IMG/VR virus record: IMGVR_UViG_3300032296_002405
Location: 4,219-68,218 of that record
DNA from: a virus
Length of the DNA: 64,000 nucleotides
Direction: 5' to 3' (one strand)
The notes under the pieces: generated by a model
What the model was told of the DNA's origin: nothing
Seen by the model: the letters and a program-made list of their open reading frames with translations, nothing else
Databases searched by the model: none
Translations under genes and position numbers: made by a program
In this document: in pieces, positions 1 to 64,000 of the stretch
Numbering within the stretch: position 1 is the stretch's first letter
Layout of the letters: each line of letters opens with the position of its first letter

Positions 1-2
1 AT

Positions 3-3000
3 ATCAATCCGGCAAAATGGGATAAGTTCCTTGAGAAATATCCCGGATCTCAAAAGGTCGAAAAAAAAAAAGAACCTACACCAAGCGTAAAACAACCTAC
101 TGGGGCCGTATCAGAGCGTGGCTTGCCTCCAACCCAACCTATAAGTGGATCAAAGCCTTCCCAAGGTAAAGGTTTTGAAGGAATGCCCGGAGGATATGTT
201 TGGGCTGGAGGTGCAGTCACACCACCACCAACACCTATTCCAACTCCAAAGAAAAAGAAAGAAATATACCAAGAGGATTCGGACAATGTATTGATGAATG
301 CCATCAAGAGGGGTCTGAATCAAGCGGATTTGGCTGCTCAAATGACAGCCACTGGTGGTGACCCTACCATGAAAATAAATGAGGAGATTGCTAGGATTCA
401 AAGGGAAAATAGACAATTGAAATCCAGTGAAGCTTATCAGAAGTTCAATAATGCAACTACAACTAAGGAGGCTTGGGCTGCATTAACCGAGTCTCCTACA
501 AGTTTTGCAACCATTTTAGCGGAGTTGTCACTTGAAAGTCTTACTGCTCAAGCAAAACATGGACTTATTCGTGCTGGTGCGGGAGCTGCAACAGGAGCGG
601 CTGTTGGTAGTGTTATACCTGGAGCCGGAACTGCGGCTGGGGCTGGGGTTGGTATATTAACAGGTCTTGGTCTTGCATCTTTGAATCTTGAGTATTCAGG
701 AAAAATGCTTGAGGTTTTTGATGAAATGGGATTTGATACAACTAATCCACTAGAACTTGAAAAAGCGTTTTCAGATGAGAAAAAAGTAGATGAAGCTAGA
801 AACACAGCATTAAGAAAAGGTATACCTGTAGCTGTTTTTGACATGGTTTCAGGAGGATTGGCCGGTAGGATAGCTACAAAACCAGCAAAGAGTTTACTTG
901 GAAAAGTTGCAACGGAGGCAACTGAAATTGGAACACAAGCTGGATTGGGTATGGCAGGCGAAGCTACTGGTCAGGTTGTAGCGGGTGAAAAGATAAATCC
1001 AGCAGCGATATTGGCTGAAGGTATAGGTGAATTAGGTCCTGGTACTGCTGAGATTATAGGAGGCCGTGTATATAGAAAGATAGCACAACCTAAAACTCCT
1101 AAAGAAGCCGTTTCCACCATAGTTGCTGCTGCATCTCCAAATGCCGATAAGGCAGCATTGGTAAAAGACCAGATTGATTTGTCATTGATGTCAGGTGAGA
1201 TAGATGATGCGCAAGCTGTTGAATATGCCAACGAGGCAATAAAAGCAATTGAATCAGACAAGAGTGTTCCATTACAAATCGAAGGAATAAAAAGGGTTGA
1301 TGTATTGCCGATAATCATTGACAAGTCTGATGTGCAAAATGAGATATCGCAACTTGAAAAACAGAAGGAGACTACGGATGCAGCATTCCATCCGATGATT
1401 GATACTGAAATTAATACAAGGAGAACACGTATTGATGAGTTGACAAGACAGATTCAATCCATATTGACAGCACCTACCGAGGTTGCACCCACCACAGCCC
1501 CGGCTGCTCCTGTTACCGAGACGGACCGTATACGTACCCAGATACTTGATGAGATATTCAAGGATTCCACCGCACAGAACAAGGCTGATGCGTTGGAGCA
1601 GCGTATGAACAACGCAGAGGAGATATCCATGACTGAAATCAATGATGTGCTTGACGGTCTTTACGGCCAGGTCGAGACAATCATGGACAACTACTTTGAC
1701 AACGAGGCGGGCAAGCAGTATGCACAGGCGTTATTGGATAAAATAGATAAAATCAAATCATATGAATTTGCAACAGACAAGGAAACTGCTGTCGTTACCG
1801 AAAGAAAAGCAGTTCAGACTGCTAGAGCTTCTCTCCAAGAAACAGCAAGCGTCATCAACCTCGCAAGGGCGCCAAGGGCAACAGCAACAATCACAAGCGA
1901 AGATGGAACAACCGGAACCTACTCAATCGAAGTCGGTCCCGATGGAGCAGTCACCTTCGAGCAACCCAACACCGAACCAATCCGGATCGGAAATGTCAAT
2001 GATGTAAACAAGACCGCTTCGATTGTAGAGACCGTGTTGAACGAGCAGGGTCTGCCTCAATCGGTGTCGTTCTCGATAACAGGTGAAGACGGACGCAAAC
2101 ATACCATTACGGTAGAGGCCGGTAAGAAACTAAAGCCACAGCAGTTGCTTGACCTGGCTATCAACATTAGGGCGAATGAACTTGGAACCGTAGACCCTGC
2201 GGATTTCGATACAGCGTATGAAGAAGTAACAAGAGAGATAACCACAACCAAACCCAAAACAGATGCCGTTCAAGTCGAAACAGCAGGTCAAGTACCTGTA
2301 CAGCCAGAAGCCGGAACTCGCCAAGAAATGGCGGAAGGAAAGCCCCAAGCAGAACCTCAAGCGCCTACCAAAGAGGGTGTCAAGGAAGAAGTAACTGCAC
2401 CGAAAAAGCAGTCAAAAGCAGACAAATTAAATGAACTGCAAAACCAACTGATCAGGGCCAAGATAAATTCAAGGATTCCGAACATCTTGAAGGCGCTTCA
2501 GTCCGTAGGGGTAAAGATTGAAATCATCGAAGACCCTGCCGAGTATGACAGGATCATGCGTGATGAATATGGAAATAATTACATATCAGCCGGAGTGTAT
2601 GTAGCTGAATCAGGAAAGATTTACTTGAATCCTGAAAGAATGATTGCTACCGGAGAGGGTGTTAAGATCCTATATCACGAAGCCACGCATCCTGTATTGA
2701 ATATCATAAGGAACACGAATAAGCCGCTTTATGATAGGATGGTAAGGGCAATGGAGCAGGCTGAAAAGGCCAGCACAGGCAAAAACCGGGAGGCATTCAG
2801 CAAGCTCAAGAAATTCGGAGAGGCATATGAAGGCATCGGTTATGATGAATCGCAAGTGAATGATGAAAAGCTTACAGAGTTATTGGCATTAATAGGCAAT
2901 GGTGATATCGATTTGACCAAGTTGCCGAAGTCTTTCACTGACACTGTAATCGATTTCCTAAATCAGATAGCTAAATTCTTAGGTATAAAAGCCAGACTGA

Positions 3001-6000
3001 CTCCTACAAGCGACATGGGTGCTTTGAGGCAGGTTGCAAAGGACATTAAGAACTCTTTTGACAAGGGGGTTGATATTGGCGAATTCTTAGGATATGACAA
3101 CAAAGGCAACATAGATGCCAAAGACCTGTTTGTTAACGAGGATGGAACACCTTTCAATCAGATGTCCTTGTCTAACAAGTTCGTTGATTTGATGAACGGT
3201 GTCGTGTTCGAGTATATAGAAGACACCGAGGATTTCAATAAGTTGAAAAGCCAAGGTATTATAACGGATGATAAGAAGTTGTCAGACTATGAAGGTTATT
3301 TCGCAGTGCTTCATATCCCTGACAATGCATTCACAGGAAAGGCATTCAAGGATAACGAATTGATACTTGATGGCAAGGGTGGGGTTTATTTTCCGATAAG
3401 GTTCAATGACAAAGGTTATTTTTGGGCATCAACCAGTAACGCAGCCAAGTCATTGGCTAATATATTGAATGAATCAAGAATGATGAATCCTGATGGGAAG
3501 ATTAGGATGGCATTGATATCTACCGAACCCAAAAAAATACTTTCATCATCTAATGCATCGACAGGTGTTATGGAGATTCTGTTTTCCAAAGCCTTCGATA
3601 AAAGGGCCAAATTGAAAGAAAGCAATGTTATAGACTCTTATGTTGAGGGAGTGAAAATAGCTAACATTGAATTCATTTCAATGTTTGAGAAAAAGATAAA
3701 GGAAAAAATAGCTAATATAAAAAAGGCTAAAAGTGATGCGTCGCGCATGAAAATGCAGAAGAACCTTTCTGATTTCAAGAAAAAGGGTCCTACCAAAGCT
3801 CCAAAGTTGACCAAGTCAATGAGTGCCGATAATATAAAGGCAATCTTGAACGAATTCTTCAGTCCAGATAATTCATCTTTCAGGGAAAGGGAGGCGTTTA
3901 ACACCATTGTACTGGATTTGATTGCACAAAAAGTAAACAATATCGATAAGGTGGCTTCAGAAAGGTATGGTAAGGAGTTAAGAATTGTGGCCACAGAGGT
4001 ATTATCATTCCTAGGTATGACCAAGAATGCGGTTCGACTGAAGTCAACCGGTGGTAGGTTGTCTGCTGCTAATCTTGTACAAGGATTCTCCGATTTCATG
4101 ATGGAGCCTATGTTGAAGGGTGAGGATAAGAACAAGGTATATGCAATATTGGAAGTTGATTCGGAAGTAGAAGCCGTATCGATAGGTAAAGAGCATGGTT
4201 CTTATGATTATGCTGTAAAGCCTATTGATAAGAAAGCCAAGATTACCCTCAATATTTTACAAGATCGTCTTGATTGGAAGGATAATGTGATTGACCCTGA
4301 GACAAACCAACCTATGGATCCTGAAAGGGCCAGTAATGTGTTACCTACATACGGTGTCTCTCCAAAACCTGTGAAACTTGCCGTTTCACAGATGTCGCTG
4401 TACACGGCAACCATAGACGGGGTTGATGTTGAGTTGAAAGGTATTGATGTGGATGTCGTGAACGGATTCTATTCCCCATTGGAACAAGAGGTGTTCGGCT
4501 CCAAACAGGACAAGATGCCTGCCAAGAAATGGCTTGATAGGTTCAAGGGTCGTGAAGAGGCGAAGTGGACCGGTCTGAATGATTGGCTGGATTCACAGGA
4601 AGGTGCTGTTTCCAAACAGGACATCCTTGATTACATGAAGGAGAACCGTATCGTGGTTTCGGAGGTGGTGATGGGCGCAAAAGATTATAGTCAAAGAATA
4701 AAAGAAATAGAGAATGAAATAGATAAAGAAGGGTATTATTTTGAACTCGACATGGGTGGAGAAGGATATATGTTGCTTAATAAGGAAACTGATGATTTGG
4801 CGGAATATGAAGAATTGCCAGAACGAATACAAGACATGTGGAATGAATATAATGAAATTCAAGGACCTGAATTTAATGCCTATTCAAATATTGGTGGTAA
4901 ATACTCCCAGTACCAACTCGAAGGCGAGAAGGAGAATTACAGAGAGGTGTTGGTGACGTTGCCGAGTAAAATTAAACCATATTCAGTTATTGATAATAGA
5001 GATAATTCAATTGTAAAAACATTTGATAAATATTCTGATGCAGTTGAGTTTATTGAATCAAGCAGATTTGGTGATAACTATGATGTAAAAGAAGATAAGT
5101 CTACAACTTTTCAATCCTCCCACTTCGACGAACCCAACATCCTTGTGCATCTGCGTATGAACGAGCGTACCGATGCGGAAGGAAACAAGGTGTTGTTCCT
5201 TGAAGAGGTCCAGTCCGATTGGGCGCAGAAGGGAAGAAGGGAAGGGTTTGATTTAGATAAAAAACAAGTTGAAGAAAAATATAATCAAGCACAATCTGCT
5301 TTATCACAAATTGAAAACAAAATTGAAAACAAATACGGAAAAGACTGGGATCTTCGTGGTGATATTGATGAAGTACTTTCAAAAGAAGATTATGAAAATT
5401 ATCGAAAAGCAGCAGGAGAACGAGCCAAGTGGGGTAATTTATTAGGAAAAGAATATAAAACAGGAATCCCCACCGCCCCGTTCGTCATGAACACATCCGA
5501 CTGGGTGAAGTTGGCGATGCGTGTGGCATTGAAGGAGGCAGTCAAGTCCGGAGCGAACAGCATCGCATGGACTACGGGCGAGCAGCAGAACGACAGGTTT
5601 GATTTGAGTAAGACGATTGATGAGTTGTTTTATCAACAATTGTCTGATGGTAAAGGGAATTTAATTGATAGGTATTATATAAGGGGTACTAAAAATCAAA
5701 CAAGGTTAATTGAAAAAGATAATTTACAAGCATCTGAATTAGAACAATATGTTGGTAAAGAAGTAGCTGAAAAAATAATTAATGGAGAAACTGAAGGTGT
5801 ACTAAAAGGTATTGACCTCAAGGTCGGCGGCAAGGGCATGATTGGTTTCTATGGGACCGTAACCAAGCCCGGTATCGTAGGACAGGTCGCATCCAAGCTG
5901 TTTGGACAGGAGGTAGTTGCGACTGAAATAAACGGTGTTGAGCAACCATCCGTTAAGGTCACTCCACAGATGAAAGCCGAAGTCAAAAGGGGACTGCCGC

Positions 6001-9000
6001 AGATGTCGCTGATGGGAACACGGATGGTAGTTGAGAAACCAAACGAGCCTACCCTCAAGGCTGCTGGTCTGACACCTTCCGAAGTGGAACAATGGAAAAA
6101 GAAAAACAAGGTATCACAGCGTGAGGGAAGGGTCACCGGTGTTCAGAAATCAGCACAAGATCTTTATGAGGGTAAGATAACCGTATACCAACACATAGCG
6201 AACGTAAGGAAAGAACAACCCGCTAGAACCTATCAGGCCGTTCCACAACTTCCTTCATACAAAGATGTGACATCTTCACTTGCTGAAAATCAAATGGAGA
6301 CAGGTGTGGTGGGTCTGAACAAAGGCATAACACAAGGAACACAAGTAGGAGCAAGACTAGATATACCGTCATTCAATAATTACGGCACTAATGTTGTTTC
6401 AATACACGAAGCTACGGGATCAGGAAAAGCCATAGGGTACGGTCGTACCGCATCATTATCCAATGTTAAATTCAAGACAAGTCCAAGTGCCGCATTGAAA
6501 GTAGCTATGGGCGAATCGAAAGGGACATGGGCTAGGATGATTGGTTCCTGGAATAACGAAAGCGACCAATCAGTAGTTGACCGTGCCAAGCAGGCTATCA
6601 GCAGTGGTGAATGGATACAAATCGGTATCAATCCGTTCCGACACAGTTGGTTTTACAATAGGGCCACTGGTATGCCGGTGATGGAAGCTGCCGAGGTGTT
6701 ACAGGTAGGCAATATGGTATTGGCTAGGGGTGCAAGGGAACTGAACCTGAACAATGCAAAGGACAAGGCTGAATTCGAGGAGACATTCAAAGTTAAACTT
6801 AAAAGTGGTGCTATAGGTCAGTTCTCGCTGATGGGTGAGAGAGATGTCGCCAAGAGGTTGGAGGGGGTGGGCAGAAACAACTATGATAAACTGATTGATA
6901 TATATGTTAAAAACAGAATAAATGGAAGACCATTAAGGATATCAATTCAAGACATGATGAATGAAGAACCTTTGTCGTTAACATTCAACAATGTTGAACC
7001 ATTTTCAAGGGAGCCATATGCGGTTCAATTTTCAGATGGATGGCCAATGGTTAGGTTAACTGATGGAAGATATACTGATGGCGATTTGATATATGAATCA
7101 TGGGATCAATTAATTGAACTAAATAAGGATAATATTGATGAGTATTTTATGGATTTGGAAACAAATCGTGAAATTGATGTCAGGAATGATGTTCGAGTAA
7201 AACAAATTGAAAATAATAGTTATGATTCATTATCTGACATAGGATTTTGGAATAAAGCCACTAAAAATCTGTCAGAATATCTTGGGTATACATCACCTAT
7301 GCAGATGCAAGAGGAAAGTCTGGAAGATGCTGAAATAGCAATGAATTTGACAGCAAAAGCGGTTGATTTATATAATGAAGGTAAAATAAAGACTGACATT
7401 GATTTTTACACAAAAGTTCTTGGTTTGACTAATGAAGAGGCTAAATCTAAAATAAAGAATGTCTCATTTGCAGATGCTTTGTCTCAAATGTATGTTGAAT
7501 CAAAGAAAAGAGGCTCCAATCCTGAACTCGTCAAGGCCGTAGAGGATGCCATAGATAAACCCCGTGGCCAGGCATCGCTGGTCGGCACTCGTGGCATCCG
7601 ACCTACCACTAGGGAGGATGTTGAGGCGGCATTGTCCCGTGGAGACAGGGTCATTGCAACACTTGAGATGGATGATGAGCCTATAGAAATAACCAGCATG
7701 GCTATGGTTGACCGTATCGATCTCGATACGACCGTAATCATTCCGGATGTCAAGGGCAAGATGAAGAAGGCGTTCCCCAACGGTCAGATGTCGATATTCG
7801 CTCCAAGGGGTATGATGAATACCGCTGAAGAGGCAAAGAGGCAATATCCGTATCATCAAATATTGGTAGATATAGGTTTGGATGCGTACCGGAACCAAGG
7901 CATCCGCAACTACGCTTCGTTCGTGACCTATGCGAAACAGTTTGATGCATCCATTAACAAGAACCCTTACATGAAAAGGGTTTGGGAGGATGTGACTCGT
8001 ATCGTGAACGGCAAGAAACCGCTCATACAAAGCGAAAAAGACTATAGGGATTTCCTTATCAAGGAGAACGACGTACCCGTAGCCAATGCGGAAAGGTTGA
8101 AGAAACGCAACTACAAGAGCATGGTTACAAGGACCAAGGGCGCATTGCTTGATTCCAGGGCCGAACTATTCAAGGCGCTATCAGAATCCAGCAACAGGCT
8201 GTGGTCTATTGCCGCCAACTATGTAAATGTAATCGGTGGTATGGGAGCCAAGTCCATATATACTGCTAACTTTTTGGCTGATGGTGTTTTCAAAGGATTA
8301 AGCACCAAGAAGGAATACCTAATAGGTGACCAGATGCAGTCCGAGAGTACGATATTCAACCATATGCTTGTCCGTATCCGTGTGCTGGAGATTCAGCGCA
8401 AGATGCAGGATAAGTTTGATGAGTTCATGGATGTTGATTCAAAAATAAAAGAAATAGAAACAGCCAGTAAGGACTTGAAAATGTATGCCAGGGAAATGGA
8501 TTCACTTGAGAAAAAATACAATAAACTCAAGGACAAGAATACCCAGGAGGCGATTGATATGCTTGATAAGATAAACGAGTATATGGATTCAATTAAGGTT
8601 ACTCAAGATCTGATAAAAAAGGAACATGGTGACTTGAAAGTCGACAAGGATGGAAACTACATCGTTCCATCGGAGTATATAGACACACGTGACAATGTAC
8701 GCAGGTATCTTGACCGGAACAATATGCTTATTCAGGACTCAAATGGTAAGTATTCACTAGGAACATACCAATTCGCAAACAACCTGAACGAACGCACCGC
8801 TTTCAATGAGAATGAGCAGGTGTTGGAACAATACCCAGAATTATACGAAAAACTGATGCAACGGGCCGATGCGTATCACCAAGCCTTCATAACCTTACTG
8901 GATATGCAGAAGGATGCCGGTATGCTATCCAAAGAGAGTTACGATGATATGGTAAAGTACAAGTATGTTCCGATGCGATATATCGGACATATGATTGAGG

Positions 9001-11309
9001 ATATTGTTGTGGGTGATGACTTGAAGATTAACTCCGAGCAGTCCAAACTTATCAAGAGGCTGACTGGTGGTAGCGAGGAAAACATCGACATGGCTTTTGA
9101 TGAGGCATTGAAGTTCCAAGCATATATGGTTGTAAGGGCTATAGCCAAGAACAACGCAATGCAGAAGATATATGAAGCCGCCAAGAGTGAGAACTTCCAA
9201 GGTCCGTTCTATGAGCCAGATGTGACAGGTGTGGATGCCGATGGTAACTTCAAGTATGGAAATTTGCCTGCCGAGGATGCCATCATTTATTTCTTTATGG
9301 ATGGAAAGAAAATGGCTCTTGCTACTTCCAAGGAAATAGCCTCGGCATTCAATGGGTCGAATATGCCCGATCTTGGAATATCAGATGAAGCACTTGGTTG
9401 GGCAATGATGACTATTCCGTTCCGTGCCGTTACAACCAATTTGAACCCTGGTTTCGGACTTGCACAGTTGATTCTTGATATACCACAAGCTCTTCTTACA
9501 AACGAAGCATATTCAAATATAACCACCGGTCTTCCAAGAATCCTGTTCAGGGACTTGAAGCTTCTGACAGGAAAGGGTCTTGGGGAATTGTCAAAACTTC
9601 TTGGAATAGACATGGGATTTGACAAGGAATGGAATGAACTTGCAATGGAGGCAAGGGAGTACGGTGGTCTTATCACATTCACAGGAATGGATAATGAAAC
9701 CATGAGTATCACCCAAGCGGCTGAAAAGGCAATGGATAAGAAATCCAATATGCTTACCAATGCGTTTGCTGCATATAGGGATAAGGTTGAGCAGTTCGGA
9801 ACAACGATGGAGACAGTTACACGACTTGCGGTTTACCGTAAGATGCGTAATAATCTTATATCCGAATACAAGAAAGCCAATAACGGCAAGGCTCCAACAG
9901 GAGAGGACCTTGACAATATCCGTACACAAGCCGCAGCAACATCTTTGAACGTACTTAACTACAATCGTGGTGGGGTAGTCGTAAAAGGATTAAACAGGGC
10001 CTTGGCATACCTCAACGTGGCGTTTCAAGTTCCTTATAGTGTTATCAAGTATGCCAAAAGAAAACCATTTGAAGCCTCTCTTAAGGCTATGGAGGTTGCC
10101 ATGTGGCCTACGCTTGTTCAACTCTTATGCTACCTGTCAATAGATGATGATGATGACAAGGAAAAGTACCTTGAGATTTACAACAACTACAATGAATACG
10201 AAAAGTTCAACTATTGGCACATGTATAATCTACTATGGGATGGTAAGGATCCGGAAACAATGATTGTCCGAATCAAAAAGCCGACAATCCTATTACCCCT
10301 TATCAACTCAACCGAGGTGGCTGTGATGTATGTAGCAACAGGTGGCAAGACCATGTCTCCAAAGGATTATAGTAAAAACCAGTTGCTATCCGACATAGTT
10401 GATATGCAGCCACTTGGTTGGAGTTTGATTTCATCCGTTCCTTTATTTAATGCTTTTGCTATATACGCACTTAACAAAGACTTGTATCGAAATATGGATG
10501 TTGTAAAGAACGAGAAGGAACTATTCAACTGGGAAGAAGGCCAAAACGATCCAAATGTGGGCAAGTTCTACAAGTACGTTGCGGAAAGGACAAAATACCT
10601 TGGCGATAATGACCGTGAGACCCTTGAAAGCATATCTCCAGCCAGGATGGATGCAGCGGTAAAGGCAGCTGTAGGTAACTACGAAACCAACATAACCACA
10701 GCTTTGCCACTTCTTGGTGCTGAAGGATTGCTTTCCTGGTTATCATCAGACTATTCTGAATTCAAGGTCCCGGCACAGACCGACGAAGAGACCAAGTCCA
10801 TCATGGAAAAGGTGTGGGATGGCGTGGGCCTTAAGAAGAGGTTCTTTGCCAAGGTTCCAGAGGTTAACCCACAGATATACAAGAGCATGGAGTTTGAGAA
10901 GAAGATGAAGAATTATCTGAGGGAGGAGATTCGGAGCATGGTGGATGTCATCATCAGTGAGAAGAAAAGTATTGATGAAACCAAGCAGATGATACGTGAA
11001 TACTATAAAATGGTTTCACAGGACAATCAGTATTACGATATCGAAAATCTTGATTCTGACCTAAAAAATGCTTTCAAATACGTAAATAATCAGAAATGGC
11101 TGAAAGACAAACCGAAATGGTATAGAACACTCATCTTCGCTCCCGATACGGAATCTAAAATTATGATATTCGATGTCAGTACGGAAAACATGGATCGTGA
11201 GGGTAAGAGACAGGCACTCAAAGATTTGTATCTAAAAGGATTTGTCAAGGAAGGTGATGATGCGTGGATTAAGTATGTAGAAAAAGAATTCCCAAAACAG
11301 GGTAAATGA
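3..11309 (+). CDS. Giant polyvalent virion/ejection-type protein (>3700 aa, 5'-truncated): Gly/Ala-rich hydrophobic N-region, zincin-like HExxH metallopeptidase, several internal modules, LPD38-like C-terminal region
   Basis: Frame is open from base 3 (INPAKWDKF...) through the annotated TTG at 123 to TGA 11309. Motifs: GAGAATGAAVGSVIPGAGTAAG hydrophobic stretch; ILYHEATH; SSHFDEPNILVHLR...LFLEEVQSDW module; LNYNRGG...LAYLNVAFQ typical of phage large polyvalent proteins. Confidence 0.8.
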   Translation: MNPAKWDKFLEKYPGSQKVEKKKEPTPSVKQPTGAVSERGLPPTQPISGSKPSQGKGFEGMPGGYVWAGGAVTPPPTPIPTPKKKKEIYQEDSDNVLMNAIKRGLNQADLAAQMTATGGDPTMKINEEIARIQRENRQLKSSEAYQKFNNATTTKEAWAALTESPTSFATILAELSLESLTAQAKHGLIRAGAGAATGAAVGSVIPGAGTAAGAGVGILTGLGLASLNLEYSGKMLEVFDEMGFDTTNPLELEKAFSDEKKVDEARNTALRKGIPVAVFDMVSGGLAGRIATKPAKSLLGKVATEATEIGTQAGLGMAGEATGQVVAGEKINPAAILAEGIGELGPGTAEIIGGRVYRKIAQPKTPKEAVSTIVAAASPNADKAALVKDQIDLSLMSGEIDDAQAVEYANEAIKAIESDKSVPLQIEGIKRVDVLPIIIDKSDVQNEISQLEKQKETTDAAFHPMIDTEINTRRTRIDELTRQIQSILTAPTEVAPTTAPAAPVTETDRIRTQILDEIFKDSTAQNKADALEQRMNNAEEISMTEINDVLDGLYGQVETIMDNYFDNEAGKQYAQALLDKIDKIKSYEFATDKETAVVTERKAVQTARASLQETASVINLARAPRATATITSEDGTTGTYSIEVGPDGAVTFEQPNTEPIRIGNVNDVNKTASIVETVLNEQGLPQSVSFSITGEDGRKHTITVEAGKKLKPQQLLDLAINIRANELGTVDPADFDTAYEEVTREITTTKPKTDAVQVETAGQVPVQPEAGTRQEMAEGKPQAEPQAPTKEGVKEEVTAPKKQSKADKLNELQNQLIRAKINSRIPNILKALQSVGVKIEIIEDPAEYDRIMRDEYGNNYISAGVYVAESGKIYLNPERMIATGEGVKILYHEATHPVLNIIRNTNKPLYDRMVRAMEQAEKASTGKNREAFSKLKKFGEAYEGIGYDESQVNDEKLTELLALIGNGDIDLTKLPKSFTDTVIDFLNQIAKFLGIKARLTPTSDMGALRQVAKDIKNSFDKGVDIGEFLGYDNKGNIDAKDLFVNEDGTPFNQMSLSNKFVDLMNGVVFEYIEDTEDFNKLKSQGIITDDKKLSDYEGYFAVLHIPDNAFTGKAFKDNELILDGKGGVYFPIRFNDKGYFWASTSNAAKSLANILNESRMMNPDGKIRMALISTEPKKILSSSNASTGVMEILFSKAFDKRAKLKESNVIDSYVEGVKIANIEFISMFEKKIKEKIANIKKAKSDASRMKMQKNLSDFKKKGPTKAPKLTKSMSADNIKAILNEFFSPDNSSFREREAFNTIVLDLIAQKVNNIDKVASERYGKELRIVATEVLSFLGMTKNAVRLKSTGGRLSAANLVQGFSDFMMEPMLKGEDKNKVYAILEVDSEVEAVSIGKEHGSYDYAVKPIDKKAKITLNILQDRLDWKDNVIDPETNQPMDPERASNVLPTYGVSPKPVKLAVSQMSLYTATIDGVDVELKGIDVDVVNGFYSPLEQEVFGSKQDKMPAKKWLDRFKGREEAKWTGLNDWLDSQEGAVSKQDILDYMKENRIVVSEVVMGAKDYSQRIKEIENEIDKEGYYFELDMGGEGYMLLNKETDDLAEYEELPERIQDMWNEYNEIQGPEFNAYSNIGGKYSQYQLEGEKENYREVLVTLPSKIKPYSVIDNRDNSIVKTFDKYSDAVEFIESSRFGDNYDVKEDKSTTFQSSHFDEPNILVHLRMNERTDAEGNKVLFLEEVQSDWAQKGRREGFDLDKKQVEEKYNQAQSALSQIENKIENKYGKDWDLRGDIDEVLSKEDYENYRKAAGERAKWGNLLGKEYKTGIPTAPFVMNTSDWVKLAMRVALKEAVKSGANSIAWTTGEQQNDRFDLSKTIDELFYQQLSDGKGNLIDRYYIRGTKNQTRLIEKDNLQASELEQYVGKEVAEKIINGETEGVLKGIDLKVGGKGMIGFYGTVTKPGIVGQVASKLFGQEVVATEINGVEQPSVKVTPQMKAEVKRGLPQMSLMGTRMVVEKPNEPTLKAAGLTPSEVEQWKKKNKVSQREGRVTGVQKSAQDLYEGKITVYQHIANVRKEQPARTYQAVPQLPSYKDVTSSLAENQMETGVVGLNKGITQGTQVGARLDIPSFNNYGTNVVSIHEATGSGKAIGYGRTASLSNVKFKTSPSAALKVAMGESKGTWARMIGSWNNESDQSVVDRAKQAISSGEWIQIGINPFRHSWFYNRATGMPVMEAAEVLQVGNMVLARGARELNLNNAKDKAEFEETFKVKLKSGAIGQFSLMGERDVAKRLEGVGRNNYDKLIDIYVKNRINGRPLRISIQDMMNEEPLSLTFNNVEPFSREPYAVQFSDGWPMVRLTDGRYTDGDLIYESWDQLIELNKDNIDEYFMDLETNREIDVRNDVRVKQIENNSYDSLSDIGFWNKATKNLSEYLGYTSPMQMQEESLEDAEIAMNLTAKAVDLYNEGKIKTDIDFYTKVLGLTNEEAKSKIKNVSFADALSQMYVESKKRGSNPELVKAVEDAIDKPRGQASLVGTRGIRPTTREDVEAALSRGDRVIATLEMDDEPIEITSMAMVDRIDLDTTVIIPDVKGKMKKAFPNGQMSIFAPRGMMNTAEEAKRQYPYHQILVDIGLDAYRNQGIRNYASFVTYAKQFDASINKNPYMKRVWEDVTRIVNGKKPLIQSEKDYRDFLIKENDVPVANAERLKKRNYKSMVTRTKGALLDSRAELFKALSESSNRLWSIAANYVNVIGGMGAKSIYTANFLADGVFKGLSTKKEYLIGDQMQSESTIFNHMLVRIRVLEIQRKMQDKFDEFMDVDSKIKEIETASKDLKMYAREMDSLEKKYNKLKDKNTQEAIDMLDKINEYMDSIKVTQDLIKKEHGDLKVDKDGNYIVPSEYIDTRDNVRRYLDRNNMLIQDSNGKYSLGTYQFANNLNERTAFNENEQVLEQYPELYEKLMQRADAYHQAFITLLDMQKDAGMLSKESYDDMVKYKYVPMRYIGHMIEDIVVGDDLKINSEQSKLIKRLTGGSEENIDMAFDEALKFQAYMVVRAIAKNNAMQKIYEAAKSENFQGPFYEPDVTGVDADGNFKYGNLPAEDAIIYFFMDGKKMALATSKEIASAFNGSNMPDLGISDEALGWAMMTIPFRAVTTNLNPGFGLAQLILDIPQALLTNEAYSNITTGLPRILFRDLKLLTGKGLGELSKLLGIDMGFDKEWNELAMEAREYGGLITFTGMDNETMSITQAAEKAMDKKSNMLTNAFAAYRDKVEQFGTTMETVTRLAVYRKMRNNLISEYKKANNGKAPTGEDLDNIRTQAAATSLNVLNYNRGGVVVKGLNRALAYLNVAFQVPYSVIKYAKRKPFEASLKAMEVAMWPTLVQLLCYLSIDDDDDKEKYLEIYNNYNEYEKFNYWHMYNLLWDGKDPETMIVRIKKPTILLPLINSTEVAVMYVATGGKTMSPKDYSKNQLLSDIVDMQPLGWSLISSVPLFNAFAIYALNKDLYRNMDVVKNEKELFNWEEGQNDPNVGKFYKYVAERTKYLGDNDRETLESISPARMDAAVKAAVGNYETNITTALPLLGAEGLLSWLSSDYSEFKVPAQTDEETKSIMEKVWDGVGLKKRFFAKVPEVNPQIYKSMEFEKKMKNYLREEIRSMVDVIISEKKSIDETKQMIREYYKMVSQDNQYYDIENLDSDLKNAFKYVNNQKWLKDKPKWYRTLIFAPDTESKIMIFDVSTENMDREGKRQALKDLYLKGFVKEGDDAWIKYVEKEFPKQGK

Positions 11310-11321
11310 ACCCCCTAACCC

Positions 11322-11329
11322 TATCTTTG
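11322..11329 (+). promoter_or_regulatory. Bacteroidota-type -7 promoter box TATCTTTG, 7 nt before ATG 11337
   Basis: Matches TAnnTTTG consensus in a short intergenic gap. Confidence 0.65.
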
Positions 11330-11336
11330 TAAGGCT

Positions 11337-11966
11337 ATGGCACTAGAACTCAATGTAAAATTCACAAGGTCAAACGACTATCAGAGCATAGTCGCTACCG
11401 ACCTGACCGGTGTGTACAACGCCTTGACCAATCCAGGCGGTTACGGAGCGCCCAATCCTACGGTTGGATCGTTCACTTCGTTCAACATCACCGTGACGCC
11501 AGCCGACCCGGTAACATTGTTACCAACCGGCACACCTGTAACAGTGAACGCCTATCCAAGCCTTCCCAGTTCCTCAAACGGAACTTTTACTATCACCAAT
11601 GTCGACTTGGGGTTGGCCGCTACCGATAACATCATAGACGGTGTGTATCTGTTCAATGTTTCAGCCGAGACAGCATTGGCCGAATACGAATACCAGCGAT
11701 ATGCCGTATTCAGTGATATCGTTGCATGTTGCATCAAGAACCTCACCTTGCAGGCCTTCGGATGCGATTGCAACGGAAAGAACAAGAACCTTGTCAAGGC
11801 AAATATGTGGCTGTCTCTTTTGAAGCCATCGGTTGACGACTCAGGGGAAATCATCCCAAGCCAGGTAGAACTGTGCCAGCAATGGAACCAGGCCGCCGAA
11901 ATCATCAGGGAGCTTCAAAAAATATGTAACAACAATAACTGCAAGGGCTGTGGCGAATGTAAATAG
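11337..11966 (+). CDS. Hypothetical virion protein, Thr/Pro-rich beta N-domain and Cys-rich C-terminus
   Basis: 209 aa ORF, own promoter, overlaps next gene; GGYGAPNP motif; CCxK, CDC, CKGC. Confidence 0.7.
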   Translation: MALELNVKFTRSNDYQSIVATDLTGVYNALTNPGGYGAPNPTVGSFTSFNITVTPADPVTLLPTGTPVTVNAYPSLPSSSNGTFTITNVDLGLAATDNIIDGVYLFNVSAETALAEYEYQRYAVFSDIVACCIKNLTLQAFGCDCNGKNKNLVKANMWLSLLKPSVDDSGEIIPSQVELCQQWNQAAEIIRELQKICNNNNCKGCGECK

Positions 11967-12783
11967 CATACGTTGCTGCGGTTTCACCAAGGCATACAAG
12001 GTACTGACCGACTCAAGGAAGGGTTGCCTTTCCGATTGCGAACTTTACAAGAACGCATTGTTGCAGTACCAGATAGCCGCCCTCGCCGAGTATTCTTCGG
12101 AAGGGTGTCTAACTCAGGAGCAGTACGATTCATTATACCAAAAGTTAAAGTTGAATTGCAACTGCTGTTCTCCTGATATCGAACTTGAGAATCCCGGAAC
12201 GGAACAGACCGACCTGTGCTTCTTCTACGCCACATTCTCCGATGACAATTATTTCGAGGGATGGGAAATCGACAATCAGCCATTCACTGCTAATGTCAAC
12301 ACAGTCATGAACTCCTACGGCGGAAGGGGTGATGTGTACAACGATGATGGCAATCCGATTGGAGCGATCATCACATACATGGGATCAGCATCCAGCACAC
12401 CTCCCAATCCGGTTGTGGAGGACAGCAATGTTCCGGTTCCGTACACATGGTCAACACCGATATGCGAAACCTCTTGTTGGCAGCATATATTTATCAAGCC
12501 TGACTTCATTATGTCAAGTATCAACCTTGGGTTTACTCCTGCTATAAACTTCCTTCAGACGCTGACGCAGAACATAAATGTATCTATCCCAGCTGATATC
12601 GTACTACTGCAAACATTCCTGCAAGGCATATACGGACCACAGGTTCAAGTACAATCAGTACAACAGCCAAGTACAGACTATCTGGTTACAATAACCGGAG
12701 TTTATATTGACCCATTGACATCCGTTACAGGCACTACGACAATCGTAGGTGCATTCGGATGGGAAAACATAGTATGCGAATAA
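11950..12783 (+). CDS. Hypothetical Cys-rich virion protein; C-domain paralogous to 14385..15281
   Basis: 277 aa ORF in operon; shared GWxIxxxxF, CxxxCxxxI, VSIP, DYxVTI motifs. Confidence 0.7.
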   Translation: MANVNSIRCCGFTKAYKVLTDSRKGCLSDCELYKNALLQYQIAALAEYSSEGCLTQEQYDSLYQKLKLNCNCCSPDIELENPGTEQTDLCFFYATFSDDNYFEGWEIDNQPFTANVNTVMNSYGGRGDVYNDDGNPIGAIITYMGSASSTPPNPVVEDSNVPVPYTWSTPICETSCWQHIFIKPDFIMSSINLGFTPAINFLQTLTQNINVSIPADIVLLQTFLQGIYGPQVQVQSVQQPSTDYLVTITGVYIDPLTSVTGTTTIVGAFGWENIVCE

Positions 12784-12784
12784 C

Positions 12785-14134
12785 ATGACCGCAGCACTTG
12801 AAAGATACATATCGACCGTACTGAAGATGCCCGCCAAGGCGGAGTTCATCACAAGGTTGAACAACCTGTCCGGCCTCAGCGGAACTCCAATGAGTCCACT
12901 GCTGACCAATTGGGTGAGGCAGAACTTCGGATTGTCTTCGGTCGCTGCCATACAGAACTGGTCATCTGGTAAGTTCAGTCCAGAGATGTTGTTGCGCTGG
13001 ACGAGCGTGTTCCCAAGTTCGTTTGAGAACGGAGCCATCCGTGCCGATTTGTACGAGATACTGACCGGCGGTGGAGTGATTCCTCCCGTAGCGAACTTCA
13101 GCGGTAGTCCGACATCAATCAATATAGGTGACACCGTAGCGTTTACCGACCTTTCCACCAACACCCCCACATCATGGTCGTGGGCGTTCGCTGGCGGTAC
13201 GCCCGCTACAAGTGTGACACAGAACCCATCGGTCGTGTACAATACGGCTGGGACATATAATGTTGACTTGACGGCTACGAATTCAGCGGGTAGCGACTTG
13301 GAGTCGAAGCCGAATTATATTACAGTTACCAATCCATATCTTTTGGATAATTATTCGGGTGCAGGTGCTGCTTATAGTGTCAGGAAATTATCATCTTCAT
13401 ATACCGGTGCAGCTTTAAGGGTTCGCAGGTCTTCGGATAATGGCGAGCAGGATATTGGATTTATAGGTCTTAATCTTGATACAACTGCATTGACATCATT
13501 TGTAGGAGCAGGTAATGGATTTGTAACTAAATGGTACGATCAAACAGGTAATTTAAGACATATGGCTGAAGTAAATGGATCGCAACAGCCATCTATCGTC
13601 TCAAGTGGAAACGTAATTACTAGAAATGGAATAATTTCATTGTTCTTCAATTCAAGCAGTTCAAACAAGATTACAAGCAATTATGGTCTAACCAATGGGC
13701 CTATTTCGACTATTGGTGTTTTAAGCTTAAGTGGTACAAATGGAAATGCTTTTATTCAAAATAATTTTTTTGGAATTGGTGTTTTAGCTGATAATTTCTG
13801 GGGATATTTATCAGGTGCATCTGTATCAGCTGTAATAACTACAGTTCCTTCAATGGTTCAATATACTACTGGTTCTTTTGCTTTAACAAACAATGCTTCG
13901 TACTTGGTATATGGAAATTGGAATGGTAACTCTAATGTTGTAAAAAGTAGAAGAAACGGAATAGCTGCAGCTAATAGTGGGGTTTCTGGTTCAACAATAA
14001 GAAAAAATGATACTGGCCCTCAAAGTTACCTTATTGGTTATGCTAGTGAATTTATTATTTATCCATCAGATCAGGCTTCAAATGTAGCAGGAATGGAAAC
14101 GAATATAAACGGTTATTATAATATCTATCCATAA
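12785..14134 (+). CDS. Virion decoration/fibre protein with PKD (Ig-like) domain and C-terminal lectin/arabinofuranosidase-B-like domain
   Basis: PVANF...VAFTDLS...SWSWAFAGGTP...NPSVVYNTAGTYNVDLTATNSAG is a PKD signature; AYSVRKL...YTGAALRVRRSSDNGEQDIGF...VTKWYDQTGN is a common phage lectin-like domain. Confidence 0.75.
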   Translation: MTAALERYISTVLKMPAKAEFITRLNNLSGLSGTPMSPLLTNWVRQNFGLSSVAAIQNWSSGKFSPEMLLRWTSVFPSSFENGAIRADLYEILTGGGVIPPVANFSGSPTSINIGDTVAFTDLSTNTPTSWSWAFAGGTPATSVTQNPSVVYNTAGTYNVDLTATNSAGSDLESKPNYITVTNPYLLDNYSGAGAAYSVRKLSSSYTGAALRVRRSSDNGEQDIGFIGLNLDTTALTSFVGAGNGFVTKWYDQTGNLRHMAEVNGSQQPSIVSSGNVITRNGIISLFFNSSSSNKITSNYGLTNGPISTIGVLSLSGTNGNAFIQNNFFGIGVLADNFWGYLSGASVSAVITTVPSMVQYTTGSFALTNNASYLVYGNWNGNSNVVKSRRNGIAAANSGVSGSTIRKNDTGPQSYLIGYASEFIIYPSDQASNVAGMETNINGYYNIYP

Positions 14135-14388
14135 TGCTTTACCTAATCTTCCCCACCGAACAAGCCGCTAAAGACCGAACCTATGAAATCGCTAGAAATC
14201 TTGGCTGTCAGCAAGGCTCAACAGAATATTGGTTCGGATGGATCGTATCGTATACAAACGCACCTGAATCAGCACTGATGGTTCCCGAAGATGAGACAGA
14301 CAAGCTGACTCCAACAGAAGTAACAGAACTCAAAGACCAAGCATACATGGAAGCCAACGGATGGTTTCCTCCAACACAGAATCCATGA
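14134..14388 (+). CDS. Hypothetical protein (possible fibre chaperone)
   Basis: 84 aa ORF translationally coupled on both sides. Confidence 0.65.
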   Translation: MLYLIFPTEQAAKDRTYEIARNLGCQQGSTEYWFGWIVSYTNAPESALMVPEDETDKLTPTEVTELKDQAYMEANGWFPPTQNP

Positions 14389-15281
14389 ACCCAATCCTCA
14401 TCGACTACATACTGAACTGGCTCGCTCCTGCTGAGTACAAACTTGAACTCAAAGACCGACTTGAAAACCTTTGCTACTTTTCAGGCACTCCGATGTCTCC
14501 CGGACTGCATCAGTGGGTAACGGACAAGTTCGGACTGGAGATGACCAAGGTGATCGAGGACTATTCGACCTTCGCCTCACCGAAACTTTCACCAGAGCTT
14601 CTATCGGTAGTGGACCGAATCGTGCCGTCCAACTACCAAGGGTATGATGCGAACCTGGGACTGAAGCAGTTGTTCGATGTGAGTTGTTGTGATAACTTCA
14701 GGTATGCTATAATTGGAAGTTATCAAGGAACTGCATCTGATTTCACTGGATGGACGATAAATGGTGTTGATTTTGAAACTAACTATCAATCTGAATTCGC
14801 AAGTGCAGGATGTAATACCAATACGCCATATACAAACGATTCAGCCTTAGGAACTTCTTACGAGATAATCGTATGGTATTATGGAACAAACGACCCTGTA
14901 TTCAATATACTAAATGATTTAGCTGATCCTGTTATTCTGAATTGGAAGAGTTTGTGTACTAAAACATGCTATGAAACAATAGTGCCTCAGACGGATACGG
15001 TTATACCCACCTTTGATGTAATGGGTCCTGAATTCGTTGTAGCTGTAGATCCAAGATTTACATTTACGACAACAAATCCAGATGTTTCAATTCCTGGTAA
15101 TGTAGCCGCTATTCAAGCCTATTACAGACAGTGCTGTGGAGCGGCTACGACTGTCACATCTGTAACCGACATAAACGGAGACTATGTGGTGACTATCAGT
15201 AATGCCTATGTGGCATTTCCACCAGTATGGTCAACCAGTGGCTCAGGCCAAGTATACTTTTACGAAATAACCTGCCCTTGA
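14385..15281 (+). CDS. Hypothetical virion protein; N-domain paralogous to 12785, C-domain paralogous to 11950
   Basis: ATGA overlap with upstream stop favours start 14385; SGTPMSP motif shared with the 12785 ORF. Confidence 0.7.
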   Translation: MNPILIDYILNWLAPAEYKLELKDRLENLCYFSGTPMSPGLHQWVTDKFGLEMTKVIEDYSTFASPKLSPELLSVVDRIVPSNYQGYDANLGLKQLFDVSCCDNFRYAIIGSYQGTASDFTGWTINGVDFETNYQSEFASAGCNTNTPYTNDSALGTSYEIIVWYYGTNDPVFNILNDLADPVILNWKSLCTKTCYETIVPQTDTVIPTFDVMGPEFVVAVDPRFTFTTTNPDVSIPGNVAAIQAYYRQCCGAATTVTSVTDINGDYVVTISNAYVAFPPVWSTSGSGQVYFYEITCP

Positions 15282-15284
15282 TAT

Positions 15285-15503
15285 ATGAAAACAGCAACCG
15301 ACAAGGCCGAATCCTGGAGCAAGTCCATCATCACATGGGCGCTTCTTGGCATTGCCGCATCGCAGTTTATGGACCTGCGTGACACCGTCAAAGAGATGCA
15401 CAAGCTGGTCATCAAGCATGAGAACCAACTTGACAACAACAAGGACGAAATCAACCGCCTACGAGACCGAGTCGATAAAACCCAAATATCCGAGAAACGA
15501 TGA
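15285..15503 (+). CDS. Small membrane protein, one TM plus coiled coil (holin-like)
   Basis: IITWALLGIAASQF hydrophobic helix then heptad-rich tail. Confidence 0.55.
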   Translation: MKTATDKAESWSKSIITWALLGIAASQFMDLRDTVKEMHKLVIKHENQLDNNKDEINRLRDRVDKTQISEKR

Positions 15504-16048
15504 GAACACTTATCCCACTACTGCTTGTCTTCGCACTAGGATGCGAGGAACCAGAGGAAGTCAAACCGGTCAAGGTTAAACAGAAACAATCCAATGAACG
15601 CAGGGGTGGCAACGGCAACGGCAACGGCAATCAGAATACCAACCCGTGCGCCAACTATCCTGTATATCCCGTTGAAACCGTAACAGACAAGGACTTCAAC
15701 ATAACCGTCGATACCACCCTGTGCGGTGCGGTTATATTCAGATGGGACGCACAACCCGGATTCAATCCGGTAACGGACACCTGCTTTACCATAGCGAGAT
15801 ACTACTACATCAGTTTTGACAATATCGGTCATACCAACGGATGTGAAACAGGTGGGTCGGTCAGTTCTACCAACGCTTACTATTACACATTGGGATCAGG
15901 CTGTACCGTATGGCCCGGATACACCTACGACATATATGTAAGGTACATACAGCGGGATACCTTGCGACAAAAATCCATTTGGTATAACTCCAAGCCCGTA
16001 AGGTTCACCGCTGGAACCCGTGCGCCTTGGCTAAACAACTGCAACTGA
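15500..16048 (+). CDS. Lipoprotein with GN repeat and FN3-like beta domain
   Basis: Signal plus lipobox FALG-C followed by acidic EEPEE; (GGCAAY)4 at 15608-15631; VIFRWD...YTYDIYVRY. Confidence 0.7.
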   Translation: MRTLIPLLLVFALGCEEPEEVKPVKVKQKQSNERRGGNGNGNGNQNTNPCANYPVYPVETVTDKDFNITVDTTLCGAVIFRWDAQPGFNPVTDTCFTIARYYYISFDNIGHTNGCETGGSVSSTNAYYYTLGSGCTVWPGYTYDIYVRYIQRDTLRQKSIWYNSKPVRFTAGTRAPWLNNCN

Positions 16049-16049
16049 C

Positions 16050-16214
16050 ATGAAAAACTGGTACGAATCAAAAACCATCTGGGCCGCAGCCGGCCTCACA
16101 TTACTTGGTCTGATGCACTATTGGAAGACCGGTGACATTACCAAAGCCATAGAACTTATCCTGACAGCTATGGGTCTGGTCGGTATCCGAACCGGATGGC
16201 AGAAGATTTCATGA
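16050..16214 (+). CDS. Putative holin (54 aa, not in ORF track)
   Basis: MKNWYESKTIWAAAGLTLLGLMHYWKTGDITKAIELILTAMGLVGIRTGWQKIS: K-x-W-Y-x-S-K-T-x-W start and two hydrophobic segments typical of small phage holins; ATGA overlap with next gene. Confidence 0.65.
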   Translation: MKNWYESKTIWAAAGLTLLGLMHYWKTGDITKAIELILTAMGLVGIRTGWQKIS

Positions 16215-16756
16215 AGTTCAACAACATTCTCGCCCTTGTCGCCATCGTTGCGTTCGTGGGCATATACATAGATCTCAGGAGGACTGGAGTGCTGTTCGGT
16301 TCCGATACCGTAATATCGCAGGACACAGTCATTGTGAACCTACCGGCGCAGACATTCCAGCTTCCTCCTGGCCAACCCATCAACATCGTGAACAACACCG
16401 TTCCAACCGATGTGGACACGGGAGCGATACTCAAAGCCTTCTTCCGCGAAGTGACATACCTTGATTCTCTTGACAACGACACGGTCAAGATTGTACTGAA
16501 AGAAGTAATCAGCGAAAACGCAGTGCGGTCAAGGGAGATACTGTGGAAACTGAAGATGCCACTAACTACGGTCATACATACACATGCGGAAAAACGAGGT
16601 CAAGTATTGTTTGGAGGTATTGCTACTTTTGGCAATGGCATTGGGGTTGCTCCTTCTATAGGTTACCGGAACAAAAAAGACAATGTCATATTCGGATCAT
16701 ACGATCCGTGGAACAAGACCATCCAAGGCGGTTACTACATACCACTCAAGAGGTAG
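16211..16756 (+). CDS. Membrane-anchored protein with C-terminal amphipathic beta strands (spanin-like candidate)
   Basis: N-terminal TM ILALVAIVAFVGIYI; C-terminal GIGVAPSIGY...FGSY...GGYYIPL beta pattern. Confidence 0.55.
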   Translation: MKFNNILALVAIVAFVGIYIDLRRTGVLFGSDTVISQDTVIVNLPAQTFQLPPGQPINIVNNTVPTDVDTGAILKAFFREVTYLDSLDNDTVKIVLKEVISENAVRSREILWKLKMPLTTVIHTHAEKRGQVLFGGIATFGNGIGVAPSIGYRNKKDNVIFGSYDPWNKTIQGGYYIPLKR

Positions 16757-16921
16757 TCAATCCTCAGGAGGACTGATCCAGTGCAGGAATGCAATGACTG
16801 TTCCGTAGAAGCCAATCACCAGTCCTACATACCACCATCTGCTGTAGCCAAGGATAATCATCGCCGTTGACAAAGCCAACAACAGGGCAAAGAAAATAAG
16901 GATATAAGGTTGTTTAATCAT
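16757..16921 (-). CDS. Small 2-TM membrane protein (54 aa, not in ORF track)
   Basis: MIKQPYILIFFALLLALSTAMIILGYSRWWYVGLVIGFYGTVIAFLHWISPPED; ATGA overlap with upstream gene. Confidence 0.55.
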   Translation of the reverse strand: MIKQPYILIFFALLLALSTAMIILGYSRWWYVGLVIGFYGTVIAFLHWISPPED

Positions 16922-17184
16922 AGTATCGCGGTTATGAATGATTCAGACCATATGCCTGACAAACTACCAAAGGCAGCACCCAACGAATAGGATACCCGGT
17001 CCAAGGTTGAACCGAATACAATTTTTTTCACATTGAAAGACCATATGAAACTTATCATAAATGAAGCCAACAGGACTCCTATGTACATCCTATTGATAAG
17101 GAAACATAAGTTCAGTGATACAAAGAATACCTGAATATAACCTGTAAAAAACAGATGTAAAGAGTTCTTATTCCTCATAGTCAA
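16918..17184 (-). CDS. Small multi-TM membrane protein
   Basis: 88 aa, about 3 hydrophobic helices, AT-rich. Confidence 0.6.
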   Translation of the reverse strand: MTMRNKNSLHLFFTGYIQVFFVSLNLCFLINRMYIGVLLASFMISFIWSFNVKKIVFGSTLDRVSYSLGAAFGSLSGIWSESFITAIL

Positions 17185-18022
17185 AGTTCAATTGATATGT
17201 GGTTTCATTCTTTGGATTCATATCGTTCACACCGCAAAATCCATTGCATTCCATAAGAGGTTGAACCTTTCGTTCTGGCATGTCATCAATACACTTCAAG
17301 TCTGGATACGATGGATGTTTCTTGAGGAAGACAAGCTTGTTTCCTGTCTCTACAGCATGATTGCTCTGATCCTTTAGCATTGTCACAGGCTGTCCTTTGG
17401 CATCGGTAAGTTCATGTTCAAGCAACGCCATCCTATCGAACTTGTCCGGGAATTCCCGTCTCATCTTCTGCCAGTAACCTATCCCTCCTTGAATACATCC
17501 GGTCTTAAAGCAATTGTTGTTTTGGAACCCATACATGTACATTCTGGGTATTTCAATTCCGACATTTTTGACGTATTCGATACAATCGGTTTTGTCCATA
17601 CCCATCATGATCAGCGGAAACACAGGTTTGGTCTTGGGATGATTAAGCTTCATGGACATGGCTCGATTGAACTCCTTCTTTTCAAACTCGAAACCGAATA
17701 CCTGATAATCGTATTGGTTTTCCCTCTGCCACCTTTCCCTTACAACCCTCTTCAATTCATAACTGCATATCGCACCGGTTGCCACATTAAGAGAGTTGAA
17801 CTTCCTCCATACGGATTCTATTGAATCGAACTTGCCGGTCTTTATGACTTGGATGGGTTTGCCATACCACTTCTCGCAATCAGACTTGAACCTATAGGTA
17901 TCATCGTCCTCATTCATGGTATCCATCATGATGAACTCACAAGCATCGCCCCATAAGTCCTGCGCTATCTTACAAGCAACTGCCGAGGTTATGCCTCCAC
18001 TCCACCAACAAATAACCCTCAT
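17168..18022 (-). CDS. PAPS-reductase family (adenine nucleotide alpha-hydrolase fold) protein
   Basis: PP-loop WWSGGITSAVA; CSYELK; GFQNNNCFKTGCIQGG and ECNGFC Cys motifs typical of phage members. Confidence 0.8.
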   Translation of the reverse strand: MRVICWWSGGITSAVACKIAQDLWGDACEFIMMDTMNEDDDTYRFKSDCEKWYGKPIQVIKTGKFDSIESVWRKFNSLNVATGAICSYELKRVVRERWQRENQYDYQVFGFEFEKKEFNRAMSMKLNHPKTKPVFPLIMMGMDKTDCIEYVKNVGIEIPRMYMYGFQNNNCFKTGCIQGGIGYWQKMRREFPDKFDRMALLEHELTDAKGQPVTMLKDQSNHAVETGNKLVFLKKHPSYPDLKCIDDMPERKVQPLMECNGFCGVNDMNPKNETTYQLNFDYEE

Positions 18023-18120
18023 ACCGAGGTCGGCCTCCCCACCTCAGTCATTGTCTTGATTCGCTCCGATTCAACGAAGTTGAGCCACTTATAAGCCCGG
18101 AAGAATAGTTTCAGTACCAT
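18019..18120 (-). CDS. 33 aa peptide filling the operon gap
   Basis: MVLKLFFRAYKWLNFVESERIKTMTEVGRPTSV, ATGA overlap with start 18022. Confidence 0.4.
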   Translation of the reverse strand: MVLKLFFRAYKWLNFVESERIKTMTEVGRPTSV

Positions 18121-18406
18121 TTCTAATGCGTTTAGACCACTCTTCGATGGTCTCGTTGTCTACAAATTCAATTGTGGAGAACTCCTCGATCCGCTCGTTG
18201 TTGTCCTCAAGCCACCTGTTGACCCTTCGCATCTCATCGAGACACTTCTTCTGCCACTTCAACTTTTGACCGGGAGACTTTCCCATCAGCAGTGGATCGT
18301 TCATAGCCATCACAGCGGCGTACTGGCTCTTGCGAAGCGATTCTGCGAGTTCCTTGTAGGTTATCTCCGTGGGAGATGGCTTCTTGCTTTTTGCTATTAC
18401 AAACAT
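18089..18406 (-). CDS. Hypothetical protein
   Basis: 105 aa ORF in operon. Confidence 0.65.
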   Translation of the reverse strand: MFVIAKSKKPSPTEITYKELAESLRKSQYAAVMAMNDPLLMGKSPGQKLKWQKKCLDEMRRVNRWLEDNNERIEEFSTIEFVDNETIEEWSKRIRNGTETILPGL

Positions 18407-18600
18407 CTTATCAGTGATATTATATGTCTTGGCGATTTGTTAAGTATCTGTGCCAATTGCAACATCTGGTCTATCCGCATCCTTTTTGGATTGGTAAGCA
18501 ACCTGTACAATTGCATCCTTGTAATACCCATCTTCAGGGCAATCTCGTCTCTGGTCCGACCGCTTCGGGTCACCAGGTTATTCAATACGCTTGTTCTCAT
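18397..18600 (-). CDS. XRE/Cro-like HTH regulator
   Basis: TRDEIALKMGITRMQLYRLL...IDQMLQLAQIL helix-turn-helix pattern. Confidence 0.8.
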   Translation of the reverse strand: MRTSVLNNLVTRSGRTRDEIALKMGITRMQLYRLLTNPKRMRIDQMLQLAQILNKSPRHIISLIRCL

Positions 18601-18607
18601 AGTGGGG

Positions 18608-18724
18608 CAAATATATACAAAACAATCAAATGTGTAACAAATTATGTGATATAAAAATAATCAACCTATAAATCAATATGTTACATTTTACCTTGCTGAA
18701 ACATAACTTTATTTGTTACATTTG
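18608..18724. promoter_or_regulatory. Divergent promoter pair with three TGTWACA operator-like boxes
   Basis: TATATTTG on - (18608-18615), TACATTTG on + (18717-18724); TGTAACA 18633, TGTTACA 18679 and 18714. Confidence 0.65.
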
Positions 18725-18729
18725 CCGAC

Positions 18730-18930
18730 ATGAGTATTGAAGACTACAACCGCAAGATCATGCAAGGTCGCATGGTCAAGGTGGAACGGAACGAAACGAT
18801 CCGTGGAAGCATCAACCATATGTTGATAGCATCGTTGAAAGAGTATTGGGCGGAAAACGGATACCCTAGCGAAGAGGACTACATCAGACACACCAAACAC
18901 ATAAGGAAACATGAGAAAGCAAACTGCTAA
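18730..18930 (+). CDS. Hypothetical protein
   Basis: 66 aa ORF directly after promoter. Confidence 0.6.
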   Translation: MSIEDYNRKIMQGRMVKVERNETIRGSINHMLIASLKEYWAENGYPSEEDYIRHTKHIRKHEKANC

Positions 18931-19135
18931 CATATTCGTACACGACCCTGACAAAAACTTCACCGTAGACATGCAGGCCGAGTTCATCATCCATGACGAT
19001 GACCAAGTCAACCACCACGAAGCCGAACTGGTTTCCTATACCATCACCAACATGAAGGAACTCCGTGACGAAGACCTTTCGTTCATGGATATTGAATATG
19101 TATCAAACAATTATCAATTAGACAATGGAGAATAA
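18911..19135 (+). CDS. Hypothetical acidic protein
   Basis: 74 aa ORF overlapping neighbours. Confidence 0.6.
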   Translation: MRKQTANIFVHDPDKNFTVDMQAEFIIHDDDQVNHHEAELVSYTITNMKELRDEDLSFMDIEYVSNNYQLDNGE

Positions 19136-19622
19136 ACTCACACACTGGAGGGTCTACAAGAACCCGAACTACCTAGGGGCATATGTGCTACAACCGGGAG
19201 AAGAACTGATACTAACCATCAAATCCGCCGGAATGGAAACAATCGTGAACGCGGAAGGCAAGAAAGAAGATGAACTGGTCATCCACTTCAAAGAGGATTA
19301 CAAGCCGATGATCGTCAACTCGACCAACGCAAAGACCATCAGCAAACTGCTCAAGACACCATATGTGGAGCAATGGAACGGACACAAAATCCAAATCTAC
19401 GCCCGTCGCATCCGTGCTTTCGGTGAAGAAGTCGATGCACTACGCATCCGGGACTTCCTACCCAAGGTAGAACAGATAGACCCGGCAAAAGCCATTGCAT
19501 CCATCATGGCGTGTGCCTCGTTGGATGAACTAAAGAAAACATATTCTAGCCTGACCAAGGAAGAACAAGGACACCCCGATGTGGTAAAGGCAAAGGACAA
19601 AAGGAAAGGAGAGGTAAAGTAA
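19125..19622 (+). CDS. Putative ssDNA-binding/annealing protein of the recombination module
   Basis: THW...NPNYLGAY...KPMIVNSTNAKTI...EQWNG...DALRIR family, seen beside YqaJ exonucleases; function inferred from context. Confidence 0.55.
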   Translation: MENKLTHWRVYKNPNYLGAYVLQPGEELILTIKSAGMETIVNAEGKKEDELVIHFKEDYKPMIVNSTNAKTISKLLKTPYVEQWNGHKIQIYARRIRAFGEEVDALRIRDFLPKVEQIDPAKAIASIMACASLDELKKTYSSLTKEEQGHPDVVKAKDKRKGEVK

Positions 19623-19846
19623 TGGCATTCGTATCATCACAATACTCCATCATCATCGAAGAGAAAATCTGCGAAGGAGATGCCGTATACATCATCGACC
19701 TTGACAAAATCGGCATCGTTGACGACCTGATATACCTTGAAGGTGGCATCGTAATGGTTGCCATCGAACTCGAAGACACATTCATATTGACACCGATAGA
19801 CGACGAAAACCTGATAAACCTTGACTATGATCATACACGAAGTTGA
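19622..19846 (+). CDS. Hypothetical acidic protein
   Basis: 74 aa coupled ORF. Confidence 0.55.
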   Translation: MAFVSSQYSIIIEEKICEGDAVYIIDLDKIGIVDDLIYLEGGIVMVAIELEDTFILTPIDDENLINLDYDHTRS

Positions 19847-20432
19847 GCAAGGCTCATACGAATGGCATCAGCTACGGCTGGGCAAGATAACATCCACACG
19901 ACTGAAAAAAGTCCTTGCCAAAGACAACCTCTCCTTGGTTGACGAAATCATCGCGGAATCGGAAACGGGATTCGCCGACGAAGATGGTTTTGTCTCCGAG
20001 GAGATGCAACGAGGCATAGACCTTGAACCCGTAGCCATCAAAGAATACGAATCCCTTACCGGTACTACCGTGACCCGCTACGGCTTTCTCCAGTCAGACC
20101 GCCTACCCATCCTGTGCCAATCACCCGACGGCTATGTCGGAACGACAGGAGCAGTCGAGGTGAAATGCCCCAAGACCAAGACGCATATCAAATACATCCG
20201 TCAAGGCAAAATACCAAACGACTACAAGGAACAGATATGGTGCTACTTCATGGTCAACCCTGCGTTGCAATGGCTTGACTTCATCAGTTACGATCCACGG
20301 CTTGCGAAGAAACCGATATGGATTCTACGCATAAACCGCGGAGATATTGCCGAGGAACTCGATACGGCTTGGGCGGAACTGGAAAAGTTCAACGAGAAAC
20401 TATTGAGTTACCAGGAGGAGTTGTTCTTCTGA
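19827..20432 (+). CDS. YqaJ/lambda-exonuclease family nuclease
   Basis: EQGSYEWHQLRLGKITS, MQRGIDLEP, SPDG, VEVKCP, DFISYDPR. Confidence 0.9.
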   Translation: MIIHEVEQGSYEWHQLRLGKITSTRLKKVLAKDNLSLVDEIIAESETGFADEDGFVSEEMQRGIDLEPVAIKEYESLTGTTVTRYGFLQSDRLPILCQSPDGYVGTTGAVEVKCPKTKTHIKYIRQGKIPNDYKEQIWCYFMVNPALQWLDFISYDPRLAKKPIWILRINRGDIAEELDTAWAELEKFNEKLLSYQEELFF

Positions 20433-20437
20433 TAGGA

Positions 20438-20527
20438 TGTCGGTTGGCGTAAACGAAAATGAATATCGTCTGAGGGTAACGCCCCTATTAACTTAGGGAG
20501 ATGCGGGTTCGACTCCCGCACCGACAA
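20438..20527 (+). tRNA. Atypical tRNA-like element (enlarged D-loop, non-canonical anticodon loop)
   Basis: Acceptor TGTCGGT/ACCGACA, T-arm GCGGG-TTCGACT-CCCGC, D-stem GCGT/ACGC, anticodon-position stem CCCTA/TAGGG with a 6-nt loop; no encoded CCA. Confidence 0.6.
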
Positions 20528-20656
20528 CTAATCATGCGGAGAATAATCATCGTATTCTACGCATAACTACGATATTGGCGCTACGCACCCTTTGGGGTAT
20601 AATGAATGATAAATCAGCACTAACAGTACCCAAATGGGTGTAAAACCAATGCCCCT

Positions 20657-20857
20657 ATGACACCGCACCAAACAGCACAAAAACTGTTCGACACACATAC
20701 CGAGGCTTCCAAAAACGCCATCATCGGAACATACCTTGCACTCAAGGAAGTCAAGGACAAAATGGATTCCCTAATGGAAGAAAACAAACTAGAACAAATC
20801 GGATACTGGTACAAAGTACAATCGTTAATCAAAACCATATACAATGGAGACAATTGA
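20657..20857 (+). CDS. Hypothetical protein
   Basis: 66 aa, MTP...YWxxV small phage protein pattern. Confidence 0.6.
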   Translation: MTPHQTAQKLFDTHTEASKNAIIGTYLALKEVKDKMDSLMEENKLEQIGYWYKVQSLIKTIYNGDN

Positions 20858-21494
20858 ATTCAAATACAAAAAACTTCGTGTCGCTCAAGACTTGAATAAA
20901 AGAACAATCGGTCAAATAGGTATGAGACTGCTTCGTAAAGGTGAAGATGGAACATTCATCATGCCCTCAGAAATTGAGATTGCCGCATACATAAATGATT
21001 TAGCTGAAAAAAGACTGATAAAGCACTATATCCTACAAGGAGAATACGAAAACATATACCTGTTTGACAACGATGAATTAATTGCTGAGTTGGACATACA
21101 AGAGGTTGAAGCTAAAAAAACAACCGAGTTTGTGAAAATCCAGTGTTATGATAAGAAAGTAAGTCACTCCGACAATGTACCAATTGAAATAAGCAAAATC
21201 GAAGAACTGTACCGTATACCTAAAACCTTGTTCCATTCCGGAACATGTATTTACTTCTTGTGCCGGGAGGGGAAAGTTGTATATGTCGGACAAGCCGAAA
21301 ATGTACACTCCCGTTTAATAGAACATCATAAGACAAAAAACTTTGATGATGTTTTTTACATTCGTGTGTCAGCGAACAAAATGAACAAGATTGAAAGCGC
21401 ATTGATTGCCCACTTGCTTCCAGAGTACAACCAAACATGTCTATCGATGGATAATCAAAAACGGTCATTGGCAGAAGGTATACTGAACATTTAA
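20844..21494 (+). CDS. GIY-YIG domain protein
   Basis: CIYFL...VVYVGQA...SRLIEH...IESALI...PEYN in the C-half. Confidence 0.75.
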   Translation: METIEFKYKKLRVAQDLNKRTIGQIGMRLLRKGEDGTFIMPSEIEIAAYINDLAEKRLIKHYILQGEYENIYLFDNDELIAELDIQEVEAKKTTEFVKIQCYDKKVSHSDNVPIEISKIEELYRIPKTLFHSGTCIYFLCREGKVVYVGQAENVHSRLIEHHKTKNFDDVFYIRVSANKMNKIESALIAHLLPEYNQTCLSMDNQKRSLAEGILNI

Positions 21495-21510
21495 TAACTT
21501 GATATATACA

Positions 21511-21750
21511 ATGAAAACAACAACTCTAATCGCAATCGCCCTATTGGGTCTGGCATCGTGCCGTAAATGTGAAACCTGTACCACCAAGGTTACAACAGAG
21601 GCTCCCGGTACAATCTATGACAACACCGCCACATCAACGGCAGAAGTATGCGGATCGGATGAAATCAGAGCAGCCGAAGGAACCGTCACATCAACCGCCA
21701 CATCAGGATCGGTAACAGTTACAACAACATCGGTTACAACCTGCCAATGA
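21511..21750 (+). CDS. Small Thr-rich lipoprotein
   Basis: MKTTTLIAIALLGLAS-C lipobox; CxxCxxC...C...C. Confidence 0.7.
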   Translation: MKTTTLIAIALLGLASCRKCETCTTKVTTEAPGTIYDNTATSTAEVCGSDEIRAAEGTVTSTATSGSVTVTTTSVTTCQ

Positions 21751-21986
21751 ACTTCCCATACGATGCCAAAGTAAAAGTAACCGCCATCCAATACAGGATG
21801 GAGGTATACCACGAAGGATTCGTATTCCTTGTATTCATAGGCGAATACAACCACAGTCCGTTGATCGAAAACATCCGTATCCTCACCGACAAGGACGAGT
21901 GGAGAAAACTCAAATATTCAGTAAAGCATCACATCACAAACCAGGTCGAACAAATCGCACACGAATGGATGATGGTCAACCTATGA
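21747..21986 (+). CDS. Hypothetical protein
   Basis: 79 aa coupled ORF. Confidence 0.6.
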   Translation: MNFPYDAKVKVTAIQYRMEVYHEGFVFLVFIGEYNHSPLIENIRILTDKDEWRKLKYSVKHHITNQVEQIAHEWMMVNL

Positions 21987-23061
21987 CCCTTCCGTTCATA
22001 ACCTTGCGCTGAACGACATTGAATGTGCCGTCATTGTCAAGCAACTCCACGGTCGCAAACCCATGACCGTGGTTGTTGTATGGCATATAGTCCGGATGCA
22101 AATCGCACAACGCACCGTTTATCCAACACGCATGGATCTCGTCAACCAAATTCTTCTTTTCATAGTAAGCCTGTTGATGCCAGTGGCCACACATCACATT
22201 CACACCCGACTTGCGTAACACCTTTTCGGCTACATTCATACTGCCACCAATACGCAACTGGTGTCCGTGCATGATGTACAACTTTCCATACTTCACTACC
22301 CTGTCCTCTGGCAACCATTGGATACACAATTGCTCAAGTCCAAGCACCTTCTCCAACTCATAATCACCCGACAACTGAGGCGCTTGTCTGACCAAATACT
22401 GCTTCACCCAGTTCTCATGGTTGCCCTCAAGATACAATATCGGAATCTTGGGGAACAACACCCTCAGACTGCTGAAAAACGCCCTAGCCACCTCCAACTC
22501 CTGACCCCATGTGTAACGCATAGGCTTCCTCTGACTGTGCCGCGTCAGATTGGAACAGTCAAGGACATCACCGTTCAATATCAACGCATCTATGTTCCGA
22601 TCCTTCAAGTACGATGCCGTAGCCATCAGAGCGGTCCGGTCATGCAACGGCAAGTGTATATCACTCATCACACCAACGAACTTACCGATACCAGACGCAT
22701 CAAACATAGCCGGATGGTCAGCCAAGCTCTCAGGTATCTCAAAGAACACCTTGTTCAAATCCAACACACCAAGTGGATCGTTGTCCAACGGCTCATGAAC
22801 GAACACCCTCTGAGCCTCCTCGATGTTACCCATCATGCTCTGGGCAATACCATCCAAATCAGGAGCGAACCTTGGCTTCAACTTGCCAGACCTCGTATGT
22901 ATGATGTATTTCTCAACGGTATATATCGAATGCTCCGTTTCAGGATGAACCTTCATAAACAACTCGGCAACATTCCAAGCCGTCAAATTGCTCAACGACC
23001 CATCGGCATCACCCTTGGTTACGAATTCGTAAATCCTATCCTTTATGCTTGGCAATCTCAT
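21976..23061 (-). CDS. Calcineurin-like metallophosphoesterase
   Basis: SDIH, GDVLD, GNHE, HGH, GHWH motifs. Confidence 0.9.
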   Translation of the reverse strand: MRLPSIKDRIYEFVTKGDADGSLSNLTAWNVAELFMKVHPETEHSIYTVEKYIIHTRSGKLKPRFAPDLDGIAQSMMGNIEEAQRVFVHEPLDNDPLGVLDLNKVFFEIPESLADHPAMFDASGIGKFVGVMSDIHLPLHDRTALMATASYLKDRNIDALILNGDVLDCSNLTRHSQRKPMRYTWGQELEVARAFFSSLRVLFPKIPILYLEGNHENWVKQYLVRQAPQLSGDYELEKVLGLEQLCIQWLPEDRVVKYGKLYIMHGHQLRIGGSMNVAEKVLRKSGVNVMCGHWHQQAYYEKKNLVDEIHACWINGALCDLHPDYMPYNNHGHGFATVELLDNDGTFNVVQRKVMNGRVIG

Positions 23062-23413
23062 CGGTTATGTGTTGTATCAGGTAAGAAATCATATACGCAT
23101 AGCTCTCCTCACTGCTCTTGGTCAACGGTTGGTTCACATACCGGAAATGCTGGGCAACCACATGGAACACCTCGTGTGCCAAAGTACCCACCTTTGGAAC
23201 CTCCGTAAACTGTACGACGAAATGACCGGGAAGCGAATCCTCCAGGTTATAGGTCATAGCCTCATCGTTCTGATGCACGGAAAAATAATCCTTCGGAAAT
23301 GTATGCAGTTTCTTCCTGTTCCGATTCAGCTTCTTGCTGATCTCTTTAGGCTCAACCCCTATGAAAATGTGTAACTTAAAAGGTCTTTCAGGATGGTCGA
23401 TGTAAACATACAT
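23036..23413 (-). CDS. Small zincin-like (HExxH) protein
   Basis: TLAHEVFHVV...EESYAY. Confidence 0.7.
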   Translation of the reverse strand: MYVYIDHPERPFKLHIFIGVEPKEISKKLNRNRKKLHTFPKDYFSVHQNDEAMTYNLEDSLPGHFVVQFTEVPKVGTLAHEVFHVVAQHFRYVNQPLTKSSEESYAYMISYLIQHITDEIAKHKG

Positions 23414-23428
23414 ATTACAAAAGTAACC

Positions 23429-24112
23429 TCACCATAGGGTCATATCCAAGGCTTCAGGGAAATTAACCATCAGCCAATCCCAACCATCACCCATCTGATT
23501 ACCCCTGTTCCAATACGCATCGAAACGATACGCACTTGTCCACTTATAATACGATATACCCATCACTGGAAAAGCAGTCTGGTCATATACCCTGATCCGA
23601 TAACCCGAATCCTTTAAATTGGTCATAATAGACCACTCCAAATCCCCATCCATCGTCTCGTTGAACGGACACCCATCAAAAGCCCTTACAACAGCCCTTG
23701 TCAGCACCAAACCACTACTCCTTGGATTAGACCCCTTGTTATCCACTAAAAGCCTCCCATACCTTCCGTAATGCAGATAATACTTGTTGCTCGGAGCGAA
23801 CCCATCGTATGAACCCATGTTGGTACACGCATAATGCAGATACCCCTGACCATACCAGTCAGAGGCATTTCCCATCACATAAAAATCCGGATCGTACTTG
23901 TGCATCGCATACGACCATCCCACATTACACTTCATCCCCAATGGTCGGTTCGGATGATACACCCAATCCCCGCCCATACTCCTGACCAAATCCTCAGCCT
24001 CCGAATCCGACCCGACACATACCACCTTGCAACCTATCGCCAACAACCTGTCCATAGTCCAAGCCAAAAGGCTCAAACGACCATGAACAGGTATGATGAC
24101 ACATAGATTCAT
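23429..24112 (-). CDS. Glycosyltransferase family 2-like protein (divergent)
   Basis: CVIIPVHGR start, PLGMKCNVGW; DxD position reads NASD, so it may be degenerate. Confidence 0.6.
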   Translation of the reverse strand: MNLCVIIPVHGRLSLLAWTMDRLLAIGCKVVCVGSDSEAEDLVRSMGGDWVYHPNRPLGMKCNVGWSYAMHKYDPDFYVMGNASDWYGQGYLHYACTNMGSYDGFAPSNKYYLHYGRYGRLLVDNKGSNPRSSGLVLTRAVVRAFDGCPFNETMDGDLEWSIMTNLKDSGYRIRVYDQTAFPVMGISYYKWTSAYRFDAYWNRGNQMGDGWDWLMVNFPEALDMTLW

Positions 24113-24126
24113 GGGATCAAATGTAA

Positions 24127-24798
24127 CTATTCACGTTGTAATAACCTATAGACCGATCCGTTACTCCACCTACCCTTTCCAGATGGAGTGCCAAATCCAC
24201 CCTCGTTAAGCCTCTGAACAATCACACGAATCTTCGCTCCGTTCTGATGCAACTCACGGGCGTAGTTAATTGCCCTTACATTGTCAGGATTCTTTTTACT
24301 ATCACGAATCCGCACTTCATTAGCCAACATCCGATACTCCTCAAGCCAAGGCTTTCTGCCACCATTGGGATTCGATACGCCAAGCATCTTACCCCTCTCC
24401 TTGGCACTCTTGAGCGCACCCTTGGTTCGTATGCTTATCAACTCCCTCTCCCTCTCGGCAAAGGCAAAGAACAATGTCAACATGAACTTGTCAGGCTCTC
24501 CGGGAAGGTCGCAGAACCTGATCCTCCCCTTGAGCCTATCAAGTATGTCCAACCCATCCTTCGTGCTTCGTGTCAACCTATCAACCTTAGCCACCACCAA
24601 GACCATATCGTGCTTGAGACAATACTCAATAGCCTCGGCTAATATCGGTCTATCTTGGATGTTCTTGCCCGACCTCACCTCCACAAACTCCCTATGGATG
24701 TCGGGATAAAAGTGCTTGACTATATCCCTCTGAGCCTGTAACCCCAGTCCCGAATCCCCTTGCCTTTTCGTACTTACCCTTGCGTAGAGACAATACAT
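24127..24798 (-). CDS. Small serine recombinase (resolvase family) with C-terminal DNA-binding domain
   Basis: YARVST catalytic Ser, SGLGLQAQ, DRLTR, ERELISIRTK, LNEGGFGTPSGKGRW. Confidence 0.9.
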   Translation of the reverse strand: MYCLYARVSTKRQGDSGLGLQAQRDIVKHFYPDIHREFVEVRSGKNIQDRPILAEAIEYCLKHDMVLVVAKVDRLTRSTKDGLDILDRLKGRIRFCDLPGEPDKFMLTLFFAFAERERELISIRTKGALKSAKERGKMLGVSNPNGGRKPWLEEYRMLANEVRIRDSKKNPDNVRAINYARELHQNGAKIRVIVQRLNEGGFGTPSGKGRWSNGSVYRLLQRE

Positions 24799-24980
24799 AT
24801 CAAATCCTTTTTAGTTCCACTGGCACGAATCAACCTGATACGATACACCTTGCCATCAACCGATGTAAATTCAATAGTCCCTTGATGGTTCTGCCGTTTA
24901 ATCTTGTCCGTTACCCAAGTTCTTGTTCTTCCAATAATACGGGCGAAATCCGCCCGTGTGCATATTATGTTATTCTCCAT
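24774..24980 (-). CDS. Small HTH/excisionase-like protein
   Basis: TRADFARIIGRTRTWVT; directly upstream of the recombinase. Confidence 0.55.
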   Translation of the reverse strand: MENNIICTRADFARIIGRTRTWVTDKIKRQNHQGTIEFTSVDGKVYRIRLIRASGTKKDLICIVSTQG

Positions 24981-25134
24981 AGACTGCCAAATTTATAATT
25001 TTAGTTTCAATTAACACTCCAGACTTATATCCATATCTCACCATGTGGATGCACCATCGCATCAACCTCGTAGTCGGTACATTACCAATAGCCTTCTGAT
25101 ACTCCTCATAAGTCACCTTCCTTGTGAACGGCAT
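24970..25134 (-). CDS. 54 aa hypothetical (not in ORF track)
   Basis: MPFTRKVTYEEYQKAIG...; preceded by GAGGAGGT. Confidence 0.45.
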   Translation of the reverse strand: MPFTRKVTYEEYQKAIGNVPTTRLMRWCIHMVRYGYKSGVLIETKIINLAVYGE

Positions 25135-25277
25135 ACATACCTCCTCACTACTGCCTTGAGCAGTTTCCTTTCATATTTAGGATGTTCATTAGCCACCATG
25201 TCAACGGCATGGTACTGGGTGTAAGCCAGTACCGAGCCGATGCGTCTGCCATCGTAGTAAATGTCATAGGTCTCCAT
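25113..25277 (-). CDS. 54 aa hypothetical (not in ORF track)
   Basis: METYDIYYDGRRIGSVLAYTQYHAVD...; preceded by AAGGAGGT. Confidence 0.55.
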   Translation of the reverse strand: METYDIYYDGRRIGSVLAYTQYHAVDMVANEHPKYERKLLKAVVRRYVCRSQGR

Positions 25278-25758
25278 GACCCACCTCCTTCCGTATCAAG
25301 TCTGCAACCACCTTTGCCACACTCGGTGAATGACCTCCGATGTGCCATTCAATAGTCTCGTCCAAGTCCAGTACACGGTACTCCTTCCAATCGTATACCG
25401 TGAACACATCGCCATTGGCAGTCTCCATACACCACTCGAAATTGGTCTTGTCCTCCCCATCATTGGTCGCACACAATGGTTCACCGAGGATACCGGTCAA
25501 CTCGTTCACCGATGCCTTCACAATCGCTCCGTGCCAACTCGTACCGATGGCTTTGCTACCATGTACCTCCACGAATCCGATCCGTATCGGTTGGGTATGG
25601 ATGGTATTGCTCGTATCGTCTGCGATGTACACACACACCTTATTGTAATCCTCGCAGTAGTGGTAGTCGAATGTCCCATCCGACTCCCAACAATCAGGCT
25701 CTTGTGGGTTCATTTCGTACACAATCCACTCGCCTTGGTATCCGAATTCAATTGTCAT
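25264..25758 (-). CDS. Hypothetical early protein
   Basis: 164 aa; DKTNFEW...FTVYDWK...WHIGG recurrent phage motif; strong SD. Confidence 0.75.
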   Translation of the reverse strand: MTIEFGYQGEWIVYEMNPQEPDCWESDGTFDYHYCEDYNKVCVYIADDTSNTIHTQPIRIGFVEVHGSKAIGTSWHGAIVKASVNELTGILGEPLCATNDGEDKTNFEWCMETANGDVFTVYDWKEYRVLDLDETIEWHIGGHSPSVAKVVADLIRKEVGHGDL

Positions 25759-25975
25759 TGGTCACCTCCTTTCTCTTGTAATCGTCCGAAGCATACGCCT
25801 CAATTACATAATGAATTGTCTCCATTACATGACTATTTGTCAATGCCCCGTTCAGCACCTCTTGTGCCTCTTGTTCGTTGCACTCAAACCTATCCATCAC
25901 ATCATCAATGTGCCATAGGTTGTCCACATAATACCCTGCTTCACGCAGTACTTGTTTTGCTTGTTCAGTTGTCAT
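25748..25975 (-). CDS. Hypothetical early protein
   Basis: 75 aa, NLWHIDDV motif, overlapping neighbours. Confidence 0.7.
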   Translation of the reverse strand: MTTEQAKQVLREAGYYVDNLWHIDDVMDRFECNEQEAQEVLNGALTNSHVMETIHYVIEAYASDDYKRKEVTNDN

Positions 25976-26159
25976 TGGTAAAATTGTTTATAAAGTTCAA
26001 CATACACTCATATTCTCCTTGGTTCGGGTCATCATACTCCGATCCCTTGTAATCGTTGTACAATGTGGTCATGAATTCGTACTCCACATCATAGGGCATA
26101 TTCGTGCCACACACATCCACATACAACCTCGTAAAGAGGTAGAAGCTATAGTCCATCAT
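25965..26159 (-). CDS. Hypothetical early protein
   Basis: 64 aa acidic, SD GGGAGGT. Confidence 0.65.
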   Translation of the reverse strand: MMDYSFYLFTRLYVDVCGTNMPYDVEYEFMTTLYNDYKGSEYDDPNQGEYECMLNFINNFTNDN

Positions 26160-26539
26160 AGCACACCTCCCTTCTCCAAATTGGAACGCATATAGTACAA
26201 CAAGTCATCGGTGACAACACCATCGCCTTCAAAGTTCTCAAGCAGATCAATCACATGGTCTATCATTTTCCTACTGGTATTGCTTACCTCCTTTCCTCCC
26301 AAGTCATCAACCAACAACACCTCGGATGGATCGTACTCATCATCCCCATCAATCTCGCAGATGAATTGTGGGATGTAACCACATCCATCGAATAACGATT
26401 CTACCGATAGTGTAACCTGGCCGTGTGCTTTCAGTTCGGTGATGACACGATAGGCAATGTCCCTCTCATCCATCGCATCGCTGAAATACCATGCGAGGAA
26501 TGAACTCGCAGTAACCTTGTTCTTTATTAAGTTTGTCAT
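26156..26539 (-). CDS. Hypothetical early protein (possible fusion of two small genes)
   Basis: 127 aa; internal AAAGGAGGT at 26286-26294. Confidence 0.65.
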   Translation of the reverse strand: MTNLIKNKVTASSFLAWYFSDAMDERDIAYRVITELKAHGQVTLSVESLFDGCGYIPQFICEIDGDDEYDPSEVLLVDDLGGKEVSNTSRKMIDHVIDLLENFEGDGVVTDDLLYYMRSNLEKGGVL

Positions 26540-26570
26540 TTTGCTTATGCGTACCGACTCGCCAGTCTGC

Positions 26571-26798
26571 TTATTGTTTGAAATCTTCGTAATAACACTT
26601 ACCTAATTGAACCTCTTTCACACTACCACCATAATACTCAAAAGAGTCATCGAAATTGGTACTACTATCGGGTTGAAGTTTTTTCCACTCACGATATTCT
26701 TTTTTCAATGCCTTGTAACAAGATTCTTCGCTTAACTCCACCACACTTATTCCGTAACCGAATATTTCAGGAATAATACCTATCCAAACGGTTTTCAT
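26571..26798 (-). CDS. Hypothetical early protein
   Basis: 75 aa, SD AAAGGAGGT. Confidence 0.65.
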   Translation of the reverse strand: MKTVWIGIIPEIFGYGISVVELSEESCYKALKKEYREWKKLQPDSSTNFDDSFEYYGGSVKEVQLGKCYYEDFKQ

Positions 26799-26965
26799 TG
26801 AACACCTCCTTTCTTGTTAAACTCTTCCCATTCATTACATCCATAAGCACTCAACACAACCGCCGTGAACATACACACAATGTGTCCAACGAATCCGATG
26901 TTGCCGATGAAGACCATAGCCACCAACACGATGGCTATGGACAAACTTATTACCGTTCCTTTCAT
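26795..26965 (-). CDS. 56 aa 2-TM membrane protein (not in ORF track)
   Basis: MKGTVISLSIAIVLVAMVFIGNIGFVGHIVCMFTAVVLSAYG...; ATGA overlaps on both sides. Confidence 0.6.
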   Translation of the reverse strand: MKGTVISLSIAIVLVAMVFIGNIGFVGHIVCMFTAVVLSAYGCNEWEEFNKKGGVQ

Positions 26966-27858
26966 ACGTTCTCCTCCCTAACTTTTTGAATCAAGAAATT
27001 TAAACCATCGTAAACATAAGGCCCCCAAGGCAAATCAACCACATGCCCACTCACCTTCAAAGACATATTTGGGTCTACCCAATCTTTGTTATCCATATCT
27101 TCCAAAACCTTGTCTATTACCTTGTCCATACCATCAGTAGTAACCTTGGTCACCTTGCGATAGCAGAACAACGAAATGTGCAAATCCACCACATAGCAAA
27201 TCCGGTCAAACAACTGACGATGGTAGTCGGTAATGGTCTTGAACTCCGTAATCGGATTGTTGTAGATGAACTCATCCCACATCGGATGGAACAACGAGTC
27301 CTCGTTTCCGTTCCAATCGGTCTCATCCGTTCCGTGATGGTAGTCAACCACCAATCGTTTCTTATAATCATCCCATCGGATGTAGATAGCCTGGTCGTAA
27401 CCATTTGGTCTCTCTATACGGATGCAGTCGTGTCCACTATCGTACACGGCAGAATCGAATGTCTCTTGCATCAACTCAACCACATCCTTGAGACTACGCA
27501 AGTACAAATCATAGTCCACGGTGTAGCATCCCTCGGTGTAGTCTTCCCACAACTCGTATGCCTTGGGTGTGGATAATCCGAATGCGATAGCCTTGGAACG
27601 GAACAAACTACTATCATCGTTGTCGGCTGATGGTGGGATGTCAAAATTCGGATAGTCCACTCCGTGGAGTGCCGTGAAGTTATCAATGACATCCTTGGGC
27701 AAATGGATGGTCACATCGTTACGCTGATCCATCAACGCTTTGAGTACATTCAAGTCGAACGAATCGTACTCGTTCAACGGTTCAGCCGATGGCTTCAAAG
27801 TTCGCTCAATGGCTTTGATGATTAAGGCTTGTTGCCCCTTTGGAAGGTGTTGTTTCAT
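26962..27858 (-). CDS. Hypothetical acidic early protein
   Basis: 298 aa ORF, A-rich leader. Confidence 0.75.
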   Translation of the reverse strand: MKQHLPKGQQALIIKAIERTLKPSAEPLNEYDSFDLNVLKALMDQRNDVTIHLPKDVIDNFTALHGVDYPNFDIPPSADNDDSSLFRSKAIAFGLSTPKAYELWEDYTEGCYTVDYDLYLRSLKDVVELMQETFDSAVYDSGHDCIRIERPNGYDQAIYIRWDDYKKRLVVDYHHGTDETDWNGNEDSLFHPMWDEFIYNNPITEFKTITDYHRQLFDRICYVVDLHISLFCYRKVTKVTTDGMDKVIDKVLEDMDNKDWVDPNMSLKVSGHVVDLPWGPYVYDGLNFLIQKVREENV

Positions 27859-27883
27859 TTTGTTTGGTTTTGGATTGTTTGGA

Positions 27884-28084
27884 TTATTGTGCGTTGTATC
27901 TGAAACCTTTTATTTCAGAAATATTGAAATCTACCTTTTGCAGTTTGCCATCTATTTCCACAAGGCAAGTTATTCGGTCATTCATCATTTCAGTTACTTG
28001 AAACCAGAGACCATTCAAGTTACGATAGTTTGATTTGGTTTGGATTTGTGCGGAAATTAAAGTTGTTTGTCTTTCGTTTAACAT
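27884..28084 (-). CDS. Hypothetical early protein
   Basis: 66 aa, AT-rich, AACTAAAACC leader. Confidence 0.6.
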   Translation of the reverse strand: MLNERQTTLISAQIQTKSNYRNLNGLWFQVTEMMNDRITCLVEIDGKLQKVDFNISEIKGFRYNAQ

Positions 28085-28094
28085 GGTTTTAGTT

Positions 28095-28358
28095 TTAGTT
28101 GTAGATTAATGATTGTATGAATTCTTGATTGATTGTTTCAACGGCACTCCGTAAGGATTCCGAATCGTTGGAACTGATGGCATCCTCCAACCCATCCAAC
28201 AAGTCAGCGACATCGGATGTGTCTGCCAGATCGGTAAGTCCGAATCCGGATAGCATCATCACCCTCTGATTGGCTACGGCAAACGCAGTCTTACGGGCAT
28301 TGCCACACTCGGAGTAGTGCTTCCATATCTTCGGAAAGTCTTGGCTTATCTTATCCAT
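28095..28358 (-). CDS. Hypothetical early protein
   Basis: 87 aa, SD AAAGGAGGT. Confidence 0.65.
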   Translation of the reverse strand: MDKISQDFPKIWKHYSECGNARKTAFAVANQRVMMLSGFGLTDLADTSDVADLLDGLEDAISSNDSESLRSAVETINQEFIQSLIYN

Positions 28359-28678
28359 TGGTCACCTCCTTTCCTTTCATATCTTTAATCATCGCTTCGA
28401 TAACCGATGCACCACTCGTACAATTGGACATAATGTTTTCCAATCGGTCTACCTTCTGACCATATGTGTCCGACTCATAAAATTTATCCCACCTCTTCAC
28501 CACTTCGGTTTGAGCCAACAACTCCTCACGATTGTTGCTGAATGCTACCGTTATTCTTTTACCATTTCGACTCGCATAATACCTGAACGATGCACCCGTT
28601 GGAAACTTCACATCTATGGACAACCGATCGTGGCTGATACTTTTTCTGATGATTGCTTTTGTTGATACCTTACCCATT
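28351..28678 (-). CDS. Hypothetical early protein
   Basis: Start moved to ATG 28678 (MGKVSTK) behind SD AAGGAGGT. Confidence 0.65.
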
Positions 28679-28918
28679 GGATACCTCCTTCCATATCTGC
28701 TCAAGACTCCATGTGTTGCCGTTCTCAAAAACCTGCAACCTATATGCAGTTCCGTTCTCTGCAATGGCACTAACCTTTATATCCGATGACAATAGACCAT
28801 GCCGATAGGATTGGTGGTAGTGCCTTTGGCAATACCGAAGAACTGCGATTTCCGTAGGTAGCAAATCGCTGACCTTTTCGCTGATAGTTACAATGTAACC
28901 GATGAATGTTGTTTCCAT
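28670..28918 (-). CDS. Hypothetical early protein
   Basis: 82 aa, preceded by pseudoknot-like leader. Confidence 0.65.
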   Translation of the reverse strand: METTFIGYIVTISEKVSDLLPTEIAVLRYCQRHYHQSYRHGLLSSDIKVSAIAENGTAYRLQVFENGNTWSLEQIWKEVSNG

Positions 28919-28960
28919 TTTGTCTGATTGGTTAGCCTATACACCATAAGGTTTTAGTTA
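28919..28960 (-). promoter_or_regulatory. Leader motif copy B (predicted H-type pseudoknot)
   Basis: AACTAAAA-CCT-TA-TGGT-GTAT-AGG-CTA-ACCA-ATCAGACAAA-ATG. Confidence 0.55.
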
Positions 28961-29227
28961 TTATTTCGCTCTCACTATGTATATTAACTCTCCACTCTCC
29001 ATACACTCACGATGATAATAGTACTCACCATCGCAGTAGAACTCACCTTGGCTCTGCATCGGCTCATCGGTAATCGGACATTCCCACTCCATAATCCCAT
29101 CGTGTAAGTGACCAGAGTAAGTGCCATCATATACCAACGGCTCTCCATTGGCATCGCAGTTGTGATCCTTGAGCCATAGCACATATGCCTTGAATGACTC
29201 CCAATTGTTTTTGATACGGTTCTTCAT
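28961..29227 (-). CDS. Hypothetical early protein
   Basis: 88 aa ORF. Confidence 0.65.
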   Translation of the reverse strand: MKNRIKNNWESFKAYVLWLKDHNCDANGEPLVYDGTYSGHLHDGIMEWECPITDEPMQSQGEFYCDGEYYYHRECMESGELIYIVRAK

Positions 29228-29235
29228 CTTGTTTT

Positions 29236-29478
29236 TTATTTGTTAGAGTTTATATGTTCCACTATATCGCTGATCCGTTCGACCGACATCCCAAAAACGA
29301 ATTGCCCACTCTCGAACTCTCGTAGGTAACCGTATCGCATAACATCGGTAAGCACTTCGTATCTGCCACCATCTATGATGATGCGATGGTTCTCTCTTTG
29401 GATATCCAAGTTCGGCAATGCCTTGCGTAATTCGATAACCGCATCCAACTCGTATCCTTTGCCTATGTACATACTCAT
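29236..29478 (-). CDS. Hypothetical early protein
   Basis: 80 aa, SD GGGGAGGT, ATGA overlap. Confidence 0.65.
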   Translation of the reverse strand: MSMYIGKGYELDAVIELRKALPNLDIQRENHRIIIDGGRYEVLTDVMRYGYLREFESGQFVFGMSVERISDIVEHINSNK

Positions 29479-30176
29479 TTCGATACCTCCCCTCTCACTA
29501 CAAAACCACTCTTGTCTGCCTTGGCTTTGCCCTTTGCCTTCAGTCCAATGATTACCCCATTGTTGTGCATCATAACATCATCGGCAATGTCCCCATCTAT
29601 AACCTTGTAGCCTTGGTATTCACTCGGCAATGGCTTTGTATGGTCAAACACAACTGCGACATTCACTCCCATAGCAAGTGCCTTTTTGCAATCGCTCCAA
29701 TTGTTCTCTGAACGAGAGAATGTTTGCACATACCGAGTGCCTTGGTATTTCTCAACCTTGCCGATTTGCTTTGTGTAGTCGTAAAACTGAATGTTGGTCA
29801 TCTCTTGGAGCAAGTCCACATTCAGCCTCTGCTTAACGATTCCGAACCAATCCAAATCTGATGTGCCGTTCAGTCTAACTTCCACAGGCTTTCCCTTGGA
29901 GTTAATCTTGCGAAGTTCTGCTACGAGTTGATTCAGGAATTCCTCTCGTTTCAGAAGGTAGTAATCGCTCTTGGAAATCCTCGCCCTCTGCACCGAGTTG
30001 AATGCTCCTCTGCCACTTGTGTTGAGGCAAACCGAAATGCACCCTTGGGATGCTTTTGGGCATAAGTTCACACCCTTGGAATTCAGAGTGAATGGTGCAA
30101 GGTAGAGAATGTAACTCTCCAATGTGTTCTTGCTTGTCTTGGCATTCGTAGTGCCTTTGCTGAGAATGGTTTTCAT
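29475..30176 (-). CDS. Gp88-like protein (Cys-motif, radical-SAM-like phage family)
   Basis: NLCPKASQGCISVCLNTSGRG, VRLNGTSDL, QFYDYTK, TFSRSE, VIDGD, IIGLKAKG. Confidence 0.75.
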   Translation of the reverse strand: MKTILSKGTTNAKTSKNTLESYILYLAPFTLNSKGVNLCPKASQGCISVCLNTSGRGAFNSVQRARISKSDYYLLKREEFLNQLVAELRKINSKGKPVEVRLNGTSDLDWFGIVKQRLNVDLLQEMTNIQFYDYTKQIGKVEKYQGTRYVQTFSRSENNWSDCKKALAMGVNVAVVFDHTKPLPSEYQGYKVIDGDIADDVMMHNNGVIIGLKAKGKAKADKSGFVVRGEVSK

Positions 30177-30218
30177 TTGTCTTGATTCGGTTCACCTACC
30201 CACCGAAAGGTTTAGTTG
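30177..30218 (-). promoter_or_regulatory. Leader motif copy A (predicted H-type pseudoknot)
   Basis: AACTAA-ACCT-TTCGGT-GGGT-AGGT-GA-ACCGAA-TCAAGACAA-ATG. Confidence 0.55.
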
Positions 30219-30219
30219 C

Positions 30220-30855
30220 CCACCATTGGCTGTCCGACAGCGTACACCTATAGCAATGAAATAGGTCACGGCTAGTGCCGTGTCTCGTTCGTAGGTTTCA
30301 CCCTACAATGGTGGCTAATGATTGATTTTTCCAGAGCATAATTGCCACATACTATTGGGGACTGCTACCCAACATCCCCTCTCTCGCAGAGGGACATCAG
30401 AGGTGAAGTGTGTTTAGCCTTTCTACGATTCGTGCATCAGCCTTGTCCAATCTAACGGAATAGCGATTTCCGAGTGAGGGATATGGGATTCCCTCGTGGG
30501 GTGATGACTATCGGAACTACAAATTCCGAGCGTATTTATACCGACACAATGACTCCTACGGAGGGCAAGTAAGCATACACCTATCCCTCTATGTTCATTG
30601 TGTCCACATCGAAGACACCTTGGTCAGTTCACAACAAGCCACACTAGACCGAACTAGGCATTTTAGCACTCTGCTTCCATTCGCTTCCTATCTCACGACA
30701 GTACCTTGGCAAATTACTCGCTTCCGAGTTGTGGCTATCATTTCAAATTACCCTAAAACACTCCTTGTGTGGTGGGTCGGCTTCGTTACACACATCTACG
30801 AGCGATGCGTAATGGTAACTACCTTATGCCATAGTTAATCCGATTGATTAACGAT
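30220..30855 (-). ncRNA. Candidate large structured non-coding RNA (~640 nt)
   Basis: No ORF of 60 aa or more on - strand; more than 14 hairpins and three long-range multibranch closers; G-U pairs and a GNRA loop favour the - strand; promoter-like boxes immediately upstream. Confidence 0.65.
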
Positions 30856-30962
30856 TACAAAGATGGGGGTATAAACATTTGTTAATACCCTATACATAAA
30901 TTTTTATTTAATTGGTTTACAACATATTACAAAGATGTTGTCCCAATATAAAACATTATGTT
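30854..30962 (-). promoter_or_regulatory. Tandem early promoter-like boxes with AACAT-n-TGTT operator-like sites
   Basis: CATCTTTGTAAT (- strand) twice, at 30854-30865 and 30926-30937; AACATTTGTT 30874, AACATTATGTT 30952. Confidence 0.5.
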
Positions 30963-30981
30963 AAATAGATTCGGCGTGAAT

Positions 30982-31398
30982 TCACCAAGAGTCATCCCAA
31001 ACCGATTCAATATTGGGATGTATCATAACCCAAGTTGGGACTCGGAGAGCAATGGACATAGTGGTAAGATAAGTTAATTGAACTGACCTTTTGTAGCCTC
31101 CGTATGTTATGCCCTTCCTACTTACATTGATGCCGACCTTTGCCAAGTCCCTAACCAATTGGGCAACATTAGAACCCCTTCGGTATGCAAGATACTTGAT
31201 GTTGTAACGAAGTAATGCCATATTTGAATCTAGATGCTCTAAAACATCATCTCTCAAAGTGGGTGAAAGTTCAAAAGACTTTCCATTAGTGAATCTTGGA
31301 ACTGCATTGGGTTTTCGGGTGAATCTTGCCTTTTGCCTATGCCCTCTTTTGCTCCCCAAAGTTTCAATTTTGGCACTAACTGCTTCGGCTTCGCTCAT
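30982..31398 (-). CDS. Putative HTH DNA-binding protein with basic N-terminus
   Basis: LRYNIKYLAYRRG-SNVAQLVRDL...LTTMSIALRVPTWVMI resembles an XRE fold; -7 boxes at 31470-31477 and 31543-31550. Confidence 0.5.
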   Translation of the reverse strand: MSEAEAVSAKIETLGSKRGHRQKARFTRKPNAVPRFTNGKSFELSPTLRDDVLEHLDSNMALLRYNIKYLAYRRGSNVAQLVRDLAKVGINVSRKGITYGGYKRSVQLTYLTTMSIALRVPTWVMIHPNIESVWDDSW

Positions 31399-31555
31399 GT
31401 TTCAACTTTGCCTGTACTGGTTTGTGTCATGTTCCATATCTCTAACCACCGATAGAGAATTGGAACAAGCAAATATAACTTCTTGATACATAACTTTTTG
31501 CATTGGATTTTCGCTTTCGGTTTGGGTTAGATTTGATTTTGTCAAAGATACGCAA

Positions 31556-31670
31556 ATACGCGCACATATACGCGCGTGTGTGTGTGCGTGATCGCGCGCG
31601 TACCCGGGGGGGTGTGCCTGGGCGCGCGTGTGCGTACCCGTGTGTGGTATGTGTCTCCACCTGTCCCCGG
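31556..31670. repeat. GC-rich alternating purine-pyrimidine tract with G-run (possible packaging site/genome end)
   Basis: CGCGCGTGTG at 31571 and 31623; GCGTACCCG at 31598 and 31632; CCGGGG/CCCCGG inverted pair. Confidence 0.55.
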
Positions 31671-31685
31671 CAGAAAAAAAATTTT

Positions 31686-32006
31686 GTGGTAACGTGGTAA
31701 GGTGTGGTAAGTAGAAAATGTTACATACTTACCACGCCAAACGCATTGATATGTAATATATTATATACTTTGTGGTAAGGTGGTAAGTAAAATTCATTAA
31801 TTAGTATATATATATATATAAAATACGCATATATACATATATAGTTGATAATCAATAACAGTTGGATTTATTGAAAAAAAAATATTTTGTTCCGGGTAAT
31901 TTATAGGAAAGTACTTACCACATTACCACAAATTGGCTTTTTAGAACGGAGGTGATTGATTATCAGGCTGAAAAGTGTGGTAAGTGGTCTTACCACATCT
32001 TACCAC
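31686..32006. other. Probable replication origin: 11 GTGGTAA iterons in both orientations around an AT-rich core
   Basis: GTGGTAA at 31686, 31694, 31704, 31772, 31780, 31977; TTACCAC at 31729, 31915, 31923, 31990, 32000; (TA)n tract near 31805-31820; next to primase-helicase 3' end; strand skew flips here. Confidence 0.75.
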
Positions 32007-34115
32007 ATTATAGCACTTGACCATGGCTGGTCCTTTCCGTTTTGTTTTGGGATCGCCGAATAGTTTACGGAGTTCGATACCGAACTTGGCCATATGTCGT
32101 ATTTGTTGTTTGGTATTGATTTCTATTTCATTTTTTATTTCGGTGGCGGTGAGCCAGTCGATGTGTCCTGATCCGTCGGGGGGGTAGAAGAATTGGAGGA
32201 TGAGTTCTCGTTCGTAGCAGATGGAGGTAAAGTCATCGGACACATCTCCGAGTTGATTGACCTCGTCGGTGGACAGGAGCCATGTTTCGCCTGATGCGTA
32301 TGCGTGGTAAGCTTCCATGAAGAGTTCCACTCGGTCAATGGCATTGATACGATTGAAGTCTATCGACTCCACTTTGATTGGAAGGATACGGGTATTGCCG
32401 GTCGGGTCGGATATGACTTCGTTAGGGTTGGAAGTACCGCACAGGACGGCTAGGCGTTTGTAGTCCATGTTGTCCCGGCGGTATGGCGCTCGGAGGGAGA
32501 AGGTGTCTTTGGAGGTAAGTTCTTTGAGGCGTTTCTCGTCTTGTTTGGATTTGCCACCCATTTCGTCGTCCATGACAATGAGTTTCTGGCACATGAGCAG
32601 TTCATCGTCTTTGCCTCGGTCGAGTTTGGATTCTGCGTAGTACGACCGAAGGGAGTTAGGCAGTAGCCGACGAAAGAACTCTGTTTTGCCGTTGTATTGG
32701 GGGCCGGTGAAAACGAGCATGGACCGCACGGGGTATCCGTCTATGGCGGCGTGTATGCCGATGAGCCACTTGCGTATCCAGTTGGCGGCGTGTGGGGTAT
32801 TGGTACGAACGCAGGAGATGAGGGCATCGATGACACCGGTTGGTTGTACCGATTGGTGTTTGGCGATGAACTCCTTGATGGGGTGGTAGGTGGGGGTTTG
32901 GTTGGAGAACAGTATGGTCTGGACCAGGTCCTTGGTGACGTTGGGTGTGTTGAACACGGCTCTGGCGTTGAGGTAGATGTCGTTGATGTCTTCTTCGAGG
33001 AGGGCTTCGCCGGAGCGGGATTTCTCGAGTTTGTGGGTTACGGCGTTTCGTTTGACCGGGTACTTGGTCTTGATGAACATGATAAGGCCTTCGATCAGGT
33101 GTTCGGGGTCTGAGGCGAGGGTGGCCAGGGTCACATCGGGTCGGGACTGTACGCTCCGTGCGATGGATTCGGCTTGTGTGGTTGACAGGTCGCCTCTGCT
33201 GGACAGTACGGATGCCACGTCTTCGCCCGATGCCTTGGCTGTTGCGGCCAGGGTTATGAGATCTCGGTTGGTCTTGGGCAGTGTCACGCCTGCCTGTTTG
33301 AGCATGTGGTAGAAGGTTCCGATGGTGACACGGCGTCCGGTGGTGTCACGGCGCAGTGCGATGGAGTACTGTCGGTCGGCCTGCTCGGTGGAGTACTTGG
33401 CACTCATGGAGCAGAGCGAGTGGAAGTGTGAACGGCCTGACTCGCCCAGTTCGTCGGCCAGGGCGAAGGAGAGGTTGAGGTAGTCTTCGTAGGATTCGGC
33501 GATGCTGACTCCGGATGCTACGGCGTCGGATACGAGTTGGCTGATTTGGTCACCGGTGTATACGATGGGTAGGGACTTGGGTACTACTACACGGCGTGCC
33601 TTGGTCTTGGCTGTTCGGCTGGACTCGTTGACGACCAGGTCCGGGTCATACGATACGAACCGAAGTGATACGATGTTGCGTGGTTTGGAGTCGATGACTA
33701 CGCCGTAGGTGTCGAAGTAGTATTGTTGGAGCCAGTCGAAGGATTCGTTGTGTTTGTCGGGTTTGACTTTGACCATGATGGCCACGCCTTGGCGGCTGAC
33801 CGAGTCGAACAGGGCGTAGGTGTACGGGTCCAGTGCCAGTGCGGTTCGGTTGCATTCGGTGTCGATGTCGATGCAGATGAATCCTGAGTGTTTGACCAGG
33901 GACGATTGGTTGCGTTTGGTGAACACGCCGCTGACGGTCACGCACGGTACGGATCGTTTGGCGGTGTCGCGGGAGTCCTTGTCCTCACAAGAGCGGACGG
34001 CTTCGACTTGTTCGGCCCATTTGCCGTTGCGTATGCCATCGAGCAGTTCGCTGATGGCGAGCATGGCTGATGGTTCGGTTGCGTATGCGTTTGGGAACAG
34101 GGATATTTGGCTCAT
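31941..34115 (-). CDS. Primase-helicase: BT4734-like/VirE-N domain, PriCT-2, VirE/VapE P-loop ATPase
   Basis: TVSGVF...HSGFICIDID; FHSLCSMSAKY...TIGTFYH (PriCT-2); Walker A GPQYNGKTEF, VMDDE, RAPY, DPTGNTRIL. Confidence 0.85.
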   Translation of the reverse strand: MSQISLFPNAYATEPSAMLAISELLDGIRNGKWAEQVEAVRSCEDKDSRDTAKRSVPCVTVSGVFTKRNQSSLVKHSGFICIDIDTECNRTALALDPYTYALFDSVSRQGVAIMVKVKPDKHNESFDWLQQYYFDTYGVVIDSKPRNIVSLRFVSYDPDLVVNESSRTAKTKARRVVVPKSLPIVYTGDQISQLVSDAVASGVSIAESYEDYLNLSFALADELGESGRSHFHSLCSMSAKYSTEQADRQYSIALRRDTTGRRVTIGTFYHMLKQAGVTLPKTNRDLITLAATAKASGEDVASVLSSRGDLSTTQAESIARSVQSRPDVTLATLASDPEHLIEGLIMFIKTKYPVKRNAVTHKLEKSRSGEALLEEDINDIYLNARAVFNTPNVTKDLVQTILFSNQTPTYHPIKEFIAKHQSVQPTGVIDALISCVRTNTPHAANWIRKWLIGIHAAIDGYPVRSMLVFTGPQYNGKTEFFRRLLPNSLRSYYAESKLDRGKDDELLMCQKLIVMDDEMGGKSKQDEKRLKELTSKDTFSLRAPYRRDNMDYKRLAVLCGTSNPNEVISDPTGNTRILPIKVESIDFNRINAIDRVELFMEAYHAYASGETWLLSTDEVNQLGDVSDDFTSICYERELILQFFYPPDGSGHIDWLTATEIKNEIEINTKQQIRHMAKFGIELRKLFGDPKTKRKGPAMVKCYNVVRCGKTTYHTFQPDNQSPPF

Positions 34116-34223
34116 GGTGTGTGTCCCTGCGAGACCGACCTGGCCGACATGGATGGGAAGGCTCGTTGGGGAAGGCGAATATAATGTAACGCTACGAGTT
34201 ACGAACCAATGTTGAAAACTTTC

Positions 34224-34472
34224 CTATGAGTACTTAAAAATAATTTCATTGTATTTTTGAAGGAAATCCTCAAAAGAGTTTATATGGATAAAACTAACAT
34301 TATCCATATTGTTTGATCCGTTATCGATAACCCAGTAAATTTCTATTGGTATATCTATTCCAGTAATCCTTACATTGATATTTGATACAACTTTATTACT
34401 ATTTGAATTCCAGGCCGTGTGGCCATTATCAATAAGGTGTTTTATTATCGATGATTTTAGATTTTGCATCAA
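34224..34472 (-). CDS. Degenerate VRR-NUC-like paralog (AT-rich)
   Basis: Aligns by eye with 35269..35718 (IxxxLxxxGHxA...SFEDFLQKY vs TFDDFYEKY) but lacks the catalytic D and ExK. Confidence 0.45.
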   Translation of the reverse strand: MMQNLKSSIIKHLIDNGHTAWNSNSNKVVSNINVRITGIDIPIEIYWVIDNGSNNMDNVSFIHINSFEDFLQKYNEIIFKYS

Positions 34473-35151
34473 TTATAACTCTATTTACTATTATTTTTTT
34501 CTTTCTTGCAATGTAATAACATTTAATACACCTAGTACTATTTTTATATATAATAGAATCGCAATCAATACATTTTTTAAATATAAATTCTCTAGTTTTT
34601 TTTCTAATATTTTTAAAATCTAATCCATGTACTTTACCATGGCAATTTATACATAATGTAATACCATTATCTATGTCAAATCTTTTTTCAATAGATACTG
34701 ACCATGGTATTATATGATGAGCTTCAAGATTAATATTCGAGTTGCAATGTTTGCAATTATAATTATCCCTTTTTAATACAGCATTCCTCCATTTGTATAT
34801 TTCCCTTGAATATTTTGATCTTTTATTTGTATTGTATTTTCCTCCTTTCCAAAAATTAGACTTTTCCCCTTTTAATCTTTCAGATTGGGCGTCATTTTGA
34901 CATTTTGATGAGCAGTATTTATTTCTATATCTTTTTTTTTCACCATTTAATTGCCATTGGTTTCCACATCTTTTACAGTTTTTATATCTGGGTTTTATAT
35001 TGTGTTTTTTGCCTATCCTTTGATTAGATTTGTTTTTGTTTTGGCATTCTTTTGAACAAGTAAATACTCTGTTTTCTTTTGATTTTTGTATATCAAAAGA
35101 GGCATTACATACCTTACAGTTTTTTATAATTCTGTTTTTTTTATTAAACAT
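34429..35151 (-). CDS. HNH endonuclease with Zn-ribbon repeats
   Basis: NFWKGG, WRNAVLKRDNYNCKHC...LEAHHIIPW...DIDNGITLCINCH; very AT-rich. Confidence 0.9.
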   Translation of the reverse strand: MFNKKNRIIKNCKVCNASFDIQKSKENRVFTCSKECQNKNKSNQRIGKKHNIKPRYKNCKRCGNQWQLNGEKKRYRNKYCSSKCQNDAQSERLKGEKSNFWKGGKYNTNKRSKYSREIYKWRNAVLKRDNYNCKHCNSNINLEAHHIIPWSVSIEKRFDIDNGITLCINCHGKVHGLDFKNIRKKTREFIFKKCIDCDSIIYKNSTRCIKCYYIARKKKIIVNRVIIDAKSKIIDNKTPY

Positions 35152-35266
35152 TTAAAATACCCCCCAATCAAACAAAGGCTACCCAGTGTCCGCTTATGCG
35201 AAAAATGGCAATGTTTGAAATAGGGGGATTTAAATATCATAGTAACTGAGTAGCATTACAAAAATA
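35152..35266 (-). promoter_or_regulatory. Promoter plus structured 5' leader of the HNH gene
   Basis: TATTTTTG box 35259-35266; GCTACTCAGT/ACTGGGTAGC and CCCCCTATTTCAAACA/TGTTTGATTGGGGG pairings. Confidence 0.55.
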
Positions 35267-35268
35267 TA

Positions 35269-35718
35269 TTATGATTCAATAAATTGCATATATTTTTCAT
35301 AAAAATCATCGAATGTTTTCACAATCCAATATTGCGCTCCTGCTCGTTCAACCTTTTCCTTGAATTCATGTTGAGCTGTTGACATTCGATCTTTTCCAAT
35401 CTTTATTTCAATCCAAACCGCATGGGCTATACCGTTTTTATTGATGTTAGCCGATATGTCTGCAATACCTTTTGCTTGGGTTGATGGGCGGTAATATCCA
35501 CCATTGACATGAGCTTTTTCTTTAACCCAAAGTCCAGTATTGTTTATGCGTGATGCAAAGTGTCCAGAGAAATTCAGAAAGTCGCATATTGCTGATGTAC
35601 AGCCATTTGCAGTTGTTGTTTTATATTTTTTCACAGGCCTGTATGAATCTGGGAATTCTGGGTATTTACGTTTATTTTCCTCAATGGCAAGTGCTTTGAG
35701 TCTGTCGAGTGGTTTCAT
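35269..35718 (-). CDS. VRR-NUC family nuclease (Holliday-junction resolvase-like)
   Basis: KGIADIS...WIEIKIGKDRMSTAQHEF...GAQYWIVKTFDDF. Confidence 0.8.
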   Translation of the reverse strand: MKPLDRLKALAIEENKRKYPEFPDSYRPVKKYKTTTANGCTSAICDFLNFSGHFASRINNTGLWVKEKAHVNGGYYRPSTQAKGIADISANINKNGIAHAVWIEIKIGKDRMSTAQHEFKEKVERAGAQYWIVKTFDDFYEKYMQFIES

Positions 35719-35993
35719 ATGTCGTCTTTACACCATATCGGGGTTTTCTCTCCTACGTATGATCCGTGTACGTTGTAGTAGAAGTATTCGATTGCATCTT
35801 CCTGGTCCATATCACGGCAAAGGATTTCGATACATTTGGATACGCTATATATAAGGCGCATGCTGTTTTCTTCGATGCCGATGATGGCTTCATTGAATCC
35901 GTCGGCTTTGAGTATCTCTTCTTCCGGAAACCATTCGAGTATGTACTCAAGCATTCCTTGTGGTTCGTCCGGTCCTATTTTGAATTGGTCCAT
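35715..35993 (-). CDS. Conserved phage hypothetical protein
   Basis: ADGFNEAIIG...DAIEYFYYNVHGSYVGEKTPIW; promoter TATTTTTG at 36010-36017. Confidence 0.75.
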   Translation of the reverse strand: MDQFKIGPDEPQGMLEYILEWFPEEEILKADGFNEAIIGIEENSMRLIYSVSKCIEILCRDMDQEDAIEYFYYNVHGSYVGEKTPIWCKDDI

Positions 35994-36069
35994 GTGTTTT
36001 GTTTAGTTACAAAAATAAAAAAATCTTCCAATAAATTTGGAGTATCGAAAATTTGTTTATCTTCGCATC

Positions 36070-36249
36070 ATGGTACTGATAAACCTCACGGATGACCAGT
36101 CGATAGAGTTGAAGCATATCGAGAATCTGGGTCTTATTGCGTTGACCACGACCCAGTGGGGGAATGAAAGCACTACGGTGTATCTGACCAAGGAGGAGGT
36201 GGTTTACGTCGCCGAATTTATGTTGAACTATATCGATTCGGTATCATGA
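36070..36249 (+). CDS. Hypothetical protein
   Basis: ATG 4 nt after TATCTTCG box. Confidence 0.55.
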   Translation: MVLINLTDDQSIELKHIENLGLIALTTTQWGNESTTVYLTKEEVVYVAEFMLNYIDSVS

Positions 36250-36410
36250 GGAAGGAGTTGCGCATATTGATACCGGTGACGATGCACGAAATGATTCGCA
36301 TATTGGCACGAAGGAACAAAAGGACTATTACCAAGGAAGTGGAATTACTAATCGAAAATCATATAAGAAATGGAAATCAAAGGAAGAGTGAAGACAATCC
36401 TGCCTATTGA
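36246..36410 (+). CDS. Arc/MetJ-like ribbon-helix-helix protein (54 aa, not in ORF track)
   Basis: MRKELRILIPVTMHEMIRILARRNKRTITKEVELLIE matches the RHH pattern. Confidence 0.6.
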   Translation: MRKELRILIPVTMHEMIRILARRNKRTITKEVELLIENHIRNGNQRKSEDNPAY

Positions 36411-36675
36411 GCAGGGAGAGAGTAAGAACGGAAAAGGATGGAAGCGTCGTGACTTCATCGTGGAGTTCAAGGATGGCAGTTACGACAAGCTTGCGGCGTT
36501 CACGGCCCGTACTGATGCGGCGCTTGAGCGTGTAGGCAACTTGGCTGAAGGGGCTGAGGTGAACGTGGCTTTCAATGTGGAGAGCCGTGAGTACAACGGA
36601 AAGTATTACACGAACCTGAACGCTTGGAAGATTGAGTTGCTTCAGTCTGCACCGGCTACCGACTTGCCGTTCTGA
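36370..36675 (+). CDS. DUF3127-type single-stranded DNA-binding protein
   Basis: MEIKGRV...GESKNGKGWKRRDF...SREYNGKYYTNLNAWKI, acidic DLPF tail. Confidence 0.85.
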   Translation: MEIKGRVKTILPIEQGESKNGKGWKRRDFIVEFKDGSYDKLAAFTARTDAALERVGNLAEGAEVNVAFNVESREYNGKYYTNLNAWKIELLQSAPATDLPF

Positions 36676-36962
36676 TGAGAAACAAGTTGGCTGGAAAGTT
36701 CAAGGGTAAGAGCAAATCGGCTCGTTACTTCGCATTGAATCCTGATTCGAGGGAGAAGAAGAACGAGTACAACAAGGAATACCACAGTACCGAGGAGAGA
36801 AGGAGGTATCGGTCCCGGCTCAACGGGGCGAATCGTACCTCCGGCTCCAAGGTCGGTGACGGCAAGGATGTGAGCCACACCAAGGATGGTGGAACCACGC
36901 TTGAGAAGGCCAGCTCGAACAGGGCTAGGAATGGAAGAGGTAACAAGCCAAGACTTAAATAG
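36675..36962 (+). CDS. Small basic HNH-like protein
   Basis: GDGKDVSH...SSNRARN. Confidence 0.55.
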   Translation: MRNKLAGKFKGKSKSARYFALNPDSREKKNEYNKEYHSTEERRRYRSRLNGANRTSGSKVGDGKDVSHTKDGGTTLEKASSNRARNGRGNKPRLK

Positions 36963-37164
36963 GTATTACATTGAGGGGATTGACCACATGTTGACTGCCA
37001 GGGTATGCAAGATGTTGAAGCATAAATGGCAGAACCTGAACGACTGTAGTGTGGACATGCCCAGGATGATACAGTACTACGGCTCTGATCGGGAGACGTT
37101 GATTAAGATAATAAAATGGTATGAATCGAACCTGCTTGTTACTACCTTTACCATTAATGGTTGA
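36931..37164 (+). CDS. Hypothetical protein
   Basis: Operon-filling ORF, likely start MEEVTSQ. Confidence 0.5.
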   Translation: MEEVTSQDLNRYYIEGIDHMLTARVCKMLKHKWQNLNDCSVDMPRMIQYYGSDRETLIKIIKWYESNLLVTTFTING

Positions 37165-37381
37165 GTTGGTGATATTCAGGGTCAAGGACTTCTACTGCGG
37201 TTATGTCAGGGGCAAGGTTTATTTGTGTGCTTTTGGCGAAACTGTTGAGGATGTGGCGGAGGAACTGTTGCATAATATAGAGGTATACGAGTTCATACAG
37301 ATGGAACTTGCTTTGAATGACTTATTGAACGAACTACAAATATCAAGACCCAATGAACCTGACGAATCAACAACTACTTAA
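37157..37381 (+). CDS. Hypothetical protein
   Basis: Operon-filling ORF, likely start MVELVIF. Confidence 0.5.
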   Translation: MVELVIFRVKDFYCGYVRGKVYLCAFGETVEDVAEELLHNIEVYEFIQMELALNDLLNELQISRPNEPDESTTT

Positions 37382-37682
37382 CTGCTACGAGCAGCTTATC
37401 GACATGAAGCGCAACGGCTCCATTGTTGCGTATTTATTGAAGGGCAAGATTGCCCAGTGGGAGAAGGATAACATGGTCCGTATCAACTCCATTCTTGAGA
37501 AGATGAAGGAGATTGACATGGAGTATTGGCAGCATACGGCCATTGATGGTCGTGTGGAGTACAAGATGGTTGACGGAGAGGATGGCAAGCGCGAACCTGT
37601 ATTGATTGAGGGTAAGACCCGTGAGGAGTTCGAGGCTAAATATAAGGAGTTGCTGTCCACCGAGACAACTATGATACTATGA
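37353..37682 (+). CDS. Hypothetical protein
   Basis: 109 aa coupled ORF. Confidence 0.65.
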   Translation: MNLTNQQLLNCYEQLIDMKRNGSIVAYLLKGKIAQWEKDNMVRINSILEKMKEIDMEYWQHTAIDGRVEYKMVDGEDGKREPVLIEGKTREEFEAKYKELLSTETTMIL

Positions 37683-38188
37683 TTATAACCGTTACGGGAC
37701 TTCCAAGGAGTGGTACGGCATTCGTGTCGATGCTGCTGAACATGCACCCTAGCTGTGTGGCTTATCATGAATTGGCTGCATACGACAGGAATTGGAGGGA
37801 GACTATTGTGGACAGTTATTGGGATATCGTGGCTGACTGCAACACATATGGGTTCATGCCTGAGGCTTGGATTCGTTCGGAGCGCAGGATTATGATTGAC
37901 AGTGATGTTGTCCAGAGCCATGTTAGTTCGGAGATAGCTTGCCGTAAGTTGATTGATCCGGATTTGATGCCTGCTTTGCGAATCATGCTGGAGGACTGGC
38001 GAGACCGGTACGATCCGATGGTGATACACCGTAACGAGGTGTTTACTTTCGATGGGTGTGTGGCGATATGGGAGTATTGTTTTGGGAAGCCTGTTCCGTA
38101 TATGAAGATAGAGCAGTTGATAAAGTTGAATGTACAACATAAGGATCCGCACATCAAGTTCGGACCGGAAGTGGAGTTTATATTATGA
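37679..38188 (+). CDS. Sulfotransferase-like P-loop protein
   Basis: ITVTGLPRSGTAFVSMLL...YHE is the sulfotransferase 5'-PSB-like motif. Confidence 0.65.
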   Translation: MIITVTGLPRSGTAFVSMLLNMHPSCVAYHELAAYDRNWRETIVDSYWDIVADCNTYGFMPEAWIRSERRIMIDSDVVQSHVSSEIACRKLIDPDLMPALRIMLEDWRDRYDPMVIHRNEVFTFDGCVAIWEYCFGKPVPYMKIEQLIKLNVQHKDPHIKFGPEVEFIL

Positions 38189-38577
38189 GGTTGACGGAAG
38201 AACAACACAGCCACCTCGAGGGGTTGGCCAAGGATGATAAGAACATCAAGGTTCTATTGGATTGGTACGATTCGGTGGTTAACAACAGTGCTTATGAAAG
38301 TTATGTTGCCAGGAAGGTGACGCTTGACCATTGGAACGCGGATTTGATTAATTTCAAGCCGTCGTTGTTCAGCAAGGATGATGATGACGAGGAGAAGGCG
38401 AAGGCCAGGGACAAGGAGGTTGACAGGGTGTTGAAATACCTGGAGAAGCAGACTGATTTGTACGAGCAGACCGAAGGGTTGTTGACTAAGCTGACCGGTG
38501 AGGAGCAGGAGGCGTTGAACAAGGACACCAGATTAAGGCAGAGTACGGACAGGGCGTTCAGGGCAAAAACGAGTTGA
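38185..38577 (+). CDS. Helical hypothetical protein (small terminase candidate by position)
   Basis: 130 aa, charged coiled coil, upstream of TerL. Confidence 0.4.
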   Translation: MRLTEEQHSHLEGLAKDDKNIKVLLDWYDSVVNNSAYESYVARKVTLDHWNADLINFKPSLFSKDDDDEEKAKARDKEVDRVLKYLEKQTDLYEQTEGLLTKLTGEEQEALNKDTRLRQSTDRAFRAKTS

Positions 38578-38578
38578 G

Positions 38579-38824
38579 ATGGAACACAGTTATGATTTGA
38601 AGATATACAACGGACGGGTCAAGGTTTATGTGGATGGATATGTGATGTTCACGTTCAACCAGATTGACTTCAAGGGTTATTATTCGTACAAGGATGATAC
38701 GGATCTGTATGGTATTGATGTGTATTTGATGAATGAGAAGGGTGGTGCTACCACGATGGAGGTATACTTCAAGACCAAGCACAATTGGTTGAATATATTG
38801 GCACTGTTGGATAAGCACCTATGA
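38579..38824 (+). CDS. Hypothetical protein
   Basis: 81 aa ORF. Confidence 0.6.
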   Translation: MEHSYDLKIYNGRVKVYVDGYVMFTFNQIDFKGYYSYKDDTDLYGIDVYLMNEKGGATTMEVYFKTKHNWLNILALLDKHL

Positions 38825-39015
38825 TGAAGCAGACGGCTGTTGAATGGATGATAGAGCAGTTGGACAATCCCACTAGGGAGACTTCGTGGCCGAAGGTGAA
38901 GGAGAATGCGTTGAAGATGGAGCAGAGGCAGATGATGGAGGCTTATGTGAAGGGATTGAGATGTATTACATACGATGATTACAATGATATGAACCATAAA
39001 ACTAAAACAAAATGA
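38821..39015 (+). CDS. Hypothetical protein (KQTAVEW-start family)
   Basis: MKQTAVEWM...ALKMEQRQMMEAY. Confidence 0.65.
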   Translation: MMKQTAVEWMIEQLDNPTRETSWPKVKENALKMEQRQMMEAYVKGLRCITYDDYNDMNHKTKTK

Positions 39016-39353
39016 TTTACAAGATTTCGACAGTGGCGTTGGGGCTTGGTTGCATTTTCCTTGGTACACGCATGAAGGTGGTACAGGAGAAGGTTGACCA
39101 GGTTGACCAGGCCGTAACCGAGCAGAGTGAGTCGGTGGTTTTGCTGACTGACCGCAACGAGAAGCTCAATGCGATGAACACGTATCTCCTTGAGGAGAAT
39201 GCGAGGTTAATCAACCAAGTGAACGAATTGAAATTTATTAATGACAAAAAACCCTTAATCATCTACAAAAATGAAAAGACTACTCCTATCAATGACAATG
39301 CTTCTGAGTTGTACAATGAGTTACTCTCAAAGCGTTACGGAACAGGTGAATGA
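39012..39353 (+). CDS. N-anchored coiled-coil protein (inner spanin-like)
   Basis: Hydrophobic N-terminus, heptad repeats, 83 nt overlap with next gene. Confidence 0.5.
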   Translation: MIYKISTVALGLGCIFLGTRMKVVQEKVDQVDQAVTEQSESVVLLTDRNEKLNAMNTYLLEENARLINQVNELKFINDKKPLIIYKNEKTTPINDNASELYNELLSKRYGTGE

Positions 39354-39705
39354 TACATTGGTTTACACGCCGGCCTATCTTATGGAGGCTTTGATGAGCG
39401 ATTTGAACCAATGCGATTTGGACCGTATTGAATTGAAGAAGGCCAAGGCGGAGTTGGCGTTGATATACATTGACCTTGCCAAGCACAGCAATACGATATC
39501 CTCGTTGAAAACCGATTTGAAGTCCCTTCGTTCGGAGCGTGACACTTTGGAGGCGCAGAACATGCAGATGGCCATTGACAACACGAAGGCTATGAAGCGT
39601 GTGAAGAAGAGCCGCAACGGGTGGTTTGTCACGGCTGTGATGGCTACGCTTGGTATGGTAGGCATTCATTACAATTGGAAGGAAAGCTGGGTTGATGTGA
39701 AGTGA
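39271..39705 (+). CDS. Secreted coiled-coil protein with C-terminal TM (spanin partner-like)
   Basis: Signal peptide, CDLDRIEL coiled coil, WFVTAVMATLGMVGI. Confidence 0.5.
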   Translation: MKRLLLSMTMLLSCTMSYSQSVTEQVNDTLVYTPAYLMEALMSDLNQCDLDRIELKKAKAELALIYIDLAKHSNTISSLKTDLKSLRSERDTLEAQNMQMAIDNTKAMKRVKKSRNGWFVTAVMATLGMVGIHYNWKESWVDVK

Positions 39706-39706
39706 G

Positions 39707-41704
39707 ATGCGAAAACCGAACTATTCTGAGGGGTTTGACCCTCCACCGCCCAAGTGGGTATACGAGCCGGTTCCGGACTTCGCTTCCATGAAGCATCCGA
39801 AGTTGGAGGAGGACAAGTATTGGGAGGAGCAGAACCGTAGGTGGATTGAGGGTCATGCTGGTCTTACCGGGGCGCATTACTTCTATTTGCAGGAGTGTTT
39901 CCTGAATGATATTGATGGAAATGTTTTTCGTCCTGCGTGGAGGGATGTGGATGAGTTGATGTTCCAGTGGGTGGATGAATGTATGGAGTCCGGCCAGAGT
40001 CTGCTTGTATATAAGCGGAGGGAAGTCGGGGCGACTTCGGTATTTGCGAATCTGCCGTATTGGTTCATGAAGGTGTATCCCGGATGCAGGATTGGACTTA
40101 CCAGTGGTAAGGGTAACGACGGTATCAACGGTATGTTCAACGACAAGGTGCTGTTCAGCTATAATAGGTTCAATCCGATTGTATTTAACACCAAGCCTGT
40201 GCAGATGAACAATACCAAGAATGTAACGAGCTTGGAGGTTAGTCTGAAGGTGTGGAACGAGAACATCAGTACCGAGGAGTTAAGGACGAGTGTGTTGTTC
40301 TGTAAGGAGACGAGCGAAAAGCCGGACAGTCCTACGAACTTGTCGGGTCGAAGGTATAAGTATGTGTATGTGGACGAGGGTCCGCTGCATAGCAGGGTTG
40401 AGGATTTTTTGGGGTCTATCTTTCCTGCGATCAGTAAGGGGATTGACAGGACGGGATTGTTGGTGATTGCAGGTACGGTTGAGCCGAAGTTGACTCCGAA
40501 CCAGGTTGCTGCGTTTTACGATTTGATTGAGAGGAGTAAGAATCTGAATGTGCGTAGCGAGATGGTTCCTGTGTGGATGGGGTTGATCAGCAAGAACGGA
40601 TGGAGCGATGAGAAGGCTGGTATGGATTGGTATTGGGAGAACTACAAGCGTTTTGAGGAGAGTGGTGATGTGAAGGGGTTGAGGGATTTTCGGATGCAGT
40701 ATCCAAAGGACGAGCAGGATATATTTGATTTGTCGCAGGGTGGATTTTTCGAGCCTGATGTGGCCGATTTGCTTGGACATACATATAAGCAGTTGTTATC
40801 GGAAAGGAATCCTGAGGTTGCCTACAGGATGATAAATACGGGTTCGGGTGTCGAGGCCGTTCCTGATTCGGTGAAGAGGGCCAAGGAAAAGGATGGGGGT
40901 CATTGGATCATTGAGATGCCTAAGAAGGGTGTTATGTATTACCAGGCCATTGACGGTATCGGTACAGGCAGGAGGGAAGGTGGAGAGAGGGGGTCTTGGA
41001 TAGGTTGTATCATATTCAAGGGTTGGGATCCGGATGGTGGTTCGTTCACTCCGGTTGCCATATATTATGAGAGGCCCAATACGATTGAGGATGGTTATAG
41101 GCAGATGGCTATGCAATGGAATTTCTACAATCAATATGGTGGTGGGAAGGAGATAAATTACGAGGTGAATGCTTCAACGGGCGACCACTTCGGTACTTTT
41201 TTGGAGAAGAACAATCTGTACCAGTATGCGTATAAGAGAAAGGATTTGTCCGGAAAGGGTTATATCAATACCAAGAAGAGGGGCAGTGCCATCAACGAGC
41301 ATACAAGGGAGTGGCAGGTTCGTCAGGCGAATATGTTCCTTCGTCAGCATGGTGCGAATATCAAGAGCAGGTTGTTGTTGGAATCGTTGTTGATGGGTGA
41401 GAATGAAAACGCGGATTTGCGAGATGCGTTTTTGATATTCATGATAAGCGTTCCCAATTTCGACAAGCCTGTGGAGAGGAAGGAGAAGGTGAGGTATAGG
41501 AGCAAGGTTATTCTTACCAAGAACAGTGATGGTTCGTATGGATATAAGACCATTCAGGAGAAGATTGCCAACAAGGGTGAGCAGGTTCGCAGTGAGACCA
41601 AAGACCAGTATATAGACAACTTAAAGAAAAAATACGGACATTATTGGTGGCAGAAGGCCAGTGGTAGTGAAAGGGAAAAACTAAGCGAATATGACAAGGG
41701 ATGA
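39707..41704 (+). CDS. terL: Terminase large subunit
   Basis: TGAHYFYL, Walker A KRREVGATS, Walker B YVYVDEG, QYP, nuclease AIDGI...YEVN. Confidence 0.85.
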   Translation: MRKPNYSEGFDPPPPKWVYEPVPDFASMKHPKLEEDKYWEEQNRRWIEGHAGLTGAHYFYLQECFLNDIDGNVFRPAWRDVDELMFQWVDECMESGQSLLVYKRREVGATSVFANLPYWFMKVYPGCRIGLTSGKGNDGINGMFNDKVLFSYNRFNPIVFNTKPVQMNNTKNVTSLEVSLKVWNENISTEELRTSVLFCKETSEKPDSPTNLSGRRYKYVYVDEGPLHSRVEDFLGSIFPAISKGIDRTGLLVIAGTVEPKLTPNQVAAFYDLIERSKNLNVRSEMVPVWMGLISKNGWSDEKAGMDWYWENYKRFEESGDVKGLRDFRMQYPKDEQDIFDLSQGGFFEPDVADLLGHTYKQLLSERNPEVAYRMINTGSGVEAVPDSVKRAKEKDGGHWIIEMPKKGVMYYQAIDGIGTGRREGGERGSWIGCIIFKGWDPDGGSFTPVAIYYERPNTIEDGYRQMAMQWNFYNQYGGGKEINYEVNASTGDHFGTFLEKNNLYQYAYKRKDLSGKGYINTKKRGSAINEHTREWQVRQANMFLRQHGANIKSRLLLESLLMGENENADLRDAFLIFMISVPNFDKPVERKEKVRYRSKVILTKNSDGSYGYKTIQEKIANKGEQVRSETKDQYIDNLKKKYGHYWWQKASGSEREKLSEYDKG

Positions 41705-42017
41705 GCAGGTGGCGCACTTCAATGCGTTTGTGATGAAGATGGCTGATACGATGTTGAACAAGGGGGATGACTATGCGAATAAGGACAGGTTGAGTAATTT
41801 CAAATTGGCTGGTAGTATTACCGGTATTGGTGCGAAGTTGAATTGTTTGAATATGATAGCTACGAAGGTCGCAAGGTTGGGTGTGCTGTTTAGCAGCGAC
41901 CAGCGGCCCAAGCATGAGAGCATACACGACAGCATACTTGACCTTGCTTGTTATGCCACTTTGTTGTCACAGATTTTGGAAGATGAAAATAAAGTCGATT
42001 CAGAAGGGGCAGGGTGA
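41691..42017 (+). CDS. Nucleotide-modification-associated (MazG-like helical) domain protein
   Basis: KGDDYA...LSNF...KVARL...ESIHDSILDLACYA. Confidence 0.7.
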   Translation: MTRDEQVAHFNAFVMKMADTMLNKGDDYANKDRLSNFKLAGSITGIGAKLNCLNMIATKVARLGVLFSSDQRPKHESIHDSILDLACYATLLSQILEDENKVDSEGAG

Positions 42018-42198
42018 GTACGCCATGTGGTTCAAGGTTGGTGAACGCTATGCCCGTATCCAAGAGGAGTTGAAGCCGATCCGTTGGGGTGAGGGTACTA
42101 AATATGAAATGGTCGTATATAGGGTATACGACCATGACGGGAATATTGTTGCAGAGATAGAGAGTAACAGCAGTTTGCTGATTACTTACACCAGGTGA
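41983..42198 (+). CDS. Hypothetical protein
   Basis: Likely start MKIKSIQKG. Confidence 0.55.
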   Translation: MKIKSIQKGQGEYAMWFKVGERYARIQEELKPIRWGEGTKYEMVVYRVYDHDGNIVAEIESNSSLLITYTR

Positions 42199-42462
42199 TT
42201 ATTTGTTGGATGGTTTGGTGCATCCGTCTGGGCCGCACGACCAGCTTCCTTGCTTGAATGTTTTCCTTGGACTTTTGTCTGAGCCTCTTGGTTTCCCATC
42301 GCCTCTTGTAGCGAATTTGGTTTTGGGTTTTTCATAAACGCGCTCATATGCTGATTTCCCTCCTGCCAATGTCGCAGTTTTCTTCATAGTGATTGTTTCG
42401 TTGGGATTTTCAGGGTTTAGGTATCTGTATTTTTTTGGGGGTTTTGGACCGGAGATGGGCAT
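42199..42462 (-). CDS. Basic hypothetical protein, lone reverse-strand gene
   Basis: 87 aa Lys-rich, A-rich leader, CGPDGC tail. Confidence 0.55.
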   Translation of the reverse strand: MPISGPKPPKKYRYLNPENPNETITMKKTATLAGGKSAYERVYEKPKTKFATRGDGKPRGSDKSPRKTFKQGSWSCGPDGCTKPSNK

Positions 42463-42531
42463 TGTATGTATATTTTTTTCTAAACTACAAAATAATTTAT
42501 CGGATTCATGTCTATTTGAAAACTAATCAAT

Positions 42532-42539
42532 TACTTTTG
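42532..42539 (+). promoter_or_regulatory. -7 box TACTTTTG, 5 nt before portal GTG
   Basis: Consensus match with TTTG upstream at 42515-42518. Confidence 0.65.
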
Positions 42540-42544
42540 TAATC

Positions 42545-44941
42545 GTGGCAAAGCAGACTTGGACACGTCCCTCGGCTGGGATTTTGTTTTCACCTCCTAA
42601 TGATTTTGTTAAGGAGAGCGAAAAGACCGTTGACTGGTTCACCCAGTATGCGAGATGGGCTGTGGCTACTTTTTACAACCAACCCAGGCAAGCGTTTTAT
42701 AGCGGAGATATCGTAGACAAAGGTATCGCTCAGGAGGCCATTGAGAACTGGTCATACGTATTTGGTAATCAGAACAATTACCGATACAAATATATGACTA
42801 CTGATTTCAGTGGGAACCAGTTGCCTGTGCAATGGATTCCCGGTGGAAAGATTGGGTCTTTGGTTGACCACATGAAAGGTATTTTATTGAGCAGTGTGGA
42901 GAACATTGAGGTTACGGCTAAGAATCTGAGTCGTGATGTGGCCAGTAAGCGGGCTAAGATGTTGGAGAAGTTGATGATACAATACGAGTTAAGGGATTTG
43001 GTGAAGGGTGAGATGCCTGAAGGCATTGAGTTTACGCCGGTTAACGACCCTGAGGCTGTGTTGGACACAAGGGAGGACATTGCCAAATATGTAGACAAAT
43101 GGCAGGACAAGTACAGTATTGTTGCTGAGAAGATAGGTCGCAGTCAGATATTCATGGACAGTCTGAAGGAGAAGTTCTTACAGGATGGAGCCAATCAGAT
43201 TGTTGGTGGAATCAGCGGCATGTTGACCGAGGTTCAGAATGGTCGTGTTGTTAATACGGTTATTCCTGATTATGAATTGATTTGGGATAACAGGGATAAT
43301 GATCCGTTTAACAAGCAGGCTTATTTGTGTGGCTATGTTAAGCACAATGTTCCTTATCAAGAGGTTATCCGTCGTTATAAGCAATGGTTGACTCCTGAGG
43401 AGATGGAAGAGATTCGTTTGATTGCTTCCAGCGGGTATGACAACATGGAGGATTTCCTGTTCTATTATAATGTTGGATTCGGTGTTGACAACAGGTTCAA
43501 CTGGTGGCATAATGCAGGAACGAGCAATATGACCATGAGCCTTGCCACCGTATATTGGATTGCTCCCCGTGATTGGAGATACCGTCAGTTGCCTAACAGG
43601 TATGGTGTGGAGCGTGTGTTGCCGATAAACGACAACGAGACATATTCCGTTGATGGGAAGTCCGTCAAGGGCAAGGACATGTCCGGTGATTTTGATGGGT
43701 GGGACATCCACATGGCTACTTTGATTGGAAACAAGTACATCGTGAATTACGGTTACATGCCGAATGTGTTGCGTGATTTTGACAAGAAGGGTCGTCCGAT
43801 GTTGCCCATTACGATATTCTGTTCTGGTATGGCCATCAACCAGGGTAAGTCCTTGGTGAGAAAGCTGGTTCCTTATCAGGATGAGTTGGACATGTACGCA
43901 TATAAGATAAAGGAGAAGGTTGCCAAGGATGTGGGCAAGGTATATGTGTTCAACGGAAACAAGTTCAACGGCATTACATCCACGGAAATCATCAACGACT
44001 TGAAGTCGATTGGTGTTTTTGTTTCCGATGGTGGCAGTGGCGAGGTTGATGATCCGCAGAACAACCAAAGGATGGTTGAGGCTGTTGACATGACATTGGA
44101 TGCGAACATCATCAGGTATGTTGAGTTGAGGCGTATGCTTGAGACCGAGATGGAGACGATTTGTTCGGTCAGTAAGATTGCTTTGGGTCAGCAGGGTGCT
44201 GTGATTGGAAAGAGTGTCCAGGAGCAGACCATCAACCAGAACAGTTACGGAACGGCCACTTTGATGTGGGGTTTGATGAAGCACTTCAACCAGGTGTTGC
44301 AGTACAATGTGAATTTGAAGCAGATGTTGTATCAGTTCGAGGATTCGGTTGAGGAGTCCTTGGTGATAGGCGAAGAGGGAAGTTTCCTTTTGAAGATTGT
44401 TGATCCGAAGGAGTTTGGCACACAGCCATTGATGGTGTTCATGGATATAGCAAGCACTTTGGATCCGCAGCAGAGGTTGGAGTTGAAGAGCATTGCATTG
44501 AGTGAGGCTCAGAACGGAAGGCTTGACACGGTTGATTATGTTGAGCATATCCTGATGGCTCCTACTTTGAACCAGGCTGTGAAGGGATTGAAGTATAGCA
44601 AGAACAAACAGATAAAGGAGATGCAGGCACAGGCAAGTGAGCAGCAGATGATGCAGATGCAGCATGAGGCGAATCTTGCCCAGCAGAAGGCATTAAATGA
44701 AGCTGCTTTGGTACAAGTCAAGGAGGACAATGCTAACTTTAGGGCTGAGTTGCAGGCGTTGAGTAAGAATCTGGATTTGTTGTTACAGAAGTTGCAACAA
44801 GGGCCTCCGAGTGTGAGTCCATTGACCATGCAGATGGCACAGATGGCACAGGGTCCGAGTCCGGAGGAATTGGCGATGATGCAGCAACAACAGCAGGAAC
44901 AGCCTCCGATGGAAGAAGAACCACAACAAGAACCTATGTAA
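42545..44941 (+). CDS. Portal protein (crAss-like podovirus type)
   Basis: 798 aa after TerL; SLVRKLVPYQ...AKDVGK, VDMTL, Gln/Met-rich helical barrel tail. Confidence 0.8.
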   Translation: MAKQTWTRPSAGILFSPPNDFVKESEKTVDWFTQYARWAVATFYNQPRQAFYSGDIVDKGIAQEAIENWSYVFGNQNNYRYKYMTTDFSGNQLPVQWIPGGKIGSLVDHMKGILLSSVENIEVTAKNLSRDVASKRAKMLEKLMIQYELRDLVKGEMPEGIEFTPVNDPEAVLDTREDIAKYVDKWQDKYSIVAEKIGRSQIFMDSLKEKFLQDGANQIVGGISGMLTEVQNGRVVNTVIPDYELIWDNRDNDPFNKQAYLCGYVKHNVPYQEVIRRYKQWLTPEEMEEIRLIASSGYDNMEDFLFYYNVGFGVDNRFNWWHNAGTSNMTMSLATVYWIAPRDWRYRQLPNRYGVERVLPINDNETYSVDGKSVKGKDMSGDFDGWDIHMATLIGNKYIVNYGYMPNVLRDFDKKGRPMLPITIFCSGMAINQGKSLVRKLVPYQDELDMYAYKIKEKVAKDVGKVYVFNGNKFNGITSTEIINDLKSIGVFVSDGGSGEVDDPQNNQRMVEAVDMTLDANIIRYVELRRMLETEMETICSVSKIALGQQGAVIGKSVQEQTINQNSYGTATLMWGLMKHFNQVLQYNVNLKQMLYQFEDSVEESLVIGEEGSFLLKIVDPKEFGTQPLMVFMDIASTLDPQQRLELKSIALSEAQNGRLDTVDYVEHILMAPTLNQAVKGLKYSKNKQIKEMQAQASEQQMMQMQHEANLAQQKALNEAALVQVKEDNANFRAELQALSKNLDLLLQKLQQGPPSVSPLTMQMAQMAQGPSPEELAMMQQQQQEQPPMEEEPQQEPM

Positions 44942-44942
44942 T

Positions 44943-45119
44943 ATGAAAACAGAAAAGGAAATGAAAGAGAAGTGGGAGATATCCGACGCTCTTGAAACTC
45001 TACAGAAGGCCGAAGAGATTCGTGCCAATCGTGCTTTGATGGCGAAGGTTGCCAAGGCGGCAGCCAGGATTCAGAAAGTTGTAACGATGCCTAAGGCAAA
45101 AACATCAAAAAAGAAATGA
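44943..45119 (+). CDS. 58 aa basic protein (not in ORF track)
   Basis: MKTEKEMKEKWEISDALETLQKAEEIRAN...KTSKKK. Confidence 0.6.
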   Translation: MKTEKEMKEKWEISDALETLQKAEEIRANRALMAKVAKAAARIQKVVTMPKAKTSKKK

Positions 45120-45307
45120 AAGCAAAACTAGGATCAGGCGAAAGGTTCGCCGCTATCGAGGCAAAGGCCGAGAAGTTCTACGCTAAAAAAGGTAAGTCAG
45201 CCAAGCAGGCTAAGGCTATCGCTGGTGCGATTGCGGCCAAGGTTGGCATGAAGAAATACGGTAAAAAGAAAATGACAGCTATGGCTGTAAAAGGAAAGAA
45301 GAAATGA
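45116..45307 (+). CDS. Small Lys/Ala-rich basic protein
   Basis: KLGSGERF...AIAAKVGMKKYGKKKM. Confidence 0.7.
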   Translation: MKAKLGSGERFAAIEAKAEKFYAKKGKSAKQAKAIAGAIAAKVGMKKYGKKKMTAMAVKGKKK

Positions 45308-45801
45308 ACCTTACACCTCACTTCACTTTAAAGGAGCTTACTGATAGTCCTACGGCTAAGGCGAAGGGTATTGACAATACTCCTACGGCAGAGCATTTGG
45401 CTAACATGAAATATGTATGCGAAAAGATTCTTGAACCAACTAGAGCGTTTTTCGGCAAGCCTGTTCAAGTGAACAGTTCGTACAGATCGCCTGCTCTGAA
45501 CCGTGCTGTTGGTGGGAGTTCTACCTCTCAGCATGTTAACGGTGAAGCGGTTGATTTTGAGATACCCGGTATTTCAAACAAGACTGTTGCCGATTGGGTT
45601 TCCGAGAACTTGGAGTTTGACCAAATCATATTGGAGTTCTTTAAGCCTGAAGAGGGCGTTAACTCCGGATGGGTGCATGTTTCGTTGAAAAAGAGTGGTA
45701 ATAGAAAGCAGAAGTTGGTGGCATTGAAGGATGGAAGCAAGACTGTATATAAGCCTGTAACTGATTTTGACCCAAACAACGACTATGAACAATACAGATA
45801 A
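45304..45801 (+). CDS. Peptidase M15A endolysin
   Basis: HFTLKEL, SSYRSPALNRAVGGSSTSQHVNGEAVD, DQIILE, WVHVS. Confidence 0.9.
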   Translation: MNLTPHFTLKELTDSPTAKAKGIDNTPTAEHLANMKYVCEKILEPTRAFFGKPVQVNSSYRSPALNRAVGGSSTSQHVNGEAVDFEIPGISNKTVADWVSENLEFDQIILEFFKPEEGVNSGWVHVSLKKSGNRKQKLVALKDGSKTVYKPVTDFDPNNDYEQYR

Positions 45802-45802
45802 G

Positions 45803-46054
45803 ATGATAAATTTCCTTGGCAGCCTACTTGTATTGGGTGTGGCTATCGGCATATTCATAATGCTGATGAGTACGGTCATGCCTGATGAGAACAGGGAGTT
45901 GCTTATTGCATTCGTTTCGGTACTGTTCGGAGCGATGTCCGGTTCTTTGAAAAAGATAACCGGTGATGAGAGTTTACTTATCGATGAATTGTCAAGGAAG
46001 AACAAGGAATTGGAGGAGAAACTTAGTAAAATGACACCAAAGGATGAACAGTAA
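45803..46054 (+). CDS. Putative holin (2 TM)
   Basis: Two hydrophobic helices split by MPDENRE, next to endolysin. Confidence 0.55.
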   Translation: MINFLGSLLVLGVAIGIFIMLMSTVMPDENRELLIAFVSVLFGAMSGSLKKITGDESLLIDELSRKNKELEEKLSKMTPKDEQ

Positions 46055-46337
46055 GGTTTCCATAGGCATAATAGTTGTGGCTGTTGTTGGACTGCTTTCT
46101 TTCATGGTTTCCGTGATTCAGGATTTCAATGAGGCAAGTTTTGTCCGTAGTAGTGGTATGGTTACTGCTAAGGATAGTTTGTTATCAGCCAGACTTGATT
46201 CATTGTATGCCAAGGATTCCATTCTTACGGCTATGGTTTTAGAACAGAATAAGAAAATCGAATCAATGGGTAATTCCATTGTCAATATAAAAAGCAACAT
46301 AACCACCATTGGTAAAATAATAACCGAAAACAAATGA
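46044..46337 (+). CDS. Membrane-anchored coiled-coil protein
   Basis: N-terminal TM; AKDS motif repeated. Confidence 0.55.
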   Translation: MNSKVSIGIIVVAVVGLLSFMVSVIQDFNEASFVRSSGMVTAKDSLLSARLDSLYAKDSILTAMVLEQNKKIESMGNSIVNIKSNITTIGKIITENK

Positions 46338-46837
46338 AAAACGAACCTAAAGTACGCACCAAGGTACTCACACGCCGAGGTGGAGATATTGTAAAAACTA
46401 AGACCGTAACCAAGGGTGACGGCATGAAGCGTGTTGAAAGAACCAAGACCAAGATTGGTCAGGCTGGTGTTTATACAGGCAAGTCTGTTGTTGAAAAAGG
46501 TCCGATGGGCAAGTCAATGACCGGCTCTTTCTCTTATAAATCAAAGGATGGCGGGTCATATGGTGGTGCTATCGAGAAGATAAAAGCTGGTGGTATGAAG
46601 ACCAAGCGTACCAGTTCATATGATACATTCAGCGAACCCGCTGCTACATATACCATGAGTGGTGGAAAAAAGGTTAATGTACCTGCTTACACCTCCACTG
46701 ATAAGACCAGTATGGTTAAGAGAAAGGGTATGGGTATGAAGTCAAAAGTTGTCAAAAGAACAATGGGCGAGAGTTACGATGCCTATGGCAACAAGGTTCC
46801 TTCAAGAACGATTATTAAATCCAAAAAATCTAAATAA
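46334..46837 (+). CDS. Highly basic Lys/Thr/Gly-rich protein
   Basis: 167 aa ORF with repetitive KTKT/KSK. Confidence 0.7.
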   Translation: MKNEPKVRTKVLTRRGGDIVKTKTVTKGDGMKRVERTKTKIGQAGVYTGKSVVEKGPMGKSMTGSFSYKSKDGGSYGGAIEKIKAGGMKTKRTSSYDTFSEPAATYTMSGGKKVNVPAYTSTDKTSMVKRKGMGMKSKVVKRTMGESYDAYGNKVPSRTIIKSKKSK

Positions 46838-46838
46838 C

Positions 46839-47210
46839 ATGGCATACGGAACAAACAAGAAAAAGGCTGTTGCTAAACCCAAGCCTAAGGCTCAACCAAA
46901 GCCCAAGAAGGGTTATATTGAATCATACATGGATCTTCCTATGTCTGAAAAGATTATGAAGGCTCCAGGTTATATTGTTGGTGCGCCTATCATGGCTGGC
47001 AAGGCTCTTGGTGAAAAGGCTTCTCAAATTAAGTCTGATTATGAAAAGGGCAAAAGAATGCGTTTGCGTGAGGAGTATAAGGCTGCTGGTGGCAAGACCA
47101 TCCGTGAAAAAATATCAGAAGCTAAAAAGATTTATGAGCAAATGCAGAAATCAAAGAAGACTGCACCTAAGGCTCCAGTTAAAAAAGCACCTATTAAAAA
47201 ATCTAAATAA
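46839..47210 (+). CDS. Basic protein with KPK/KKAP tails
   Basis: Start MAYGTNKKK just after upstream stop. Confidence 0.7.
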   Translation: MAYGTNKKKAVAKPKPKAQPKPKKGYIESYMDLPMSEKIMKAPGYIVGAPIMAGKALGEKASQIKSDYEKGKRMRLREEYKAAGGKTIREKISEAKKIYEQMQKSKKTAPKAPVKKAPIKKSK

Positions 47211-47211
47211 C

Positions 47212-47313
47212 ATGAAATCAAACTGCTCATCCAAGAACATGCCAGCACCGAAGCCAACCAAGGCAAAGCGTAGCGGATATCCTAAGTTGTCTCCTCGTAG
47301 GGGTAATAAGTAA
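47212..47313 (+). CDS. 33 aa basic peptide
   Basis: MKSNCSSKNMPAPKPTKAKRSGYPKLSPRRGNK. Confidence 0.5.
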   Translation: MKSNCSSKNMPAPKPTKAKRSGYPKLSPRRGNK

Positions 47314-47453
47314 TGGCCAAGGTTAAAGCACAGACCGCCAGCAAATACAAGTCTCGACCCAAGGTCAAGCGGCCAGGTGTGCATGCCAAGACCAAGAGTA
47401 GCCAGGTCAAGGGTTCCAAATTCTATCAGAAACTATCAAGAGGACAAGGATGA
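47313..47453 (+). CDS. 46 aa basic peptide (not in ORF track)
   Basis: MAKVKAQ...KRPGVHAKTKSS...KLSRGQG; coupled on both sides. Confidence 0.6.
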   Translation: MAKVKAQTASKYKSRPKVKRPGVHAKTKSSQVKGSKFYQKLSRGQG

Positions 47454-47779
47454 TTCCAGATCGCATAAAGAACGCAATGGCCAAAGAGGGTCTGTCTGGG
47501 GTGAATAAGCCCAAGAAGACCCCATCCCATCCTACCAAGAAAGGTGTTGTGATGGCGAGCGAGGGTGGCAAGTACAAGCTCATCAGGTTCGGTGACCAGA
47601 AGATGGGTCATAATTACTCACCTGAGGCTAGGAAGTCGTTCAAGGCTAGGCATGGCAAGAATATTGCAAAGGGCAAGATGTCTGCTGCGTATTGGGCTAA
47701 TAAAAGTCTATGGTCTGGACCTACTGGTGATAAAAAAATGCCACCAAAAACTCAAAAGTATACTCGTGGATTAAAGTAA
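47450..47779 (+). CDS. Conserved basic phage protein
   Basis: NKPKKTPSHPTK...LIRFG...RKSFKARH...SAAYWA. Confidence 0.75.
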   Translation: MIPDRIKNAMAKEGLSGVNKPKKTPSHPTKKGVVMASEGGKYKLIRFGDQKMGHNYSPEARKSFKARHGKNIAKGKMSAAYWANKSLWSGPTGDKKMPPKTQKYTRGLK

Positions 47780-47783
47780 TTTA

Positions 47784-48263
47784 ATGGGAAAACGTAAAGA
47801 TATAGTTAAAGAAAGGTTCTATAAAAAATGTCCAATATGTAACAAAGATCAATCTTATGGAAGATTAGATCATTTTAAAATGGCATTAAAGTCAAATTGG
47901 ACTTGTGCAAAATGTGGCCAAATAAATAAGAAAGATATTAAATGGTATAACGACATTAGAATTTCTTGGTGGCAAAAAACAGAAAAGAATGCAAAATATA
48001 GAAATATTGATTTTCTAATTACGCCGAAATTTATTTGGGATTTATACTTAATACAAGACAAAAAGTGTGCTTTGACAAAATTAGATATAGGGTGGGCAAA
48101 AATTGGACAAAACCATACAGCTTCAATTGATAGGATTGATAGTTCAGTTGGGTATATTGAGGGAAATGTATGGTTAGTACATAAAGATATAAATATGATG
48201 AAACAGTCTTTTGACGTAATTGATTTTATAGAATATTGTAAATTAGTTTCATATAATAATTAA
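47784..48263 (+). CDS. HNH-like (His-Me finger) free-standing endonuclease
   Basis: CPIC...CAKC; KCALT...SIDRIDSSVGYIEGNVWLVHKDINMMK; AT-rich insert. Confidence 0.8.
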   Translation: MGKRKDIVKERFYKKCPICNKDQSYGRLDHFKMALKSNWTCAKCGQINKKDIKWYNDIRISWWQKTEKNAKYRNIDFLITPKFIWDLYLIQDKKCALTKLDIGWAKIGQNHTASIDRIDSSVGYIEGNVWLVHKDINMMKQSFDVIDFIEYCKLVSYNN

Positions 48264-48655
48264 TGGCATCAGCTGTAAAGAAAGATCCCGCTAAATGGAA
48301 GCGGATAGTTGCCAGGGTTAAGGCCGGTACAAAAGGCGGAGACCCAGGCGAGTGGAGTGCGAGAAAGGCCCAACTTGCCGTATCTTTGTATAAGAAATCG
48401 GGAGGGGGTTATGTGGGGCCTAAGAGTGAGACGAGCCTTTCCAAGTGGACCAAGCAGGATTGGACAACATCCAGCGGCAAGCCATCGGAAGGGAAAAGGA
48501 GATACCTACCCAAGGCGGCATGGTCTGCGTTGAGTCCATCTGAAAAGAGTGCGACCAACAAAGCCAAGGCTGAGGGAAACAAAAAGGGAAAACAATTCGT
48601 CAAGCAGCCAAAGTCAGTTGCTGCGAAGGTGAAGCGTTTTAGGAACGGGAGCTAA
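48263..48655 (+). CDS. Conserved basic phage protein (DUF5872-like)
   Basis: GEWSARKAQL...YKKSGGGY...KWTKQDW...RYLPKAAW...KQFV. Confidence 0.75.
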   Translation: MASAVKKDPAKWKRIVARVKAGTKGGDPGEWSARKAQLAVSLYKKSGGGYVGPKSETSLSKWTKQDWTTSSGKPSEGKRRYLPKAAWSALSPSEKSATNKAKAEGNKKGKQFVKQPKSVAAKVKRFRNGS

Positions 48656-48670
48656 CTTAAAAAACAAAAT

Positions 48671-49651
48671 ATGGAAGAGAATCAAAACAATGATGTGGCG
48701 AACATGCCAAGTATTGGAAATCATTTAAGAAACATTGTATCACAACAGCAAGAATCTGCACCTACGCAGGAAACTGCTCCTGAGGCAGTTGAAAGTCAGC
48801 CGGAGCCGCAAGTCGAGTCGGTCCCACAGGTTGAATCCACTCCTGTCATGGAGTCGGAGCCTGATACCTCATGGCTTGACCTTCCTGCACAAGGTAGTGA
48901 GTCTGTTAAAAAGGATGAAGGTCCTAGCGCCGAAGAGAAGCTAAGGTTTTACGAGGCGTTGTTACAGGACAAGGAGGCTCAACTTTTCATTGAGGCGAAG
49001 AAGGCCGGGAAGTCCTTGCTGGACATATCAAAGGAATATCAAGTGATTGACTATGACAAGATGAGTGCTGAGGACCTGGCTAAACACTATGGGCAGCACC
49101 TTGGTCTTAGTGAAGATCAGATAGAGGAGTCGATAGACAGCATATCGTCTATGAATCCGATTCAGAAGTTTGAAATGACTAACTCTTGGAAGGAGAAGCT
49201 TAATGCGGTTCAGGCTGGCAAGATTGAACAACTTGCTGGGAACTACAAGCAATCCTATGAGGAGCAGGCGTGGATACTTCAAAAGGCTTCCTCCGATTTG
49301 GAGCGGGAGGCGGCTACAATAGTGGACAAGGAGATATTCTCCACGAAGTTTACCCAGAAGGATGCTGAGGATTTTAAGAGTTTTGTACAAAACTTCAACA
49401 CACTCAACTCTGACGGAACTTTGAACATGGCTGCGATGAAACAATATTGGATAGGGACGAAGATTTCGGCCATCCAAAAGGCTAATTTCGCAAGAGGTGC
49501 TTCAGAGGGAAGGAAGGAGATCCTGAAGGAGATTCATCGTCCAAGTGATTCAAGCTCCGTTGCAACCAAGTTGCCAGAAGTAAAGTCTAACCAATCCGAC
49601 GCAGAGAAGGCTCAAAAAGCATTGAGGGCCATGATGTCGGGAAAATTCTAA
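48671..49651 (+). CDS. Scaffold protein (probable)
   Basis: Acidic disordered N-terminus, helical, directly before MCP. Confidence 0.65.
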   Translation: MEENQNNDVANMPSIGNHLRNIVSQQQESAPTQETAPEAVESQPEPQVESVPQVESTPVMESEPDTSWLDLPAQGSESVKKDEGPSAEEKLRFYEALLQDKEAQLFIEAKKAGKSLLDISKEYQVIDYDKMSAEDLAKHYGQHLGLSEDQIEESIDSISSMNPIQKFEMTNSWKEKLNAVQAGKIEQLAGNYKQSYEEQAWILQKASSDLEREAATIVDKEIFSTKFTQKDAEDFKSFVQNFNTLNSDGTLNMAAMKQYWIGTKISAIQKANFARGASEGRKEILKEIHRPSDSSSVATKLPEVKSNQSDAEKAQKALRAMMSGKF

Positions 49652-49673
49652 CTTAATTTAACAATCTAAAAAA

Positions 49674-51035
49674 ATGATTACACCAAATAACCCCCAATAT
49701 AACCCGTTGTTCGCTACGATTGTGAACAACCGTAACTGGGCGTCCGGAGTACAAGATCTCGCCCGTGGTTGGGCCAAGCCGTTGATGCTTGTTGACGCTT
49801 TGAACCCATCCGGTTCTTATTCAATCGAAGGTCCTGATGGACAGTTGCGCGTTGCTTTCCAACCCCGTCAAGAGGTTGTTGCAACCGTTGCTACCGTTAC
49901 ACAGTCAGGTGCTAACCTGGTTGTTACCTGGGTTGATCCTACTTACAACGCCTTCCGTGAGAAGATGATTGTCCGTGATTCAAACGGTAACCAAGCTTAT
50001 GTATTGGCTGCTGCTCCCGGTACTGTTACCTTGGCTCCTGCCACCAACCCTGCTGCTCTTGTAGCTGCTTCTCACTTCGTTGCTGGTCGCAGCGTATTGG
50101 AGATGGGTTCTGGTTCCGGTAACCACTACTCTACTGGAGTAACCAACCTGTACAAGGAGAACTCTGTCCGTTACAACTGGACTGCTGTTACCCGTGAGTC
50201 TTTCACCATGAGCCGTCGTGAGAAGTTCATCAGCTACAAGTTCGATGAGACTTTCTACTCTTACACTCAAGGTGAATTGGACATGATCCAGCGCTTCATG
50301 AAGAACAAGGTTAAGAACATGTTCTACTCTGAGCCTGGTCAGTTCGTATCTCCTACTGAAGGTACTGTTAACCGTTACGAAGGTCTTCGTGCCGCTGTGC
50401 GTAACCAGGGTGGTTCTTTCACTTCATCCACTACATTGTTGACTCAAGCCGGTTTCGAGTCTTTGCTTGATTTCATGGCTATCAACGATCCTGCTCAAGA
50501 GCAGAACTATTTGTGGATCGGTGGCCGTCGTGCTTGGGCCAGAATCAACGACCTTTATGGTGGTGCTAACATCCAGTTCACCGTTTCCAAAGCTGTCATC
50601 AACGGTAACGAATTGAACTTCGATGTAACACAAGCTACCATCAACGGTGTTACCATCAAGTTTATGGTTATGTCCATCTTTGATGATGTTTACTCTTTCC
50701 CAACCATTTCCACTATCGCTGGTGCTGGTTACAAAGAGTCTAACACCTTCTGTATCCTTAACCTGAACCCTGTTCCAAACAAGCTTGGCGGAATGATTCC
50801 TTCGGTTCGTAAGTTCCACTTCGGTTCATCTGATTTGACCGGTGGTGCTGAGACCTTGTATCGTTTCATCCCAGGTATGGTTGGCCCTGGAACTACCAAC
50901 TCCACCGGTGGTGGCATGTTGAACGGTTACCAGATGGGTGCTTCCGCTACTGACGGTGGACAGTTCGAGATCCTCGAAGACGCTGGTGTTGACTTCACTG
51001 CTGACGCTTGCGTATGGTGGGAACTTGCCGCTTAA
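49674..51035 (+). CDS. Major capsid protein
   Basis: 453 aa, strong high-expression codon bias, position after scaffold, YEGL and helix pattern of HK97-fold MCPs. Confidence 0.8.
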   Translation: MITPNNPQYNPLFATIVNNRNWASGVQDLARGWAKPLMLVDALNPSGSYSIEGPDGQLRVAFQPRQEVVATVATVTQSGANLVVTWVDPTYNAFREKMIVRDSNGNQAYVLAAAPGTVTLAPATNPAALVAASHFVAGRSVLEMGSGSGNHYSTGVTNLYKENSVRYNWTAVTRESFTMSRREKFISYKFDETFYSYTQGELDMIQRFMKNKVKNMFYSEPGQFVSPTEGTVNRYEGLRAAVRNQGGSFTSSTTLLTQAGFESLLDFMAINDPAQEQNYLWIGGRRAWARINDLYGGANIQFTVSKAVINGNELNFDVTQATINGVTIKFMVMSIFDDVYSFPTISTIAGAGYKESNTFCILNLNPVPNKLGGMIPSVRKFHFGSSDLTGGAETLYRFIPGMVGPGTTNSTGGGMLNGYQMGASATDGGQFEILEDAGVDFTADACVWWELAA

Positions 51036-51070
51036 TCTTAATTAATTAACCTTTAAAAAAAATCTAAAAC

Positions 51071-51811
51071 ATGTCTATCGTATCAACATATCCAAATAAG
51101 ACCTACATCGTTGCCGATGTATACACAGCTACCTCTTGGGCTATGGCTGCTGGTGTTATCACTTGGAGTGACCCCCTTGCTACACAAGGTCAGGTTATCA
51201 CCAAGTACAACGCTATCACCAAGGCTAGCATCACTGCTGCCGTTGCTGAAACCCTACAGGTTACAACCTTGACCCCTGTTGCGGCAAACAACAGTGTGTA
51301 TCAGTTCATCATCCAGCAGTACAACTTCAGTACTGGTAAGACCTACACAGGTACTTATACCTACACTACCGCTGCTTCCGGTGATACTGCTACCACTATC
51401 GGTGATGCGTTCCGTAGTCAAATCAACAATGACCAGAACATCAAGATTGCTGCCACTGGTACAACCACTTTGGTTCTGACCGCTGAAGCCGGATTCCCAG
51501 TGTTTACCGTGACTATCTTGCAAGTTGGTGGTGGTTTGACACAAGTTACCGGTACTCCTGGTGTAGTTGCAGTTGGTACTCCTGCTGCTTTGGCATTGCA
51601 AGGTATCACTGTAGGTGCTGCAAACACTTACACTACCGTTCACATTGAGTACTCTCCTGTTACAGGACAGAACATCAAGGATGGTGTGTCAGTAGCAAGC
51701 GTACTGGATCTTTACCTTGAAGAGGGCGAAGCTGATTACGCAGCCGTATTGGCTGACATCACTGCCGACCTCGATGGTACTGATGCAGCTGACGCTATCG
51801 CCATTATCTAA
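51071..51811 (+). CDS. Auxiliary capsid/decoration protein
   Basis: Thr/Ala-rich beta protein with the same codon bias, followed by a terminator. Confidence 0.6.
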   Translation: MSIVSTYPNKTYIVADVYTATSWAMAAGVITWSDPLATQGQVITKYNAITKASITAAVAETLQVTTLTPVAANNSVYQFIIQQYNFSTGKTYTGTYTYTTAASGDTATTIGDAFRSQINNDQNIKIAATGTTTLVLTAEAGFPVFTVTILQVGGGLTQVTGTPGVVAVGTPAALALQGITVGAANTYTTVHIEYSPVTGQNIKDGVSVASVLDLYLEEGEADYAAVLADITADLDGTDAADAIAII

Positions 51812-51834
51812 TCCCCGTTTCCTCCTTTGCGAAG

Positions 51835-51863
51835 ACCTCCCTGATTACCGGGAGGTTTTTTTT
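51835..51863 (+). terminator. Rho-independent terminator
   Basis: ACCTCCC/GGGAGGT stem then T-run; -7 box TATATTTG follows at 51866-51873. Confidence 0.85.
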
Positions 51864-51900
51864 ATTATATTTGCCGATGTAACGTCTAAACTGTACTAAC

Positions 51901-53187
51901 ATGAAAGAAAAGCTCAGAATTACGAGCAAACTCCAAAACACGGAGTTTGTCGCACAAACCATCATTAATGGCACATGGTATGTCCTTACAGAGGACTTCA
52001 TCATGATGACCTCTGCGGAATTTGAAACCAATCCGCAGTACCGAAACATGGATATCCTTCGCGTCAAGTTCACTCCCTTGAACAAAACATGGGAGTTTGA
52101 ATATGACACCGAGGACAAGCCGCTTCCTCCACGTCCCAAGTTCGACGAGAACAATCCGGACACATACGAGGAAATGAACCAATACGAACAATTGCGTGAG
52201 ATGAATGAGATGAACAGGCGCAAGCGTATCGCTGTGCGTGAGTTCTTTTCCCGTCATATGCAGTTGGAGCATGGAACCGATTTCCAAAACGGACACGCTC
52301 CAAGTACCGAGCCTATCGGAATCGTAGAGATTGTAACGCAAAGGTCTAGGTTAATGCACCTTGCGGATCGGAAGAAAACGCATGTGTTCACCATCGTTGA
52401 TGGCATGACATGGCAGGAGCAGTATGATTTAGCTTTATACTATGCCCCCGAATTGGCCGGCAAGAGAAGGAGTGAGATTCTCCACGGCTTGATTGGTTTA
52501 AAGGGTATCGGAACAAGGGAATCCCATCTTGGTGGAAAGTTGTGGCAGAAAGCCTACAACGGTGTTATGACCTATGCCGATGACTTCCTTGCCAATTACA
52601 GCAACAACCCAACCGTTGTTATGAAGATATATGTCAATAAGGCTATCGCATTGGGCATTATTGTAAAGAACACCAACGGATTGTACCTGCAAGGAAACAC
52701 TTTCGTAGGTCGTGATTCGGATGATGCTGTGATATATTTCTCTAAGGATATTGATTCGTATGTGAATGTCGTACAGCCTGAGGTAAACCGCATGAGTAAT
52801 CTTCCCGAAGATGATTTGAGGGATGAGAAGCTGGAGGCATACACCAAGAGCAAGTTCGCAACCAAGAAGCAGAACCAAGAAAGCACTGCATCTTTTAATG
52901 AGCATTACAAATTGCTGAAGAGAGACTATAAGGAACTCACGGGCAAGGAGGCTCCTAACAATATCAAGTACGAAGAAATCAAGGAAATCATCGAGGCTTT
53001 GAAAAACGAAGTATCTTTGGGTAAGTCACAAACCAAGGAGCTTCAGGATTCAGTAAACATAATTGATACACAAGACCTTGAAAAATTAAAAGAATATGCC
53101 AAGGAACTGGGTGTTCCTGGATATCAAGCTTATAAATCCGTATCGGCTTTGAAGGAGAAAATCAAGACGGTACTGGAAGTGGAATAA
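51901..53187 (+). CDS. Hypothetical protein with C-terminal HeH/Rho-N-like motifs
   Basis: 428 aa; LEKLKEYAKELGVPGY...LKEKI; own promoter and terminator. Confidence 0.65.
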   Translation: MKEKLRITSKLQNTEFVAQTIINGTWYVLTEDFIMMTSAEFETNPQYRNMDILRVKFTPLNKTWEFEYDTEDKPLPPRPKFDENNPDTYEEMNQYEQLREMNEMNRRKRIAVREFFSRHMQLEHGTDFQNGHAPSTEPIGIVEIVTQRSRLMHLADRKKTHVFTIVDGMTWQEQYDLALYYAPELAGKRRSEILHGLIGLKGIGTRESHLGGKLWQKAYNGVMTYADDFLANYSNNPTVVMKIYVNKAIALGIIVKNTNGLYLQGNTFVGRDSDDAVIYFSKDIDSYVNVVQPEVNRMSNLPEDDLRDEKLEAYTKSKFATKKQNQESTASFNEHYKLLKRDYKELTGKEAPNNIKYEEIKEIIEALKNEVSLGKSQTKELQDSVNIIDTQDLEKLKEYAKELGVPGYQAYKSVSALKEKIKTVLEVE

Positions 53188-53207
53188 GTTGTTTGATTGT
53201 TTAGTTT

Positions 53208-53239
53208 GCCCCCTTGGTGTTTGGCCGAGGGGGTTTTTT
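53208..53239 (+). terminator. Rho-independent terminator
   Basis: GCCCCCTTGGT/GCCGAGGGGGT stem plus T-run. Confidence 0.85.
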
Positions 53240-53284
53240 ATTGGAAATGAGGCATAATGGCTATGTGTTACCTATTTTTGTACT

Positions 53285-54145
53285 ATGCCGATATTTGGAA
53301 CAGACTTTAATAATATCCTAGATCTAAAGACAGATCAGGCGTATACCGGATATTTCACAACAGCCAAGAAGAACAGGTTTGTAAGGGAAGCCACCAACAA
53401 GGGTGTTGAGCTGAAGGTTGCCACCAATGACCGCATACAGGTGCAGGATGATTTGTTTGGAATCTTCAAAACCAATGCTACTTTCACTCCTACATCGAAT
53501 ACATTGGATTTGATTCCTGGTGGTGCGGGCATGACCGATTACCACCATGTGATGAATGTCAAGGCTCAGTATATCATGCCTCTTGGTGTGAATATAACAT
53601 CGGCTACGGCTACTACTCCCATCAGAATCACATTGGCCGGTGAAGTTAATTTGCGTAATGGAGAGGCTGTTCAGATAGCCAGTGTGAACGCACAGGCGAA
53701 CGGTACGAGATATGTAAAGCGTCTTCGTAACGACTTGTTCGAGTTGTATTCGGATAAATACCTCATCACACCCATAGTAGGTGTTACGGCTTTTAGTGGA
53801 ACGGGGCTTATCAACAGGATCATCTACAACGATGCCTATGATATGAAATCGAATAGGAAGTTCAGCAATCTGAACGCACCTTCGGTTTACGATCCGTACT
53901 ATGAAATTGCCAATACGGTTATGAAGATATATCCGATTGATTTGACATGTACACAGATCACGATGGATTATGTTTCCATTCCGGTTTATATAGATGTGAC
54001 TAACGCAAGTACAGACCTCCTTACTATTTACTCTGAGAGGTTCATATATTTCATTGCGGATGAGACAGCAAGATTGATGGCGATGTCCATGAGGGATGAT
54101 AATTTGATGATACAGTCGCAATCCGAGATAACAAACCAGCCATAA
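53285..54145 (+). CDS. Head-tail ring/adaptor protein with inserted FCCH-like beta domain
   Basis: Helical termini, TPIRIT...LRNGEAVQI...NGTRYV...FELY insert; -7 box TATTTTTG 4 nt upstream. Confidence 0.6.
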   Translation: MPIFGTDFNNILDLKTDQAYTGYFTTAKKNRFVREATNKGVELKVATNDRIQVQDDLFGIFKTNATFTPTSNTLDLIPGGAGMTDYHHVMNVKAQYIMPLGVNITSATATTPIRITLAGEVNLRNGEAVQIASVNAQANGTRYVKRLRNDLFELYSDKYLITPIVGVTAFSGTGLINRIIYNDAYDMKSNRKFSNLNAPSVYDPYYEIANTVMKIYPIDLTCTQITMDYVSIPVYIDVTNASTDLLTIYSERFIYFIADETARLMAMSMRDDNLMIQSQSEITNQP

Positions 54146-54146
54146 G

Positions 54147-54800
54147 ATGACGCTTCCTGAACTATATGAACGCATAGGTTCCCTGCCAAGCGGTGGATAT
54201 CTGACTGTTGACACAAGGTTTGACAAGGGTTATATCTATTCATTGATTCATACTGCTCGGGCATTCATTGTTTCGGAGCGTTGGAAGCAGAATGGACTTG
54301 TTCCTCCTGTTTATTATCAAGTATACAAGCCGGAGTATGTAATCCTTTCTCAAGACGAAGACACTTGTTACAGCAAGTTTTACAATGTTCCCGACCTTAT
54401 TTCACTTGATGGTCGTGCAACGGGTCTTGGATATGTCGGAGCGAACGGACAGTTATGCCAGTTTCGTGAGGTGAACAACAGGGCGCAGATGGCATCTATG
54501 ATGAACAATCGTATCATAAAGAAGATGCGTAAGCCTATGGTGTTAGTGCTTGGAAACGGAGAGATAGAGGTTTATTCAAACGACAGCATAGAGAACATGC
54601 GTATGGAGGCGATATTCGCAGACCCAACTAAGGTTCCTTCGTATAATGTGGACTTCGATCAATATCCAATCGAAGCATCCGATATCAGTAAGATGGAATT
54701 GTACATACTTCAGGGAAGCATGAATATGATTTCAAGAACTCCGATGGATAGGATAAATGAGCAGAGGGATACAACCATACCACCACAACCTAGAATGTAA
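54147..54800 (+). CDS. Tail ring protein (crAss-like)
   Basis: MTLPEL...IYSLIHTARA...AIFADP...YPI pattern and position. Confidence 0.6.
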   Translation: MTLPELYERIGSLPSGGYLTVDTRFDKGYIYSLIHTARAFIVSERWKQNGLVPPVYYQVYKPEYVILSQDEDTCYSKFYNVPDLISLDGRATGLGYVGANGQLCQFREVNNRAQMASMMNNRIIKKMRKPMVLVLGNGEIEVYSNDSIENMRMEAIFADPTKVPSYNVDFDQYPIEASDISKMELYILQGSMNMISRTPMDRINEQRDTTIPPQPRM

Positions 54801-55534
54801 TGAAAGTCTGTATTGATTCCGTAATAGATTCAACGAAATTCAGGCTTGGCTTGAGGGATACGACCTTGGCCGATGCCGATTTGGAAAGGCTCATAAATGA
54901 GGGGGCGATGCACCTTGATGCGATTGAGACCTATGTTGTTTCGTGCGAGACATTGGATGTGGATTGCCACAAGGCTAAACTTCCAGAAGGCTTCCTTGAA
55001 TTGATTTGCATCAAGCCGGAGGGGGATAGTTGCAGCGGATCGTGTGGTTGTAATTACAATTTCAATCCGGAGACCGACCAGAATCCCACCAATATCGTTT
55101 GCAATTGCAGCGCCTATTATGCCATCGACCGCAATGTCTTGACCGAGTTTTGTGGACAAGGTTACAATTGCGGCAGTGGATTGAATGTGTTTGATGTACA
55201 GAACGGATATCTTGTGTTCTCAAGCAGTTTCACTGCTACGAGTGTGAAGATATGGTTCCGCAGTTATAACATGGATGAGAACGGACTCATGTTCCTTGAC
55301 GAGTATTGGCAAAGGGGACTCAGCGCTTATGCGGCATATCAATATGCTATGAGTGGTATGAACTATAAGATGTATCCTCAGGCACAGGCATGGCAAAGGG
55401 AATGGGTTGCCCAGTTGAACAAGATACGCGGCAAATCGGCCCAGCGCGACCATCGTCAGCATAAGGGTATTTTCTCTGCAATAGCCCGTGCTATCATGAT
55501 TAATCCGGCATCCGTACTAAACCATAACATATAA
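54800..55534 (+). CDS. Tail ring protein with Cys-rich insert
   Basis: KAKLP...DENGL...ALxAY-like pattern; position before muzzle gene. Confidence 0.6.
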   Translation: MKVCIDSVIDSTKFRLGLRDTTLADADLERLINEGAMHLDAIETYVVSCETLDVDCHKAKLPEGFLELICIKPEGDSCSGSCGCNYNFNPETDQNPTNIVCNCSAYYAIDRNVLTEFCGQGYNCGSGLNVFDVQNGYLVFSSSFTATSVKIWFRSYNMDENGLMFLDEYWQRGLSAYAAYQYAMSGMNYKMYPQAQAWQREWVAQLNKIRGKSAQRDHRQHKGIFSAIARAIMINPASVLNHNI

Positions 55535-55536
55535 CC

Positions 55537-58500
55537 GTGGCTCAACCTCAAATCAATAAAACCAAATGGTCACCACAGCAGGGTGGTCTTAACTCAGACA
55601 TAGACCCGAAAAACATCGGAAACGGAGATTTATTGGTGAACGGTGTCAACACGGGTGGTATGAACATACGATCTGTAGGCCGTGGTGCTAATGTTTCGCC
55701 CGATTACGAGCCGATGTATGGGAATGAATATGTTTACAAGCCTGATGCGCTGACCGTACAGAATAAGAAATTCAGGATATATGTTGACACCTCTGACCAG
55801 CCTGTTCTTGTTGGTCAACCTGATATTGTTTTGAATGGTGATTTTTCAGCAGGTTCAACAGACTGGACGCTTGGTACGAATTGGAGTATTGTAGGTTTGG
55901 CCGCTGCACATGCGCCAGGTGTGGCAAGTTCGTTATCTCAAACACAGACCGGAATCGTACCCGGAATGTACGGAGTGACATTTACAATCAGTGGTGTCAC
56001 GGCAGGTTCAATAACGATACCTTCGGATCAGTTTTCCGGAACTGCATATTCAACGAACGGGACTTTTTATGCACCATACGCCGTTTATGTAGATACTTTG
56101 GGAAATTTCAATCTTGTTTTTGACGCATCTAGTTCATTCGATGGGTCGATAGATAATATAATCGTTACAAAAACAGCTGATATTTTCGTATTTACCCCTT
56201 CGCTTACCACTCCTTCCGGGATTAGTTTGATTACACAAACGGTATCTTATTGGCCTATATCAAGCAATGTAACAGACACCCTTACAGCCATAGAGGATTG
56301 GTTTGCCAATGAGACATCAAATGGATTTCCTGCAAGACTGCCCGTTACATCGCAAGTTGCGACCGGAGCCTATACAGGATATGTAGAGGTTGAATTCACA
56401 GACTTCCCGAATTTTGATTATTTCTTTTCCATAGAATATGATGAAATATTATCGAGTTTCAAATTCGGTGATAAGATTCAGGTTATCATATCACAAGAAG
56501 CCATAGATCCGGGTTGTCTTGGTGAATGGAATTTGATTGGAAGCGATGACAAGCCGACTGATTCGTTCCAGTTTTGGACTACCAGAAGGACGCTCCCATC
56601 CGAATTGGAGATTTGGAACATATCGAATTCTTTGGGAGTTGTAAGAATAACAACATTGAATCCTCATGGTCTTGTAAACAACCAAGCCGTTAGGATATCC
56701 AATGTGGTTGGTGTTCCAGAAGCCATAGGAATATGGACCGTTACCGTTATCGATGCTTACAATTTCGACCTTAACAATTCCGCATTCATTGGCCCTACAT
56801 ATGTTTCCGGGGGGCTTGTTGGAATAAACATATATGGTGTTGGTGAAATCGGTGTTGCCGTACAGGATGACCAGGGTGTCATATCATATACCAGACTTTT
56901 AAGGTCGAAGGAGTTTAACTTTTCCACATTAAAGCAGATCGATTGCCGCGCAAAGAGGAAGCAGGATACTCAAAAATTCTCTGTTTACTATACCGACAAT
57001 TTTAATTTACCAAGGGTTTTTTATTATAAGGGAGCATATATCACCGATGGCGGTCTGACCATAGTTGACTCAAACAACATATACCAATATGGCAATATTG
57101 ATTTAGAATCCAAATGGATTATAAACAATGAAAAATTCAGAATTGAAGTCATAAGCCAAACAACAGGTGGTGGTGCAGTCAAATCCGGTTTGTGGAGGTA
57201 TTCTGCAAGGCTTCTTACATCTGATTTCTCAGCAACGAATTGGAGCCAGCTAACGGAAGGCATACCTGTTTTTGCAAATGACAATAATTATGTAGGATTG
57301 ATAGGCAGTCTTCCTGATGTTGTATGTAACAAAGTCAATCAGCTTAAACTTACCAATGAGGTTTCTGGCATATTCACCTATGTGGAAATAGCCGCCCTGA
57401 ATTATTTCAACACAGCGGCTCCATCAGGATTCATCATAGGAAGATATGTGCTGGATGGAAATCTGGAGCAGTTCTTCTCACATAACGGGTACGAGAACAA
57501 TGTTCTGGACCTTGATGTCGGTTCTTTGAATGACTTTTCTCAATCTTTCTATCTTGCTCAAAATGTGGAACTTCTTGATGGAAGGGCCATATTGTCGAAT
57601 CTTACTCCTAATCAGACATATGATTTCCGCGAGTGGGTTTCGACTTTTGAATATAGTTTAAACTACAGAGAACTAATATCCGTAGGTTCTTGGGGGTTGA
57701 ACCAATTATCTGTTGGAGAATACCAAGTCCCAATGAATGTCTATAGTTACAAGAGCCATATGATGATGGAGACATATAGATATGGCTTTATGTTCAAGTT
57801 GAAATCGGGTGCATTGACGCCTGTTTTTTATCCAGGGTATGATATAAAAATAGACCTTCCTGCAACATTGCCTTTGGAAAGAAGGCCCGGCACATTTGTT
57901 AATTTTGATCTTACACGCGGTGGTTCTGGACCTACTCCCGCCCGGGCGCTTTCCATATATATAACATGGGAGAATATAGACTTGGCTTTTTTGATTGATG
58001 GAACACCGGCATATGAGCTGATAGATGAGATTATACCTTGCAGGGCAACTGTAGTTCCTGAGGTGCTAGCTCATGGGATGTTGGCACTGGGTGTTTCGGG
58101 TCAGGCTGGTAATATAGACAACCAACCGGCTTTGACCAATTCGGATTTCATAAGGCCTGATGAGGCAACCATTTCTACTACGATTCCAGATGGCATCATA
58201 CCATATCCATTTGCTTTCGGAGGTGGTGGAGATGGATGGAACCCTAGAAAAATTGACCTTACAAACGATATATATCCAGGAACTGTCAATGATGTCAGTT
58301 TTGGATCGCAAAGGACAGCTTATTATTTTTATTCACCTGAAATATATTTCAATCTTACTGAATTCGGATTTCAAACAGGAGACGAACTTTATGTATTTGG
58401 AAGTCCTTTAAGATATGGAGGGTATAGTTTTAGAGAAGGTGGTGGTGGTACAAATGGAGAATATCTTTCCTATTATTTTGATTGGGATGGAGAGACTGGA

Positions 58501-61356
58501 GTATCTCAAAATCCAACTCCTATACCCGTTGGTGCTGCCGAGAATGTTTTAAGTCCTGCCGCTGGTGTTAAAGAGACTCGTTCAATAGCTGGTACAAACC
58601 ATAGGAATTTTACAGTATATGCCATAAGTAGGTTTACTGGTCCAATTTCAGATGATTTGTACCCATTATTGTTTCAAAATGAAAAAGCTGTTTTGGGAAT
58701 TACAAATTTTGCTACTACAATAAATGACAACAATACCCTTGGTAATGCAGATTATGGTTTTTACAGGGCTATATATTACCGTCCTATACCAAACAAATAT
58801 GGTGATCCTGCATCGACACAGTATACTGAGTTTCTTCCACCATTTGTAGTCGGAAGTCAAATAGCAACCATAACTTTTGACACATATGGTGATTGCTTCA
58901 CACAGAAGTCATATATGAAGCAGAGGTATCCGGCCAAGTGGGATTATGCTGCCGGCACACCAACTCCATCTTGGAATGCGGCTGGTACTTGGGGAGGATG
59001 GGGCGCGGCTCTTGGATTCTATGGTCAGAACAGAAGCAACATACAGCTTAGGTGTTTAATAGACAATAATTTCAATGATGACCTGCTTCCACCGAAAGAC
59101 ATAAATGCATATATTTTTTATGGATATACGGATAATGGGAATCCTACTGCTTTCAATATTTCAAGAAGATTATATGTAATACCAGATGGAAACGGTAGAG
59201 ATGCACAATCGTTTTACAACAATGGATATACGCCTACAAACAATGTCATCTCGAAGAACACATTCAATCCACTTTTGGAATACCAAACAGATTGGGGAAA
59301 TGCCATAGCTTGGAGCAATCCTGAGTCAGAAGGTTCCAACACGGATAACCTTCGGGTGTTTCCTCCATTGAACTTGAAGTTCCTTGACTATACACAGGGT
59401 TCCATTACGGAGGCAAAAGCGTTGAACGGAGAGCTTGTAACCATACAACCAAGGGAGGTTCAAAGGCAGTATTTCAACAGTACGGCGATGATATCGACAC
59501 AGAACGGTGGAGACGTATATCTTGGCTCCGGTGCTGTATTATCCAGAAGGGGTACTACCATGAACAAGTTTGGAAGCAAGCACAAGTGGTCGGTCATTGT
59601 CGGACTTTCGGATAAAGGTAGCGATGTGATGTATGGTATTGATGATATCAACAAGACCGTATGGCGTATCGGGTACGATGGAACGAATGCCTTGGAGGAG
59701 ATTCAAGGAATGAAGTCATTCTTTGCAAACAACCTTGAATGGATTCGTGGGAAATATACACCGGCGCATGATGAAGGAATAAGGGGTGTTGCAAACCAAA
59801 GATACCGTGAGGTGATATGGACTTTGAGGGGAAGGAAGGATTACCCTGAATGGCAATCGGAAGACAATTTCTGTTACCTGAAAAAATTCTATAGCAGTTA
59901 TGGAAACGAACTTGTTCCTTGTTACAACATAACAAGTTCCGCCTCAACTGAGCAGTGTTGGGAATCAAGGGCTGGAACATTTCCATACGCTATAAACACG
60001 GCTTGGACATTCACTGTGCTTCCCGGTCCAACACAGCCTTATGCTTTCATTAAGACCAATTTGGCAGACGAAGGGTATCTGTTGAACACATCGTCAATTC
60101 CCCTTGTTCCTGGAAACACATATGTCATCAATATAAGAGCCAATTCAAGTACAACAGGAATCGGAGTGGCGTTCCAGCTTGGTGGAACCATACAGTATAG
60201 CATAACATCCGCTGGAGACTATTATTTCAACTATACCGCCCAGCCAGGTGATAACAACATATGTCTTTACTGTCCTAAAGGAGCCAAGGCGTATGTAACA
60301 TATGCTTCCATAAGGGAATCATATCAGAATGATTTGGAATGGAACACATCAGGCGGATGGGTTCTTTCCAATAACGAAGCGTGTACGAATTCCGGTGGAA
60401 CAGCCGCGCAGCTTTTTGAAAGTGTTCCGGATTACATCACACCCAACATGCCATATACATTGAAATTTTTTGTGGATGGTTATGTTTCAGGTGATTTGCG
60501 TGTCAAGATAGGAAATGCCATAAGTCCTACGCTAAACATAACAGCGGATGGAGAATATACGGTCAGTTTGTCACCTACGGCTACCGGTGTGATTACTTTC
60601 ATACCGAACCCTACTTTTGATGGATGTATCAAGTCGAACATATCCTTGTGTACATCTGGTGTTTTGAAAGAGTACAATACGGGGGACATTGTCCAGACAA
60701 CAGGGTATGGAAGTGTGATGTCAACATGGTCACAAACTCCTGATATATGGATATGTCTGAAGGACAATGTAACAAGCAATCCGTATTCACCACCTGACCC
60801 AGACGATCCTGATTGGGAATTGATACCTCATACGAATCCTGCATATTATACCGAATATACGGTGGTGTATAACGAAATAAAGAACCGCTTCCAATCGTTT
60901 ATGACGATATTGCCAAGGATATACGCCCATTTCCAAAATGGATATTTGGTTCCAAGACCAATCAGCGATACCGGCGAAGTTTATGTGAGTGACTCAGGAA
61001 TACCGACTACATGGTTTAATGATGGAGTATCTGCCCATTCTGGTGATGCTTATTTCGATGCTACCATAAACAGTCCTGAAGGCAGGAAAAGATATCTTGC
61101 GGTCAGGGTAGAATCGGATGTGGCTCCAACGAGCATGACCGTCACAAGCGGTTCCGGATCAAGTACCACATTGGCGGCCGAGTTCGAGCAGAGAGAGGGT
61201 CAAGAGTTTGATGGATATGTGAAGGATACCACCACCGAGAGCATCATCATGGGCGACTTCGGTATATTCAGATTCACCATTGGTGCTGGTACTTACAACA
61301 AGATAAATTCATTCATTGCATCGGTCCGTGACAGGGCTAGGAAATGGTTTAGATGA
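55537..61356 (+). CDS. Tail muzzle/nozzle (stabilization) protein with inserted FCCH-like and carbohydrate-binding-like domains
   Basis: 1939 aa; GGLNSDIDP, YYTDNFNLPR, ETYRYGF, YGDCF, GSKHKWSV, GMKSFF, TVVYNE motifs of crAss-like muzzle/P22 gp10-like proteins. Confidence 0.75.
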   Translation: MAQPQINKTKWSPQQGGLNSDIDPKNIGNGDLLVNGVNTGGMNIRSVGRGANVSPDYEPMYGNEYVYKPDALTVQNKKFRIYVDTSDQPVLVGQPDIVLNGDFSAGSTDWTLGTNWSIVGLAAAHAPGVASSLSQTQTGIVPGMYGVTFTISGVTAGSITIPSDQFSGTAYSTNGTFYAPYAVYVDTLGNFNLVFDASSSFDGSIDNIIVTKTADIFVFTPSLTTPSGISLITQTVSYWPISSNVTDTLTAIEDWFANETSNGFPARLPVTSQVATGAYTGYVEVEFTDFPNFDYFFSIEYDEILSSFKFGDKIQVIISQEAIDPGCLGEWNLIGSDDKPTDSFQFWTTRRTLPSELEIWNISNSLGVVRITTLNPHGLVNNQAVRISNVVGVPEAIGIWTVTVIDAYNFDLNNSAFIGPTYVSGGLVGINIYGVGEIGVAVQDDQGVISYTRLLRSKEFNFSTLKQIDCRAKRKQDTQKFSVYYTDNFNLPRVFYYKGAYITDGGLTIVDSNNIYQYGNIDLESKWIINNEKFRIEVISQTTGGGAVKSGLWRYSARLLTSDFSATNWSQLTEGIPVFANDNNYVGLIGSLPDVVCNKVNQLKLTNEVSGIFTYVEIAALNYFNTAAPSGFIIGRYVLDGNLEQFFSHNGYENNVLDLDVGSLNDFSQSFYLAQNVELLDGRAILSNLTPNQTYDFREWVSTFEYSLNYRELISVGSWGLNQLSVGEYQVPMNVYSYKSHMMMETYRYGFMFKLKSGALTPVFYPGYDIKIDLPATLPLERRPGTFVNFDLTRGGSGPTPARALSIYITWENIDLAFLIDGTPAYELIDEIIPCRATVVPEVLAHGMLALGVSGQAGNIDNQPALTNSDFIRPDEATISTTIPDGIIPYPFAFGGGGDGWNPRKIDLTNDIYPGTVNDVSFGSQRTAYYFYSPEIYFNLTEFGFQTGDELYVFGSPLRYGGYSFREGGGGTNGEYLSYYFDWDGETGVSQNPTPIPVGAAENVLSPAAGVKETRSIAGTNHRNFTVYAISRFTGPISDDLYPLLFQNEKAVLGITNFATTINDNNTLGNADYGFYRAIYYRPIPNKYGDPASTQYTEFLPPFVVGSQIATITFDTYGDCFTQKSYMKQRYPAKWDYAAGTPTPSWNAAGTWGGWGAALGFYGQNRSNIQLRCLIDNNFNDDLLPPKDINAYIFYGYTDNGNPTAFNISRRLYVIPDGNGRDAQSFYNNGYTPTNNVISKNTFNPLLEYQTDWGNAIAWSNPESEGSNTDNLRVFPPLNLKFLDYTQGSITEAKALNGELVTIQPREVQRQYFNSTAMISTQNGGDVYLGSGAVLSRRGTTMNKFGSKHKWSVIVGLSDKGSDVMYGIDDINKTVWRIGYDGTNALEEIQGMKSFFANNLEWIRGKYTPAHDEGIRGVANQRYREVIWTLRGRKDYPEWQSEDNFCYLKKFYSSYGNELVPCYNITSSASTEQCWESRAGTFPYAINTAWTFTVLPGPTQPYAFIKTNLADEGYLLNTSSIPLVPGNTYVINIRANSSTTGIGVAFQLGGTIQYSITSAGDYYFNYTAQPGDNNICLYCPKGAKAYVTYASIRESYQNDLEWNTSGGWVLSNNEACTNSGGTAAQLFESVPDYITPNMPYTLKFFVDGYVSGDLRVKIGNAISPTLNITADGEYTVSLSPTATGVITFIPNPTFDGCIKSNISLCTSGVLKEYNTGDIVQTTGYGSVMSTWSQTPDIWICLKDNVTSNPYSPPDPDDPDWELIPHTNPAYYTEYTVVYNEIKNRFQSFMTILPRIYAHFQNGYLVPRPISDTGEVYVSDSGIPTTWFNDGVSAHSGDAYFDATINSPEGRKRYLAVRVESDVAPTSMTVTSGSGSSTTLAAEFEQREGQEFDGYVKDTTTESIIMGDFGIFRFTIGAGTYNKINSFIASVRDRARKWFR

Positions 61357-61682
61357 TGCTGCAATTCTCAGGTCCATATTATAGAAGCAAACAGCCTGAA
61401 ACAACGGTTCAGTTCCAGCACCTTTGGAGGGTCATGGATGACATACAGGCTTTGGGTTTGCAAGGTGCAAACAATTATAATTCCATAATATCATTACTTA
61501 GTGGATATGTACAATCCGTATCAGGACCCATCGTAGATAACTTTGATCCACAGAATCCAGTATTGAATGTGGCTGTTGACGGGGTTACCATAACAGGTGA
61601 TGGGTCTGTTGGTAATCCCTTGGTTGCTGCCACCGGTGGTGGTGTAGATGTTTTAAATCCGTTCTTATTAATGGGAGCTTGA
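61353..61682 (+). CDS. Small tail/fibre-base protein
   Basis: VDGVTITGDGSVGNPL motif, FLLMGA end. Confidence 0.6.
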   Translation: MMLQFSGPYYRSKQPETTVQFQHLWRVMDDIQALGLQGANNYNSIISLLSGYVQSVSGPIVDNFDPQNPVLNVAVDGVTITGDGSVGNPLVAATGGGVDVLNPFLLMGA

Positions 61683-61683
61683 T

Positions 61684-62013
61684 ATGCCTGTAGCTTATAA
61701 AATCCTTGGACAATTGGCTCCTCCGGCCACAACGGAGCAGGACTTGTATACTGTTCCTGCATCAACGGAGGCGGTCGCAAGTAGCGTAACCATAACAAAC
61801 CGAGGCGCTACGGTTGCCACATTTAGGGTTGCCGTAGTACAGGCAGGTGGTGTAACGGCAAATACGGATTATTTGTATTATGACCTACCCATAGCCGGTT
61901 ATGATACATTCATTGCTACAATTGGTGTAACTTTGGAAGCTACGGATGTGATAAGAGCCTATGCTTCATCGGCAAATTTAACATTCCAACTTTTTGGATC
62001 AGAAATAACATAA
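61684..62013 (+). CDS. Small structural protein
   Basis: YKILGQ...DLYTVPA...FGSEI conserved virion pattern. Confidence 0.7.
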   Translation: MPVAYKILGQLAPPATTEQDLYTVPASTEAVASSVTITNRGATVATFRVAVVQAGGVTANTDYLYYDLPIAGYDTFIATIGVTLEATDVIRAYASSANLTFQLFGSEIT

Positions 62014-63260
62014 TGCAAGGATACGCAGGATATAACATAATGGATAGCGCTGTTACCATTAAGGACAGCGCCAATCTTGATGCGTTCAGCAGGCTGAGGA
62101 TAAGCAACCCTTTGATTCTGTTCAATGCTCAAATGACATACGACCTTGTTCCTATTTTATTTGAGCAGATAGTGTCTGGTTCTGGAGCAACCATTACGCA
62201 TGATACCACAAACAGGTGTGCGCTAATGACATTTGCAGCAACGCCAACAGGAGGTTCAGCTTATATGCAATCCTTTGAGTATCTTCCATATCAGCCTGGT
62301 AGATCGCAACTGGTATTCGTCACATTCAACATGGTGGCTGCGGTTGCCAATACACTTAAGTTCGCAGGATATTCAGACGGCACAAACGGTATTGAGTTTC
62401 AAAACAACGGAACAGTAAATCAATTCGTAATATATTCGGCATCATCACTTGGCAATGAAACGGTAACACAAACCAACTGGAACCTTGACAGATTGGATGG
62501 AACAGGCCCTAGCGGTGTAACGCTTGACCTAAGTAAGACCCAGATACTTGTCATAGACATACAAGCGTTATATGTGGGTCGTGTAAGGGTAGGATTTGAC
62601 ATTGGAGGTGAAATCGTATATGCCCATGAGTTTTTGCACGCCAACCTTTCATTGTATCCATATATTCAATCAGCCAACCTTCCAGTTAGATGCGGTATGA
62701 CATGCTCCGGAACGGTTACAACAACGATGAATTTCATCTGTTCGGCTGTCATATCAGAGGGTGGATCTGAAGATATAAATGCCTTTGGATATACATTTGA
62801 AACAAATACAAACAGAGTGGTTGGTGTAGCAGGTACACAGCTTTTGACATTGAGGCCCAAAACAACATTTAACGGAATATCCAACAGAATGAGGGTTGCA
62901 TACATTGATGTTGAAATACTGAACCTTGGTAGCACCAACGAGAATATCAGATGGGACTTGTGTGTTGGTCAGGCAATAACCGGAGGGACATGGGCTGATG
63001 TTAATACAACCTACTCAGGTGTTGAAGTGAATACCGGAGCGACACTGTCAGGGTCACCTGCTGTAATCATAGACTCGGGATGGGTTACTGTGGGAGCTGG
63101 TCAAAAGGGTGAATCTAGCGCCACCATTGTTTCAAGGTATCCAATAACACTTGATGCCGCTGGTTTAAACAGAACCCTTGGAAGCATTACATTGAAAGCA
63201 ACGGCATTGAGTGGAACGCCTACCATATATGCAGGTATAACATTTAGGGAGATACGATGA
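62013..63260 (+). CDS. Tail-associated beta-sandwich protein
   Basis: DAFSRLRIS...YQPGR...WNLDRLDGTGPSG...GRVRVGF...ANLPVR. Confidence 0.7.
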   Translation: MQGYAGYNIMDSAVTIKDSANLDAFSRLRISNPLILFNAQMTYDLVPILFEQIVSGSGATITHDTTNRCALMTFAATPTGGSAYMQSFEYLPYQPGRSQLVFVTFNMVAAVANTLKFAGYSDGTNGIEFQNNGTVNQFVIYSASSLGNETVTQTNWNLDRLDGTGPSGVTLDLSKTQILVIDIQALYVGRVRVGFDIGGEIVYAHEFLHANLSLYPYIQSANLPVRCGMTCSGTVTTTMNFICSAVISEGGSEDINAFGYTFETNTNRVVGVAGTQLLTLRPKTTFNGISNRMRVAYIDVEILNLGSTNENIRWDLCVGQAITGGTWADVNTTYSGVEVNTGATLSGSPAVIIDSGWVTVGAGQKGESSATIVSRYPITLDAAGLNRTLGSITLKATALSGTPTIYAGITFREIR

Positions 63261-63967
63261 GTCAGTCATATACAAGAGGAGTACCCATTGATCCAGATCC
63301 TACGCTGTCAAACAACAGCGATCTTTTGGTTGCATCACAGCAAGCGACCAAGACTTATGTGGACAATGGACTTCTAACCAAGCAAAATGTACTTGGTTAT
63401 ACTCCTGTTGACAAGGGTGGGGACACCATGATTGGTAACCTGATCCTGAACGCAGATCCAACTTTGAATCTACAAGCGGCAACAAAGCAGTATGTGGATA
63501 ATCTTGTAAACGGCGTTGATTGGAAAGAGGCCGCACATACTGGAACCGTTGCTGCATTACCTGCCTACACCGTATCGGGTGGTGGACAAGTATTGACAGG
63601 TGTTGCCAATGGTGCTATACCTACGGCCACTACTGATGGACATACGATATTGATAAACGAGAGGCTTCTTGTTAAAGACGAAATCGGAGCTAATGCTCCA
63701 AACAATGGAATATATGTGCTAACACAGGTTGGTAGTATCACGCAGCCATTCATATTGACAAGGTCTGCTGATGCCAATACCCCTGCGTTCCTTGCAGAAG
63801 CAACAATCAGTGTAATCAACGGAACTACCTTAGCAAATACAATTTGGCACTTGACTCCGGCCGCAGTTCCTATTGTAATCGGCACTACAAATCTTACATG
63901 GGTTCAGTTAAGTACTGGCCCATCTTTGACAATAAACCAGGTAATGGCACACATAGCAGCATACTAA
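63257..63967 (+). CDS. Tail fibre protein
   Basis: LGYTPVDKGGDTMIGNL, AATKQYVD, RLLVKDE...NGIY...LTRSADA. Confidence 0.75.
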   Translation: MSQSYTRGVPIDPDPTLSNNSDLLVASQQATKTYVDNGLLTKQNVLGYTPVDKGGDTMIGNLILNADPTLNLQAATKQYVDNLVNGVDWKEAAHTGTVAALPAYTVSGGGQVLTGVANGAIPTATTDGHTILINERLLVKDEIGANAPNNGIYVLTQVGSITQPFILTRSADANTPAFLAEATISVINGTTLANTIWHLTPAAVPIVIGTTNLTWVQLSTGPSLTINQVMAHIAAY

Positions 63968-63968
63968 T

Positions 63969-64000
63969 ATGTATTTAAGCTCAACAGATAAATTAGAGAT
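63969..64000 (+). CDS. Start of next structural gene (truncated)
   Basis: ATG 1 nt after stop, open to window end. Confidence 0.45.
   Translation, partial: MYLSSTDKLE

Follow-up and report, generated by a model that had tools for sequence, protein, structure and literature searches.

A proposed structured RNA cassette of about 635 nt ahead of a gp88-family gene in an uncultured freshwater phage

The locus and its candidate promoters

The window analyzed here is a stretch of 64,000 nt from the IMG/VR record IMGVR_UViG_3300032296_002405 (record positions 4,219 to 68,218), which comes from an uncultured freshwater phage that our analysis places as Bacteroidota-type. Two genes of the - strand enclose a long region for which a preliminary description had proposed a large structured non-coding RNA (Table 1). 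The gene directly downstream is indeed gp88-like, as had been supposed, and its ORF alone covers positions 6-229 of the 230 positions of the GP88 profile; a relative in the PDB was not found. The ORF of the upstream neighbor, which encodes a protein of 138 aa, is closed by a stop codon of its own, and 7 relatives align with it over its full length. For this protein Pfam, PHROG and NCBIfam yielded no family, its PDB matches are designed repeat proteins with no stretch passing alone, and its AlphaFold model (mean pLDDT 48.5) is too poor for a fold search. The viral contig collection holds no relatives of it, and likewise none of a 665-aa protein. Judged by eye only, the 138-aa protein looks helix-turn-helix-like. 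Both flanking genes are whole and hence the region splits no gene.

The absence of a credible ORF was borne out. The - strand carries no ORF of at least 30 aa over 30195-30982 and none of at least 25 aa over 30270-30926, and no other stretch in the 64-kb window without any ORF of at least 50 aa on either strand is as long as 30196-30619. To call the genome otherwise gap-free was slightly overstated, since a second ORF gap lies 400 nt away, at 31399-31940. A probable replication origin with TTACCAC iterons and an AT-rich tract adjoins the primase-helicase gene about 420 nt away; the origin-like features are concentrated in this second gap, and the stretch 31701-32000 folds with z -6.4 and -7.4 on the two strands. 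The GC content inside the region is 0.465-0.495, compared to 0.32-0.345 in the flank at 30800-31100, and the region is thus GC-richer than its upstream flank, as had been noted.

The tandem promoter-like boxes seen upstream of the region are two exact copies of a 12-nt box, 72 nt apart, where 0.58 copies would be expected in the window at up to one mismatch. The boxes CATCTTTG match the TAnnTTTG consensus, which stems from Flavobacterium psychrophilum (PMC9723704), at 7 of 8 positions. In F. psychrophilum this box lies at -12 to -5 (PMC9723704), so that a transcript start at about 30853 is predicted from the downstream copy. Among the variants of the region described below, the likeness of X2 to the window stops exactly at 30853, and the loose ends of X2 and X3 carry a perfect TATCTTTG in reverse complement. 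Promoter motifs are not enriched in the window (ATCTTTG 15 against 13.5 expected, TAnnTTTG 52 against 49 expected). Other TAnnTTTG boxes of the window end 5-17 nt before the start codons at 11337, 23413, 24112, 35993, 42545 and 53285. The predicted leader measures about 675 nt, whereas the 5' UTRs of F. psychrophilum are 24 nt long in the median and 65 nt on average (PMC9723704); 64 structured 5' regions are also reported for that species. On the - strand no terminator-like hairpin or site was found between 30177 and 30860; in the 15-kb gene block terminator-like sites number 17 where 12.1 (sd 3.6) are expected, which is not a clear enrichment.

Table 1. Positions of genes, candidate promoters and RNA features in the window
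Feature	Position	Strand	Basis or remark
138-aa gene, upstream neighbor	30982..31398	-	ends with terminator-like hairpin 30988-30971
Upstream copy of 12-nt box (CATCTTTGTAAT), candidate promoter P1, -7-box-like CATCTTTG	30926..30937	-	overlaps palindrome 30919-28/30932-41
Downstream copy of 12-nt box, candidate promoter P2	30854..30865	-	box repeat and consensus
Proposed structured RNA cassette body, about 635 nt	30219..30853	-	folds, conservation, compensatory changes, strand asymmetry, no known family, no ORF
5'-terminal hairpin, arms 30831-40/30846-55, at predicted transcript start	30827..30859	-	inverted repeat and fold
Hairpin domain, insertion-rich in variants; 30789/30815 shows a compensatory change in X4 and X6 (G-C to A-U)	30779..30823	-	
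Third domain, 7-bp closing helix 30637-43/30730-36 and three hairpins	30637..30736	-	fold
Variable domain, 10-bp closing helix 30543-52/30595-604, inner hairpin with G-U pairs	30543..30604	-	
Three hairpins 30511-29, 30476-95 and 30456-72	30456..30529	-	
Weak hairpin with two X6 compensatory pairs, 30422/30436 (A-U to G-C) and 30426/30432 (G-C to C-G)	30416..30442	-	
Two hairpins 30355-72 and 30377-93	30355..30393	-	
Five-way junction, 8-9-bp closing helix 30220-28/30306-14 around four hairpins, all Watson-Crick	30220..30314	-	
37-nt hairpin module between cassette and gp88 start codon	30182..30218	-	variant loose ends
GP88-family gene, 233 aa, first gene after the RNA	29475..30176	-	Pfam PF17338, E 5.6e-33

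Fold, strand and variation of the region

The three closing inverted repeats of the preliminary description are exact, and the hairpins it had listed are present in the sequence (Table 1). Segments of the region were folded on the - strand and each compared with 200 dinucleotide shuffles. None of the 200 shuffles was as good as the native sequence for 30216-30318 (z -4.0) and for 30536-30610 (z -4.33). The segments 30451-30535 (z -2.14; 5/200 shuffles as good) and 30741-30860 (z -1.9; 7/200) are marginal, while 30319-30450 (z +0.7) and the third domain at 30611-30740 (z 0.03) are no more stable than their shuffles. The 640-nt core reaches z -3.2 (20 shuffles). That the region is tiled with helices beyond chance is thus only partly borne out. 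The whole 805-nt gap has z -6.3, partly because of palindromes in its AT-rich promoter part; for coding sequence of the same length, z was -0.4, -2.4 and -2.0 in three controls. In 300-nt windows the region has z about -1.9 and is no outlier among the 74 windows per strand. We discarded a global minimum-energy fold of this gap, as differences in the variants X6 and X4 break most of its long-range pairs. Together with the third domain, which is no more stable than its shuffles, these broken pairs show that the region is a chain of independently folding hairpin domains and not one globally closed fold with three closed multibranch domains.

Read in the sense of the - strand, the parts are a 5' hairpin, hairpins that partly share their stems, a variable domain that is swapped by relatives, and a conserved five-way junction at the 3' end. 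In the third domain, the hairpin 30644-47/30654-57 shows a compensatory swap at 30647/30654, from C-G to G-C, in X4 and X6, and the GUGA-loop hairpin includes a G-U pair that can form on the - strand alone. X6 has 63 other letters in place of 30503-30599, and in one X4 contig likeness to the window is also missing before 30600. The hairpins 30511-29 and 30456-72 are 74% alike, lie 56 nt apart and have CGGAA/UUCCG stems; a pair of the latter, 30459/30469, changes from U-A to C-G in X6. The hairpin 30377-93 has a CCCUC/GAGGG stem, and the same stem letters recur in 30476-95 and in the variable domain. An exact 8-nt complement exists between 30476-83 and 30582-89. The five-way junction is the best conserved part, with no listed difference in 30216-30270, X6 included, and its pair 30271/30278 changes from C-G to U-A in X6. 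The 37-nt hairpin that follows ends 5 nt before the A-rich start region.

The strand can be judged from the same folds. The model of the - strand has 22 G-U pairs among its 186 pairs, that of the + strand 8 among 165; in the segment 30536-30610 the numbers are 6 and 1. Folding energy is lower on the - strand in 5 of the 6 segments, and a change at 30666 turns C-G into U-G, a pair that is kept on the - strand only. These G-U pairs and energies speak for the - strand, in agreement with the sense that had been proposed, and both flanking genes are on this strand. The five-way junction has no G-U pair and is hence uninformative on the strand, and also on whether RNA or DNA forms the fold.

Variants of the region come from DNA contigs of four freshwater metagenome runs, which represent at most three or so lineages, and the comparison is confined to parts covered in these runs (X2 does not enter it over 29400-30109, for example). 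None of the runs recorded as containing this stretch is an RNA run, which does not bear on expression. In these variants the region is conserved at least to the degree of the adjacent gp88 gene. X2 has no difference over the 509 nt of 30136-30644 in three contigs, 4 in 82 positions at 30772-30853 and 13 in 72 at 30994-31065. X3 differs at 11 of 382 positions in 30189-30570, compared to 33/204 and 16/125 in gp88. X4 and X6 are the more diverged lineages, about 7-13% different. For X4 the region shows 9/264 and 10/158 differences, while gp88 shows 31/230, 23/157 and 32/261; in X6 the conservation of the 3' part (37/287) does not exceed that of gp88 (74/603).

The covariation test that the preliminary description had called for is positive. 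It drew on 40 of the 248 differences, 39 of these 40 listed inside the region, and on local minimum-energy pairs from the window alone (186 pairs). The listed differences touch 14 of these pairs. Six pairs are kept by changes on both sides (30271/78, 30422/36, 30426/32, 30459/69, 30647/54 and 30789/815). One double change is broken, one one-sided change is kept and six one-sided changes are broken, so that 7 of the 14 touched pairs are broken in variants. When the partners were slid by 1-3 columns, 0-1 double-kept pairs were found; none of 5000 random placements reached six (mean 0.27) and none of 644 rotations reached seven doubly hit pairs. Loops show no excess of the listed differences (19 of 40 fall on unpaired positions, which make up 42% of all positions). 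Two of the six compensatory pairs are common to X4 and X6 and hence are probably one event each. That related phages keep hairpins by matching double mutations argues for a real folded RNA.

The variants also differ in what surrounds the region. Breaks in likeness are sharp at 30218, 30600 and 30853, and loose ends lie at 30182 and at 30218, the latter in 3 contigs. X3 contigs join the TATCTTTG box to the 37-nt hairpin, which follows about 14 nt behind the box in another context and without the 635-nt cassette. In an X4 contig another gene start follows 30185. In X3 and X4, gp88 has a different upstream sequence.

Searches for known families and homologs

No known RNA family was recognized. 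A cmscan of the whole window against Rfam at gathering score gave 0 matches, and over 29900-31200 at E up to 10 only rox2, STnc350 and Antizyme_FSE appeared, at 15.5-18 bits and far below their cut-offs. Neither the GOLLD and ROOL models matched in the region, even at E up to 10, nor did group I and group II intron families at E up to 10 over 29900-31200, nor riboswitch, leader, Flavo-1 and other Rfam cis-regulatory families in the region. ARAGORN found no tRNA or tmRNA in the region at thresholds of 100% or 90%, with poor calls only at 80% and 70%, and the sole tRNA call lies 10 kb away. The statement that intron and tmRNA signatures are missing hence agrees with cmscan and ARAGORN.

Searches for homologs gave the same picture. 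A distant blastn search against 50,697 phage records gave no match. When the gap was compared by blastn and nhmmer with 65 loci that surround relatives of gp88 (aa identity 58% or less), no real match emerged; with 80 loci around primase relatives added (at most 51% aa identity), matches lay in the other gap or were 20-27 nt long, and the region was unmatched. Exact-pattern scans of viral contigs and scans of genome contigs gave 0 stretches each. A degenerate junction and loop pattern gave 7 stretches, none of which matched R1, a covariance model that represents the five-way junction and was derived from this one sequence. R1 itself found nothing better than E 0.25 among 99 loci, those matches being on the wrong strand relative to gp88, and nothing in 50 whole related virus records. 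A single metagenome contig match was rejected as a chance match of 23 nt inside an ORF of 786 aa. The collections may omit records very near to the genome of the window, and the absence of near relatives there is therefore uninformative. As no distant homolog was found, there is no covariation at the level of a family. No description of such an RNA was found in the literature searched.

A functional link to the gp88-like protein, which the preliminary description had considered, was not upheld. None of the 65 related gp88 loci has a similar upstream sequence, and in three annotated phages the gp88-like gene is preceded by ordinary small genes or by short spacers. In the metagenome variants the sequence upstream of gp88 differs and the element is followed by another gene start.

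Interpretation and known systems

We give an even chance to the reading that 30219-30853 is a real structured RNA of the - strand that is under selection, stands as a promoter-driven head of the gp88 transcript, forms a self-contained cassette and likely has an RNA function. In our reading this RNA is a new, narrow-clade, multi-hairpin cassette of about 635-675 nt without a tie to gp88. Judging from the motifs, transcription would start near 30853 from a Bacteroidota-type promoter with the -7-like box at 30865-30858 and would read through into the gp88-family gene; with no terminator-like site after it, the RNA would form the untranslated head of this transcript. The metagenome variants hint that the cassette may be a module between the promoter and a short 5'-UTR hairpin, not bound to gp88. 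As to its action, the RNA might offer a platform to which a protein of the phage or the host binds in several copies, and so serve as decoy or scaffold. We favor such a trans-acting platform over a gp88 switch, with control in cis as the main rival. More tentative, and in our view possible although we lean against it, is the wider idea that the region is the first member of a new class of large RNAs, about 0.65 kb in size, that Bacteroidota phages of freshwater carry. It would be an exchanged autonomous cassette behind a promoter, and its junction and repeated hairpins would bind several copies of a host or phage protein in trans as an anti-defense decoy or assembly scaffold, whatever genes come after it.

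A leader acting in cis would control elongation, stability or translation of the operon of its own transcript. It could do so by modification of RNA polymerase, by analogy with the put RNAs of HK022, or by alternative stem pairings, by analogy with the P4 leader. The position directly behind promoter-like boxes, with no terminator-like site before gp88, fits this, as do the stem letters GAGGG/CCCUC, present three times, and CGGAA/UUCCG, present twice; the 8-nt complement permits mutually exclusive pairings. Promoter-proximal control works whatever gene follows, so that the modularity of the variants also fits, and flavobacteria have dozens of structured 5' regions (PMC9723704). However, about 635 nt is several times larger than known leaders of such kind, no terminator-like hairpin that could serve as an expression platform was found on the - strand over 30177-30860, and downstream terminator-like sites are not clearly enriched. 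No Rfam cis-regulatory family matches, and the 509 nt that are unchanged in X2 beside differing flanks are stronger conservation than is usual for a spacer-like leader. We therefore regard the cis-acting leader as rather improbable, although it is the main rival. The inverted repeats might instead act as DNA, as protein sites or as priming or recombination signals near the origin. Most supported stems are perfect Watson-Crick helices, compensatory changes preserve a DNA hairpin equally well, and the probable origin is close by. Against this stand the unequal strands, with their G-U pairs, energies and the change at 30666, and the absence of iterons or repeated binding sites from the region apart from the pair of hairpins with 74% likeness. 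Nor does the window repeat any piece of the region at another place, and the origin-like features are mostly in the other gap. A role at the level of DNA thus seems quite unlikely to us.

It is also conceivable that the region has no function of its own and is recently exchanged or inserted DNA, for example what is left of a mobile element or of a gene in decay; its low divergence would then stem from recent transfer, and its hairpins would persist through hairpin-templated mutation instead of selection. Template switching within DNA hairpins can also yield double changes in perfect inverted repeats. Such an origin would account for the cassette-like presence and absence, the sharp breaks in likeness, the identity of X2 over 509 nt beside diverged flanks, as after recent recombination, and the lack of homologs outside near relatives. 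But neither inverted nor direct repeats mark the ends of the region, genes for a transposase or a homing endonuclease do not adjoin it, and it has no second copy in the genome, no intron signature and whole genes on both sides. X4 and X6 keep hairpins by the six double changes, which speaks for time under constraint and not for a recent arrival, and we judge an element without function very unlikely. Least of all do we expect hidden coding, either of small proteins or of a gene in another genetic code or frame, which seems hardly credible. Short ORFs of 31, 37, 32, 72 and 27 aa do exist across the region on the + strand, but the sense strand has none of at least 25 aa over 30270-30926. The longest of them (72 aa, 30620-30838) has no Pfam match at E up to 1 and takes up insertions in X6, from 30786 to 30817, that sum to 10 letters and hence are not a multiple of three, and with table 11 the remaining genes of the window give normal readings.

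To our knowledge, very few large structured phage RNAs have been described and their functions are mostly open; ROOL and GOLLD are the only well-known precedent for RNAs so large in phages. Both are large ornate RNAs that are often carried by phages or prophages (10.1101/2024.12.08.627333; PMC5737381). They resemble the cassette in the size class of about 0.6-0.8 kb, in their many hairpins, and in being non-coding and phage-borne. The differences are the missing match to the Rfam models, the absence of adjoining tRNA genes and the Bacteroidota-type host. As the long-range pairs are contradicted by the variants, there is, unlike in ROOL and GOLLD, no evidence here for one large ornate fold. A further RNA of this size from another host phylum, in which a compact conserved core is combined with a domain that can be swapped, would offer a new case well suited to experiments. 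If the proposal is true, Bacteroidota phages, whose mRNA leaders are usually very short, would devote 1% of a 68-kb genome to a folded RNA.

Some smaller systems are similar in layout. In the leader of the satellite phage P4, a processed leader piece pairs with two other leader sites and stops transcription. This leader with its CI RNA and the c4 RNA of P1 and P7 share with the cassette a long untranslated structured operon head in a replication region and complementary repeats. The resemblance is one of layout only, since no Rfam match and no terminators were found here and the host phylum is another one. The put RNAs of HK022 cause processive antitermination by modification of RNA polymerase and consist of two stem-loops in about 70 nt. 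Like the cassette they are promoter-proximal folded RNAs, acting whatever gene follows; unlike it they are small (about 70 against about 635 nt), and downstream terminator-like sites are not clearly enriched here. RNA II of ColE1-type plasmids is a structured non-coding transcript of about 550 nt. It is comparable in having its own promoter and in lying near a replication origin, both of which are predicted here, but the proposed RNA would point away from the iteron-bearing, AT-rich origin-like region and run into protein genes. The flavobacterial structured 5' regions, among them Flavo-1, share the host phylum, the promoter type predicted here (TAnnTTTG) and the position of the RNA between start and gene (PMC9723704). 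They differ in length, since typical 5' UTRs there measure 24 nt (median) or 65 nt (mean; PMC9723704) and the leader proposed here about 675 nt, and Flavo-1 is unmatched. Even if the region were only a leader, it would still be unusually long for Bacteroidota.

A conserved, hairpin-constrained non-coding element

The region between the GP88-family gene (gp88) and its upstream boxes is non-coding, conserved, constrained in its hairpins and asymmetric toward the - strand. The preliminary description had reported no credible ORF, and the sense (-) strand indeed has none of at least 30 aa between 30195 and 30982; no other part of the 64 kb stays free of ORFs of at least 50 aa on both strands for as long as 30196-30619. 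The three inverted repeats proposed to close multibranch domains are exact, the smaller hairpins are present, and the GC content lies above that of the AT-rich flank. The region belongs to no Rfam family, with no family matching in the whole window at gathering score or in the 1.3 kb around it at E values up to 10, and is no tRNA or tmRNA relative; ARAGORN called neither in it, even at 90% of its thresholds. Intron core models were unmatched and both flanking genes are whole, therefore the region is not an intron.

Public sequence collections, which may omit the nearest relatives, yielded no homolog. Variants are carried by contigs of four freshwater metagenome runs (X2, X3, X4 and X6), and the region has so far been seen in a single narrow clade of uncultured phages from freshwater. 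Except in X6, its conservation equals or exceeds that of the gp88 coding sequence. X2 matches the window letter for letter over 30136-30644, X3 has 11/382 differing positions in 30189-30570 versus 33/204 in gp88, and X4 has 9/264 versus 31/230 and 32/261; in X6 the counts are 37/287 and 74/603. We mapped 39 in-region differences (40 of the 248 in the variants were examined) onto the local fold of 186 pairs predicted from the window alone. They touch 14 pairs, six of which are changed on both sides with pairing kept, one is doubly changed and broken, one becomes G-U by a one-sided change, and six others are lost. When the partners were slid by 1-3 columns, 0-1 pairs were kept through a double change; the same changes placed at random never gave six in 5000 trials, and no rotation out of 644 produced seven doubly hit pairs. 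The covariation thus exceeds all controls, in few lineages, and two of the six compensatory pairs are common to X4 and X6. The hairpin with the broken double (30272/30277) also carries two insertions in X6, and by eye its arms are complementary again. DNA template switching can also give matching changes in inverted repeats. The structure signal is real, on thin data. The variants mostly break the long-range pairs of a global fold of the gap, and hence the data support local hairpin domains arranged in a chain.

Comparison with 200 shuffles per segment bore out the proposed folding for the five-way junction (30216-30318, z -4.0) and the variable domain (30536-30610, z -4.3), neither of which was equaled in stability by any shuffle, and failed to do so for 30319-30450 and 30611-30740. 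The third proposed domain, within the latter, is as stable as its shuffles; two further segments gave borderline values (z -2.1 and -1.9). The core of 640 nt scored z -3.2 and the 805-nt gap around it z -6.3, partly owed to palindromes in its promoter part, versus -0.4, -2.4 and -2.0 for coding controls of 805 nt. In a scan of 300-nt windows the region was no outlier. The claim of a structured RNA could not stand on thermodynamics alone.

Coordinates of features in and around the region (window positions)
Feature	Positions	Strand	Remark
Proposed structured RNA	30219-30853	-	about 635 nt
Five-way junction	30220-30314		
Variable domain	30543-30604		
Third proposed domain	30637-30736		
37-nt hairpin	30182-30218		single copy, just before gp88 start
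gp88	29475-30176	-	Pfam E 5.6e-33; PHROG 1617
138-aa gene	30982-31398	-	
Second gap	31399-31940		non-coding, directly after primase-helicase gene
TATCTTTG box	31550-31543	-	
Primase-helicase	31941-34115	-	VapE-like, PriCT-2, BT4734-like domains
Gene block	about 35993 down to 21976	-	
TAnnTTTG boxes	11322-29, 23418-25, 24118-25, 36010-17, 42532-39, 53273-80		end 5-17 nt before start codons
HNH endonuclease	34429-35151	-	free-standing
Small serine recombinase (resolvase)	24127-24798	-	
tRNA-Gln (CUG) call	20438-20528		91 nt
ORF of at least 3768 aa	3-11309		open at window start
1939-aa protein	55537-61356		crAss muzzle domain, E 7.9e-29

Strand and possible function

The evidence favours a - strand RNA, as had been proposed: G-U pairs number 22/186 in the - strand model versus 8/165 in the + strand model, five of six segments fold more stably on the - strand, a variant change at 30666 retains its pair on the - strand only, and the flanking genes lie on this strand. 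The five-way junction is strand-symmetric and uninformative on strand or on RNA versus DNA. The strand asymmetry makes a role at the DNA level less likely. Origin-like features, namely TTACCAC-type iterons repeated in both orientations, a long alternating tract rich in AT and a GC-rich run of low complexity with odd repeats, lie in the second gap.

Our favoured guess is that the RNA acts in its own right, for instance as a platform that binds protein at multiple sites (decoy or scaffold), since it appears modular, is identical between strains with diverged flanks, and contains recurring hairpins that share their stems (GAGGG/CCCUC three times, CGGAA/UUCCG twice). The strongest alternative is a leader that acts in cis. 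Repeated complementary stems would suit a switching mechanism, as that of the P4 leader, and 30476-83 has an exact 8-nt alternative pairing with 30582-89; a promoter-proximal polymerase modifier would likewise be gene-independent. However, the size of the region, the lack of any terminator-like platform in it and the lack of a clear terminator excess downstream count against a leader. The region's likeness to the P4 and HK022 leaders is one of position only, that to ROOL and GOLLD one of size, carriage by phages and unknown function only. We class the element as a new RNA family of a broad kind that is already known, that of long leaders or of large structured RNAs in phages.

Promoter-like boxes and the relation to gp88

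The tandem promoter-like boxes proposed upstream are two - strand copies of the 12-nt box CATCTTTGTAAT, 72 nt apart, each adjoining a palindrome. Seven of its first eight letters agree with TAnnTTTG, the flavobacterial sigma-A -7 box. This box occupies -12 to -5 in F. psychrophilum (PMC9723704), which would give the downstream promoter a start at about 30853. The likeness of X2 to the window stops exactly there, and at the corresponding position its unlike sequence beyond has a perfect TATCTTTG. No terminator-like site was found on the - strand between region and gp88, so the RNA would most simply be the head of the gp88 transcript, read through from the boxes. The predicted leader is about 675 nt long, versus a median of 24 nt in F. 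psychrophilum (PMC9723704). TAnnTTTG boxes close to start codons at six sites suggest that many transcripts of the phage have very short or absent leaders, with no overall enrichment of the motif in the window (52 found, 49 expected).

Three X3 contigs join the 37-nt hairpin directly to sequence with a TATCTTTG box about 14 nt off, thus promoter plus hairpin without the intervening 635 nt; given this other context the hairpin may be a portable 5'-UTR module. A different gene start follows 30185 in one X4 contig, one X4 contig is unlike the window before 30600, and in X6 63 other letters replace 30503-30599. Upstream of gp88, X3 and X4 differ from the window. These contigs, short and possibly from other loci of related phages, hint at a cassette and not a gp88 accessory. 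This agrees with the finding that nothing similar lies upstream of 65 gp88 relatives and three annotated ones, which speaks against the suggested link to the gp88-like protein.

The phage and its second non-coding gap

The window spans positions 4219-68218 of the virus record (68,218 bp), which is bounded by direct terminal repeats. The closest named relatives of the primase-helicase are from Cellulophaga, Nonlabens and Flavobacterium phages (27-34% identity), a crAss muzzle domain is encoded, and near-identical DNA occurs mostly in runs labelled freshwater metagenome; we therefore infer a phage of freshwater Bacteroidota, which may be a distant crAss-like podovirus. The region sits inside the - strand block between gp88 and the 138-aa gene. 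The 138-aa protein belongs to no family and has seven relatives among 5.8 billion clustered proteins (63-81% identity), all on short metagenome contigs; its conserved C-terminal half is helix-turn-helix-like by eye, with a poor structure model (pLDDT 48.5). The block also carries the HNH endonuclease and recombinase genes. The long ORF at the window start has weak L5 gp82 and LPD38 'polyvalent protein' matches. The tRNA-Gln called by ARAGORN, matched by no tRNA at gathering score in the whole-window Rfam scan, may be odd or intron-bearing, or a false call.

The second gap probably serves as the replication origin. Of all 300-nt windows in the scan, 31701-32000 is the most 'structured' (z -6.4 on one strand and -7.4 on the other). 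The TATCTTTG box in the gap may drive the 138-aa gene. A 71-nt stretch (31772-31842) is 77% identical (E 2.7e-4) to positions 3085-3150 of L146, an unrelated IMG/VR contig, just after its primase gene, and is possibly a shared origin element.
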